Positions 1-64,000 of a DNA stretch of 64,000 nt are shown piece after piece. The notes beneath the pieces are model-generated. The model saw nothing but the letters and a program-made list of their open reading frames with translations, did no database searches and was not told the origin of the DNA. The position numbers and the translations under genes were made by a program. How positions within the stretch are numbered: position 1 is the first letter of the stretch; every line of letters begins with the position of its first letter. This DNA is from Lepidodermella squamata (Eukaryota; Animalia; Gastrotricha). The DNA lies in assembly GCA_047495785.1 (NCBI GenBank), contig JBLDXI010000009.1, positions 5,022,001-5,086,000 on the forward strand, written 5' to 3'.

Positions 1-1
1 C

Positions 2-2606
2 GCTACGGCTGCTGCGACGGGTTCGAAATTTGTGAAACTGGAGCGTATGAAGAATGTCTTGCTAATTGGGCTGAACCGAGCCGATAAGCGGAATGCAGTC
101 AATCAACAGGTTGCAAGCGAGCTGACCGCCGCTGTTGAACAGCTGGAACGCGATGATGTCAGTTCGAATTTTTATCTGCTTTGAAACTAGGATAGGCATA
201 GTATACTTAAAACAGTGGAGTACCCAACCTGTATTATTAAGGCCTCGGATCTTGCGCAGTATCTCGCTGGCTTCAAATCTAACCTTGTTTCCTAAAATTT
301 CAAGTACGAGAAATATCTGTGTTTCCGAATGTAATTTTTTCTGCCGGTTTCCACTTTTTCCTCCTTTTCACAAGAAATTTTCACAAAATTCTGGCGACTA
401 AGGAAAAATCAGTTTTGAAACAGGGTGGCTGAGCTAGCAGGTAAAATATAATAAAAGAGAATAATAAAAGAGACACAGTCTTAATCATCATAATCACCGG
501 GGCCAAAGGTTATGAAGGTATCATCTTCGTGAATTCCAGCAAATTGAACGGCAGCAAATTTTCCTTGCGGGAGGATAGCCAATCCACGGTCTCGGCCCTA
601 GGACGCTTGCGGTCATCTTGTGCACAAAAAAGCACATCAACACAGGAATTCGGTTTGCCCAGGTTTTTTGAGCGGCGATTATTGTGAATTTGTCGAATTT
701 CGTCTATTCCTGAGGCTTTGCCGTTTTTTATATGGTCTATAGCGCTCTTTTTTCATCAATTGATATTCCTATTACATCAGAGTTTATATGCGTAATCTGC
801 GAGAGGAAACGTCTGACTTCGATTGGGCCTTGCACGGTCGTAGCCCTCTTTACCGTTAAACCCTTGTAGCCTGATTTTTCAATTTTCAATTTTTCGTTTC
901 ACTGAAATTTCGTTACGTCTGTCATGTGACCTGTTGTCCCTTGCGAGGCCGTTGGTTATTGCGGGGCTCGATTTTAACACAAGATATTGAAGTTGTTGTG
1001 CGGAAGGACGTAGAAACGGTGATGGAAGATATATTGGCCTATTAGGAAAGAGATATTTACAATACCGTTAGCGACTATCTGAGAGCCATTCGGAAGATTG
1101 ATAATGATCGTCGAACTAGCGTCGGTATTTTCTTGAAGCGTTATTCAAGAGGCAACCTCAGCTAAACCGGTGATTTTCGAGATGAAGATTTCATTGCTGG
1201 ACTTGCTTCTGAATACGCAACTTGGGGCGGTGACTTGGTCGAAGGAGTGGAAAACCACACTCGCAGCAGTATGAGTGACGATGACCGTTAGGTGTTGATT
1301 TATTGGCTTGCAAAATTTTCAACCCGACCCAGACCTGATCGCCATTCTTGAAGAGGACGGAGCTAATACCAAAGCCGAATTCGCCGAAAACAACAGAGGC
1401 ATTATTCATCTCTTCTGCTAAAAGGTAAAGGCCATAAGGGCAAAGCATTTTTCGATAGACGTCATCTGGAGGTTCTACTAACCCACGTACACGTATCGAT
1501 GTAGCACGAGAAATAATCATCTATAATAGAAATGTTAGGGTAGCAAGCCGATATTAAGCAGCCGGTCGCCGGTCTTCAAGAGTTCTGTCATCAACTCTGC
1601 GTTCTGGCCATTGCTTCTGAGTTTGAAATATGGTCAATAAGCGTTAGTGGTATCAGCCTTGGAAGGTTAGGTTAGCATCAACGAGATTAGGGTATGATAA
1701 CCGGAATCGTAACCCGTCGACTACAACTGATTAGCAAAACATGACTTCCTGTTCAAAAGTGTTGACATTCGCGGCCCAAATTCTGATTGACATGATTGAT
1801 TACAGCAATTCAAGGAACGCTAATAATAGGATTCGACAGAGTGATGCAACACGCCACCCATTCGGGGATGGTTTTTAGAGTTAGCGATCTGTTTTAATGC
1901 TCTTTAGATTTGTGTGATGAGCTTATGTTTCCTTTTTTAGGAATTGTCTGTCGGCGTGTTGTACGGCGAAGGCGGCAATTTCTGCGCAGGTTACGATCTG
2001 AAAGAACTCTCACAATGGGACCTATCAAAACCCATCACCAAACCCCCTGGCAACGAAGAACAGGGTTTGGGCTTTATGGGCCCAACGCGGCGTTTCATCA
2101 AAAAACCACTCATAGCCGCTGTCACGGGTTACGCCGTAGCGGGCGGGTTAGAACTAGCCCTTATGTGTGACATGCGGGTGGCGGATGACTCGAGTATTTT
2201 CGGCGTATTTTGCCGGAAACACGGCGTTCCGCTGATTGACGGTGGCACCGTGAGATTGCCGGCATTGATCGGGCTTTCTCGGGCTACTGATTTGATTCTG
2301 ACGGGTAGGCAGGTGTTGGCGAGGGAGGCCTTTGAAATCGGCCTGGTCAACCGGTTAGTGCCGACTGGTGCTGCATTGGGTCAAGCTGTTCAGTTGGCGA
2401 ATTCGCTGGCGGCTAGGCCGCAGAAATGTCTGCTGGCTGATCGGCGGTCGGCGTATTACGCGACTTACAACGCGACTTCGATTTCAAAGGCGATGGATTT
2501 CGAGTTCATGTACAGCAGTAATGTGATCACCCAGGAGGCTGTTCAAGGCGCGAAGAAGTTTATCGAGGAAGAAAGGTCGAATAAAGGAGCCTCTTCGAAG
2601 CTGTAA
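2..2606 (+). CDS. Enoyl-CoA hydratase/isomerase (crotonase family), probably peroxisomal; 5'-partial, exons <2-157 and 1941-2606
   Basis: Exon 1 translates ...LLIGLNRADKRNAVNQQVASELTAAVEQLERDD; GT(cagt) donor at 158, ttttag acceptor at 1940; exon 2 has FCAGYDL, KPLIAAVTGYAVAGGLELALMCD, GVPLIDGGT crotonase motifs; C-terminus SKL* matches PTS1. Confidence 0.92.
696..780 (-). mobile_element. Short LINE (non-LTR) reverse transcriptase relic in intron
   Basis: Minus strand reads ISIDE..(frameshift)AIDHIKNGKASGIDEI, resembling the AI..LK.GKAPGPDGI motif at the N-terminus of LINE RTs; no continuing ORF. Confidence 0.45.
974..1215 (-). mobile_element. Degenerate LTR-retrotransposon aspartic protease-like fragment in intron
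   Basis: Minus strand: SSNEIFISK...*...IINLPNGSQIVANGIVNISFLIGQYIFHHRFYVLPHNNFNILC*, resembling the flap and C-terminal region of Ty3/gypsy proteases; catalytic D(S/T)G not intact. Confidence 0.35.
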
Positions 2607-2717
2607 TATGGTGAAAAATCAGACTCGAACCGTGATATTGTGATGTCAGTTGTTTAGATTCTATAGCGAGGAAATGATTGTGCCAATAAATGGACGTTTT
2701 GTTTAATAATTCTTCTT

Positions 2718-4172
2718 TTAAAATACATTCAAACCAAGGGACAATTCGATTGAAGTAGCATAGTGCCAAAGCCGGAAAAGGTATTCAATTCGTGCTTTCC
2801 GTGGTGTTTTCGAAGGCAGGAGGGAGACATTCTTTTTAAAAATAAAGAGCTGGGGATAATTGATCTTATTCCTCTTCAGATCATTGGCTTCCAAAACTGT
2901 ATGGCTTCTTTGCAACTGGCGACAAGGTATGAGATGAACAGCTGGGTTGCCCCGTCAGACGTAACGGTATACTCCGTAAAAACAGAGCTCCTGTTTCAGT
3001 TTCAATGTTTGGCAGATTTTGTCGATATCTGTCACAAAATATAACTGCAAAAGCTACGAACACTTTTCTTTTCCCGGGAAAGCCACAGCTGGGGCAAAAC
3101 CCGAAAAAATCGGATGACAAAAGCTCGGCAATTTTTGACAAATACCTATTTGTATTTTGCTGTATTTTGCCATACTGGTCACAGATTTCGTAATTCAACA
3201 TTTTTTGATGAGAATTATATTCCCGTGCTGTACGCTCCAATCCTGCTGCATTGGCTTTCTCAGCAGTTCTCAGAAATCCCGAAGGCCTTTCAATTCACGG
3301 CAGCAGTATTGAAAAGCTTGCTTTCTTGCCTGCCGATTTCTTTGCGAAACCTTAAACCAACGCTGTGGTAAGTTTACTTCTGTCCTCTCTCTTCTCCTTG
3401 CTTATTTACTAATTACTAATAGCCGCTTCGATAGTCGAAATACTGCTATAGGGCTAGGTTAGTTGCATCATGAGTAACAAAGATGGATATCATCGGTATG
3501 ACGCGCATAGCAAAGTATTCCTGAGTCCTGAATCCTGAACTTGATCCTTACAATGATTATCCTTAATCCTTATTGCCAGTCCGATAGCAGATCATAGAAG
3601 TCCTCTCCTAAAGTTTCTCCATCCTGCGTTTTCCTCTCCGTAATTCCTCCAAATTCACTGAAGAGAGCAGGCTGAATTCAATGACTTTTGATAACGAGTC
3701 ACAGCTTCCATGCACATTTCAGATACCAACGGTATCGCAGTGGATACTTCACGCTGGCTAAGCAGAGTCATTACCTGTCCTCGAGTTAGAATGCCCAGAG
3801 CAGCTAGAGACTGGAAAAGAGAAAACCTGAATGAGAGACGATTCAGCTTCTGTGAACGTGAATTACACTAATATTCGCTCGTAAAGTTCGAACGACCATT
3901 ATCAATCCACTCCTGGGGTCCCTATTGACGCTGTTAGGAACAACAACGCAACACGAATCGACAAGCTCAAGGGCCCGCTCAACGGCTTCTTTACGTTCGG
4001 TGCGTGAAAGAACACGAAGAGGCACGTCAGGGAGATTGGTATTGATCAAAAGTCGTCTCAGCTTTTCTATCAATGCATCGGCGTGTTCCTCCGGAGAATC
4101 AATGTTGCAAGTATCTCCAATCGGATCAAGTGTAAGACGTAAACGTGACCCTGACGCGCCGAAAGCTGCCAT
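2718..4172 (-). pseudogene. Possible multi-exon gene or pseudogene of unknown product; last exon resembles an RA/FERM-N ubiquitin-like segment
   Basis: ATG ORF 4172-3843, small AG..GT-bounded exon SLAALGILTRGQ near 3800, last exon after gtgacag (~3028) reads IDKICQTLKLKQELCFYGVYRYV*RGNPAVHLIPCRQL...QLFIFKKNV with one in-frame TGA; a complete model could not be assembled. Confidence 0.3.
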
Positions 4173-4680
4173 GCTTCGTTATATTGAAATGTAAAAGCTC
4201 CAAGCAATGATAGATATGCATTCGAATCTTCGCAGCTGTTTTATCTGATCGTAACTCTAATCATCATTTATTTAAGATGCGCGGTGGTGTTATCAATAAT
4301 AAATGGGGAGGTAAACTCCCCACCGATATGCGCTTGGCATCGCTGATTCGATATTCGATGCAACCTTGAAAATCGATATCTGAAATCCGATATCGTTCGG
4401 TAGGTTGATTTTATGTTTACAATTCAGTGTTAAAACGATGATTTAAGAACTTTTCTGCCACTTATTTACTCAAATTATTTACCCAGTAGATGAGATAAAT
4501 CGAGGCCGTGAGTCTTTAAACTGAAACGAATGAGCCAGCTATGCGTAACACCTTGTATTTCGCGATCCAAATGGCCCATGCAAACAAGACGTTCACAGGT
4601 GTAATGAGTTCACAACATGGCTCTACAAAACGCACATCGGTCTTAGAATCTGTGAAAGTTTTACTTTTGGCGAGGCAGAT

Positions 4681-6513
<1,833 letters not shown>

Positions 6514-7677
6514 CATTTCCCCCAAGATTCTGTTTTCACGGCTCAATGATGGGCCTCGATTTGATTGTTAGGCGTAGCCTCTTTGTTATCTTTGTTACCG
6601 TTTATATAATAAAGGCTTTTGCAACAAGTGATCAAATGTTTTTTGGTAAATCGAACAAACAATTGAATCTGATGATTCGATTATCCATTATAGCGCTAAT
6701 GTTTCGGTCACCTATTAGTTTTTGAATTTCATTTGATTTTTCAGATTTTTCGAGGTAATCGGCTATAAGTCGGGTGGATGCAAAAGTGTACCTTGCTAAG
6801 GTGTTGTGAATAGGGTGCGCACGTGACGCTTTTATTTGTTTACAGCAGGCGTCAGGTGAATAATAAAATGCTACACTGGAGTGCGCATCGAACGGCATAA
6901 TATAGGTGCCGATTAAGTTGTGGCAAACATTGCTATATACAATTCTATGAATGAAAGGCAAGCAGTAATCACACGCATTTATTCATGAATTCATAAATAA
7001 ATAACGCGCGTGACCGCGTCCTTCCGATTGGCGGTAGAACTATTTTACGGCAAAGCACATGCAATGCTGCGATGCCTGTAAAAATGCTTCTATAACCGTT
7101 TTACCGCAACCCGTGTTAATTTTACGGTCACCCTCTTCTTGCTAACGTCTGTTATCCCTCCGAGAGTTTCTCTCTATCGCTGGACTCTAAACCCTACTAG
7201 GAGTGAGGAAGAGTGACTTCACTCCAATTCGCTCAACAAAATAAAAAAATATGGACTTTTAAATAAGTATGTGTCATAATTTCTGCCGGTTGAATTTTTC
7301 GAACAGCGATGCAGCCAAGAGTTTTTTTTAGCAGAAGATAGCCCTTACATCTATACGCAGATCAAAAGAAACCTTCGTGGGTTATTATTATTATTATTTG
7401 CTATAAAGATCCCGCTAACAGGGTTGTGATCGAAGGAAAAGTGTGAACATATTTTCAAATTCTTCTTCAATCAAAACCCTGTAAAAACTTTTAATTTGGC
7501 AATTTTTTGTAGGAAGTTCAACTAATTTTATTAAATTAAACCTACCGAGAGAATATTCCATCTTTAATCCGCGATTTAACCGAAGAAATCTAAAATTTAC
7601 CGGAGGAAACCTGGAAACCCGCTGTATAACCTCTAAGTCGGTGTAGTTTTTTTGTTCTTACCAATAATGAAAATGCG

Positions 7678-8960
7678 ATGAAGCCGAGTTGGTTCCGAGT
7701 TGGAACCCACAGCTACCTAATCATCGGTGTTGCAACGATACTTGTAACCGTTTCAGTGTTTAATCAATTCTGCTGCAGATCAATTTATACCCCAGCAATC
7801 CCTCGGGATGGGACACCTACAATTCTTATCGCCACGTTATTTTTTGGCGGCAATTTCGAAGATGACGAATTGGGCCAACTGGCGCCAAATTGCCCGTATC
7901 AGTGCCGCGTAATTACCGAGTCGCAAATTACCGAAATCGGTATTGAAACCAGTCTAAAAATTTCCGACCTGGTTCTATTCCACGGCTACGCGCCTGATTT
8001 AGTCCCTGCGTTGCGGCGATTTTTGCCGTATCGCCGGCCTAAATTCAATCAGCGGTTGTTCTTGAATTCGAGTGATCAAATCTGGGCGTTTTTTGCCATG
8101 GAATCTCAGGACACCCAGCGGCGATTGGGCCGTAATTTGCACCCGATGATTGAGCCACGGCGGTTGGATTCAATTTTCAATTGGACCGTGTCGTTCCGCT
8201 CTGATTCAGACGTGTTCACGCCGTACCAATCTGTGAGAAATTTCGCCAAGTTTGGAGCGGAGAAATCGACTTATTTGCAATTTGTGACCTACAACCAGAC
8301 AAATCGAGCTAATTTGGGTGCGAAAAAGCGGCATCTAGCGGCGGTTATTAGCAACTGTGAAGCCTCTTCAGGACGGTTGGAATTGTTGGAAAAGCTTTCA
8401 AAACTTGGTCTTTCAGTGGACATCTACGGAAAGTAAGTTGATGCTTTCAGAAATATTTAAAAGATTTTCATCGGTGGATTTCACGAATTTTTAGATGCAG
8501 TCCGAATGGGCTCGAATGCCCAGGTAGCATGTCTCATGAATGTTACGCTTCACTGGCTCAAAAATACTTTTTCTACGCCTCATTCGAAAATTCGATATGC
8601 GCCGATTACGTAACAGAAAAGTTCTACAACATCCTCGACTACGCAATGGTACCTGTTGTGCTGGGTGGGGCTAATTTGACCCAGCTCATCGACGCCCCAC
8701 CGCGGTCACACATCGACGCGCAATCGTTCCAGTCGTTTGAACAACTCGCGGAATTTTTACTGAAAATTGCTGACAATTCGGAAGAGTATGCCAGTTATTT
8801 CGATTGGAAACGCGAATATCAGCTAGTAAAAGACGTGACTCTAACACCATTATGTGGTCTATGTAAGAAATTACACGAAAATCGGACGAAAAAAGTGATT
8901 GATGATATGAAGCAATGGCTTATAGACGGTGCGAAGTGCAGAACACTGATATATTCATGA
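7678..8960 (+). CDS. Alpha-1,3-fucosyltransferase (GT10), copy 1; exons 7678-8432, 8495-8960
   Basis: N-terminal type II TM anchor, DLVLFH, FNWTVSFRSDSD, ISNC, VDIYGKC, YFFYASFENSICADYVTEKF (alpha-1,3-FucT motif), VPVVLG, Y.SYFDWK. Confidence 0.95.
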
Positions 8961-9451
8961 TATTGTGCCAGCTCATTTTGCTAAAATTGACGACTTATTT
9001 TCACCATTAGAAATTTTCTATGAATTTTCGAATAAAATGATAAAAATTGTAAAATGGCTTTTGTGCGCAGGGATTTGTTTAAGATTTCAGGTATTCAAAA
9101 TGAGATTCTCTCTTCTAGAAGTTGCGCAACCATTACTGTGGCTAGGGGCCGTTCACAACGCAGCTAATCCTCTTTCAATAGCTCATTATGACTTTTCTCA
9201 GAGCATCTCATAATTTAGGCTCGAACATACGTGAAGGCTTAGGGCTTGCGCACAGAGCCATATTTTGCGCGCAAAAAAGTTCACGCACTTTGATTGCGCA
9301 TTTTTTGCGCGAGCGCAATAATTAATGTGAATTTCTTACATTCCAGGCCCTCATTACCTGCTTAAATAAAGAAGGAAATCATTTGAAACTTGCATTTCGA
9401 CCGTTTTATAATGCTTCTTAATTTATATAGGATTTAAGTGTTCCATATTAT

Positions 9452-10961
9452 ATGCGGATTTTAATTGATATCGTAATTATTATTTTAATTGTTACTCAAT
9501 TTTTATGTCGACCAGTCGAAACATCTAACATTCCTGCCATTCTTATCGCTACAAAATTTTTCGGCGATGCTTTTGAAAACGACGAATTGGGCCGAATGCC
9601 GTTAAATTGCCCTTATAAATGCCGCGTGATTAATGAATCTTTGATTGATAAAATCGGCTTCGAAACTGCGCTAAAACAGGCTGATTTAGTTCTATTCCAC
9701 GGTTATGCTCCTGATTTATTACCGAATTTACGCCGGTATTTGCCGTATCGTAAAATCACTCAAGCGAAACGGCCGAGTTTAGATTTAACGAATCAAATCT
9801 GGGCATTTTTTGCCATGGAAACAGCTGATACTCTTAAATTTCTAATGGGCCCGCTTTACCCCATTATCGGTCCAACAAGTGTTTATTCCGTTTTCAACTG
9901 GACCGTATCGTTCCGCTCAGATTCAGACGTGTTCACTCCGTATCAAGCTGTCAGAAAATTTGAGAGAATTGACGCGATAAGTCAAATGAATTCGACAAAT
10001 TTACGATTTTCGGCCTTCAACGCCAGTGATCCTGTGATACTGAACGGGAAGAAGCGGCACATTGCGGCTGTTATCAGCAATTGCGGAGCTTTTTCCGGTC
10101 GATTTCAACTGCTGGAACAACTTTCAAAACTTGGCCTTACAGTTGATATTTACGGAAAGTATGTCCCATTAAATTAAATAAAAAAATCATAAATTCTAAA
10201 GGTAAAGGTGTATTTCACATTTTCCTGATTTTTAATTAATTTTTAAGATAATAAATTTCTGGAGAACCCTTTTTTACTGCGATTTGAATTTTTTTCTGAT
10301 TGGGAATATTTTGAAAAAATTGAAACTAAATTACGATGCCTTCAAAGCTCTAAAAAATGTAGCACCTATCTTTTCCAGGTGTAGTCCGAATGGTCTCAAG
10401 TGCCTGGGCAGAATGTCTCACGAATGTTACACTTCACTGGCTCAGAAATACTTCTTTTACGCCTCATTTGAAAACTCTATATGCGCCGATTACGTGACCG
10501 AAAAGTTCTACAACATCCTCGACTACGACATGATACCTGTTGTGTTAGGCGGGGCCAATTTGACCCGGCTGATTAATGCCCCACCGAGGTCACACATCGA
10601 CGCGCAATCGTTCCAGTCGGTTGAACAACTCGCAGAATTCCTATTGAAAATTGCTGGAAATTTAGAGGAGTATGCCAGATATTTCGATTGGAAACGCGAA
10701 TATCAGCTAGCGAAAGACGTGACTCTCAACCCGTTATGTGGTCTGTGTAAGAAACTACACGAAAATCGCACGAATAAAGTTATTCCGGACATGAAACAAT
10801 GGCTCATAGACGATGCGAAGTGTGCAAGATTGAAAATTATCACCTACATCTACCCTCCCAACACAATTTCTCTATGGGTTAACATTTCGTATATAACTTT
10901 CATTATTTCAAGCTTTTCTACCGTTGTTATCAAACATGTGAAAAAAGTTTATTATTCCTGA
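9452..10961 (+). CDS. Alpha-1,3-fucosyltransferase (GT10), copy 2; exons 9452-10158, 10379-10961
   Basis: Same motifs and same phase-2 intron position as copy 1; exon 2 closely similar at DNA level; longer hydrophobic C-terminal tail. Confidence 0.94.
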
Positions 10962-10992
10962 TTATACAAAAAATTCAAGCAATAAAATGTGT

Positions 10993-13900
10993 CTAAAGAG
11001 CAAAGTTCTTCTCGTCCCATTCGTCTTCAATTTTGTTTTCAGCAGTAATTATCGTCGAATTTTGAGTCTCGTCCAACAACTTAATCGTGCTCAAATTCGC
11101 CATCTGATTGTCGTGGTAGCTATCCCCGACTTGAAGATTCGTCATTTCAGGCACCGGAACTGTCAACAACCGGCTCGTAGGTCGAGAAAATTGAACCGCG
11201 GCATTAGTTGTTGTAGCAATGGTGTTCGGGAATGGCTGTTGGTCGTCGTCGAAAATGAAATCGGCTTCGACAGATCGCAGCATGTACTCGAGCTTGCTTC
11301 GAATTTCAGGCGAAAAATTCATGAGATACAGCGATTTTTTGTCCTTGGCTGCTTTGACCAACACCAAGCGCCAAGCCTTGGAATAAATAGAAAAAATTTT
11401 AAATTAGAAAATTAAATTCTGAAATAATTATAATTAAAATTAAAATTCTGAAATTTTTTGAAATAAAATTCGAATGTGGAATTTAGCTCGAAAATTTCAA
11501 AAAATTTCAATTCTTTTCATGAACAATCATTTTACCTGAAGTGATGTGTAATCGACATGTCTGCAAAATCGGCCATCGATAACAAGCCGACGAACCGTGA
11601 CCGAGCCATCGCCGTTCGGATCCTCTAAACAGCGCAACATTTTGCGCGTGAAATTCTCCGCGCCCGGGAAGCGTACGTCACGCTTCATGAACAGCGTGAC
11701 CGATGGTCCGTGAACTTGGAAGTCGGCATCAGACCCGGTCATGTGACCTGACCCGCGCGACTCGGTCGTAGACATGAGGCGGACTAGTTGCCGCTCCATG
11801 GCTGGCGTGACTACGGCAATGGGGCTTTCGCGGACGTTGGACCATAAAATGGCGCCCAGGCTCAGGGCGATGGCTAGTAAAACGCCGAAAGCTAGGTTGT
11901 AGAACAGGCATACGACGAAGGTGAAGAAGAAGAAGAACAAGTCGGGCTTGTACAATCGCCACATATCAATCGCCTGATTTCATAAAATATGACAAATTAA
12001 CACAAATTTCGCAAGCAGTTCGATAATAAATAAAATAAAAAATGTCCGAAATTAGGTCAAATTATACAAAATTCTCACAAGTTGGACCATTCCGTCGCTT
12101 TCAAAGCGCTTTAAAAATTTATTTTAGAACATCCCAAGCTGAGGCTAAAGTTTTTCTTTCTTTGATTGCAAACAACTTATGGCATGTCGAGAAATTATGA
12201 AAAATCAAGAATTTGGAAAATAGGCTATCTAGTCCATCTTAATTACTCGCAAATCAGGTCAGTTGTCGCAACAATAAAAAACAGATAAAAAAGTGCGCGC
12301 ATAATTAGGTCACGCAAACTCACAATGACCCGAATTGACCCACTTTAAATTGCGCGCATTTCATTACAAATTTTAGGCACCTTCCTAACAATTAGGAATA
12401 GAGCATGTTGGTACTCTTTCGACTCCACTCAACGAGGCGGTCATTGTTTCATTAAAAATTAAATATTTAGAATTTCCTGTAATTTTTCGTGAAAAAATTA
12501 CCGTTGGGTAGTCGAATAAATGAAGAGCAGCCGAGATCAGAATCGCCGCTAACGCTGCCTTGGGCACAAAGTAGAAAACCTGCGTCAAAGTCGCTGTCGA
12601 AATGATGACAATGGCAGCCGAAAACACGGACGCCAGTTGCGATTTGACCTTGCATTGGTTATTCAGCACAGTTTTAGCCGTAGCGATCGTTATCGGATGT
12701 GCGCCAACAAACGACTGAAAAACGTTAGCCAAGCCAATTGCGAAGAGTTCATTGTTAGGCCGAACGTCGTAGCCATTTTTACGGCCCATGGCTCGCGAGA
12801 TGGCAAACATTTCAGCCATCGACATGACCGGCATTGCGATGAAAGCGGTGGCTAATTTTTTGAAAATTTCACTGGTCGTCTCAATAACGACCTGGCTCGT
12901 TTTTACCGATTCCGCAATCGATTCGATTGATCGAGTAATCGAGGAGAAATTTCCGATATTAATCAACTCAGGATGGCTGGAAATTAGCTTTGAGGCGGTT
13001 TCATTGACTAGGCTGAATCTCGGTAAGCTCCATTCGGGTAGCCCAGGTTTAATATACCCGACCAGGGTCAATTTATAATTCGGATTTTCGACGTTAATTT
13101 CAATAAAATACGAAACAGCCGTTGCTAAAATGAAGACAATACTATTTCGGCTAGCGGCAACGAATCGTAAAGTCTCGATGATAACGTTGACCAGTCGATT
13201 TTGGCTTGAAAATCGAATTTCCAACTGGCGGATGATGAAAGATGTCACGATGTCGATTGAGAGTAGGAATGTGATTAGAGTTAGGCCGTAAACTGTGTCG
13301 CTGATTCGAATTTCGTGGGAATTTTCGAAAACGTGACCAACTTGACGGACGAAAACGAATGATGAGCCTCGGAAGGGTTCATGAATACCGAAAAGCGACT
13401 TCAATTGACCTTTGGAATACATTAATTTCATATTTTTTTCATCACGCTATCGAAATAAAAAATTTGAAAATAATAATTTCATTAAAATTAAATAATCGGA
13501 ATCGATAGAAAATTTAATTTCAATTTTTTAAATAAATTCTCGATTTTAATAAAAATAGCTAGGAAGATTCCCGAAGTTATTAAATTTTCTTGAATTTTTT
13601 TTAATTTATTGAAGATAATTTAAAATTCTTGGCTAATGAATTTTTACTTACTTCCAATGATAGCGAAGCAAGCAGCAGTTGAAAATCCACTGATGACAGG
13701 TATCGAGAAAAAATTAGCGACAAAACCGAAGCGGAAAGCGCCAAGGAATAGGATGATGGCTCCGCTGACGAAAGCTAGGGCAGCGGCGTAGGTGTTGTCG
13801 CCTTCTTCATTGAGCGGGTTCAATAAATTGAAACGACCAACAAGCATTGAACCGATGGCCGAAGGTCCGACTACGGCTTCTCGGCATGTGCCGAAAAGCA

Positions 13901-14232
13901 TGTAGATTAATTGGCCGAAAAACGAACTGTAGAGGCCGAATTCAGGCCGAAGATACGCCATTTGGGCATAGGCCTTGAAAAATCGGAAAAAATATCAAAC
14001 ATTTAAATGTTTTCAATTTTTTCGAACAGCTTACCAGTGAAACTGGGAGCAAAGTTAGGCCGACCGTGATACCGGCGATGAAATCGTACGGTATGTAAGA
14101 CATTCTGTATTAAAAATTAATTATTCTTTCGCCGAAAAATTCAAGGATTTTTTACCTGTAGTTTTGAAGCCATTCGATGATCGGGAAGGCCTGCTTTACG
14201 TAGTGAATAGCTTTATGTTTTAGTTTCAACAT
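10993..14232 (-). CDS. SLC26/SulP anion transporter (SLC26A11-like) with STAS domain; exons 14232-14156, 14104-14035, 13973-13652, 13409-12502, 11973-11536, 11376-10993
   Basis: FPIIEWLQNY, DFIAGITVGLT, GLYSSF, VGPSA, PVISGF, NELFAIG, VPKAALAAILI, STAS LVIDG..VDYTSLQ; in-phase GT-AG junctions. Confidence 0.93.
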
Positions 14233-14589
14233 TTTTGAGAAATAATAACTGGCTTGTAAGCAAGCACCTTGTACCGCTTGCTAGTTTAAACTTGAAATTT
14301 GAATTATTTGATAAGTTGCCTTATGGCGTCCATATTTTGAGTTCACACGTGCTCATCACGTGCTTCATAGCTCACGTGTTCCAAGACCGCAACTTTTTCA
14401 TTATTTTGCCACTCAAATTCTCGAAAATTATGGGACAAGTTCTATTTTCAAAACAGCCAGCCCCGGAAAAGGACAAGTTTTTTATTTGTATTTTCGCGTA
14501 TTTAATATCACGCGTTACATTTTTTGAAAAAAAAACAATATTTTATAAAAAAAATTGGATTGCGTCTCGAGAACTTGGTTGAATTGAAA

Positions 14590-15384
14590 TCAGCAATACC
14601 AGCCTCGGTGGCAGCCGACTCGGCCTCGATAGCATCCTCCGCTGCCGTAGCCGCAACTCGGCCCGTAATAGCCTGCGTTGTAAAATCTGTTGCCGCAATA
14701 ATTGCGGCGATAAGTCGTCGGTGGTGCCAACACGACGTTATTGTTCGGATTATTTCCGACGTAGTAAGCATTCTGTGAATTGAAAAAAACCGTCGTCAAC
14801 AATAATAATTGATTTTTGCAGCCTAAAATTATTCGGCATTCATGAATAATCAACCAAAAAGCAAACTATGGCTTTGAACTATGGCCAAGTCATTTTTAAC
14901 GAAGGAAATTAAAGGGTCTTACTTTTAGCGGAACCAAATTTGACTGTTAGCGGAACCAAATTTCGAAATTTTCAATGGGCCAAAAGTCACTTTTCGAACC
15001 TTTCAAGCTTGTCATGATTAATCAGCATAATTTGAAATAAATCATCATTAAATTCAGCGTAAAATTCTGTATGAGACGCATTCTACACTATTCTAAATAT
15101 GTACTAACAGTTTAATTTCTAAAATCTTGAAGAAATAAGTACCTAATTGAATTTTGTTTCCCGTAAAAATGCCGTTAAAATAAGGGATTGCAAATATGAG
15201 ATGTGAATGCTCAATTAGCTTCGATTTTGACCCACATTTTTTTGGATTTTTCCTTGTGACAATTTGCCGCTGGATTGTAAAAATTAAACGCTCATTTTCA
15301 AAGACCTACCTGAAATGCAGGGTATCCTTGGTAGATGAATCCACCTTGATGATACGCAACAGGCCTAGCGACGTATGAGCCCAT
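14590..15384 (-). CDS. Microprotein D (85 aa), Gly/Tyr/Cys-rich; exons 15384-15310, 14772-14590
   Basis: MGSYVARPVAYHQGGFIYQGYPAFQ|NAYYVGNNPNNNVVLAPPTTYRRNYCGNRFYNAGYYGPSCGYGSGGCYRGRVGCHRGWYC*; cag|gtaggt donor, ttcacag acceptor, phase 0; paralogous to neighbours. Confidence 0.75.
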
Positions 15385-16132
15385 TTTTATAAATATCTTT
15401 CTTTCCCCGGTTACAACGCGTAAAAATATCTGAATGTGAGAAAAAACGATCGCCTCAGCACTGGAAAATCTGGACACAAAAATCGATCAATGATTAATGA
15501 TTATATTTCGTTCTTATACTATGTACGATTTTACCGTGCGCGTGACGCAAATGAAAGAGGTATGAATCATTCAATTTCCGGTTTTTTGACCTTGGTCTGG
15601 GAAAATGGCGGTTTTTAATTACTTGTTTATGTGAGTGCACACGCTAAATTTAGCGGTCCATCACTAAATTTAGGGTTCCCGTACTACATTTCTAGGAATT
15701 ATGGTCCTGTCGAGTTGAAATCTCAATTTGTTATTGAGAAGCTCAATCGATATACACCTATATCTCAATATTATTTTGCGTAGTTTGCACAATTTATGCT
15801 AATTTCGTGGTCAGCAGTAAGCGTTTCAGCTGTCAAAGCCGATATCGATTTCCAGTATCGCGCTTCTCACAAATCGCTGATTTTTCCGATATCATCAGCA
15901 TAAAAACACAGTGTCGAGTAGTAACAATTTCGAAGATGCAAAGATACTTGAACCTTATGTAATTTCTGAGGTAAAAAAATATGCACACCTCAGTCATGTC
16001 AAGTTTTATTGGGCAATCGGGCATTATTCCGCATTTGAGGCAAATGATACAGGGAATATATAACAACACGAGTATCAGCACTGCTGCGTTATTGAGTTAC
16101 TTCCGATTTTGATAAAAGTTCATTTGTTATCG

Positions 16133-16554
16133 TCATCCGTTGTAAGCGCTTGAATATCGGCTGCTTTCAGACGGGTTTCGCCGGTACATGAAAGCGGCGA
16201 AAATGATATTCGGCCGATGCCCGAAGTTGTATCTATTCTGAAATCAAAGCGGAATAAATCAAAAATTAAATTTTCGAATTCACATTTGACATGATGATGA
16301 TAAATCCGCGGCTCCTAATTAGATTTAAAATTAAATTATTAAAAATTTCCCAGATGTGGAATAATTTTTTTCTGAAATTTCCAAATTACGAAAAATCTCT
16401 CGTAATTTTTGTGCCTTGGATTAGTTTAGGCATGCGTTTAAAATACCAATAATTGAATAGACTGGGACCTATGACGTACCACTTTTCCAAGATAACTTTC
16501 GTTGCCATGCAGGCCCCGGTGGACAATGAGCGGCCGAGCAATAAAAACGCCCAT
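16133..16554 (-). CDS. Microprotein C (59 aa); exons 16554-16480, 16237-16133
   Basis: MGVFIARPLIVHRGLHGNESYLGKV|NRYNFGHRPNIIFAAFMYRRNPSESSRYSSAYNG*; gtacgt donor, atttcag acceptor, phase 0; exon 2 aligns with exon 2 of D (N.Y..G..PN..YRRN). Confidence 0.65.
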
Positions 16555-16960
16555 GTTAAAAGTAAAAACAATATAGCCGAGTATGTCAAATGCAATGTAT
16601 AACAGACTGTGACTGCGTGGAATTTTTAAACCCAGCAACTGTGAAATTCTGATGCGCACGTAAAATCGTTCATAAGTCGCTAATTTTCGGTCAAAAATCA
16701 ATAGCTTACGCCATTTTGTATCGTCGCTATCCTGTGTTCATAGTGCATAGGTAGACTGAGTGCTGACGCACTTGCGGCATTAATCGAGCTACCTCGGCGG
16801 ATTACAAGTCAATCAAGTTTAAAATCAGGAAGTGGCCTTGATGCTTTCCACGGGGAAATGAAGGTTAAATTTAGCCAGCCATGGGTGATTAAATTTTTTA
16901 TTAAAATTTCGTGATTATTAGATACAGGTGCAATTAAAATTATAATTTGGGCCCGCTCCT

Positions 16961-17238
16961 GTTAGCGGAACCAAATTTACCGTTGCGGACCTAAATTTTA
17001 GGATATTGATTGGCCCCGAAACCAACTTTCGGAACTTCTAAAGGATGATATTCTAGACCATTGTAATAATAAATAATAAATTCAGCGCAAAAATCTGTGC
17101 AAGACTTCGCGTCATCCACTTTAGAAATTATTTGTTGACCCAATTTCTGAAAATTATTTGAAAATCAACCTTTGGGACATTTCGACTTAAGCTCCCCGCA
17201 AGATGCAAATTTGGTTCCGCAAATTTGGTCGGTTAGCT
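16961..17238. mobile_element. MITE-like repeat with imperfect terminal inverted repeats; related partial copy at ~14925-15150
   Basis: gcggaaccaaattt at left versus aaatttggttccgc at right; 14925-15080 shares gttagcggaaccaaattt and taaattcagcg.aaaa.tctgt. Confidence 0.55.
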
Positions 17239-17379
17239 TTATGCAAATCAAAACCTCAAGTTTCAATTATTTTCTTAATCGCAGTTTTCAAGCATTTTTG
17301 GCACATTTTCATTTTATTTTTTTACTTTATTTCAATACAGCATCATTGGATTTTATTGAGAGATGTAATATAGTTTTTG

Positions 17380-17929
17380 TTAGTCGAAAGAGCCGAATGA
17401 CGATAGCGAGCCGAACGAGCCGTGGTGGTGCAGGCCCATGCCGATGGCGCCGCCGATGATGGCGCCCTCGACGAACCCACCGCCGCCGCCGTAGTAACCC
17501 GGCGCGCCGTAGTAGCCAGGGTGTCCATAGTAGCCGCCGTCTGCGACAACAACAGTCGGTCCAGCCACGACAGCTGGAGGGCCAGGATAGGCGACCTAGA
17601 CGAGAACAAAAAATAAATATTAAGGTTACGAATAAAAAAGATGAGCCACCAGATTATTGAAAAAAAAGAAAAATCGTTAATTCAGAATTTAAATTTCAAA
17701 ACAAAAACGGAAAGTCAATCAAATCGTCCCAAAAATAGATAAATTTTCCAGAATTATAGGACTTCAACTTGAATAGGCTAACATGATTTCAACAATTTTT
17801 ATTGAAATTGTCCTTGAAAGTCTATAAATTTCAGCGAAAACTAACTGGTCCTTGAACAGGATAATGTGAATGAATGGCGTCGTGGGGGTGGTGATGGGTT
17901 ATAATAGGTCTAGGCATACAACAGCCCAT
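17380..17929 (-). CDS. Microprotein B (99 aa), Pro/Gly/Tyr-rich with glycine-zipper-like tail; exons 17929-17846, 17595-17380
   Basis: MGCCMPRPIITHHHPHDAIHSHYPVQGP|VAYPGPPAVVAGPTVVVADGGYYGHPGYYGAPGYYGGGGGFVEGAIIGGAIGMGLHHHGSFGSLSSFGSFD*; gttagt donor, tctag acceptor; GC-rich exon in AT-rich background. Confidence 0.8.
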
Positions 17930-18926
17930 AAAACCTTGAATAATAGTTCAAATAATAGTAATCTAAAATAAATGAAAAAATCGTAAAAGATTGGAGTCAA
18001 AACATTTTAGTACAGTTGTTTAATTTGTCGCAGGTTATATTATTTTTAAATGTCACATTTAAGCGCCTCGATTACTTTTTATTATACCTACAGGCCAGTT
18101 CATGACAACATGAATAATTCTAAAAACGCATGAATCACGATGTGAACGGTGTGAATAAAACTAGTTTGCCAGGTAATGAGGATTAAAAACCCCATGTTTT
18201 ATTGGATAATTAACAAATCACGTATATCGTTATTTCTGGCGCAATCCGTTCATTATAATGCTACGCTAATGATTCATAGCTTTGGGGGCACAATGGCTGT
18301 ATTTACTCCGGCTCTTCATTCCCGCTGGAGTAGGTATATACGATAGGTAATATTAGATTTCGCAACAGGGTGACTACAAGGAGCGATATCATGCATGTGA
18401 CCTGTATTTTTTACACAATAAAATCCGGGGTCACAAAGGCATCGAACTTTCATTATTCGTGCTTCTTGGTTAGAATTTATGGAAACTTGAATCCTATATG
18501 AACTCGATAATACTGATGTGTTTCTTGGCAGTGGTATAATTCCGATAATGATATATCAGCGGGCTGGCTAATGGTATATAAACCGTATTTTCTCCATTGG
18601 CAAACAATGCGTGCCAGTTAATAAGCAAGTTCTGGCAGACAAAAAATTATGCACCAATCGATAGTTATCGAATTTTTCTGGCCCGCACAAATTGATGGTC
18701 ACGGATTCGTACCAACACCAATGCTCTCGATTGAATCGTAAAAATATTCAAAAAAAATTAACAATTTGGGTTTGGATAAATCAAACTTTCAAAGCTAACC
18801 GAAAATTTAGTTAGAATTAATTTAAATTAATTTCAAAATTTTCAAACGATTCAGGCATATTTTGCCATGTATCAAAATTTGTTTATGATTTTTTTTTAAT
18901 TTTCAATAATGAAAAACACGACATAC

Positions 18927-19007
18927 CGGTGCTTGGACGGGATAAGGCGTGTTGATGGCGGCATGGGGATGGTGTACGATAACAGGCCTTGGCATACAAC
19001 AGCCCAT
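18927..19007 (-). CDS. Microprotein A first exon (duplicate of B exon 1), probably an alternative first exon splicing to 17595
   Basis: MGCCMPRPVIVHHPHAAINTPYPVQAP followed by gtatgt phase-0 donor; no separate exon 2 recognised between 18926 and 17930. Confidence 0.7.
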
Positions 19008-20359
19008 AAAATTTAGTTATATAAAAGATACTCTAACTCAAAATAGAATAAAAAAATTGAAATTGTCGTGCAGAAACGCGACAGAAAATTTAGATGAAAG
19101 ATGACTGATGCCAAAAGCTAATACAAACACTATATGTTTAACCTGTCCCTGGTTCAATAATATTATCCGTCGTAATATGATTCGTATAGTAGCGAGTAAA
19201 AAAACACAGCTAGGAATCTGCGATGTGTAATAGTAATTTGTGATGAATCGGCATTTTAGCGTAGAAATTTGTAGAAAAAAAGCTGCGATGGGCCGAAACT
19301 GCGACGGCGCCGCAGCGTCATTAATAATGCATGGCATAAGACGTGTCGATTGTATTTTTTTGTCATCGAAGCGATGAATAATATCGATGATTTGTACATC
19401 AGTATATATAAGAGGAAATGGCAGTTTTTCATGGCGCAAACAAGGTTAAAAATTACTCTGACCTTTACAATGATTACTCATAATAAAAATAAGGTGACTA
19501 TGGAAAAAAGGCATTCATCCACGCACCATAGATTTTGCTCAGTAAGGTGAGATGGATTTTTTCCGCGGGGAACAATAAAAAAGCCGCAATAACACTGCGC
19601 TATGAGGTTTGGCACATGAGTACGGCACATCCTGGCAAATGTTTATCGAGGCGATTGAGTGCTAAACGAGAGGTGAAATTTACATATTATTATTTAAATT
19701 TCGAAACACGATTTGCAAGGTGAATCGAACTGAAGTCGCAACAGGCCTGGCACCTAATTGCAGCCATGACTTTCTTGGCTACAACCTTTAAATTTCATTA
19801 GCTGAATTATCTCTATAATTCTAATGTAATAAGGAAGTTCCGATGCTGCCGGCTGAAGTGTCGCTGGCTGCATTGTCATGCATGAGAGTCGCTCATCCCA
19901 TGTTTTACTTTACATAATTTTACTTGCGCGAAGAAACGAAATTCAATCCACAATTCTTCAAGGCAATAATTGTCAATTTTTGAGATATTTCATGGTGTCA
20001 AGGACTCAGGCCCTTTCGTTGTGGTGTTGCGGCCTCTGATCGAAAGTTCCAACAGGGTTCAGTATTCGCACAAAGTTGAAATTTCCAGCTTTAATTAAAT
20101 GTAATTTAATTAAATGTGAGTTTTCACCGATTTCAGGTTTCTTAAATCCAAGATCCGTTGTTGGATTGCTTCTATTTTCTTCTATTTCTTCTATTTTGGC
20201 TACCTATTATGAACAATTTTCGATGTTAGCTCCTGTGCAGCTGTAAACGGAAAATCAGTGGTCCTACTCGGTCCAGCTTTCAGAGGGATAAATCGAGCAT
20301 TTTGAGCCCAACCGGGTAAAATACCGAAAATTACCGAACCAGTTACCATCGGGGGCTTC

Positions 20360-20485
20360 CGGGTTTCATCCGGTAAATTTTTTATTTCTTCGGTTAAATC
20401 GCGGATAAAAGATGGAATATTCTCTCGTTTGGTTTAATTTAATAAAGTTAGCTGAATTTCCTACAAAAAGTTGCTAAATTAAAAA
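20360..20485 (-). repeat. Dispersed repeat, inverted homolog of ~7490-7615
   Basis: gagagaatattccatcttt.atccgcgatttaaccgaagaaat occurs at ~7547 (+) and as reverse complement at ~20385-20427. Confidence 0.7.
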
Positions 20486-21536
20486 AATAGCAGCGCAACT
20501 TCTGGGACACGCTGTAGCGATCGGCTCGGCAAGACGATAAGAAAATCAAAGTTCTATTCGGGAAATGTAAATTTCAATAAACCATATCTTGGGAAAATCT
20601 AATCCTCGACCTTTATTTTTAGCCGTGCACTTGTCATGCCTCAGTTGATTTTATCGCATATTCGCCCCTTATTGATTGGTTGACAGACGTGATTACCTCA
20701 GATTGGCACGATGAAAAAAGCAACGATCTTCGCGGGTATCCGGTAGAGAATTCACTCTTCACCTAGTTTCTTTCTTTGTCAATAAGCCGGAAAATTGTCA
20801 CTTTGTTCCTATCTCGCTTTAATGCATTTGTATGTTTTTTAGCGCGTAGCAGAAAAAAACCGCGCACCTGCAGTTGTTTTATTATTATTATTAAGGCCTG
20901 CTAATAACTGCGGCATCGAACATGCGACACACGACACGTATAGAGTCGTCGTTTTTTATGCCCTTGGCGTGCATTCATATATTGAAGACGTGTGTGTTTG
21001 CATTTGTAGGCTCATACACTGATATATGTATTGTATGTATATGTGCTTTTTTAATACGTATAGATGAATTTTGCTTATAGACTTCACAGGTTTTCTGAGG
21101 GTGAATTTATTCACTTAAGCGGCACCAATAAAACAAAAATTCTGAAAACATGTTCTTGAATTCCCTGCAAATATTAGCCAAATCATTTATTGAGAAATCG
21201 CAGGCCGGGAGCCCTGCCATAATTTGTAAATGAGGATCCGCTTTTATTAACTATACCGACCTTCATTTCCTTATCACAACCCTATCATTGGAATGAAAGT
21301 GGCCTACCTATAAATGATTCCTATTTCAAAATTTGTTTATTACGAAAAGTTGTGCCTTGAAAATCAATTTGACCCATCAGATCAACTATCCTGCAATTCA
21401 AGTGATTTTATGACATTTTTTCAGTCGTAGATAGATTTTAGAAAGATCTCTCTCTTTACCGTAAACTAATGAATTTCCGATAGCGCTAGTTGAGTCCTGA
21501 CTAGACAGCATCCTTTCTCCACCGAGCCCAATTACT

Positions 21537-23942
21537 ATGGCTAATATGTCTCAATGGAAAGTTTACTGGACGAAGTTCGCTCGAAAACACCAACCCCGCT
21601 TGAGGGACATGTTCCCCATCATCAAATGGCTACCAAAATACAAGTAAGCTCATCCTTTCACTTAATGGTAACCTCAACTTAATTTTCATGGTTACAGGCT
21701 AAGTAATGTTCCTTACGACTTGATTGCTGGTGAGTTTCGACTTTTTTCGTCGGTTTTTGTTATATTTTGATCATTTTTTAGGGATCACTTTGGCTTTAAC
21801 CATGCTACCGACTTCTTTGGTAAAGTCAGTTCTCAGCTTTCAGCCATATTTTGATAGTTGTGTCAACTAGGCTTTCGCGCAAATGGCATCACTCCGCCCA
21901 GAATATGGTCTCTACAGCTGCTTCCTTGCTCAACTAGTTTACATCTTCATCGGAACTAGCAAAGACGCCGTAATCGCCCCGTCAGCCATCAACTCAATGC
22001 TAATGGGTCAATTCAACGCGGAAAACCCGCTATGGCACGAAGGCGATGGAACTTACGCTTGCATCTTGGCGTTCTTCAGCGGGTTAACACTTTTCCTTAT
22101 CGGCTTTTTGAAACTCGGATTCATAGCGAATCTTTTTTCGACTCCAGTCATCACTGGGTTCACAGCCGCAGCTTGTCTCTGCACGATTTCGTCGCAACTC
22201 AAGTCATTCTGTGGACTGAGCAGTGCTCCTAATGAATCTCCAGCCGCTTTTGTTAAGCAAATCAAGAATGTCTACGATAGGTGGGACGAAAGGAAGGATT
22301 GGGACATCTACTTTGGCATTTCATCCCTAATCTTCCTATTCTTCATTGAATACTCATACAAGTTGACTGAGTTCTACCTGAAAAGGCGGCCTGAACCCCC
22401 TACCAATTGGGGTAGGAAGTTCCAGAAGTATGGAATGGAAGCGTTTAGGATAGTTGCTTCCAGCCGCAGTATCATTGTCTTCATTCCAACCGTGGCAATT
22501 GCCTACCAGTTAACAGTTCTTCACCAAGATTACGAGAAGAACATGACAATTGTTGGCTACATCAAGCCAGGGATACCCGCAGGTCGTTTCCCAGTTATGA
22601 CACTTTACAACAACTCAGCTGATCAAAATGGGACTAAGGAAGTATTACAAACTACTGGAGAGGTTTTCGAGAAACTATCGTCAGCTTTAGCTATAATGCC
22701 TATAATGCTAATGGTCGAGCTATTTGCGATTCTGAAAGCGTTAGGCCAGAGGAATGGCTATAGGATCGAGGCGACCAATGAGTTGATAGCGATAGGCATC
22801 GGCAATTTCATCCAGTCTTTCATTCAAGGTTTCCCGGTGACGGCTGCCACTTCACATTCCTCCCTGAACTCGCAATGCAGGGTCAGATCGAGCTTAAGTA
22901 CCATCCTCTACATCATTTTGATCCTTATTGCTATCCATGAGATGACTGATATCATCAAATACGTGCCAAATGCGGTCCTTTCAGCTATCTTAATCTCAGC
23001 TGTTCACAATTTGATCGATTATAGAACTGTTAGTTGTTGCTTTCGGTGATTCCTGACTAATTTTATGTCTTTATAGGCTATCCGAATCTTCAAAATGCAT
23101 AAACTCGACTTTCTCATGATGCTTTTCACATTTTTCATGTGCCTATTCTACGAGCTTGCCCAGGGAGTGTTGATATCAGTCCTAATCAATATGGTAAGTC
23201 CTATTATCGCCTGGAAACATACGTCTAATTTAGTATTCCTTCCTAGCTCTTCTTTTTAAGGCCTATCATTCGAATGGATGCTTCCGTTTCGCATGAAATG
23301 TTGGAGGTGAAACAAGGTGGAGCTCCTGAGGATTCTGTAACTATAATTCAGCTTTCACATGGGGTAAAATACCCATCAGTTGAGCGATTCATCGATAGGA
23401 TGACACAACTGCTGTCAAGTGACTACAAACACATTGTTATCGACTGCCGTTTTGTAACTGGCATCGACTTCACGGGACTACAGGCGTGGCAAGCTTTCTT
23501 CGAAATGGTCCATATTAAGCAGAAATACGTGATTTTCGCGAATTTACGCAACTCAGTCCGCAGGCAGCTGGAGGAAATTGGCCTGGAGAATTTCCAATAC
23601 GTTGCCAATGTCGAAGAAGCTGTCCATGAGCACAACAGTGAGAAAACGGCGAGTTTACACGAGAAAACGCTGCTGGAGTCAAACAAGAAGTTGAGCAGCC
23701 TGATTTCCATCATTTCCACTCCTGGCCAGCAGGCCCCAGCCACCCCGGAAGATTATGGCGCCTTAGCGTTGGAAAACGCCGCGACTAGTGGTGCTAATCC
23801 ATTTGTCAGTAACAAACGAGCGAGAACCTCAGGCCTCTACAGCACTTTTGTCGATGAGGAGGACGAGGATGATGACGTCGTAAAAATCATGTCTTACCAG
23901 CCTCAAGTGTCCGGGAATTCGATCAGTTTTATCAAGCTTTAG
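21537..23942 (+). CDS. SLC26/SulP anion transporter (SLC26A11-like) with STAS domain, second paralog (about 6 exons)
   Basis: MFPIIKWLPKY exon at 21537-21643, small exons PYDLIAG / ITLALTMLPTSL, GLYSCF, PVITGF, NELIAIG, VPNAVLSAILI, STAS IVIDC..IDFTGLQAW. Confidence 0.93.
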
Positions 23943-24170
23943 TACACACATTACACTCTTGTTTTTCAAACTACATAATTTTTTCTTGAATAAAATGACG
24001 AACGAAGCACTTGGCCATCTGCGGTTTTATCAAAAAATTAGCCACTCAGTGGCGCAGTGGACAAGAAATGTGCGATAAGATAACCCTAGAAGCAGTCAAT
24101 TAGCGCCGCGGTTCGCTGGGAGAATGCACTCGCCTCGCAAAGGTGAAAAGCACGACTCCAATTTTTTGCA

Positions 24171-25079
24171 ATGGCCAAAATGTATTTCACATTTGACAAT
24201 ATCCCAAACATGACGTTAACACCAGAAATAAAGGCGGTAGCCAACAATTTGGTAATTTCTCTCTACCTGAAAGATGAATGCTGACTTTATCCAATTACAT
24301 AGGTGTTATCTCAGGGCGAAGCGATGAGTTCTGCCGCGGAAGTTGGAGATCTTAATAAAATTAGGCGAATTCTGCAAAGGATCGAAGCCAAATTACCTCC
24401 TGAAGTCTCAGCTGCTGCTCCGTCTTGCCTCCCTTTCTCTTGGCTGAAACTGCTCGATAAAAGGGCCGTTGATAGCCTTACCTCCACACCTCTCATCGTT
24501 GCGGCTATGAATGGCCATCTAGATGTGGTCCAATTTCTGGTAAATGGTCTAGATGCTGATGTTTACGCTCGAGATCCTACTACCGGAGCCATGGCTGTTC
24601 ACTTCGCAGCGAGCTGTGGCCATGTATCGATTGTGCAATTCCTAATCCAGCTGAGGCCGGATATGTTGGATGCTCATAGCTGCAATAATGGGACTCCCTT
24701 ATGCCATGCTGTGAAAAGCCGTCAATTAGCTGTTATTCAATACCTGATCGATTCAGGGGCAAATTTAGAGGCTGAAGGGCTAAATAGCCGGCATCCTTTA
24801 CATCTAGCTTGTGGTTATGAAAATGCGAGTCTCGAGGTTGTAAAAACCCTGGTTGAGGCTGGCGCTAACATTCGAGCAGTTGACAAGTCGCCATTCGAAG
24901 TCATGCCAGTACATTTAGCGGCTTACTACGGCCATTTGTCGATCGTTGAGTATATTCTAGATCGAGATCCTACTCTGGTGAACCAGAGGAGTAAGCATAA
25001 CTTGACACCGCTAGACTGTGCCAAGAGGCAGAATCAAATTACGATAGTAGATTTTATCAATAGCAAGTTCAAATCGTAA
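24171..25079 (+). CDS. Ankyrin-repeat protein; exons 24171-24251, 24303-25079
   Basis: About six ankyrin repeats (TPLIVAAMNGHLDVVQFLV, TPLCHAV, HPLHLAC, PVHLAAYYGH, TPLDCA); phase-0 intron. Confidence 0.9.
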
Positions 25080-25805
25080 GCGTTGCACACTATTGAAATA
25101 AAATGTGACCTTGCTTGACGGAGGATTGCTTGTTGAACAAGAGATTTCAAAGGTTTGATAGCACAGAGTCTTGGATATTAGCGGCATGATTTTCTGTTGA
25201 GAGCCCTTTTCGTGACTTATTGCGAATTTGACAGACAAATCACCTGTTCATCAGTACAAGAAGACCTTCAATTTGACAGCTGATTTTATATCACAAGAGC
25301 GCTGGACCGATCTTTAATTTGTCTTAGGGCCCTTGGTTGATTTCAGGTGTCATATCGGCACTGATTTTGAACGCTAAGAAATTAATTCACCTTAAAAATC
25401 GAGATATTTATTTGTCATTGCATTTGCATTTGACATTGCTTACGAAACTTCTGCTTCCTGGTTAAATGGAAACTGATATAACATTGATGTAACATTGATC
25501 ATTGCCTGTGAACTTTAATTACCACGTCGCGACGGGTTCGAGCTAGACTTAAGAAGAAATCAGCAGCTGATCTTGAGTTGGGTTCATAACAGTCCGGTGA
25601 TTCGCTGTATCAAAAATCCAGAGGTGCGTGCGAGAAGACGTCTGTTTCGACTTAATACGGGGCACGGAAGTTTGATTATACTGGTAATTATGGCGGTCGA
25701 GGAATCTCAAGCCGCGACGTCCCTCATTAAAAGATATGTTCGCAATACCGGTGACAGCTCGAAGATAAGCATTTAGAATTATTTCGTTTCGAAAGCAACG
25801 TTAGC

Positions 25806-28416
25806 ATGATTTTTCTAATTTATGCTTTGATAATAATAATGCCTTCTATCAGTGCGGGAAAATTGAGCCTCAACACACCACTTACCAATCATCGAATTTT
25901 TTCATCAACGAACAAAAAAGTCGATCAATTGAAGTTGACTTTGAACGTTCACATGAACTATGGTATAAGGCTATATTTCCTTCTATGCAAACATACAATT
26001 TATCTTATGAAAAACAGGGGGTGTCTTGTTTCCAGCTGGTCCCATTTATACCGAACCTGCTAGGATAGCTCTTGATATCATTGAAAAGGCTCAACTGCTG
26101 CCCAACTTCAAACTAACATTGGAAATATTCGACGACGAGGTCAGTCTTCGATCTGCAAAAAAACCGAAAGTATTTTTTGTTCAAATTTTTTCTCAGTGCG
26201 ACGCTCGTCAGTACCCGAAAGCCTTTTTCAAAGAAATTGTCACGGTTGACGAGAATAATGGACCGAACAAAGTTCCTTTCTACATTGGATCGGGTTGTAC
26301 CAATGCTTATGCGAATCTAGCGTCTCATGAAAACATGACAACGGTAATAAAAAAGACCCCCATGTTATTGCACAAATAGCAAATGTGTAACAAGCAACCA
26401 AATTCTTGATCTTTGATCCACTTTGTCTGGTTTAATTATTCCACTTCCATGTATCCATAGATGTCGGTCATTAGCGGTGATGCCAAGTATTTCTATGGCC
26501 GCCATGACAACGCTTTGGTTATGATGCCGTATCAAGACATCTTTTTCGAAGCCGTGCTGAACTTTGTAGCAACAATCGGCTGGAATTATGTCTTCTATTC
26601 ATGCGAAGCCACGGAATACTACTTGAAGTCTGACGCTATAATTGTAGAGAAAGCTAAACAACTCAAGGTTCACGTCGAATTCGCGCCAAAATTCACATTC
26701 TATCAGGGCCAGTTTGCGAACCTCGCCGATATAAGGCCAATTCTTAACGAGCTGAAGGAAAGAAATGCACGAGTTATTATATTCAATACAAAAGCCGCGG
26801 CTGTCGTTGCTTGCATTCTGCACGAGATCGGCATGTATGGCCCGGGATACGTTTTTCTGATGAATGCCGTTACAGCTTTCATGCCAAGTTCGCCGATTCG
26901 TTTTCTCGTTCCGGGGTGTACAGAGCAAATGTTGTATGAAGTTCTGAAGAACGTAATTTTCTTCGGTCACGCATCGATATCGAATGTTGACGAAAATCGC
27001 ACTGATTCATTTGGCATGTCTATCAAGCAATTCGATCAAATGATGAAAGACCGCATCGATAGACCCGAAACCTCGACTCTGTGGTGGTACTATCGGGCAT
27101 CCTACTACGACATGGTCCTACTAACAGCAATAATGCTCAACAGAACTGAGACTGCGCTGAATTCTCGAAATGACTCATTGATAAACTGGACATTAGGATC
27201 TCAGAATCTGCAAAATCGCGGTAGGGAAATCAACAATATCATGGTAGAGAATATGAAGAAGTTGAAGTTCCACGGGCTGTACGTTGAAATGGTGGATGAA
27301 TCTGATTGGAATTCTATAGCTGGGACAACGGCTTTCTACCAAGTTCAGGATATCCCAGGTGTCTCTCTGAATAACAGCCTAGGGCTATCTGGGCGTCAGC
27401 GGAAAGCAGCTGTTGCAACTTTCGATTCCAGAAAACCAGGGGCAATGTTGAAGTTAGGGCCCGAAAAACTTGTCTGGCGAACTCCGCAAGGTCTTCCTCC
27501 TAAAGACCGTATCAAGGTTATCGACGTTTCAGTGCCATTCATTTCGTTCAGTACAGCGATTCCTCTTTCTACAATAGCTGCAATTCTGGTCTTAGTAAAT
27601 ATCGCCCATCTAGTCATGAATTCGCATAGAATTGCGAATGATTCAAAGGATCTGAACGCTTTCAGCGGAGCGGGAAATTTCGCAATATTGATTTTTGTTC
27701 TGATAACTGTCAACGAAGAAGTCGCCAGAAAGGATGTGCATCTTCGCTTCATGATTGCCTGGCCACTGGTAGCTATAGGGACTGCGGTATTAATTGTGAT
27801 CATTATCGCAAAACTCAGCGTTGGACGGTCTTTATCATATAAATCCACAGTGGCTAGAAAAGAAACTTTTCGGTTTGGGGCTGTGTCAACTACGGTGAAA
27901 CCTCCGGTGCCAAGCAAGAAAATCCGTGAAAGGTTTCGATTTATGATTGCATTATTAGTTGTATCTTACGCTATTCTATTTCTGATTTGGTTCCTTATCG
28001 AACCTTTGCGGTCAGAGCCTCAATTTTCCGAGCCATGGGTTGACGAAACTGATATAAGTCAGCATTACAGAGAAGTCACTCTCATTTGCACATTTGGTAG
28101 CTCAGATTCAATTGCCAAATGGTTCATCGCCGCTATTATTGCCTCGTCCGCTCTGCTACTCCTCAAAGCTCTGCTTCTAGCAGTTGGCTTAAGAAAAGTT
28201 GATCTATCAAGCCAATCTACCGACGTTATCATGGCTAGATCATTGGCATTTTGCTTTGTAATTCTGATCCCTTCCGGAATTCTAGTTGTTGTGGCGTTTT
28301 TTGGTAGGACTGCTCAGACTTTTGCGATAGGTTCCAGTGTCATCGCCGTAGTTATTGCATCGATCAATACATTTGCTCTGCTATATTCGAATCGTAATAA
28401 TCGCTTAGCAACATGA
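25806..28416 (+). CDS. Class C GPCR, GABA-B-receptor-like, copy 1; exons 25806-25962, 26018-26139, 26197-26343, 26461-28416
   Basis: Signal peptide; Venus-flytrap/ANF-receptor features (LLPNFKL...DDECD, IGSGC, LKERNARVII, GMYGPGYVFL, YD); P.D linker without Cys-rich domain; seven hydrophobic helices with W...EPL and LA..LRKV. Confidence 0.85.
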
Positions 28417-29718
28417 TCTTTGGGTTTCATCAACACGATTTATAGGAAATATTGGATCCCTGATTATGTGTCATTTTACTTTGACAGGAATGCTGCTATC
28501 CACATTTTATTTATCGAGCGTGGATTCCCAGTAAAGACGATTACCTTTAAAATGAATGATTTCACGTTGATTATGTGAACTTTTGAACTTGCGATGATGA
28601 ATGATGAGTAGATAGCTGAATTGTTAATGCTGCTTTAGCATATTATTAGAAAAAACGCTCAAGCTTGACGAGGACGAAATTGCGAAAATGAGGTCCCTGC
28701 GTCACTTAAGAGATCCTTAACGTATCACACCTTTGCTTTTCTAGGATTCAGGAATCCGGATCCGATAGCTCCGAACAAAAGAAATCAAACAATAATCTAA
28801 CAATTTTGAATTGCTATAAGTCCCAAACCAAACCCCAGCGTCAGTGAGAAGTGGAGGGGCACTGGTATCTGGTATCGATGAAAAGCCATCACGGACAGCC
28901 CTTTTCACGGACAGGGTCCAGTAAATCGCAAATTCACACTTAGCTGCGTGATCACGCACCCTTCTTGCAGAATTAAACGCCAGATATCACAAGTTCTGCG
29001 CTTTGTAAGTCGCTCTAGATGCTTCTTTGGAAAACATTTCAGAGGATGAATAGCAGCCAATTCATGAGCTCGTAAGTAAGCTTACGAATGTTCGTGTTTC
29101 TTTCGTGTCTTAAATCACCGGATCAAACGTGCCTTCAGTAAAATTTATGTATTTTAAAATTATCCATTATGGCGTTGGCGTTATCTCGAGGCATGAGCTC
29201 GATATAGAAAACAGCTAATCTTCTAAAAGCCAGCCCGATGGAAAATTCATTATGAAATTTTGCTGGTCCGGTTAAATGAACAATTGGCCTTAATTTATGG
29301 CAATTATGCGGAGCAATCCAATTACCGACATTTTTTGCTGCACAGCGAGTGCGTCAATGTTTGCGTGAATTGCTGTTAATCATTGCATTTTTGTAACGCC
29401 CTGCCGATGACCCGCTTTGTCACATGTTTCGTACTTACTGTAGGGCCGGACGGCTACATGCTTTATAATGACAGAAACCGGTTGCTCGCTCAAAGCGACT
29501 GACCGCTAGGCTGTAAGCTGTAATGATCGGTTGCACTTTGGCCCAGAAAATCGGACTCACTAGTTTTGATTACATACTGACCAAATGGCCGATTGGCGAA
29601 CGACAGGGCAAGCAAATACACGAATAGTTAACGCTTAACGCACCAAAAAATAGCGGTGGTTAGCTTGCCCGGAAAAACCGACCTGTTCTCTACTACGAAG
29701 TTATTATTTTAGACAGTC

Positions 29719-32462
29719 ATGAAGTTAAAGATCGGATTTTTGCTCGCAATTATATGCGTTCATTCAGCTTCGTTTGAAAAGTTGAAGCTCTACTCGCCTC
29801 TGGCCAGTCGCTACCTGTCTCCGAAAATCGATGGAACTAGGCCTAATCGCACGAAATTGACGTTGAATGTTCAAATGAACTATGGTTTGAAGCTACTTAA
29901 ACTTGCCACTGACGCGCTTTAACGTCTCATTTGACGGGATGATTTTCCGGAGCACGAAACGTATTAATTCGTGCGCATAATAGTGGAACGTTAAAGCACG
30001 TCATGCAAAACCGAGATCAAGTGAGGTACCTAATTTTATCTACAGGCGGCTTCATTTTCCCCGCTGGTCCAATTTACTCTGAAGCTTCGCAAATCGCGCT
30101 GAATGTCATTGCATCAGCCGATATACTTCCTGATTTCGACTTGGCTATCGAAATATACGACGATGAGGTGAGTACGTTAGGTATTTGTCTTGAAAAATGC
30201 AATTCTCATGATGTTCACTCAAGTGCGATATCACAAAATACCCAAGGGGATTGTTCACGGAAATCGCCTCAGTCGACGAAAGCGATGTGCAAAACAAGGT
30301 GCCAGTTTATATTGGTGGAGGCTGTACGAATGGTTACTCAAATCTCGCTTACCACGTCAATATGACTGCGGTAACACAACGCTAATCAGTTTTTTTCTGG
30401 TGAAACCGCTCTTTTTCAGCTTTCAGCTGTAACGGGGGATGGCAAGTTTTTCTACCGCAAGTATGAGGGCGCGATGTTCTTCATGCCGTACCAAGATATA
30501 TTCTTCGAAGCGATTTTCCATTTCATCGCTGCAAATGGTTGGAAGTACGTATTCTATTCATCCGAGTCAAGCGAGTACTACCTGAAATTAGACCCGCTAG
30601 TTGCAGAGAAAGCTCGAAATAAAGGCGTTCAGGTCGAATTCGCCCCGAAATTCACATACCTATTTCTACGCAAATCTCTATTCATAAATATTGAGGATAT
30701 TACGCCTATTCTTCTCACGATGAAAGCTAAGGATGCTAGAATCATCATTTTTGACACTCCAATGATAGCAGCGGTTGCTTGCTACTTGCATAAAAATGGG
30801 ATGTTTGGGCCTGGATATGTTTTTCTAATGACAGCTATACCAGCTTTTCTACCGAACACGCCCGTCCGCTTCCTTGTCCCTGGTTGCTCCGAGCGAATGT
30901 TGTACGAAGTCCTGAAAAGCGTTATATTTTTCGGTCACGCCTCGGTATCAAATATCGAAGAAACCCGAATGGATTCTTTTGGGATGACCATTAAAAGATT
31001 CGATAGCCTAATGAGGGAAAGAATTGAAAATCCAGAGGCTTCGAATCTTTGGTGGTACTATCGAGCCATGTACTACGACATGGTCCTACTAACAGCGTTA
31101 ATGCTCAACAAAACAGAGACACAACTCAAGTCTCGAAACGATTCATTGATAAACTGGACGCTAGGTTCTAAGAATCTGCAAAATCGTGGCAAGGAAATCA
31201 ACACGCTGATGGTCGAAAATCTACGTGAGATGAAGTTCAAAGGTCTTTACGCTGAGATTACGAATTCCTCTGATTGGAATTCTTTAGCTGGAAAGACGGC
31301 TTTCTACCAAGTTCAGGATATCCCAGACGGCCCTCTGAATAACAGTCTAGGACTATCCGGTCTTCAGCGGAAAGCAGCAGTTGCAACTTTTGATTCCAGA
31401 GAATCTTCTCCCAAGTTGTTGCAAGGTCCGGAAAAACCCATCTGGAGAACTCCTGATGGACTGAGGCCTAAAGATAAGGTTGTAATACTCAATATCCCAG
31501 TGTCTTTGGTCCCAAATAGAGCCTCAATTCCTATTTCGTCTTTGGCAGCGATTTTCATAATTCTAAATTTGGCTTTTGTATGCCTGAACTTGGCAAGAAA
31601 AGGATCAACTCGTTTTCCCAGAGCAATATACCTGAATTCTCTGAGTGGGATAGGTAATGCAGCTATCATGACGTTTGTTCTGTTCGCTGTCAATGAGAAC
31701 CCTGGGCAAGCAGATATTCATTTGAGATACATGATTGGCTGGCCTTTGTTAACAGCGGGTATCGCTGCGATAATGACAAGCATTATAGCTAAGCTTCAAA
31801 TGGCAAGTTCCTTGACTGATAATTTTTACCCTGTTTCAAAAACTAATTCGAAACCCACATCGCTTCGGAGATTTGTGAGGGGATTCCCAAACACTACGCT
31901 TGTTCCTAAAAGATCCAAGCCTGGTAATTCTGTCGGCTCTAAAATGCCACTTCATATCGCTTTGATCTCAGCCGCAATTCCACTTTTCTACGCCATGATT
32001 TTCTTGATTTGGTTCCTAATCTACCCACTAGAGTCGCAGGCTCTTATCTCGGAGGCAAGAGTTGATCTGGTTGATGTCAGCGTGTTTTATCAGGATGTCA
32101 TAATTATTAGCTCGTTCGGAAATTCCAGTAATGCTGCCACGTGGTTCTTGGCTGCTATAATATCGACTTTCGGAATTATGTTTCTCAAAGCGATACATCT
32201 TGCTGTTCGACTGCGGAAGGTCCAGCTTCCAGATGACTCTGCGGATTTGGTTCAAGCGAGAACGTTGGCGCTTTGTCTAACAATACTTATCACTGCTGCT
32301 TTGGTAGTAGTTCAGGCTCTGTTCTCCGGAAGTCAGCGGTCCTTTATCGTGGCTACAAGCGCAATGGCCATTTTGGTTGTAGCTTTCAACTCTTCGGCCT
32401 TGATGTACACAAAAATTGGAGAATTAATGCAAGGGCGCAACGGAAATCGCATGAGCAGGTGA
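29719..32462 (+). CDS. Class C GPCR, GABA-B-receptor-like, copy 2; exons 29719-29884, 30046-30167, 30224-30370, 30420-32462
   Basis: Same exon structure and motifs as copy 1; uninterrupted frame. Confidence 0.85.
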
Positions 32463-33045
32463 AAGGAAATGATAGAATTCTACGGGCAAAATGTAACGAA
32501 CTTGATGTCTTGTTTGTAAAACGAACACTTTTGTCATCAATGTTTTCTACAACTTGGAATTTCTTCGCGTCAGAATCTCAAATCTGTTTCAATTTCTTTG
32601 TTGATGGTTAATACCATCTGTGTATTGTATTGCAGTATGTAAATCGAAATCAGCGAATAAAACCTGGTCATACGTCATACGACAGGCTGAACCTGACAAA
32701 GAACTAACATTCGCGTATAACCTTGATCGAGTCCGTCTGCACATTGAGACTGACTTTTAGTTCAGTTTTTTCGATCAGCAGGCTCTCCTGCAGGAGTGCA
32801 TCCCACCTGTTGCGACACTTGCGTAAAATCGTGAAGCAATTGTGCAAATGTTCGCACGGACCCACGACTAAATAAAAATAGACTGAACTCACTTCGTTTT
32901 GCCATCAACAAACACTCAATTAGCGAAATTCGTATCGACGCAAAAATGTTATGGGAAATCATGACATTGACCTCCTTTCCCAGCAGTATCAAAGCGAATG
33001 CGACTAAAAGCTATTTTGTGAGCTAGGTTTGCGATGTTTTTTTGG

Positions 33046-33130
33046 CTACAAGAGAAAGTGCCTTCGTGACGTGAAGATGATAAAGGATCGCTGATTTCCT
33101 GAGAACAGCGCCTGAGCTACAACTACAACC
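33046..33130 (-). pseudogene. Inverted relic fragment of the GPCR TM6-TM7 region
   Basis: Minus strand VVVAQALFSGNQRSFII matches copy 2 VVVQALFSGSQRSFIV. Confidence 0.7.
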
Positions 33131-33632
33131 AGATGATGGTAAAATTTTATGTTCCCAGGAATGGTAATTCTGGAAATTTTTCTCGATGGAATGGTGGAAT
33201 GGAAAATCGAGAAAAATCGAGTCCTTGGCGCTGAAATGTGACCGGAAATAACAGCCGGAATTCAGCATGAAATGATCATCATCCCGAGGTCGTGGTACCA
33301 TTCTAGTCCATTCTGGTACCATTCTAGTTTTGTCTCAAAGTCTATTGCTGGGTCGGTCACGGTAATTGAGTTGGTGGAATTGGTCGGTGTGGTTTTTTAT
33401 AAATAATACTAGTCAAGTGAAAATATCGCGTCCTGCCGAGCGCCATTAATGCTATCACATCGACCATCCAAGTAACTTTGACAAGCAAGCCTGTACTAAG
33501 ATGTACCTATGTTTTTCGTTCGAAGTTGTGACTCTCTTCCGCGCCACGAACGTTATGCAAAGAGTTACAAAATAATACTAATATGCAGTTCTTTCAGACT
33601 GCGTGGAACCATCGGCTAGAGATGCTAATTGG

Positions 33633-33821
33633 CTATATCGTTAGCGGCGCGCCAAAACAACCACTTAGATGACTCATTCGATCGTACTTAAAGTCGCCGA
33701 ACGTAATGATGAAGTACGATAGGCCATTTGAGCACTGATTTTTTTCTACTCTCGATCGTACTATCCATATGAAATCTATAAATAGTAAAGTGGTTGTTTT
33801 GGCGCGCCGCTAACGATATAG
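33633..33821. mobile_element. 189-bp MITE/foldback with perfect 34-bp terminal inverted repeats
   Basis: ctatatcgttagcggcgcgccaaaacaaccactt ... aagtggttgttttggcgcgccgctaacgatatag; TSD not resolved. Confidence 0.8.
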
Positions 33822-33988
33822 TGTTCTCCTTAATGATAACGATGTGATGCGGGGTTAATACATTTTCAAATTTATTTTTGGGTTTTTTCCGAACTTTTTC
33901 TAATGTCTGGTGTAAAATTAGCTTCGTTTACTGTCTCAGATCCTCGACTGCTCTCTGCTTGATAATTGCGAAATTATTTCCTCAAGAC

Positions 33989-36733
33989 ATGAAGATGAAT
34001 ACAGCTATTTTCTTGGCAATTTTCAGCCTGCATTTAGCTTGGTCTGAAAAATTAAATCTATACTCACCACTGGCCAGCCGGTTTTTGTCATCGACTAATG
34101 ATAAAGCACGAATACATCGTACCAAGTTGACGTTGAATGTTCAAATGAACTATGGTAGGAAAGCATATAGTATGCCGTTCTCAGTTGAACAGTACATTCT
34201 CTATGCAGGTGGCTACATTTTCCCAGCTGGTCCAATTTATTCCGAAGCTTCGCAAATCGCGCTAAATGTAATATCAACGGCCAACATTCTGCCCGATTAC
34301 GATCTTGTTATCGAAATATTTGACGATGAGGTGGGTTGACTACGAATTCTCATAATACAGCTTGACTCGTTGATTCTTCATTGAAGTGCGATGTCACAAA
34401 ATACCCGAAGGCATTCTTCACTGAATACACCTTAGTTGACGAGAAAAATGGCCCAAATAAAGTCCCAATCTACATTGCAGGAGGCTGTCCGAGTGCTTAC
34501 GCAAATTTTGGACATCACGTCAATATGACAGCAGTAAAACGAAATCTTCTTTCGTTGTTGTTAAAACTTTTAAAACTTTTTCAGCTTTCAGCCATCAGCG
34601 GCGATGGCAAGTTCTTCTATCGCCATTTTGAAGGCGTGATGTTCTTCATGCCGTATCAAGATATCTTTTTCGAAGCTGTGTTCCACTTCGTGGCTGCAAA
34701 TGGCTGGAACTACGTTTTCTACTCTTGTGAAGCAACCGAATACTATCTGAAATTAGACGCTTTAGTTGCCGAAAAAGCTCGCAATCAAGGTGTTCAAGTC
34801 GAATTCGCCCCGAAATTCACCTACTTCTCCGCCCAATTCGTGAATCTCGAAGATATTGCCCCGGTTCTTCTAGCTATGAAAGCTAAGGATGCTAGAATCA
34901 TCATTTTCAACACTCCAATTGTCGCTGCAGTTGCATGTCACTTGCACCAAGCAGGGATGTACGGTCCTGGTTATGTATTCCTCATGACAGCTATAACTGC
35001 TTTTCTACCCAATACTCTCATCCGCTACCTTGTGCCTGGTTGCTCAGAGCAAATGTAGTACGACGTCTTGAAGAGCGTTATATTTTTCGGCCACGCCTCG
35101 GTTTCAAATATCGAAGAAACCCGAATGGATTTTTTTGGAATGACCATTAAAAGATTCGATAGCCTAATGAGGGAAAGAATTGAAAATCCAGAGGCTTCGA
35201 ATCTCTGGTGGTATTATCGAGCCATGTACTATGACATGGTGTTACTAACAGCATTAATGCTCAACAAAACAGAGACTCAACTCAAGTCTCGAAATGACTC
35301 ATTGATAAACTGGACGCTGGGTTCTGAGAATCTGCAAAATCGTGGCAAGGAAATCAACAAGTTAATGGTCGAAAATCTACGTGAGATGAAATTCAAGGGC
35401 CTGTACGCTGAGATCACGAATTCCTCTGATTGGAATTCTCTCGCTGGAAAAACTGCTTTCTACCAAGTTCAGGATATCCCTGACGTACCTCTGAATAACA
35501 GCCTAGGACTATCTGGTCTTCAGAGGAAAGCAGCTGTCGCGACCTTTGATTCGAGGGAACCTTCTGCTTTTTTGCGCCAAGGTCCCGAAAAACCCATTTG
35601 GAAAACACCAGACGGACTGAGGCCCAAAGACAGGATTCTTACATTCAATATTTCAGTTCCTTTAGTCCCAAATAGAGCCTCAATTCCTATTATGACTTTT
35701 GCGGCGATTTTCATATTCCTGAATTTTGTTTATCTCAGCCTGAACTCCTCGAGAAAGGGATCAGCTCGCTTTCGAAACTCCTCAAACCTTAATTCCCTGA
35801 GTGGCATAGGTAATATACAGGGCGTTCGCGTAATAATACTCTGGGTGAGCTAAAAATAGCTACAAAAAAGCTAAAATGAATGCAAAAAGTAGCAAAGCTA
35901 TTTTTAGAAGAGTATTATTACGCGAACGCCCTGTAGCTATCATGACGTTTGTTCTATTCGCGGTGACTGAAAACCCTGGACAGGCAGATATTCATTTGAG
36001 ATACATGATTGGCTGGCCTTTGTTAACAGCTGGCATTGCTGCTATAATAACGAGTATTATCGCTAAGCTTCAAATTGCCAATGGCACGATTGATAATTCT
36101 CAACCTGTCTCAAGAGCGGCTTCAAAACCCGCATCGCTTCACAGGCCTGTGAGTGTGACCCGTAACTCTGGATTAGCTCCCCGTAGATCAAGGTCAGGTT
36201 TTGCCATCGACCCTAAAATTCGGCTGTGCAGCGTTTTGATCTCATCTGCAGTTTGTCTTGCTTATCCCATGGTATTCCTGATCTGGTTCCTCATGGAACC
36301 ACTGGAATCACATGCTTTATTCTCGAGAGCAAGCGTTGATTTAGTGGATATCAGCGTTTTTTATCAAGAAGTCACCGTGATTTGCTCCTTCGGAAGTTCC
36401 AATAATGTTGCTGCGTGGTTCTTGGCTGCTATAATATCGACTTTCGGAATAATGTTCCTTAAAGCGATACAGCTTGCAATCAGGCTGCGAAAGGTCCATC
36501 TTCGTGATCACTTTGCGGATTTGGGTCTGTCGAAAATGTTGGCTTTTTGCCTGACAATACTTATCACAGCTGGTTTTGTTGTAGTTCTGGCTCTATTCTC
36601 AGGGAATCCGCGATCCTGCATCATCGCTACAAGTGCTATGGCTATCTTGGTTGTAGCTTTCAACTCTGCAGTCTTGATTTATGCTAAAACTGAAGAAGTG
36701 GTGCAAAGACGGAAAGGAAATAATATCAGCTGA
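33989..36733 (+). pseudogene. Class C GPCR, GABA-B-receptor-like, copy 3, disrupted
   Basis: Paralogous to copy 2 but TAG at 35056-35058 where paralogs encode Leu (TTG/TTA), and a 116-bp MITE inserted in TM2 at 35818. Confidence 0.8.
35818..35933. mobile_element. 116-bp Tc1/mariner-type MITE with TA target-site duplication
   Basis: TA-cagggcgttcgcgtaataatactct ... agagtattattacgcgaacgccctg-TA; perfect 25-bp TIR; removing it restores GNIAIM, collinear with paralogs (GNAAIM, GNLAIM). Confidence 0.92.
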
Positions 36734-36943
36734 TGAGCGGAGATGAGTAAATCGAGTGCGAGCAAGTTAAAATTATTATTCATTTAGAAAATCCAATAAA
36801 TGACGGAAGACGGAAGATGAGAAAAACATTTTTTTCATGCGAATAATGACCACGGTCGCCGACCGCTCCGACCACTGCCACCACCATGACGCATTGAACA
36901 GCAAAAAAGTGGACTTTGACACTGCAAATCGAGACTAAGATTT

Positions 36944-37009
36944 AAGATCTAGCTAACAAAAAAGCTATGTTGAGTTTGTAATGTTCAGCTTTTTTGTTAG
37001 CTAGATCTT
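36944..37009. repeat. Hairpin/inverted repeat with 23-bp arms
   Basis: aagatctagctaacaaaaaagct ... agcttttttgttagctagatctt. Confidence 0.7.
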
Positions 37010-37171
37010 GAATACTTAATTATCTGCTAAGATCTTTGAGCCCAAATCTTTGCAAATCTGTGCAAGATCGTGCACGGATCTTTGATGGAACTTGGCAAGT
37101 TCTGCTAAGATCTTGCCAAGATTTGATCCCTAGGGCTATTTTAAAAGAGTATTATTACGCGAATAATTATT

Positions 37172-37335
37172 TGTTCCTCTTAGCGATGCATCTTGCAGTT
37201 AGACTGCGGAAGATCAATTTACGGATTTGGTTCAAGCGAAAATTTTGGCGATTTGTCTAAAGATGCTCATCAAAGTCCGTTCGGTTGTAGCTCTAAATCC
37301 TTGAGGAATCCGCGACCTTTACTCATGGGTACAAT
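37172..37335 (+). pseudogene. Relic fragment of GPCR TM5-TM7
   Basis: FLLAMHLAVRLRKI and (other frame) DLVQAKILAICL match copy 2 FLKAIHLAVRLRKV...DLVQARTLALCL; abuts a partial end of the 35818 MITE family (agagtattattacgcgaa at ~37146). Confidence 0.7.
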
Positions 37336-38087
37336 TTATCGGCCAACCGTGCATAAACCCACCATAAGTATGAAGCATACGTGATCGGAAGTTTGAAACG
37401 GGCATACAGAGAAGTTCAAAAGTGTTTCCAGATCAACCCCCACATTTTTTGTTTTGCCATTAACTCGGAATCACGCACGGAAATTCCTGTTTGAAGGAAT
37501 GGGGGCACTCAAAGGTCGTGTTTGGTTTCCAAGAGAAACGCCTTCAGTCAATCTGTAAAAGTTTAGGTAATGCTACTCCAACAGTCAAACCTAAATGCGT
37601 TTCCTATGGTTTTACGTCAATGCGCCAACACAATCGCCACGTACTCCTGAAATGTTGGACGGAATTTGAGTAGTTTCAGCACGTTAAAAGCCATCACAAC
37701 GCTCAGTCTGCATTCTGTGTATTCTAGGTCGTCTAAATCACTTAGAATTAAAAGTTGCATTGAATATTTGAAAAATGCAGACGTCATGAGTTCCAGCTAC
37801 AAAATCATAGCTAGCAGAATCCCCCATTGCAATTATTTAATGAGTTATCTATTGAGTAGTCGAGCGCGATGATTTTTGCCGAAACCCACAAATGTATTTA
37901 TTTTTCAAGCGCATTTTCTTCAGATTAAGCTCAAGCCAGGATTCCGTCTAAAAAAGAAACACCGCACGCGAGAATCGTGGGCCAGTCTCAAGGTCAATTA
38001 TAATTACTTCACAGACTTAACACAGGCTTGTAACGATCGTTAATATTCTTTGCTTGTTCTTAGAGCAGTCTACATTTCTGAAAATCT

Positions 38088-40713
38088 ATGTTTGGGTTAC
38101 GGACTCTATTCCAGATCATCTCAGTCGTCTTTCAGCTATCAGTTAATGCAGCTAAGGTGCCTCTAAATGCTCCACTAACAACCCGCTACATATCGGCTGG
38201 CAATTTTAATGACTCCAGTCGGCCTCAGCTAACCCTGAATGTACAGATGAACTACGGTAAGAGCGCTTATTTCTGCTCTTCATTATTAATTATTCATGTC
38301 GTAAAATAGGTGGAGTGATATTCCCAGCAGGGACGCTATACACAGAATCGGCACGAATCGGTCTCGAAATGGTAGAAAGGGCCGGCATTCTTCCGAATTT
38401 TCAGCTCGTTATAGAGGTATTCGATGACGAGGTAAGATGCCAGATGCCAACAATTCCCTTATCTGCAAATCTCACATTTTCCTTATCAGTGCGACTCGAG
38501 ATCCTACCCGAAAGCCTTTTTCAACGAAATTCTGGTTGTTGATGAGAAAAAGGGTCCAAACAAGTTGCCATTCTACTTGGGATCTGGCTGCACTAATTAT
38601 TTCGCGAACTTTGCAAACCAAGTCAACATGACAACGGTATTTCTCTCTACCTGCATGCGCCTATTTCACTTTTTTCTTTCAGTTAAGTGTCATCAGTGGC
38701 ATTGACAAGCATTTCTACGGCAGACATGAAGGCGTTATGGTCTTGATGCCTTTTCAAGACATCTTCTTCGAAGCAGTCCTAAAATTCGTTGCAGCGAATG
38801 GTTGGAACTACGTTTTCTACTCCTGTGAAGCCTCGGAATACTACCTGAAATCGGACACCATCCTCATACAGAAGGCGAAACAACTCGGGTTACAGATCGA
38901 ATTCGCGCCGAAATTCGCCTTGTTCCCTGGATGGTTCGCTAGTAATGTTGACGATATCCGGCAAGTGCTCGTCGAATTGAAGCAGAGAAAAGCTAGAATC
39001 ATCATATTCAACACTCGGCTTGTTCCTGTTGTTGCTTGTATCCTCCATCAGATCGGAATGTTTGGCCCGGGCTATGTTTTCCTGATGAATGCGATTGCTG
39101 CTTTCGACCCCAACTCCCCGATCCGTTTCCTCGTGCCGGGGTGTACGGAGCAAATGTTATACGAAGTTCTGAAGAATGTTATATACTTCGGCTATGCTGC
39201 AATATCGAATGTAGACGAGAATCGCACTGATGCGTTTGGCATGTCTATCAAGCAATTTGATCAAATTATGAAAGACCGCATCGATAGACCCGAAGCCTCT
39301 ACCCTGTGGTGGTACTATCGGGCCTCCTACTACGACATGGTATTGATGACAGCGATAATGCTCAATAGAACTGAGACTGCGCTGAATTCTCGCAATGACT
39401 CTTTGATAAACTGGACAATAGAGTCTGAGAACCTGCAGAATCGCGGTAAGGAAGTCAACAAAATCATTGTTGAAAATTTAAAGAAGCTGAAATTCCGTGG
39501 ATTGTATGCTGAAATGTTGAACGAAACTGACTGGAATTCTTTGGCCGGAACGACTGCTTTCTACCAGGTTCAAGATATTCCGAATATGACGCTCAACAAC
39601 ACTCGAGGGTTATCGGGCCTGCAACGAAGAGCTGCTGTAGCGACTTGTGATTCTCGAGAGCAAAATGGTCATTTGAAGTTGGGTCCTGAGAAAGTCATCT
39701 GGGGAACTTTAAGCGGGCTTCCTCCAAAGGACAAGATAGTTATCATCAACATCGCTGTTCCTCTAGTTCGACCAAAGGCATCCATCCCTCTAACAACAAT
39801 AGCCGCAGTTCTAACGCTTGTTAATTCGGTTTATATCGGACTGAATTTATCAAGAAAGCGCTGTTACGTTGATATCATTAGTGGATTTGGGAATCTAGCC
39901 ATCATGCTGTTCGTCTTCATTTTGGTCAATGAAATTCCTGGTAGAGTTGATATTCATATTCGTTACATGATAGCCTGGCCTCTACTCACAATCGGCGTAT
40001 TATCTGTAATTACAGGACTGATAACTAAACTTCAAATGTTTAAAGGTTCTGCTGAAAAATTGAGTCGAAGCAACTCAAAGCCTAATTCGATGACTAGTGG
40101 CGGATTCACCAGATTGAAACGTCCTCGTTCCAGGGCAATGTTTCAGGAGAACTCCACAGTTAGCACAATCGTTCTTAGGGGAAACGACGTATCCAACGCA
40201 AAAGTTACGAAGAGATATGCTATGATATACTCTGTGGGTGGAGTGATTCTACTCCTTCTCATATTCCTCATCTGGTTCTCCATCGAACCTTTCAGCCCTC
40301 GAAGCGTTTACTCTGAGCCTGAGGTTGATAAGATGGATATAAGCCTATTCTACCGTGAGGTCACTCTGATTTGCTACCTCGGAGGATCCGAATCGATTTC
40401 TACATGGTTTATTATAGCTATCCTTGGCATAATAGCTTTAATGCTCTTGAAGGCGTTACTTCTTGCCGTGAGTCTGCGTAAAGTTGTGTCTGCCGAGTTG
40501 GTTATGACGAAATCTATGACTTTCGGCCTAGCTATTCTGCTGCCTGCTGGTGTAGTGATAGTTTTGGCTCTTTTTGGCGGTCAGGTCCAGTCATTTGTGG
40601 TTGCTGCTAGCACGATAGCTGTCGCTATATCGTCACTCACTACAATGGGATTGCTCTATGGATATAAGGCGGCGGAGTACAATTCGGCTCAACCGCAAGT
40701 TTTAGGGGTTTGA
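38088..40713 (+). CDS. Class C GPCR, GABA-B-receptor-like, copy 4 (4 exons)
   Basis: Same intron positions (NYG|G, DDE|CD, MTT|LS) and motifs as copies 1-2; intact frame. Confidence 0.85.
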
Positions 40714-41447
40714 GCTCTAAACACCTGCTCTCATCGGCATAATGCTGTGTGTAATCTATGTCGTAAGCCAAACTCACTCGGGGCTTGAGATCAGGGAGAA
40801 ATTTCACTTCTCTTTGGTCAGACTGATCCCTTCATTCGCAATAATTAATGATGAAGTATGCGGCAAATTTCTTATCAAATTCTAACTTTTGAACCGAAGC
40901 TGATACTTCTTCTTTTACAAAATGAAGCTTGTGTTTCAGGAAAAAACCGCCTGATTTTGTTTCAGGCGTAGTTCAATAATGACATCAGAATGAGTGTGAA
41001 TTGTAAATCTATCACGGTCAAAAAAATTAAACGTCGAGAAGTCTATTTTGCGCATTTATGCTTGAATTTGCTCACCATTAACATCAATACACAAAAAGAC
41101 CCACTCTCGAAATTGGTCGATGGCTCGTCGTCTGGTGCCGAGGTATCAGTATTATTAACAACAAAAGTAGTTGTTAGTCTAGTAGTAGTTTATAAGAGCA
41201 TTTTATTAGGCCGCCTTCGCTAAAATTGTCACCAGTTCTGATGCGCGCAATTTTTCTGGATCGCACAATCATGAAATGTAACGTGGGCGAACTTCAAGTA
41301 GTTATGGGACAGTGAGTCATTCATCTACTATGATAATTTACTCTTTGCCGTCTTGAGCCGTTTTTTTATAAGATTTTCTGAACTCATTTTATTTGAAGAA
41401 GTCTTTCAGTCATTCTACATGTGCATGAAGATTATAACTATATCTTT

Positions 41448-44400
41448 TCAGGGAAATCTTGTAACGCGTAATCCCTGTATTCGCGATAGCAGGTCGGTGA
41501 AACTGGGCCTCGCATCAGGGACGTATGACCAACAAGAAAGCATGATTGAGTACACTTCTGGTGTACAGAAAGTATTGTTTATTCGCTCCAATCGCAAACC
41601 TCGCTCCAATTCCATTGCAATATCGCAGTTATTGATAGTTGGGTATGGGGTGTCGCCCAGTGATATTATCTCCCATAATAGCACCCCAAAAGACCAACTG
41701 CGTAAATTGAAGTTAAAATTATTGTTTTAAATTAAAATTTCTCAACTAATGCTTACACATCGCTAGCTGTCGAGCAAAAACCGGTTTTGATGGATTCTGG
41801 CGCCATCCATTTAATCGGAACACAGTCTGTCGATTCTTGACGGTAAGCCGCGTCTTTGTAAATGTCTCGACTGAGCCCAAAATCAGCAACTTTAACGCAA
41901 TCAACACGGGCTACTAGAATATTCCGAGCTGCCAGGTCGCGGTGCAGGAAACTGTTTGTAGCAAGATGTTCCATCGCGCTGCAAATTTGCTCTGCGTATA
42001 AAAGCAATAGCTTCAACAGGATCAAATCATCAACCAGACCAGTTTCTGCAACCTTATCAAATCTTGGCATTACTCCTTCGATTTTTTTCCCACGGATGGG
42101 AATGATGTAGTTAGCGGCACTATCGTTAAAGAGAGAGTCGATAGCTGTTAGAATTTTTGAACGATTACTATCGAAACTGCGAAGGAAAGATTTTAGAGAG
42201 CCGTATTGGCAATATTCAGTCACTATAGCCATATCCATAGTCTTATTCTTCTCATTCTTTCTAGACGGCGGAACACAGGCGAGGAGTGCTAAAATGTGAG
42301 GATGGCGCCCGCATACACCCATCACTTTCTTCATTAAGACTATTTCTCTAACGAAAGCCATTCTCTGAGAGTCAGTCGGGAATTCCGGTAACACCTTGAT
42401 AGCAACTTGACCTGAAATCTTGTCTTTTTGTTTGCCCTTTAGTGAAACGTTGCCTAGATACACTTGTCCATAAGCGCCACTCCCTAATTTGACGTCTTTG
42501 TTGATAGAAATTTGGCTCAAATCAATATCCAACCAATCTCTTTTTGGATTTGGGTCTTTTCTTTTGAGTATTCGTCGGCAGGGATTTTGTTGAATCAGGA
42601 TTCCTATTAGCAATGCCAGTAATACTAGGGACATTGTGAATCCCACGATTCTCGTGTCCAGGACGAGATTTTTAGATGTCGACGAAGTATCCGGCATCGA
42701 AATCTCGCATAGGACCATTCGCTGTCTTACGCAGTCTGGATCGTCTAGCGGAAATTGTCGAAGGGATTTGTGGAACAAGCACTTAAAATCTCCATCAGTC
42801 TGCGACAAGTTGACTTTCTTTGAAAGATCAAAGGCGACTGCCTTTATCGCGAAGGATTGAGATTCGATAGTGTTAAATGCCGCTAGTCGAGCCCCATGCT
42901 GTTCGCATATAGTTCTTCCTTCTTCGCTCGTAACATTCCCGCGATGCAGTTCTTGATATAATTTGTAGCTTATTGAAGATTTTTCTTTTAGGTTTTTGCC
43001 AATAGGACCTCTCTCGCACAAGGCGTTCAATGCATCTTCTTGGCAAGAAGTGTGGTATAGCTTGTCAGCTTTTATAGCGATACAAAGAGAAGCAGTTCGG
43101 GACTGATTTGTTTTAGGCAAGGTGGCCGATTTGAAACAAGTACCATCCAACCAACGGACTTCGCCCGGGTCGTCGAGATAGCCACCGACCCAATAAAACT
43201 CTTGCAAAATTCACACATCGTAAAAGCGCAAAAAACGTATAAAATCCGATGTTTTCTTACCTGAGTCGATTAGCAAGGAGTCTCTCATCAGTCTAGCCTT
43301 TTCACTTTCAATCGACGTGGCAAGGTATCCACCGTGATACTTACACGCTTCGTTGGCCTCGAGAAATGTGAAGTGGCCGTACAATGCGAACAAGCTCCCT
43401 TCGAATTCCGAATTTGCACTATCCTAAAACTAGATAGGTAGGTATTTTTAATGTAATAAGGTCGCATCGCGAATACCTGACAGTCTCTGGGCAACGGGCT
43501 AAGTGTTATATCAGAAGTTCGATTGACGATCACAGTATTTGGCCCTCCAACCAACTTGCGTCGGCTTTCAGCGATTATCGATTTTATATCCTGAAGTGCC
43601 AGGTTTATGCCGTATTTGAAAACACTGGAATAAGCTTTTTGTAATCCATCAAGTGGATTCCAACCGCTAATTAGAATGCCTGCCAATTTTACACATGCTG
43701 GTGAGCCAATTTTGCCAGAGTGCGCTAACACTAGTTCGAAGTTGGGTTCGATTGCCATGTAATACTTTAATGTATCGGTAAGCCAATCATACGTCAATGC
43801 AATGAAATTCCATTTCCCAGGCTCTGGGGCGTCAAGCACAGCAAGAGATCTGTAACACGATTCCTGATGCTTTAGAAGTGGCATTCGCACCTGCACGAAG
43901 TGAAGCTTCCGCGTTTCCCCGTCGTAATGTAAGTTCAATGACGTCTCCGGTTCTTCGCGAGACTTCAGTGACAAAACTCTGTGGGTTTTTCCTTCAGAAA
44001 AGTAATAAAACAGTGTGCAGGTAAAAGACTGAATTTTATCCATAAATATCGCCCCAAGGCCTCCAAATGACGTTGGGAACGATTTGCTGTTTTTGTTTAA
44101 TGGACTCGTCACCTCCAGAACACAGCGGCCGAACGAAACTGCCTCGAGTCCATAACGCCCATGGGGTGATATGATTTGCTTGCAGCCACTTGGTTGAACC
44201 TCGTACCAAGGAATATATTCTTCGCCCCGAGCACGGTATTCTAGTTTTTCTTTGTACCGAAACCTGGGTGAGACTGTAATGCGCCGATCATGAAAGCTGA
44301 CATTAGCTTGTGAGAATCCTGGGCAGCGACACATTTGCTGATGATCGCACATGTTAAACATCATCGCGATTTCGAAGCTTGTCAATGCTTTGTCGAACGC

Positions 44401-45027
44401 GGCAATGCTAGTTACGTTCATCAAATAGTTAATCAACTCAATCGAATGAAGTTTTTTAGTCGATTCTTCATCTCGAAGTACATTCAAATGAAGCGTACCC
44501 ATGCTGTCGCTTTGATAAACGAGCAATGCTCCAGATTCCTTTACAGTGACAGCTAGGAAACTCCAATTACCGATTTGTACGTTTTCTTTTAAAAAGCCAT
44601 CAATGGCCAATATCAGCGGAGCACCACTCGTGTCCATTTGATCGCCCCATACCGCCATAACGTTCAACGACCTTTCAGCATAGGAGAGCGGCTGTTCTTC
44701 GACATTAAACCAGAATGACAGAGTCCAGCCCATAGTTTCATTAGAGGCTTGGTGGTCCCCATGAGGCAAAACACGGTAGAGCCCCTCATGTGTCTGTGCT
44801 GAGTTGTTGAGGCGGGAATAAACCGGTGATAGGAACCTGTAATCGGCAATTCTCGAGCTATTGTCAAGCGACAGTTGCGTATCATTCTGGCGATCGAAAG
44901 CCAGCTCAAATCGCATCAAATGTCTCAAAATATCATGGCTATCATGGCAAGATTCTGCCTCCCAAATGTTCTGCGATGAATCCTTCGCAGCTGCTACAGC
45001 AAAAAAGAAACAGAGTGCCAAAAGCAT
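41448..45027 (-). CDS. Receptor tyrosine kinase with LamG/pentraxin-like x2 and C-type-lectin-like x2 ectodomain; exons 45027-43477, 43423-43261, 43200-41757, 41697-41448
   Basis: Signal peptide MLLALCFFFAVAAA; TM VGFTMSLVLLALLIGILI; kinase GSGAYG, VAIK, HRDLAARN, DFGLSRDIY, PIKWMAPES, SDV|WSFGVLLWEI, RPSF; CTLD pattern EA..AC..HGGYLA / YWVG / WLDG / ALCE. Confidence 0.92.
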
Positions 45028-45668
45028 TTTCGTATTAGTACATTTATTAGCTAAGTTTTTGTTGCTAGTACTCAACTGAAATCAACAGCTGAACGAACCA
45101 ATTAGCATAACTGGTTAATTAAATAGCCGTAAACAGCAAAACTATAACAATTCTCCTGATTCTATGTTCAGCAACCTTACTTCCAAATGTAAATCAAAGT
45201 AGTGCCGTTGGTGAGCTGTATCCAGCCTTTCCCAGACCGGCACCATGTTGTTTTCACCGTGGTTCACCTCATATTTTGATAAACAACGATGGGATACATC
45301 ATGTCACTTATCAATTATTGATATAAAAAATCAACATCGATGATCTGATCGGGGAAAATTGCGGTTTTTTTCAAATGACCAACAACCGCCGGGAGGGGAC
45401 AAAGCGAGATCAACAACAATCGGAAAACAAAATTTAGTTTTATGTACGAACAGGTTGACCCCTAAAAATAAAATAAATCTATGTATTTAGAATCAGTGTC
45501 CGAAACTTCAGTTTTTGTTTTTTTTGTTAAATCAGGAAAAAGCTGTGCTGTCAAAGTGTTGATGTGATCAAGCATGACTAATGTCGTGAATCTTGAGGGG
45601 ATTATAATCAGTAGTTTATTTTGATTTTCGAAACTGTGAGAATTTTGGGAGAATTATTTATTTATATA

Positions 45669-45842
45669 CAGTGTGGCCAAAAAATTTCGCAGAAGGCGAA
45701 TTTCGATGCGCATCATTTTGATGAGGAATTTTAAGATAAGTTGAAGAATTCTTTTGCCATTGGAACTCCTCAATTTCTCGAAACTCCTCATTTAAATAAT
45801 GCGCATCGAATTTGCCTTATGCGGAATTTTTTGGCCACCCTG
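45669..45842. mobile_element. 174-bp palindromic Tc1/mariner-type MITE with TA TSD
   Basis: TA-cagtgtggccaaaaaatttcgc ... gcggaattttttggccaccctg-TA; arms remain complementary for most of the length. Confidence 0.85.
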
Positions 45843-47069
45843 TAGCTGCGGAGGTGACCGAAATACGAGCACAATAATATTTAAGAATTGGTGGACAATA
45901 ATTTATTGTCCCTCTTAACCGATCTATGCGATATAGCCTTATTTACCTAATGAAATATCCCGATTTGTCAATCAGTGGGTCTCGTTTGTCGCCGTCTCGT
46001 TTTATATTTGCCCAAGCTGCCTGTTGTCTATTGTTGGATCTAAATGTTCAGGGTCTCAGAAGAAGGAAAAATAAGTCTTAAATATTAATGGCATTCGCCA
46101 GTCAAAAGTGATCTAGATATTACGGAACGAGTTACACGGGAGTTTTAATATATTTACAAAAATTTGCGCCTAGTGTCTGCTCAATCAAGAAAAATATCGG
46201 ATTTCATCGATGTACTCCAATTTGCTGTGTCCAGCTTCATGAATTGCACCAATAAGGAATTTAATTATGGAATTTAATATGGAATTTAAAAAAAAATCAT
46301 TACAATTAAAAATTAGAAATTACCGATGCAACGAAATTTTTTTCGAAAATCTCGAATCAATTTATTACAAGAAGAAATATTTTAGAGGTAATGTTTCGTT
46401 TTTCGTTAAATTTGAATTTCAGAACTTGACATCATGATTGCGTTTCTCTTAGCATATGAAATTCGGAATTATTCAATCGATAGAATATATTATTATAAAA
46501 TCACTTTGCCTGTTAACAATTTCGCGGGCTAATAATTCCTAATAATTTCGCATGGTGTCAATATTTCGCTTCATCATCTCCTTCATCAACCATCATATCA
46601 TCTTGATCATTGATCATATTCATCTTCGATGCAAGTTTATTTTTATATATGAGGCCACAGGCCACAAACTAGCGTTCAAGCTGTTGACTGCTTTCATGCC
46701 CGTGCCATTTCTCGAATTTCAAGTCGTTCAATTCGTCGCTAAATTAATTTGAAAATAGCGTTGACTTTGCATTTATTCTTAAACATATGCCGATGTTTGT
46801 GTAATCGGACGCCGGAACTCGTTCAATATCACAAGCCGCCGTAGAAGAAGGTGTTTGACACGCAAACCCGGCGCCGCCACTTTTCAAGTATCAACTGAGC
46901 CGGAAGTGAGCGCGCGGCACCGGGCACACAAAAGCGCGTGCCATGTGCGCGCATAATAAAAAATTATTGCGCAACACGTGCGCGCACGGAAAACCGCCAC
47001 CTTAACACATTCTCATGGCAGCTATAATTCAGCGATTTAATCAAATCAAATTTTAAACTTACCCGAGCG

Positions 47070-50000
47070 ATGAAAACGTTGATTTTATTTTTGGCACTGT
47101 GCCAAATCGATTTAGTCACCCTACAACCAGGTCACGCTTATGACTACCGTGATAAACCGGTATTTCGGTTTTTTTACCGCCAGAAAAACCCGTCGGGTAA
47201 ATCCGCCGATTGCGACCATAAGGTGCCGCCTGAACTGGCGCGCATGTTAGACGCCGGCCATCCGGGGCGAGTTCGTTACTGCGATTCGCAATTCATCCTG
47301 CCCTACCACATCCGGCTTTGTAACCGGTGCACGGGCCCGGTTTTTCCAGATTTATTCAACAATTTTACTTGCAACGAAACTTTATCGTCAATTACCGACG
47401 GCCGAGGTTATCTTATCACGACGATTTGCTGCAAAAATCTATGCGGCAATAAATGTACCCTTATTCGAGATCCGATTCAATTGACACCTCGGGTTATTCC
47501 TTCTACCTCAACTGTAAAAACGACTACTACGACAATGAATGAAGACGATCGGGCGATCAAGTCGTTGATGGCTAAAATTTACGGCGAAAATCCGACGTCG
47601 AACTACCATCAGCGTCGTCCGATGACTGAAACTGAGCGGCGCAGTCAGGGTGGCTACAAAACTGCGGCTGATTTTCGCGATGCGTCGTCGATTTCGGTTG
47701 ATACGACTTTCACTGATCGGTTGAGCGCGTTTCACGTCAAACTGGTCCAGGCGCTGAATTCTGGGGCGGTTGAAGAGGCGCCGAGTCCGGCGGTGGATAC
47801 GCGCGATATGAATAATAGGGCTGGTTCCAAGTTGGCACCGAGCCGGAATAAGGTGAAAAAGGTGTCGCGGAAGCCGAGTACCACTACGGTACCAACTACT
47901 AAGACTAGTACCACGATGGTACCGACAACCACTACTACTATTACGGTGCCAACAACAACGACTACAACTACCACGACCCCAGTTCCCACTACGAGTACCA
48001 CCACGGAACCGACCACGACTACCCCGACTACTACAACCAGTACCACAACGGAGCCTACTACGACTACACCTACTACGACCACCAGTACCACAACAGAACC
48101 GACCACTACAACCAGTACCACAACGGAGCCTACTACGACTACCTCCAGTACGACGACCCCAACTACTACTACGACCAGCACCACAACGGAGCCTCCCACG
48201 ACTACACCGACTACGACTACCAGTACTACAACAGAGCCGACTACGACTACTCCCACTACAACAACCAGTACCACGACGGAACCTACCACCACTACCACTA
48301 CTTCGACTACGACTACGACACCTACTACAACAACTAGTACTACTACTACCCCTGAGCCGTCGACAACTACTGAACCAACTACGACTACAACAACGACAGA
48401 AAGTACAACTACTACGACAACGACCACTACTACGACGACAACTTTGCCGCCGACTGTGTCTGGAAACGTTAAGATGAACGTTATCGATCCGCTATCGCTA
48501 ATTCTGAGTAGGTTTTATAAATTTGATATTTTTTGAAAATTTTCTAGACAAGTTTTAAGTTGTTTAAATTGTTTAAACACAAGTCATTCCTATTACATTT
48601 TTCTTCAATATCCTCGAATTTGAAACCGGAATTTGGAATTCTCTTTTTCCACGAATTTATGGCAAACTAAAAACTAATATAAAATATCGAAAAATTAATT
48701 AAAAAATTATTGATCAGTCTCATAAATAATATTCAGGAAATATCATTTTATCGAATTTTCCGAATGACATTTTCCTGCTATTACGAAAATTTATATTTTT
48801 TTTACGGTAAAATAAAATCTGCCGCCCCAAAAGGTAAAAGTCCGCCCTCGTTTAATCTCAGCCCTCATTTAATAATAGCGCGCCCTCGTTTTGAAGAGGT
48901 GCGCCCTAAAGTAAACAAAGTCGCCCTGACAGGTTAAACCACCGCCCAATTTCATTTATCCAACTTGGGCAGCTAATTTTTTATTTAAATCAGTGCTCCG
49001 CAAACTCGGATTTTTTTCCGGCCACGTGCGGCCTGCTGTGCAGATCATGGCGGCCTATTGGCGGCCGGTAGGATTTTCTCAAAGGATTGCTGGAATGCGG
49101 CCGGATGCCTTGTTTCGCACGATCATAACCCGAAAATCAGCCTGTTTTGCACTATTTTCAGCCAAAATTGTGGCTGGAGCTTAGGCTTTCCGGCCGCCGA
49201 AAATGCCGATGGTGAAAAAACTTTGCGGAGCACTGATATAAGCTGTTCGAATAAGACCTTCGGATGAGGATAGCAGCCGATGGGCGATACATAGCACGGC
49301 CTAGCTAATAAAACTACACGTTATAGGTTAGCGCTACCGTTGAGCGATCTAATAGCGATGGCTGTTCGCAATAGGTCTTAGCTCTTAAATAGCCATATCG
49401 CAAACTTTTTGACAGCAAAACTGAACAGCACAGTTAGTTCCTATTTATTACAGGTAGTAACTGCATGGTGCGCGTAGTGGTCAAAGCGGCCCATTTTAGT
49501 GACCGGACATCGAGTCCTTCACACGTAGCTTATCCGGCGTGTAAACACTCGAACGCAGATAATCCCTTGATCCCCGGCAAGTCGCTTTAACGCGACGAGC
49601 TCGCAACACCTTCGACAGGCATGCGAGGGGCGCAGCGGGTGTGTGCACTTTCAGTGGTAATAAAATGCTTGAAGAGAGACGCAACCAACGCTTCCACGTC
49701 GTAATTTGTTCGGCCTGTAATAAGCATGCCTTGAACCATAGATAAAGGTTATCTATGCCTTGAACATAAATCCGTCCCAAAACGTCCAAGCAAAACCTGG
49801 CCAGTGGACCTGGCCAGTGGTAAGTGTCTTATGTCCTAATATGTCCCTGCTCAAGCATTAGTGGCTATTGCTTTACTGCTCAGATTGCCAAATTGTCGCA
49901 AAAAATCGTCCGCGCGATATTCCTATCGCTATCGTCCGCGCTAATCATATATCCTAATGTGGTAGTTATTTTGGTTCATATTGATCAGCCGATGTAATAT

Positions 50001-53000
50001 TGATACCAAATAAATGAATATAGAGATGCGGCTAATAGGCATCATCATCACATTTTCGTTTTTCTTATTCTAACGGGGCGACGTTTTATATTTCAAGGCG
50101 ACTGATTATCAGTCAGGTGCGGCCTTTCGCCTTAAGGGGCGGATTAAGGTGGATTAGTGCGGCGATCACGCAATGAGGGCGACTTTATTTATTTTTGGGC
50201 GACACAAATGGGGCGAACTTTTACCTTTTTGGGCGACAGATTTTACCTCACCCTTTTTTTTATTCAGAGCGATATATCGAAAATATTGAAATTTAAGAAA
50301 TTCAAAAACAAATGAGTTATTTTTTAATTTTTCCAGTGCGGAGGCGCTTCGGATTTATGACGATGACTACCACGGTGGAACCGACTACAACCGAGCCGGA
50401 ATATGTCGAGGAAGAGAACAAAGGTTCAGGGCTGCAGCAATTCCTCTTCGATTTTTCGGATCCTTGGCTCGAAGTTGAAACCGGCGAAACTACAACGCTT
50501 CAAACAGTTGCTCCAATTATTGTCACCGAAGAAATTACGACAGAATCAACCACGGAGTCTACTACGAAACCCGAGACCACGACGACAACTACTACCCAGC
50601 CGACTACTACGACCAGTACCACAACGGAACCTACTACAACTACCCCGACTACAACCACGAGTACCACGACGGAACCGACTACAACAACCAGTACCACTAC
50701 GGAACCGACCACCACTAATACTGCTTCTACCACTACAACGACAACAACAGAGCCAACAACAACAACTAGTACCACCACGGAACCCAGTACCAGCACTTCG
50801 ACTACGACCACGAGTACCAGCACTACAACTTCAACGACAACTACGCCTGGTAAAAATAAAAAAAATGTTTAGTGCTACAGTATAGGGTGTTTCAAATGCT
50901 AAATTTCCCCAATTTTGGGTTCCAAGTTGTGAGCATGCAGAGCTGATATCGATATCGATTATTGATTTTCAAATTGTGATTTTTCCTATATCCGAAATAT
51001 AGCAAGTCAAACTTTTGAATTGTTCCTCCACAAGCCAAGCTTATAATATAAAAGGTGGCTAAAATTAAAACCAGGATCTTGGGGTTTGCTTGCCGATTAG
51101 AAAAGGAACGCACTTCGAATTTCGAAATCACAGAAAATCGGGGGGAATTTATTTCAAGTCCCAAACAAATCGAAAAATTCTTGAAAATTCTTTGGAATTC
51201 TTATCATGCTTTTTTACCGAATCTGAGCGGAAATCGAATTAATTTATGGCTAAATAATGGCGATAAATTTTCCTGTTAACCAAAACAAATTAAATAAATT
51301 CGAGATAATTTGTTTTTACCGAATTTCTTCTTAGAAACCACGACAACTTCGACGACCACGACCACTGAGTTACCAACTACGACTTCGACTTCCACAACCA
51401 CGTCGACTACTACAACAGCAATGCCGACGACTACAACAGGTTTGTTGCGATTTTGACTTGAAATAAGTTTTAAGGAATTTATTTTCTGAAATTTTCTCAG
51501 AGCTCACGACAACAACCACGACTACAGCGCGGCCGTTGACAACAACTCGTAAGTTTATTGCCGATTTTTAGAGTTGATTTTTCATGAAATTTTATTTCCA
51601 TTTCCTTCTCAGCAAAATCGACAACTACAACTTCCAGTAAGTTATACGATTACTAACATTTTAATTGAGAATTTCTAATATTATTTTTGGTTTTTTTCTA
51701 GCAACTACGACCACCACTTCGCCAACTAGTCCGACTACGACGACGCAGTTTATTCCGTATCATAGTACCCAATGCACGCTGTTCAAATGTGATTACGACC
51801 CGTGTGAAGCCGCAATCTGCCCAATCTTGGTATAATTTTCTTTAACATTTTTAAAATCCCAAAAATTTCTAAACAATTAGTTAATTTATTTTTTAAGTTT
51901 AGGAAACGGCTAAATCAGAATCGGAGGCAATTAGTTGGTCCTTAATTTCAAACGGGGGTTTTTAGGTTTCAAAATTTCTCAAAAATAAATTCCTCCTATA
52001 ATGTAGCGGAATTAAATTTCGAATACTGAAAATGAGTTTTGCGATGAGATTATTTCTAAATTTTCGGAAAATTCGGCTTGGAGTCAGATTCCCTAATAAT
52101 TTTTCTGGCATTTTCTAAAACACATTTTTTGTTTTTAGCCTTGGGCTCAATGCCGTCCGAACTACTGCAACGGGTGCTTCGCTGAATTTTTCCTGGAGGA
52201 TGGCAAAGCTGTTGACTGCGGTTTTTATCGACGCAAACGCGGCCTAAAAAATGGAGCTAAATCGTTAGCAAAATCGACTACCGCAACTTACAGTAATTTT
52301 TACGATTCAAAATGTAAATGATATCGACGATGTTTTTCGGTTTTATAAGCAATGACGACAACAACTCCACCAACAAGCCTGACGACAAGTACCCAATGTA
52401 CACTGTTCAAGTGTGATTACGACCCTTGTGAAGCCGCAATCTGCCCGACCTCGGTATATTTTTCTGTTTAAAATTCAAAAAGTTCAAAGATTTCAAAATT
52501 TCAAAAATTTGTAAAAGTCTAATTTCTCAAAATCATTGAAAATAGTAGGAATCCAGAAGCCAAATCAGAATATTTAGACGAAATTAAAAAATTCCCAGTC
52601 AACTTAATTTTAAATTGAAATGTGAATTTCAAAATTGAAATGTAAATTTCAAAGAGGTAGATATCATGGCATTTTTTTAGGTTTCTGAATTTCTCAGGAT
52701 TTATTTTCTCCTATCATTTGTTACCAAATGAGATTGTGGGAAAATTTCAAATCAAAAGCTGCGTAATTTCCCTCATCACTAATAGGTGTAAGAAGAAGAA
52801 GGATAATAATAATGGAATTTATAATTTCGCATAATCATGATTTTGTGCCGAGTTTCAACATTTGCAAGATATTCCCCTAATTTGTTTGAGAATTTTATTA
52901 TATATTCGAATGTTCCCTATTTAGCCTTGGGCTCAATGTCGTCCGAATTACTGCAACGGATGCTTCGCCGAATTTTTCCTGGAGGACGGCACAGCCGTGG

Positions 53001-53104
53001 ACTGCGGTTTTTATCGACGCAAACGAGGCCTAAAAAATGGAGACGAAAATTCGAAATCACCACTGCTGCTATTCGACGACGGCAATACTGAGTCGTTACA
53101 CTAA
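47070..53104 (+). CDS. Secreted Thr-rich mucin-like protein with Cys-rich N-terminus and two C-terminal 8-Cys modules (about 9 exons)
   Basis: Signal peptide; Cys-rich N-terminal region; PTTTTSTTTE-type repeats in exons 47070-48507 and 50337-50849 plus small Thr-rich exons; duplicated exon pairs (51702-51829/52139-52292 and 52350-52453/52925-53104) each encode CTLFKCDYDPCEAAICP..PWAQCRPNYCNGCFAEFFLEDG.AVDCGFYRRKR. Confidence 0.85.
47878..48443 (+). repeat. Coding Thr-rich tandem repeat (TTTEP / TTTTP / TTTTS units); second tract 50535-50849
   Basis: ACN codon runs with varied third positions; yields poly-Val antisense ORFs. Confidence 0.9.
48805..50253. mobile_element. Non-autonomous Mutator-like DNA element in mucin intron 1
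   Basis: Imperfect ~45-bp TIRs (ggt.a..taaaatctg.cgccc.aaaaggtaaaagt.cgccc), subterminal cgccc repeats, identical 9-bp flanks tttttttta at 48796-48804 and 50254-50262; no transposase ORF. Confidence 0.7.
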
Positions 53105-53995
53105 GAGTCATTCATTTCTCATATACCAGTTGTTTTACATCCCTGCCAGTGTTGTTATTATTACGATTATTTATATCATGCTGAGAATAAATTTTCAACT
53201 CGTTTCATTGAATCGTTTTTCTTCAAGAAAATACTAATACCGAAGAAAGCCCCGAAAAACCCGATGATAAATATGTTGATAATTTGTGCAGTGCATAGTC
53301 ATATGACTTATATAGGAATAAGGATGTTGAAACTGCTGACTGCTGACTAACAATGGAACTGTCAAAGAGTAATGGTATCTAATAGAAAATCTGGGGAAAT
53401 TAGTCCTGTAACCAGGTAAAATTGCCGCGAACTCGAGGGAATGCCCTCAGCGCCTTCTTTCGGCGGGCTGAAACGGAAACTACACTGGAAAATTGTGATT
53501 TCGAAAGAAATTGCAATTTCAAGACGGGTCGAGTGGTAACTGGGATTTCTAACGAAATCTAGCTCAAAATTTGGGAAAATTCTTAGTAATGGGTTATTTG
53601 GGAATCCAAGGTGATGGGTGGTTCAGGGGCCTAGTGATATGGGCTGGGTGGCGAAGCTGGTCCCACGTGGCAATCTGATTATCCCATCGCCTGATCCGTC
53701 GTCTGTGATTTCACAATTGCAGTGGCGCTGTAGGGACCGCACATGATTGGTCCGATCGGCTATCTGAGCCAAATGCCCCAGTAGGTTAGCGGGGACCAGG
53801 TAAAATTATAGGGAATTAAATCATTTATTCATCTTTCTTCAATGCTTGAGAAGATCTCTAATCAAAGTACAACACAGCAAACAAATTTACAATAAATTAC
53901 TCATTTCTCGAGCATCCGAGTCTCCCGTTCTCTCACGTCCTCTCATACCCTACAAACGCGGGCGAACTTTTACCATTTAGGGCGGCAGATGTTAT

Positions 53996-54403
53996 TTAAC
54001 CGAGTTTTATTTCCTGTTTAGTAGGGCTGGGTTTTCTCGAGTAGACGACTTGGTTTTCAGTCGCCCTTGGCCTTTTGTCTTTCCAGCGCTGGCTTGGGCA
54101 GTGTTGGTACAGCTCACATGCAGTTGTACCTTTGACGAACACGAAACCATTGCAGGGTGTCTTGCTCTGCAGGCACCCCGTCGCGCATGCCGTAGCATTA
54201 TCGGCGCTCACTGCATTTTTTTGGCCCTCACATAAAACATTTATCCTAAAGAAGCTGTTGAGGCTGGCTGCGGTGGGAATATAACACATAATATCATTAC
54301 GCGATTTTTTTTTAATTAACAAACTTCTCGGTCTGCTAACCGCATAGCCGCATACAGCAACCGCACTCACCACAGCCAGAAGAAGCAAAACCTTGAACTG
54401 CAT
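53996..54403 (-). CDS. Small secreted single PAN/Apple-domain protein, copy 1 (one 57-nt intron)
   Basis: Signal MQFKVLLLLAVVSAVAVCG; C..CATGC..PCNGFVF..CELYQHC PAN-type pattern; phase-1 intron gtttgt...cag conserved in paralogs. Confidence 0.85.
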   Translation of the reverse strand: MQFKVLLLLAVVSAVAVCGYAVSRPRSLLIKKKSRNDIMCYIPTAASLNSFFRINVLCEGQKNAVSADNATACATGCLQSKTPCNGFVFVKGTTACELYQHCPSQRWKDKRPRATENQVVYSRKPSPTKQEIKLG

Positions 54404-54480
54404 TATTCTGGAAGAAGGAAATAACTTGAAGTTGATGAAACTGAGAAAATGAATTGTTAATTTCGCGCTTTCTTGCGTAT

Positions 54481-54670
54481 ATTTTATAGCCGAACCTACT
54501 TCATTTGCTATACGAGTGGCAGTCAAGTGATAAGTGGTGTATGAGACTTGCTGCAAGGCTTCCTTCATTTCCACCACTATCATTTGTAGAATCAAATTGA
54601 AATGTGGGTTATTCACCTGCCTTTTACGCTAGACGTCTAGACGTTTCTAGGCATTGTTATTGCAAAAACT
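54481..54670 (-). promoter_or_regulatory. Conserved promoter module of PAN-peptide genes (also ~56345-56535, ~58076-58255, partly ~59290-59450 and ~60344-60400)
   Basis: TATAAA about 80 nt upstream of ATG plus shared blocks tcaagtgataagtggt, gacttgctgc, aatgtgggtt, ctagg.attgttatt. Confidence 0.65.
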
Positions 54671-54946
54671 ATAATTTTTGAAGCTGAAGGAGAAAGCACC
54701 GAAGTTTAGTTTTAGCAAACATTAAGCAATGAATTTCAAGTCAATTCAAGTTGCACACCGGCGAAATCGTCTTATCGCATTAGAGTTTGAAAATTGACAG
54801 ATGGAGCCGTGAATGGTCCTGAAAAATTGCCTCTTGAGTTCTTTTGAATGCGAACGCAGCAGATTAGCTTCGAAATATGAGCTTTAAAATATCTCAAACC
54901 AATAGCAACCGGGTTTTTCAGGGTAGCTGGGGTACCATCACTTTAA

Positions 54947-55450
54947 CTCTTTCACGGCCATAAGAACGATTTCTGATTTTGACTTTGACAGTGTACTGTA
55001 AGTTCGGTTTGATGAATTTTTGACCCTTTTGACCAATAATACTTTCCGATGTCGGCTACAAGAATTTAAAACAATCAGAGTGTTATCCTATACCGTTTTG
55101 AAATTATGGCCATTTTATAATTGGTAACTGAGGTGCTGAATACTGACTTTTGAGAACTCATTTAAACTGAATATATTCGTTAATGTAAGTGAGGGGTGAT
55201 GTTAGGGACCTTCACGACAGTAATTTAGGATCTGAAATTCCAATGTTGAACGCATCTGATGTAGAAATCAGCTGCCTAAAAATCGCCTGCAATCAGCTAG
55301 GCCGATAGGGCGATTTCGACCACTCTTCGCATTCTTATACCGATAGATAGATAGATAAAGACAGACGGGTTTCAAAGTCGTGATCAGGACAATTGAAAAC
55401 CCCTTTCCAATAGTTTTCTTCCACAGATAAACAATTCGTCTGTGGAAGGG
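54947..55450. mobile_element. Non-autonomous piggyBac-like element with TTAA flanks
   Basis: TTAA-ctctttcacggc ... gtctgtggaaggg-TTAA; homologous in inverted orientation to 56993-57774. Confidence 0.65.
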
Positions 55451-55896
55451 TTAACCACCAAGCCCCACAAGTGAACCCTAAGCCGCAACATGTTAAATCA
55501 AGAGCATATAAATGGTGGTTTCACTAACTACTTCGGAGAGGCGTCCGAAGTTTTAGGCCACCGAAGTTTCTCAACAGCACTCCGACTTTGCGTAACTACA
55601 CACCGAAGTTAAGTAAAACCGCACTAATAGCTTCATATATTTCAAAAATTCATCAACTAAGTCCAAAAAATACGATATTTTCGATGAGTACCGGTAAGAT
55701 AGGGGGAACTTTACGCAGGATGTCGAAGGGACCATTTATGCATCAAATAATACTTTATTCATAACTCAATCAATGCTTGATAATATATCAACAGAAAATA
55801 AAACATCAAACGCTATTGAAATAATTCACTCATTTCCCATTTCCCATAAGCAAGTTCTCTCACGTCCTCTTGAAACTTAATGGCTGGGACGACTTG

Positions 55897-56270
55897 TTAT
55901 ATCTTCCTGTAAACCATTAGGGCGTTATTATCCACCCATGGCCTTTTGTCTCCAAAGAACGGTCCTGGGCATTTTTGGTACAACTCACATGTAGTTGTAC
56001 GAATGACGAACATGAAACCACTGCAGGATGCCTTGCCGTTCAGGCACGCCGTCGCACATGCCTGATCATCATTGGCGCTTATTGTATTTTTATTGCCGGT
56101 GCATGCAACCATTTGCCTAACGAAGCTGTCGAGGCTGGCTGTTACGGGAATAACAGATATTATCATTTAGGAAGTTTTGTTCAACTTGACAAACTTTTTG
56201 GTCTGCGATTACTGCGGCATTCAGCAGCCACAGCAACCACAGCTAGGAGAAGCAAAACTTTGAACTGCAT
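55897..56270 (-). CDS. Small secreted single PAN/Apple-domain protein, copy 2 (one intron)
   Basis: MQFKVLLLLAVVAVAAECRSNRRPK|TSLDSFVRQMVAC...CATACLNGKASCSGFMF...CELYQKC. Confidence 0.85.
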
Positions 56271-56992
56271 TGCCAGAATGGACGATAACTTGAAGTTGAA
56301 AAAAACTGTGAAAACGAATTGTAAAATTTTAGTTTTGTCGCGTTGCTTTTATAGCCAAAGCTAGTTTTCTTGGTGTATGGTGTATGAGAGATAGTCAAGT
56401 GATAAGTGGTGGATGGGACTTGCTGCTAGGCTTCCTCGAAGTCCATCTATTCTTTGTCAAATCGTGTTGGAATGTGGGTTCACCTGTTTTGTGCGCTAGG
56501 CGGCTAGACGGTTCTAGGCATTGTTATTACAAAAAACTATCTTTGGAACGATAGCAGAAAAGGGGGAAAAACGTGCGTAAGCACCGAAGCTTAGTTTTAG
56601 CAAATTAGGTTATTTTTCGTAAACAATCCAAAAGTGGCAAAACTTGCTTAATCGTTTATCAAATTGGTCTTGAAAAATTGCCAATATCAATTTTCTCTTG
56701 AACGCGAACGCTAACGGGAGATTTTGCCGGAACGGAACGGAGTTCCCGAGCTGTAATCAGGCAGCATTCATTAGTTGGTTATCCTTGCTGATCGTATACG
56801 AAGGAATGCTCGTAATAGTTTTTTTTCCACCGGATCAAGCCGGCTCGAGGGGACTTTTAGGCAGTGTTCCTCCTGAACAACGAGGGAGACTTTCTCGTAA
56901 ACAACGGTGAACATCAAATTTTCACTAAAACATCGACCCAAACAAATAATGTGGATCAATGTTAATAGTAATGCAAAATCCGGAAACCTTAA

Positions 56993-57774
56993 CCCTTTCA
57001 TGGCGGAATTATTTATCTGCAGGAGAAAAATTATTTGACGGCAGTTCTAGGGGTTTTCGAAGGCCCTGATAACGATTTTGAAACCCGTTTATCTCTATCT
57101 ATCACCGTTAATGCTGTACAAAAACTGGCCTAAATCATCCTATCCGCCCAGCTGATTTCAGCAAATTTTTTCCGAGCACCCTAATTTCTGTGTCCGGTGC
57201 CTCCAGCTTTGGAATTTTTTTTATTATAAATTACTCCCATGAATGTCCTCAAGATTCTCCCTCACTTAAATCGCCGAAAACATTCAGTTTAAAAAAGTTT
57301 CAGAGGCTCAGCATTCAGATCTGAATTCAGCTTTTCCAGTTTTTGCTCGCGATAGTTTTTGCAGCACAAAAACCACGCACTCCGCCTGTATGAGTCCTGG
57401 CGGATAGGACGATTTCGGCCGGTTTGATTAAATCTCAATAGCGTCGTCATTTTTAATTTCCAACTCGAAAAAATTTACACAGAGGTCAATGAGACTATGA
57501 CGGGCAGGGCGGTATTTTTTGTTGGGTCAAAAAATGATCAGAAACCTATGAGATTTCAAGTTGAAAAAAATCGAAATTTCAATCTCAGGTTGACTATTTT
57601 CAAATTGCTTGTATGTCCTGACCATGCAAGATAACGGCGCCCTGGTCTCAAAACCTTGTAGCAAACATCGAAAAGCAATATTCCTGAAAAGGGCGATCAA
57701 ACATTCATCGAATTCAATTTTCTGTGAATTTTCAAAGTCGAAATTCCGAAATCGTCCTTCCCGCCGTGAAAGGG
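56993..57774. mobile_element. Non-autonomous piggyBac-like element, 782 bp
   Basis: TTAA-ccctttcatggcgg ... ccgccgtgaaaggg-TTAA (13/14-nt TIR match, CCC ends, TTAA TSD). Confidence 0.8.
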
Positions 57775-57974
57775 TTAAGGGTTTAAATACTTTTTCCCTA
57801 AAAATGACTGAATATTGGCGCGAAAGTATCGAGGAAAGACGCGTTTTTGAACTAGTTCAAAAACTCAAAGCACTCGCCGTCCAATTTCTTTCAAAATTTG
57901 AAAATATTTATCGCGTGCTGTCTGGTTAAATTTCATTCTATAATTAGATTAGATATTATTTCTTGAACACCCTG

Positions 57975-58300
57975 TAGAAGCAAAACCTTGAACTGCATTT
58001 CCGGTAGAAGAAAATAACCTGAATTTGATGAATAGCAAAAATGATTTGAATAAATGTCGTGCTTTCCCTCGTTGCCTTTATAGCCTAACCTACTTTATTT
58101 GCTATACGAGATGTATCAAGTGATAGTGGTGGATGGAGACTTGCTGCTAGTCGTTCTCCATCTCCACCTATCATTTGTAGAATCGAATTCGAATGTGGGT
58201 TCATCTGCCTTTTACGCTAGACGTCGAGACGATTTAAGGAATTGTTATTGCAACAACATTCAGGTGCTATAGCCGAAGGAGAAAAACATGCGAAAGAACC
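57975..58300 (-). pseudogene. Truncated PAN-peptide gene copy (promoter plus first 8 codons)
   Basis: ATG at 57998 gives MQFKVLLL then runs into TA-cagggtgttcaag, a Tc1-like end; upstream 300 bp is collinear with the promoters of copies 1 and 2. Confidence 0.8.
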
Positions 58301-59527
58301 GCGTATGAGAAAATTAGGTCATCACCTCGTCATCACAAGACAATTCAAGGAGTCGGAAAACGAGGATTACTCAACTAAAAGCCGATATCATTTTCATTTA
58401 TCATATCGGTTGATCTCATTGAAGATACAAAATTATTGTTATTGTCCTGAAAAATTCCAGTCGACATTTACCAATTGAAAAGTTGTGGAGCCTGGGATGG
58501 ATCGTACATACCCCTAGTCGGGGTCATCCAAAGCCTTCCCCTATGTAAGGCTGAGCAGCCGAACTGAACACCTCCTACTAAAGTCCAGAGAAAGCAACTA
58601 ACATGAAATCTTATACAACCCAAAATTCTCTTATATGACCCTCTAGAGGGTTACATTTAAGGTTGACAACAGAGGATCTAGTTGTTGTAAGTGATCGCGC
58701 CTGATTTTATTCAAAATCTTGCAAATTTACCGGATAAATAATGGAGATTGCAGAAACAAGAAACAATGCAAAACCCTGGCAACACCTTTACCGAGCGGCG
58801 ACATTTCAAAGCCTGCCCGCTTACCTTTCGCAGCTTAAGTTTTTCAACTTCTAACTTTCATAATTCTCAATTCAATTAATAATATAATATTTATTGTTTA
58901 AATTCGGTGCCGTCATGCAGTGCTAACGTTGTTTGTTCAAGTGTCTTTTACCACCAACTCTGACAATTATGCACGTTATCACGGAATTGTAACGCGCAGA
59001 TGAATGGGCCATGAAAGATCCTGAGAAATCGAACGAAAATTCACTCTCGACAACTTCGCCGATAATGATGTGTAACATGCTTCTGCTAACTTGAAGTATC
59101 TCTCGCAATCCGTATTCGCTTACAGCCAACGGGTTTGCTGAAAAAAGTAAGAGCTCACAGAATCATGCGGTCGACAGAAGATACTAATCGTCTTGAGAAT
59201 GAGAGAGGCCCAATTTATTTCGAGTTACACTTCCGTGATCACGTACAACGTTTTTCTTCGGTTAGTCCCAAAAAAATTTTTTGCAATAACAATGCCTGGC
59301 GCTGTTTAACGCACATGGCAGGTGTACAAACTTCTCAACCGATTCGACAAGTGATGGCTGGCATTGGAGTAGGGCTGTAACAAGCCTCAGCCACCAGTTT
59401 TCACTCGACTACCTCCCATACAGCCAGAAAGTGGCTTTGGCTATATAAGCAACGCGAGGAAGCTCAAATTTTATTATTCACTTTCTTCAATTTCTTCATC
59501 AACTTCAGATTTTGGTTACTTCCAGCA

Positions 59528-59931
59528 ATGCAGTTCAAGATTTTGCTTATCCTGGCTGTGGTATTTGTGGTTGCTGAATGCGCACAGCGTCGTGGCGGCC
59601 CACATCAGCCTGGCAAGCCCAAACCAAAAAGTTTGTCACTTCAAGAGAACTAACCATTGGTGATAATCTATTATTCCTTTTTCCAGCTAGCCTTGACAAG
59701 TTCAAGTATATTCCCACAAAATGCGCAGGCAAGCATCAAAAGCATCCTAAGAGAGTCGAAGACACCAAGGAATGTGCGACAGCCTGCCTGAATGCCAAGA
59801 CGCCCTGTGATGGTTTCGTCTACTACGGTGAAACGTGCGAGCTTTACGAAAAATGCGGACCTGGCGCTCGGCTCAAGACCAGGCATTACGCCTACATCAA
59901 GAAAACCCCCGCTCCTTCGCATTCAGGATAA
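59528..59931 (+). CDS. Small secreted single PAN/Apple-domain protein, copy 3 (inverted; one intron)
   Basis: MQFKILLILAVVFVVAECAQRRGGPHQPGKPKPK|TSLDKFKYIPTKC...CATACLNAKTPCDGFVYYGETCELYEKC; same intron position as copies 1-2. Confidence 0.87.
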
Positions 59932-60862
59932 AGTGAGAGTCGACTGCTTGAGAAACGAGTGATTTGATTTGGTAGCGATTGCTGCGCTGATTTTTGTGAG
60001 ATATATTCATTCTCAAGGCATTGATGGATTGCGAATACCTAAATAAAGTGCGGAAAATATTATTTGCCGCGTATTTTATTAATTACTTCGCAACCGCGAG
60101 GAATTTTCCCAAGCGGCTTTCACCTGACGATAGATCATGTGTGCAGTGAACATTCCTAACGTCCTTCTGAAAGTCGGATTTCAGCGAAAAAATTGATGGC
60201 GAAATAGTTTTTAGTTATTTTTTGTGGGAACTCTCAAATTCAGGTTTTGGTCAGCTTTTGGGAGCACTATCCTACCGGATATGGAGCTAGCTTATGTGCT
60301 TAAGGTCGTGAGTCGTGGGTTCAACGCTGACGCTGCTTAATTTGCTATAGGTGCAGCAGCCAAGTGATCAGTGGTAGATGGAACTTACTGCAAGGCTTTC
60401 TCCTATTCCGAAATGACATTTTCAAATTGTGAAGAATCTGCGCCAACTTGGCGAAGCCATAATGTTTGGGTAGTCATATAAGTTCTGGTTAGAAACCGGT
60501 AACTCAGATCCATCTGAAAGACCTTGAATCTCTACGCAAGAGCGATGATCAGCCCTTGCTATTTCGGATGCATAAGGAGCATTGTTCAAAAATGAGAATT
60601 TTTCACGAAAATCACAAAAAGCCATCAAATCGGTTTTGTTCGAATGAAAAAAAGAAGAAAAACTTCCATCGGTCTGAAATTTTGAAATTGATTGCATGAC
60701 TCTTGAAATTGACTAATGGAATTCGGGTTTTAGATTCTTCTAGGCAACATTCATACGTAAAGGATCTTTCCTGAAATTTCCTCGAAACTCAGAAAATAGT
60801 CGCGACGAAGCATTATTTTATTTCAAAAAGACGCATAGATGAATGATGAAAACTGAAAAGCC

Positions 60863-62632
60863 TCAAAATCGACCCGATCGCATGTTGCCGCCAGGAAACG
60901 GCGAGACAATCGAAGACCGCCCGCCATTGCCCTTCTCACCGCCGCCAAAGTAGACGTGCTCGTCCTCGTAAACAGTCGTGTTCGAAGTCTTGGAGCTGTT
61001 GTTAGTACTATTCATATTCCCATTGCCAACGGCTACAACCGGCGCAGCCCTGCCCTTGCAGCACAGCAAAGACGCGGCTATGAGTCCGCCTATCGCCAAC
61101 AGACCGCCTATGGCGCCAACCACAGCGCCAATTATCGTATTTTGGGACACGTCCTCGCTGCTACTCGTGGTAGATGATGTTATGAAGAAGGTTGTTGTAA
61201 ATGTCCCGCTAATTTGGGTCGTATTGCCGGACCAAACCCAGTTGGACCCGCTTTGGGTGATGGTTACGTTGAGGGTTCCTGTTGCTGTTTTGAAGGGCGT
61301 GTCCCAGTCTGTGACCCAAACTGTCATTAGGTAGAAAGGCTGCGATGTGTAGTTGAATATCGCGTTGTAGACTGTACTGATGGTTCCAGTGTTTGATATT
61401 TGAAACTTCGAAAAGCCTTCGATTGGATTGACCGAGAATGAATACCTAACAACAAATCCAAATAAAAATTAATTAATTAAAAAAGCTACTCAATTATTTT
61501 AATAATTTATTTAGTTAACTAAAATAATTTTAATAAATGTTATTCATTTCCATTCTTACTTGAAAAGACCATTTTTCTGCGCATCGCCGCCACTCGTATC
61601 ATCGGGATCGGTGACCGATAAGAAGAAAAATGGCGTCGGGGCGATGATATTCGGCGGTATAACGACAGTATTCGGTAAATTGGCTATCACCGGCGCGTGA
61701 TTGGTCGGCAATACTCGAACAGTCAGTGTCGCAGTCGCTGTCAACTGCTTGACATTATCGGCCGCGAAGTAGTAAATGATGTATTGAGACACCTTGGTGT
61801 AGTTCAATTGACCAACAGGATTTATCAGATATATTCCTATAATCGAAAAATTTTTAGGTACTTGAATATCAAAATAATTGTTAATATTTTTAATTACTTT
61901 TGCTGATTTTTTGAAATTTTTTGAAAATTTATTTTGGATTAAAATACTTACGGCCTCGAACATCCATGCCGAAAAGGGTGCCGTTGCCCCAGGGTGACAC
62001 ATAGTCGATGCTCCAGCTAACCGGAGCATTATTAGCCCGGCATATCGCCGTCGCCGTGTAAATGACATCGGGCGTGGTGACACCCTCACTTATGCTAACT
62101 AGGTCATCGACGGGTGACGTAAAAACAGGCGCCGTATGCACCTTGTTCACGCTAACTGTCAACGTTCCAGTCGCTGTTGCCAGCCCTAGCGAATCATACG
62201 CTAGAATTTTCACTGAAGAAAATTAAAAATTAAAAAAAAACTAAGAAATTTTTGAATATTTTTACGGATATATTGTTGAGCGATTTCGTACTGTAACGGC
62301 GGGTAGAAACCGGCTTTAGCCGCATCGACGTACACCTGCCCGGTAGCTTCGTTGACTTGAAAGGCGGAGTTGAATGGCGAAACGGTGGAGATACTGAACC
62401 TTAACGCCGTTACATTTGTAGTCACCGTGTAAAAATAGTAAGGATAAGTCGCATTATCGTTCACTGTCACAACGCCGTTGTTATTCGCAGGGTTCGTAAA
62501 ACCATACTGGCCAACTTCAGGTAAATAAATTAAATCATTTTATAAAATATTTTCAAACAATTCCTTACCTGATTTATTGATTAGGAATATAAGGAAGATT
62601 AGATAGAAAATTCGGAATAAGTAAGGTGACAT
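60863..62632 (-). CDS. Type I membrane protein with three degenerate cadherin-like repeats (5 exons)
   Basis: Signal MSPYLFRIFYLIFLIFLINKS; FQVNEATGQV, LQYE, AYD..TLTVSV..APVF, VTDPD, TNHAP; TM IIGAVVGAIGGLLAIGGLIAASLLCC; short cytoplasmic tail; junctions in phase. Confidence 0.8.
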
Positions 62633-62884
62633 TATTTTATTGTCAGTGTGATTTCATTTTCACCATCCAAGACTTTTGGTGTGTTTTCTGTTTATTAAGT
62701 ACCTAGCTATGGAGTGAGTGGGCGGGATCAGCCTACTCCCGGGCGCCTTTCAATAGGTGCGCGTCCCCATAGCGGCCATTCACTGAAAAATATTGTGTAT
62801 GGCAATCCTACATGAATGGATGAACTCACAAATCCTAAAAATTTATCTAATGAAATATGCGGAAATTTTGAATAACCTAAAAAA

Positions 62885-63986
62885 ATGGCATCGGTTCCAC
62901 TGTGGTACCTGAACTTGGTGATACTAGTCCTAGAGCTAGGTCAGACCTCAGCTGTGAGCTACATCACAGTTTTGCAGTCACCCTTGGGTTATAATATTCG
63001 AGAGGATCAAAGTGGCTCGTTCTTCGATTATCAGGTAATTTTGTTAAATTTCCGTATTTTTTGATAATTTTCCGATAATTTCAGCTTCTTGCTCAATCTG
63101 ACACCTCTGGCACCCTGACATGGTCGGTCTACAGTAGCTCGCCCGCTATAACGAGTGCTACATGGGGCATCCAGGCTAATAGTGACGGGACAGTGGCGTA
63201 TTTCGGCTATTCTGGGGCGAGTTCTGGCGCGTTTTCCTACTCTAAAGCTCAAACTTATATTGTGACGATTCTGACCACAGCGACTGATACGACTGATTTG
63301 ACGACTACGTCCTATATTAGGGTCAATATTGTAGCTGTTAGCCAGAAACCAACAGTAACACCTACAACAGCGTTCGCTGTTATCGGGTAATTATTTTAAA
63401 ATTAGATTCAATTTATTGAAAAATGGATGAAAGATGAACTTATATAATTATTTTCAAACGTTTTAATAGGCAATATGCGGCACCCTACACCTGCGTCCTG
63501 GCAAATGTGAATGTGACCTCTGGAACAGGATGCGCCGCAACTTATGCCGCCTATGACCGTCAAAACTCAGCCCTCAGCTACGGAATTTCCGGAGTGTCTC
63601 CAACAGCTGGAGCCGCATTTTTCATCACAGATGTAATTCTTCATTTTTCAAGCTCAAAATCATTTTTAATTTCAAGTTTTTATTAGAGCGGAGGCCGAGT
63701 TGTGACCACGCCCGTTTTTTCGCTCTCAGCCGTGGCCTCATCAATATATTCCGTTAACCTCAATGTTGTCAACAATGTGTCACCCACCCGGTTGACATCG
63801 ACCTTGACGCTATCAGTGAGCGTTGTCGCTGGTCCTGTTAAATTGACGCTGTCTAACCTACCTGGCTACACAACATTACAAGACACCGTTGGGGGTGGTT
63901 CACTGGTATTCCCCATTGCAATATCGGGCGGAACATCTGGTGTCACGTCATACTCGACTACATTTTCATCGGTAATTAAAATATGA
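62885..63986 (+). CDS. Cadherin-like repeat protein, 3'-partial, divergent from the previous gene
   Basis: Signal MASVPLWYLNLVILVLELGQTSA; IRED, FSYSKAQTYIVTI..ATD..IRVNIV...KP, AYD, LTLSV...NLP; exons from 62885, 63085, ~63470, ~63687. Confidence 0.7.
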
Positions 63987-64000
63987 GATTTTTCATTTTA

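Follow-up and report, generated by a model that had tools for sequence, protein, structure and literature searches.

Four small genes (A to D), which lie in tandem between two SLC26 genes of the gastrotrich Lepidodermella squamata, together with a fifth, intronless member on the opposite strand (E), appear from their sequences to form a real and taxonomically restricted protein-coding family. The explanation that we favour overall, with slightly better than even confidence, combines this five-gene family with an acyl anchor at the N-terminus of its products. The window, i.e., the whole stretch of DNA that was analysed, has 64,000 nucleotides, and the positions given here are counted from its first letter unless a contig handle is shown (Table 1). 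It had been predicted that this locus contains small two-exon genes in tandem, whose N-terminal exon is conserved and whose low-complexity tails diverge, and our analysis supports this description. In fact, the four first exons are all on the minus strand exactly where the original prediction placed them (ATG at 19007, 17929, 16554 and 15384), each starting with MG-x3-[AP]RP and ending in a phase-0 GT donor. The three second exons also have the AG acceptors expected at 17595, 16237 and 14772, which lead to 71, 34 and 60 aa, and the recomputed proteins of 99 (B), 59 (C) and 85 aa (D) reproduce the range of 59-99 aa. Both neighbours are indeed SLC26 genes (Sulfate_transp in Pfam). Among the second exons, which had been described as Gly/Tyr-rich, those of B and D deserve the term and that of C hardly does (G 2 and Y 4 of 34 residues).

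Table 1. Positions and main characteristics of the exons, of paralogue E and of the neighbouring SLC26 genes.
Feature	Position	Strand	Characteristics
Gene A, exon 1	18927..19007	(-)	27 codons, MGCCMPRPVIVHH...PYPVQAP; GC 0.57; read 19007-18927: MGCCMPRPVIVHHPHAAINTPYPVQAP, then phase-0 donor GTATGT
Gene A, candidate exon 2	18494..18631	(-)	45 aa + stop; acceptor tttgtctgccag; intron would be 295 nt
Gene B, exon 1	17846..17929	(-)	28 codons, MGCCMPRPIITHHH...HYPVQGP; read 17929-17846: MGCCMPRPIITHHHPHDAIHSHYPVQGP, then phase-0 donor GTTAGT
Gene B, exon 2	17380..17595	(-)	71 aa + TAA; rich in Pro, Gly and Tyr; glycine zipper FVEGAIIGGAIGMGL followed by HHHGSFGSLSSFGSFD; GC 0.67
Gene C, exon 1	16480..16554	(-)	25 codons, MGVFIARPLIVHR...; read 16554-16480: MGVFIARPLIVHRGLHGNESYLGKV, then phase-0 donor GTACGT
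Gene C, exon 2	16133..16237	(-)	34 aa + TGA; NRYNFGHRPN...MYRRNP...; AATAAA 123 nt past stop
Gene D, exon 1	15310..15384	(-)	25 codons, MGSYVARPVAYHQ...; read 15384-15310: MGSYVARPVAYHQGGFIYQGYPAFQ, then phase-0 donor GTAGGT
Gene D, exon 2	14590..14772	(-)	60 aa + TGA; Gly/Tyr/Asn-rich, Cys/Arg tail; GC 0.54; AATAAA 104 nt past stop
Paralogue E	G000:C9:5017863-5018186	(+)	single 107-aa ORF
Downstream SLC26 gene	11527..14232	(-), same strand as cluster	Sulfate_transp (Pfam); ATG at 14232, 358 nt past D stop; first exon MLKLKHKAIHYVKQAFPIIEWLQNYR, then gt
Second SLC26 gene, large exon	21883..23049	(+), transcribed away from cluster	Pfam Sulfate_transp 2e-62

The 121-Mb genome contains 22 matches to the degenerate start pattern, as compared with 8 to its reversed control, and 4 of the 22 fall within these 3.7 kb and on one strand, where ~3e-4 would be expected by chance (a clustering ~1e4-fold over expectation). 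The seven exons of A-D are intact, with canonical splice sites and an exon-like GC content (0.48-0.67 vs 0.27-0.32 in the introns; the candidate second exon of A is lower). Additionally, AATAAA signals are found 23-123 nt 3′ of the stop codons of B, C and D; B has three of them, the first starting 23 nt past the stop. By contrast, the introns of the B, C and D models measure 242-537 nt vs ~51-65 nt in the neighbouring SLC26 gene, which counts against the models. No upstream motif common to A-D rose beyond the level of shuffled sequences, and a search for a spliced leader with the SL1 model, which is a nematode model, returned nothing. Unpaired acceptors, at which trans-splicing may take place, lie 29, 33 and 45 nt ahead of the start codons of A, B and D, respectively, and 17 nt ahead of that of E.

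The fifth member, E, lies 18.8 kb away, outside the span of the original prediction, and the gene 66 nt ahead of it, in a run that resembles an operon, encodes a CoA-transferase. Because this intronless gene reads across the predicted join of B (its PYPVQQGPV spans the end of exon 1, YPVQGP, and the V that opens exon 2), the two exons of B make up one reading frame; as far as sequence can tell, E thus confirms the splice model of B without recourse to RNA data. Sequence comparison further indicates that purifying selection acts at the protein level on the first exons of A and B, where it is strong, as well as on the second exon of B and on E. For instance, B exon 2 and E, which share the glycine-zipper tail, match in BLASTP at 2e-9, and their alignment retains 23 of 34 residues and only 7 of 34 codons, synonymous sites being saturated. 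Both are also supported by the codon-usage score. Similarly, the first exons of A and B differ at 20 of 81 nt and in 7 residues (dN 0.139, dS 1.71, dN/dS ~0.08; simulation p = 6e-4), and their flanks are unalignable, with an identity of 31-37% that equals the random level.

A exon 1, which the original prediction left without a partner, may be joined to the candidate second exon at 18494..18631 or, alternatively, to B exon 2 at 17595. If the latter were correct, there would be three genes in the window and not four, A and B being two first exons that one gene uses alternatively, with their own promoters or trans-splice sites, both joined to 17595. We regard this as a real possibility that falls well short of probable. 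It agrees with the fact that the two first exons, both under selection, share a phase-0 end and the terminal residues ...YPVQ[AG]P, and with the weak credentials of the candidate, which has a GC content of only 0.38 and resembles D without significance (BLASTP E = 0.79), so that A has no statistically supported second exon; neither of the two candidate second exons of A matches a Pfam family at E <= 1. However, an exon specific to A is plausible at 18631-18494, where an AT-rich, intron-like tract precedes it, as the candidate begins with Asn (CAG/AAC), like the second exons of C and D (CAG/AAY), and has YHYRNY at the place of TYRRNY in D. Furthermore, AATAAA signals are located between A and B, at 18203 and 18083. 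The interpretation of 18150-18780 as a repeat was rejected, as the stretch is single-copy.

Returning to the family as a whole, Gly2 follows the initiator Met in all five members, and the most conserved part of the proteins is the N-terminal octapeptide, including R7-P8, and not the tail. With the PROSITE pattern PS00008 for N-myristoylation (G-{EDRKHPFYW}-x(2)-[STAGCN]-{P}), which is loose and unspecific, C and D fit at Gly2, as originally stated, while A and B fail by Pro6 but have Cys3/Cys4; E fails by Pro7, which brings the failures to three of five. In A and B, these cysteines are followed by Met and Arg7, E has Cys4/Cys6, and C and D have none at the N-terminus. The adjacent cysteines that characterise GAP-43-type dual S-palmitoylation (in the first ~6 residues, with a hydrophobic or basic flank) are found in A, B and E, and not in C and D. 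The predicted lack of a signal peptide was upheld, judging from hydropathy, as the first exons have no hydrophobic core (maximum 15-residue hydropathy of -0.15 to 1.13) and are broken by Arg-Pro; the family therefore does not have the signal peptide of secreted Gly/Tyr-rich peptides such as the nematode NLP/CNC-like and cuticle proteins.

Considering these N-termini, a lipid anchor is plausible. In the mechanism that we propose, the conserved Met-Gly start would be acylated, much like SH4 or GAP-43-type anchors, through myristate on Gly2 in C and D and through S-palmitoylation of cysteines in the others (Cys3/4 of A and B, Cys4/6 of E). In this way, a disordered tail rich in His, Pro, Tyr and Gly would be held at the cytosolic side of the membrane. 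In B and E, a GxxxGxxxGxxxG helix would touch the membrane, or other helices, at a second point and could drive self-association, while the variable tails may set the binding of partners or metals. Taken on its own, this mechanism is tentative, and we would place it somewhat below an even chance; Gly2 could merely reflect a preferred ATGG start context.

The N-termini of the Src-family SH4 type begin with MGC, and the present proteins share with SH4 and GAP-43 an extreme N-terminus in which Gly2, neighbouring cysteines or both precede a basic residue, as well as the lack of a signal peptide and an otherwise disordered protein. The documented acylation motif of GAP-43 is MLCCMRRTKQVEK (PMC2994833), and the comparison is M-L-C-C-M-R-R in GAP-43 vs M-G-C-C-M-P-R in A and B (PMC2994833). 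However, there is no homology past the heptapeptide, the Pro6 of A and B is excluded by the myristoylation pattern, the proteins have 59-107 aa and no further domain, and acylation is in this case a prediction.

Regarding the tails, disorder is predicted throughout the proteins except in one short helix, the glycine zipper of B and E. In the AlphaFold model of E, the only ordered element is a helix at residues 70-84, and in both B and E three overlapping GxxxGxxxG repeats fall in a hydrophobic helix of 15 residues, which is absent from C and D. D exon 2 reaches a maximum 15-residue hydropathy of -0.14 (residues 2-16), and its Cys/Arg tail has no hydrophobic stretch. Glycine-zipper transmembrane proteins with GxxxGxxxG are known, such as C19orf12 (PMC4470416) and bacterial glycine-zipper toxins (PMC5380434), but B and E have the bare motif, in a segment that is short for a membrane span. 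Its length of only 15 residues, the Glu inside it and the low confidence of the model (pLDDT ~56) count against the anchor proposal. A more elaborate version of the proposal, in which these would be microproteins of a previously unseen, doubly tethered class, seems to us quite improbable. In this version, a disordered His/Pro/Tyr/Gly-rich linker would connect an N-terminal acyl anchor to a glycine-zipper helix at the C-terminus (the helix being that of B and E), and the proteins would self-assemble on the inner membrane face. E would be an intron-free retrocopy that came to be expressed because it had landed 66 nt past a gene of a spliced-leader operon.

It might also be that the genes are real and their products have no lipid anchor. 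They would then be soluble, disordered cytoplasmic proteins rich in Gly, Tyr, His and Cys, with a role in a matrix or in cross-linking (as high-glycine-tyrosine keratin-associated proteins have), in condensates or in metal binding, and MG would be kept only for translation context or N-terminal processing. We consider this unlikely, although the failure of three members in PS00008, the disorder of the E model and the dominance of the tails in the composition (23% Gly and 10% His in B; 18% Gly, 16% Tyr and 6% Cys in D) are in line with it. The conservation of the octapeptide argues against this reading, as do the cysteines, which adjoin Gly2 in exactly those members that have no acceptable residue 6, and the hydrophobic glycine-zipper helix, which B and E have kept despite saturated divergence. 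Mammalian high-glycine-tyrosine keratin-associated proteins are small, lack a signal peptide, are rich in Gly and Tyr with scattered Cys and Arg, and are tandemly duplicated; the tail of D, GYYGPSCGYGSGGCYRGRVGCHRGWYC, is similar to them in composition only, and is no more than a lead. They differ from the present family in the lack of detectable homology (word-indexed search, ESM Atlas), in belonging to an unrelated phylum and in having no conserved MG-x3-[AP]RP exon.

The searches for relatives, carried out exon by exon and with E as a whole ORF, agree with the original statement that the family is not a recognised one, as no relative was detectable in any source searched. In Pfam, neither E nor any of the exons matched a family at E <= 10. 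The suggested likeness to DAZAP2, CYSTM and glycine-zipper families was consequently not borne out: the CYSTM and DAZAP2 profiles gave no Pfam-A match with the single exons or E, nor did the glycine-zipper families Gly-zipper_Omp, Gly-zipper_YMGG and Rick_17kDa_Anti with B exon 2 or E (E <= 10 in all cases). CYSTM and DAZAP2 proteins are also small, with low-complexity regions rich in Pro, Tyr and Gly, but the present family lacks the C-terminal Cys-rich transmembrane module of CYSTM, the cysteines of D lying in a hydrophilic Gly/Arg tail. A word-indexed protein search was blank for E and for the second exons of B and D, there was no match among PDB sequences, and the best scores in the ESM Atlas (0.84 for E and 0.76 for D exon 2) were below the useful level. 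An exhaustive phmmer search of E against 1.84 billion representatives found no credible relative; its sole match (E = 4.7e-4), a 459-aa tandem-repeat fragment, was judged by eye to be bacterial-type and spurious. When metagenome contigs were scanned with the B/E alignment, 0 of 600 pattern matches were confirmed, and the same scan with the neighbouring Dpy19 gene reached animals only, and, because these matches had <= 37% identity, it provided no usable relative for synteny. Exact look-ups were blank for E and equally blank for 14 neighbouring ORFs, which are ordinary genes, and have no bearing on expression. In its own genome, searches with every piece of the family found only the five members. 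A further motif match, at C7:3926268 (MGNFVARPMHHPH...), reaches a stop after 19 codons and has no donor, and was taken as chance or a relic.

The case for C and D is weaker, as these genes are tied to A, B and E by the short N-terminal motif, gene structure and adjacency only, and neither has a close paralogue with which selection could be gauged. Their second exons match in BLASTP with E = 0.004, starting at the first residue past the acceptor, and the codon score of D exon 1 (7.6 bits) exceeds the maximum of 1679 non-coding windows (6.0). By contrast, in D exon 2 the +1 frame (ORF 14508-14771) beats the frame of the model on codon usage, which counts against the model; this ORF matched no Pfam family at E <= 1. 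We find it very unlikely that some or all of the ORFs, mainly those of C and D, are non-functional, whether as chance frames, as duplicates in decay or as ORFs that arose recently de novo. Such a reading draws on the blank homology searches, on gene models that derive from sequence alone, on the DNA identity of just 45% between the first exons of C and D, and on the weak codon scores of the short exons (the score favours D exon 1, besides E and the second exon of B, and is uninformative for the others). It conflicts, however, with the dN/dS of A and B, the conservation of the B/E peptide at saturated dS, the seven intact exons with their poly(A) signals and the clustering of the start motif. 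That the MG exons serve the co-oriented SLC26 gene as alternative 5′ exons further upstream, or as uORFs, is scarcely credible despite the shared strand and the short distance from D, as each unit has a second exon of its own that ends in a stop codon, and an AATAAA, E stands alone beside unrelated genes, and the SLC26 gene starts from a separate ATG exon in which the usual PIIEWLQNY motif is found.

To our knowledge, Gastrotricha has one published genome only, and because of this almost nothing is known of the lineage-specific genes of the phylum. An orphan family is ordinary in so barely sampled a group, and the present one is real and modestly interesting. The locus offers a clean example of small genes that are kept by selection and that ordinary gene finders would likely miss. 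Were the anchor reading false, this would be just another of the numerous orphan families that an unsampled phylum is expected to have. If it is true, the family would constitute a natural set, with one anchor and several tails, for the study of how short, lipidated and disordered proteins organise membranes.

Four short first exons beginning with MG lie in tandem on the minus strand (A to D, see table), and every coordinate of the original prediction was borne out when that strand was read. All four donors directly follow a complete codon, and the predicted products of B, C and D are 99, 59 and 85 aa long, respectively. The claim of a tandem family of such two-exon microproteins stands, although the family is larger than was proposed, as there is a fifth member, E, outside the window. 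In the 121.2-Mb assembly (151 contigs), the degenerate DNA pattern MG-x3-[AP]-[RS]-P-[VILMF] has 22 matches (8 for the reversed control), and 4 of the 22 fall in this cluster, on one strand and within 3.7 kb, where about 3e-4 would be expected.

Features of the cluster, its paralogue E and its surroundings (positions in the window, which is G000:C9:5022001-5086000, unless a contig of the assembly, G000, is given; L004 and L012 are loci elsewhere in that assembly)
Feature	Position	Strand	Description
A first exon	19007-18927	minus	encodes MGCCMPRPVIVHH...; donor GTATGT
B first exon	17929-17846	minus	encodes MGCCMPRPIITHH...; donor GTTAGT
C first exon	16554-16480	minus	encodes MGVFIARPLIVHR...; donor GTACGT
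D first exon	15384-15310	minus	encodes MGSYVARPVAYHQ...; donor GTAGGT
A second exon (candidate)	acceptor 18632/18631		45-codon frame beginning CAG/AAC (Asn); AATAAA at 18203 and 18083 downstream
B second exon	AG acceptor 17595	minus	71 codons to stop; AATAAA 23 nt beyond
C second exon	AG acceptor 16237	minus	34 codons to stop; AATAAA 123 nt beyond
D second exon	AG acceptor 14772	minus	60 codons to stop; AATAAA 104 nt beyond
+1-frame ORF overlapping D second exon	14508-14771	minus	87 codons; ATG start
E	G000:C9:5017863-5018186 = L004:1303-1626	plus	single uninterrupted 107-codon ORF
Isolated ORF	L012, G000:C7:3926268-3926293	minus	MGNFVARPMHHPHLWHNIK, then stop; C/D-type start, A/B-type HHPH
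SLC26 gene 1	first coding exon from 14232	minus	reads MLKLKHKAIHYVKQAFPIIEWLQNYR, then gt
SLC26 gene 1, first introns	14050-14232	minus	~51 and 65 nt
SLC26 gene 2	from ~21883	plus	Sulfate_transp
Fucosyltransferase (GT10) exons	7678-8436; 9452-10177	plus	two, in tandem
ANF_receptor ORFs	26461-28416; 30474-32462; 38737-40713	plus	three, in tandem; ~650-660 aa
AAATTTGGTTCCGCTAA element	16950-17235		full copy, between genes B and C
AAATTTGGTTCCGCTAA element, tandem end fragment	14928-14963		in D intron

Four lines of evidence internal to the sequences identify A exon 1, B and E as genes. Between the first exons of A and B, 20 of the 81 aligned bases but just 7 of the 27 residues differ (NG86: dN 0.139, dS 1.71); when 20 substitutions were placed at random in 100,000 simulations, only 0.06% produced so few amino-acid changes and no stop. 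The flanks of these exons, 100 bases on each side, are unrelated (31-37% identity) and, consequently, conservation ends exactly at the exon borders. The GC content of the seven exons is 0.48-0.67, against 0.27-0.32 in their introns and 0.33-0.37 in the spacers. Additionally, the tails of E (GFLEGALIGGALGLGMG...SFGSLS...GSF) and B (GFVEGAIIGGAIGMGL...SFGSLS..SFGSF) align by BLASTP at 2e-9, with 23 of 34 residues identical but just 7 identical codons. Synonymous sites are thus saturated, and it is the peptide rather than the DNA that is kept.

A genome search using B exon 2 as the query recovered E, which begins with MGSCLCP. The stop codon of E is 3.8 kb ahead of the first position of the window, at a distance of 18.8 kb from D. 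PYPVQQGPV in E corresponds to HYPVQGP/V in B, where the slash marks the intron. As intron-free E reads through this junction, the two exons of B form one frame. The neighbourhood of E comprises, on one strand and in this order, Dpy19, a CoA-transferase III (AMACR-like), E and a UBX protein. E begins 66 nt past the CoA-transferase stop, and there is an AG acceptor 17 nt ahead of its ATG. One speculative reading is that E arose as a retrocopy and owes its expression to an operon-like unit.

The case for C and D as genes is weaker. Their second exons are alike, beginning with the residue that directly follows the acceptor (N-x-Y-x-x-G-x-x-P-N ... YRRN; BLASTP E = 0.004), and both genes have gene structure, intron phase, N-terminal motif and adjacency in common with A and B. 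The DNA identity between their first exons is just 45%. In D exon 2, the +1 frame outscores the Gly/Tyr frame on codon usage, which is a caveat on the D model, although this score is uninformative on short exons and its preference was given little weight because most genes in its training set (4372 neighbouring codons) encode membrane proteins. The +1-frame ORF has no Pfam match.

Downstream of A, an AT-rich, intron-like tract ends near 18750-18630, and the single-copy stretch that follows contains a candidate second exon, which begins with Asn as in C and D and has YHYRNY at the place of TYRRNY in D. Its GC content is just 0.38, and BLASTP gave no homology support (E = 0.79 or no alignment). 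Alternatively, A may be an alternative first exon spliced to the exon of B at 17595. The isolated ORF at L012 stops after 19 codons and has no donor; it may have arisen by chance or be what is left of a sixth member.

The cluster is flanked on each side by a Sulfate_transp (SLC26) gene, and no convincing reading frame was found in the 2.8 kb separating exon A from the plus-strand one. Introns measure 242-537 nt in the microprotein genes, against the much shorter first introns of SLC26 gene 1. The genome contains 252 occurrences of the 17-mer AAATTTGGTTCCGCTAA (control, 0), often as inverted pairs ~250-320 bp apart, and the element looks like a MITE. Elsewhere in the window, the three ANF_receptor (ligand-binding region) ORFs have the appearance of class-C GPCR-like genes in a local array; the third has a sub-threshold 7tm_3 match (31.4 bits, cut-off 33.5).

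In agreement with the original prediction, the microproteins have no signal peptide, and their first exons are low in hydropathy. Also as predicted, PS00008 fits at Gly2 in C and D but not in A and B, nor does it fit in E; these three have cysteines instead (Cys3/4 or Cys4/6), and the MGCCMPR N-terminus of A and B resembles the GAP-43 acylation motif, MLCCMRR (PMC2994833). B is rich in Gly (23%), Pro (11%), His (10%) and Tyr (8%), D in Gly (18%), Tyr (16%) and Cys (6%), and E in Ser (15%), Gly (14%) and Pro (12%), with one PPPY motif. B and E each have three overlapping GxxxGxxxG motifs within a 15-residue hydrophobic stretch (hydropathy 1.5-1.6). AlphaFold2, given the two-sequence alignment, modelled E as disordered along its whole length (mean pLDDT 47.5), with a single helix, residues 70-84, exactly on the GxxxGxxxG stretch. 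We tentatively propose, at somewhat less than an even chance, that the N-termini are acylated and would thereby hold the disordered tails at the cytosolic membrane face, and that the helix of B and E would add a further point of contact, either to the membrane or to other helices. The main rival is that the microproteins are soluble low-complexity proteins.

Searches with members of the family, the spliced gene models being taken exon by exon, found no relatives in Pfam, a word-indexed protein search (B exon 2, D exon 2 and E), phmmer on 1.84 billion representatives (E), the ESM Atlas (E and D exon 2), metagenome contigs (B/E alignment) or the PDB; a synteny scan with Dpy19 gave no matches other than in animals, and none above 37% identity. 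Judged from its sequences, the predicted microprotein family is real and without known relatives among the databases searched, and its class is a familiar one, that of tandemly duplicated, fast-evolving, low-complexity small proteins, here in an almost unsampled phylum.
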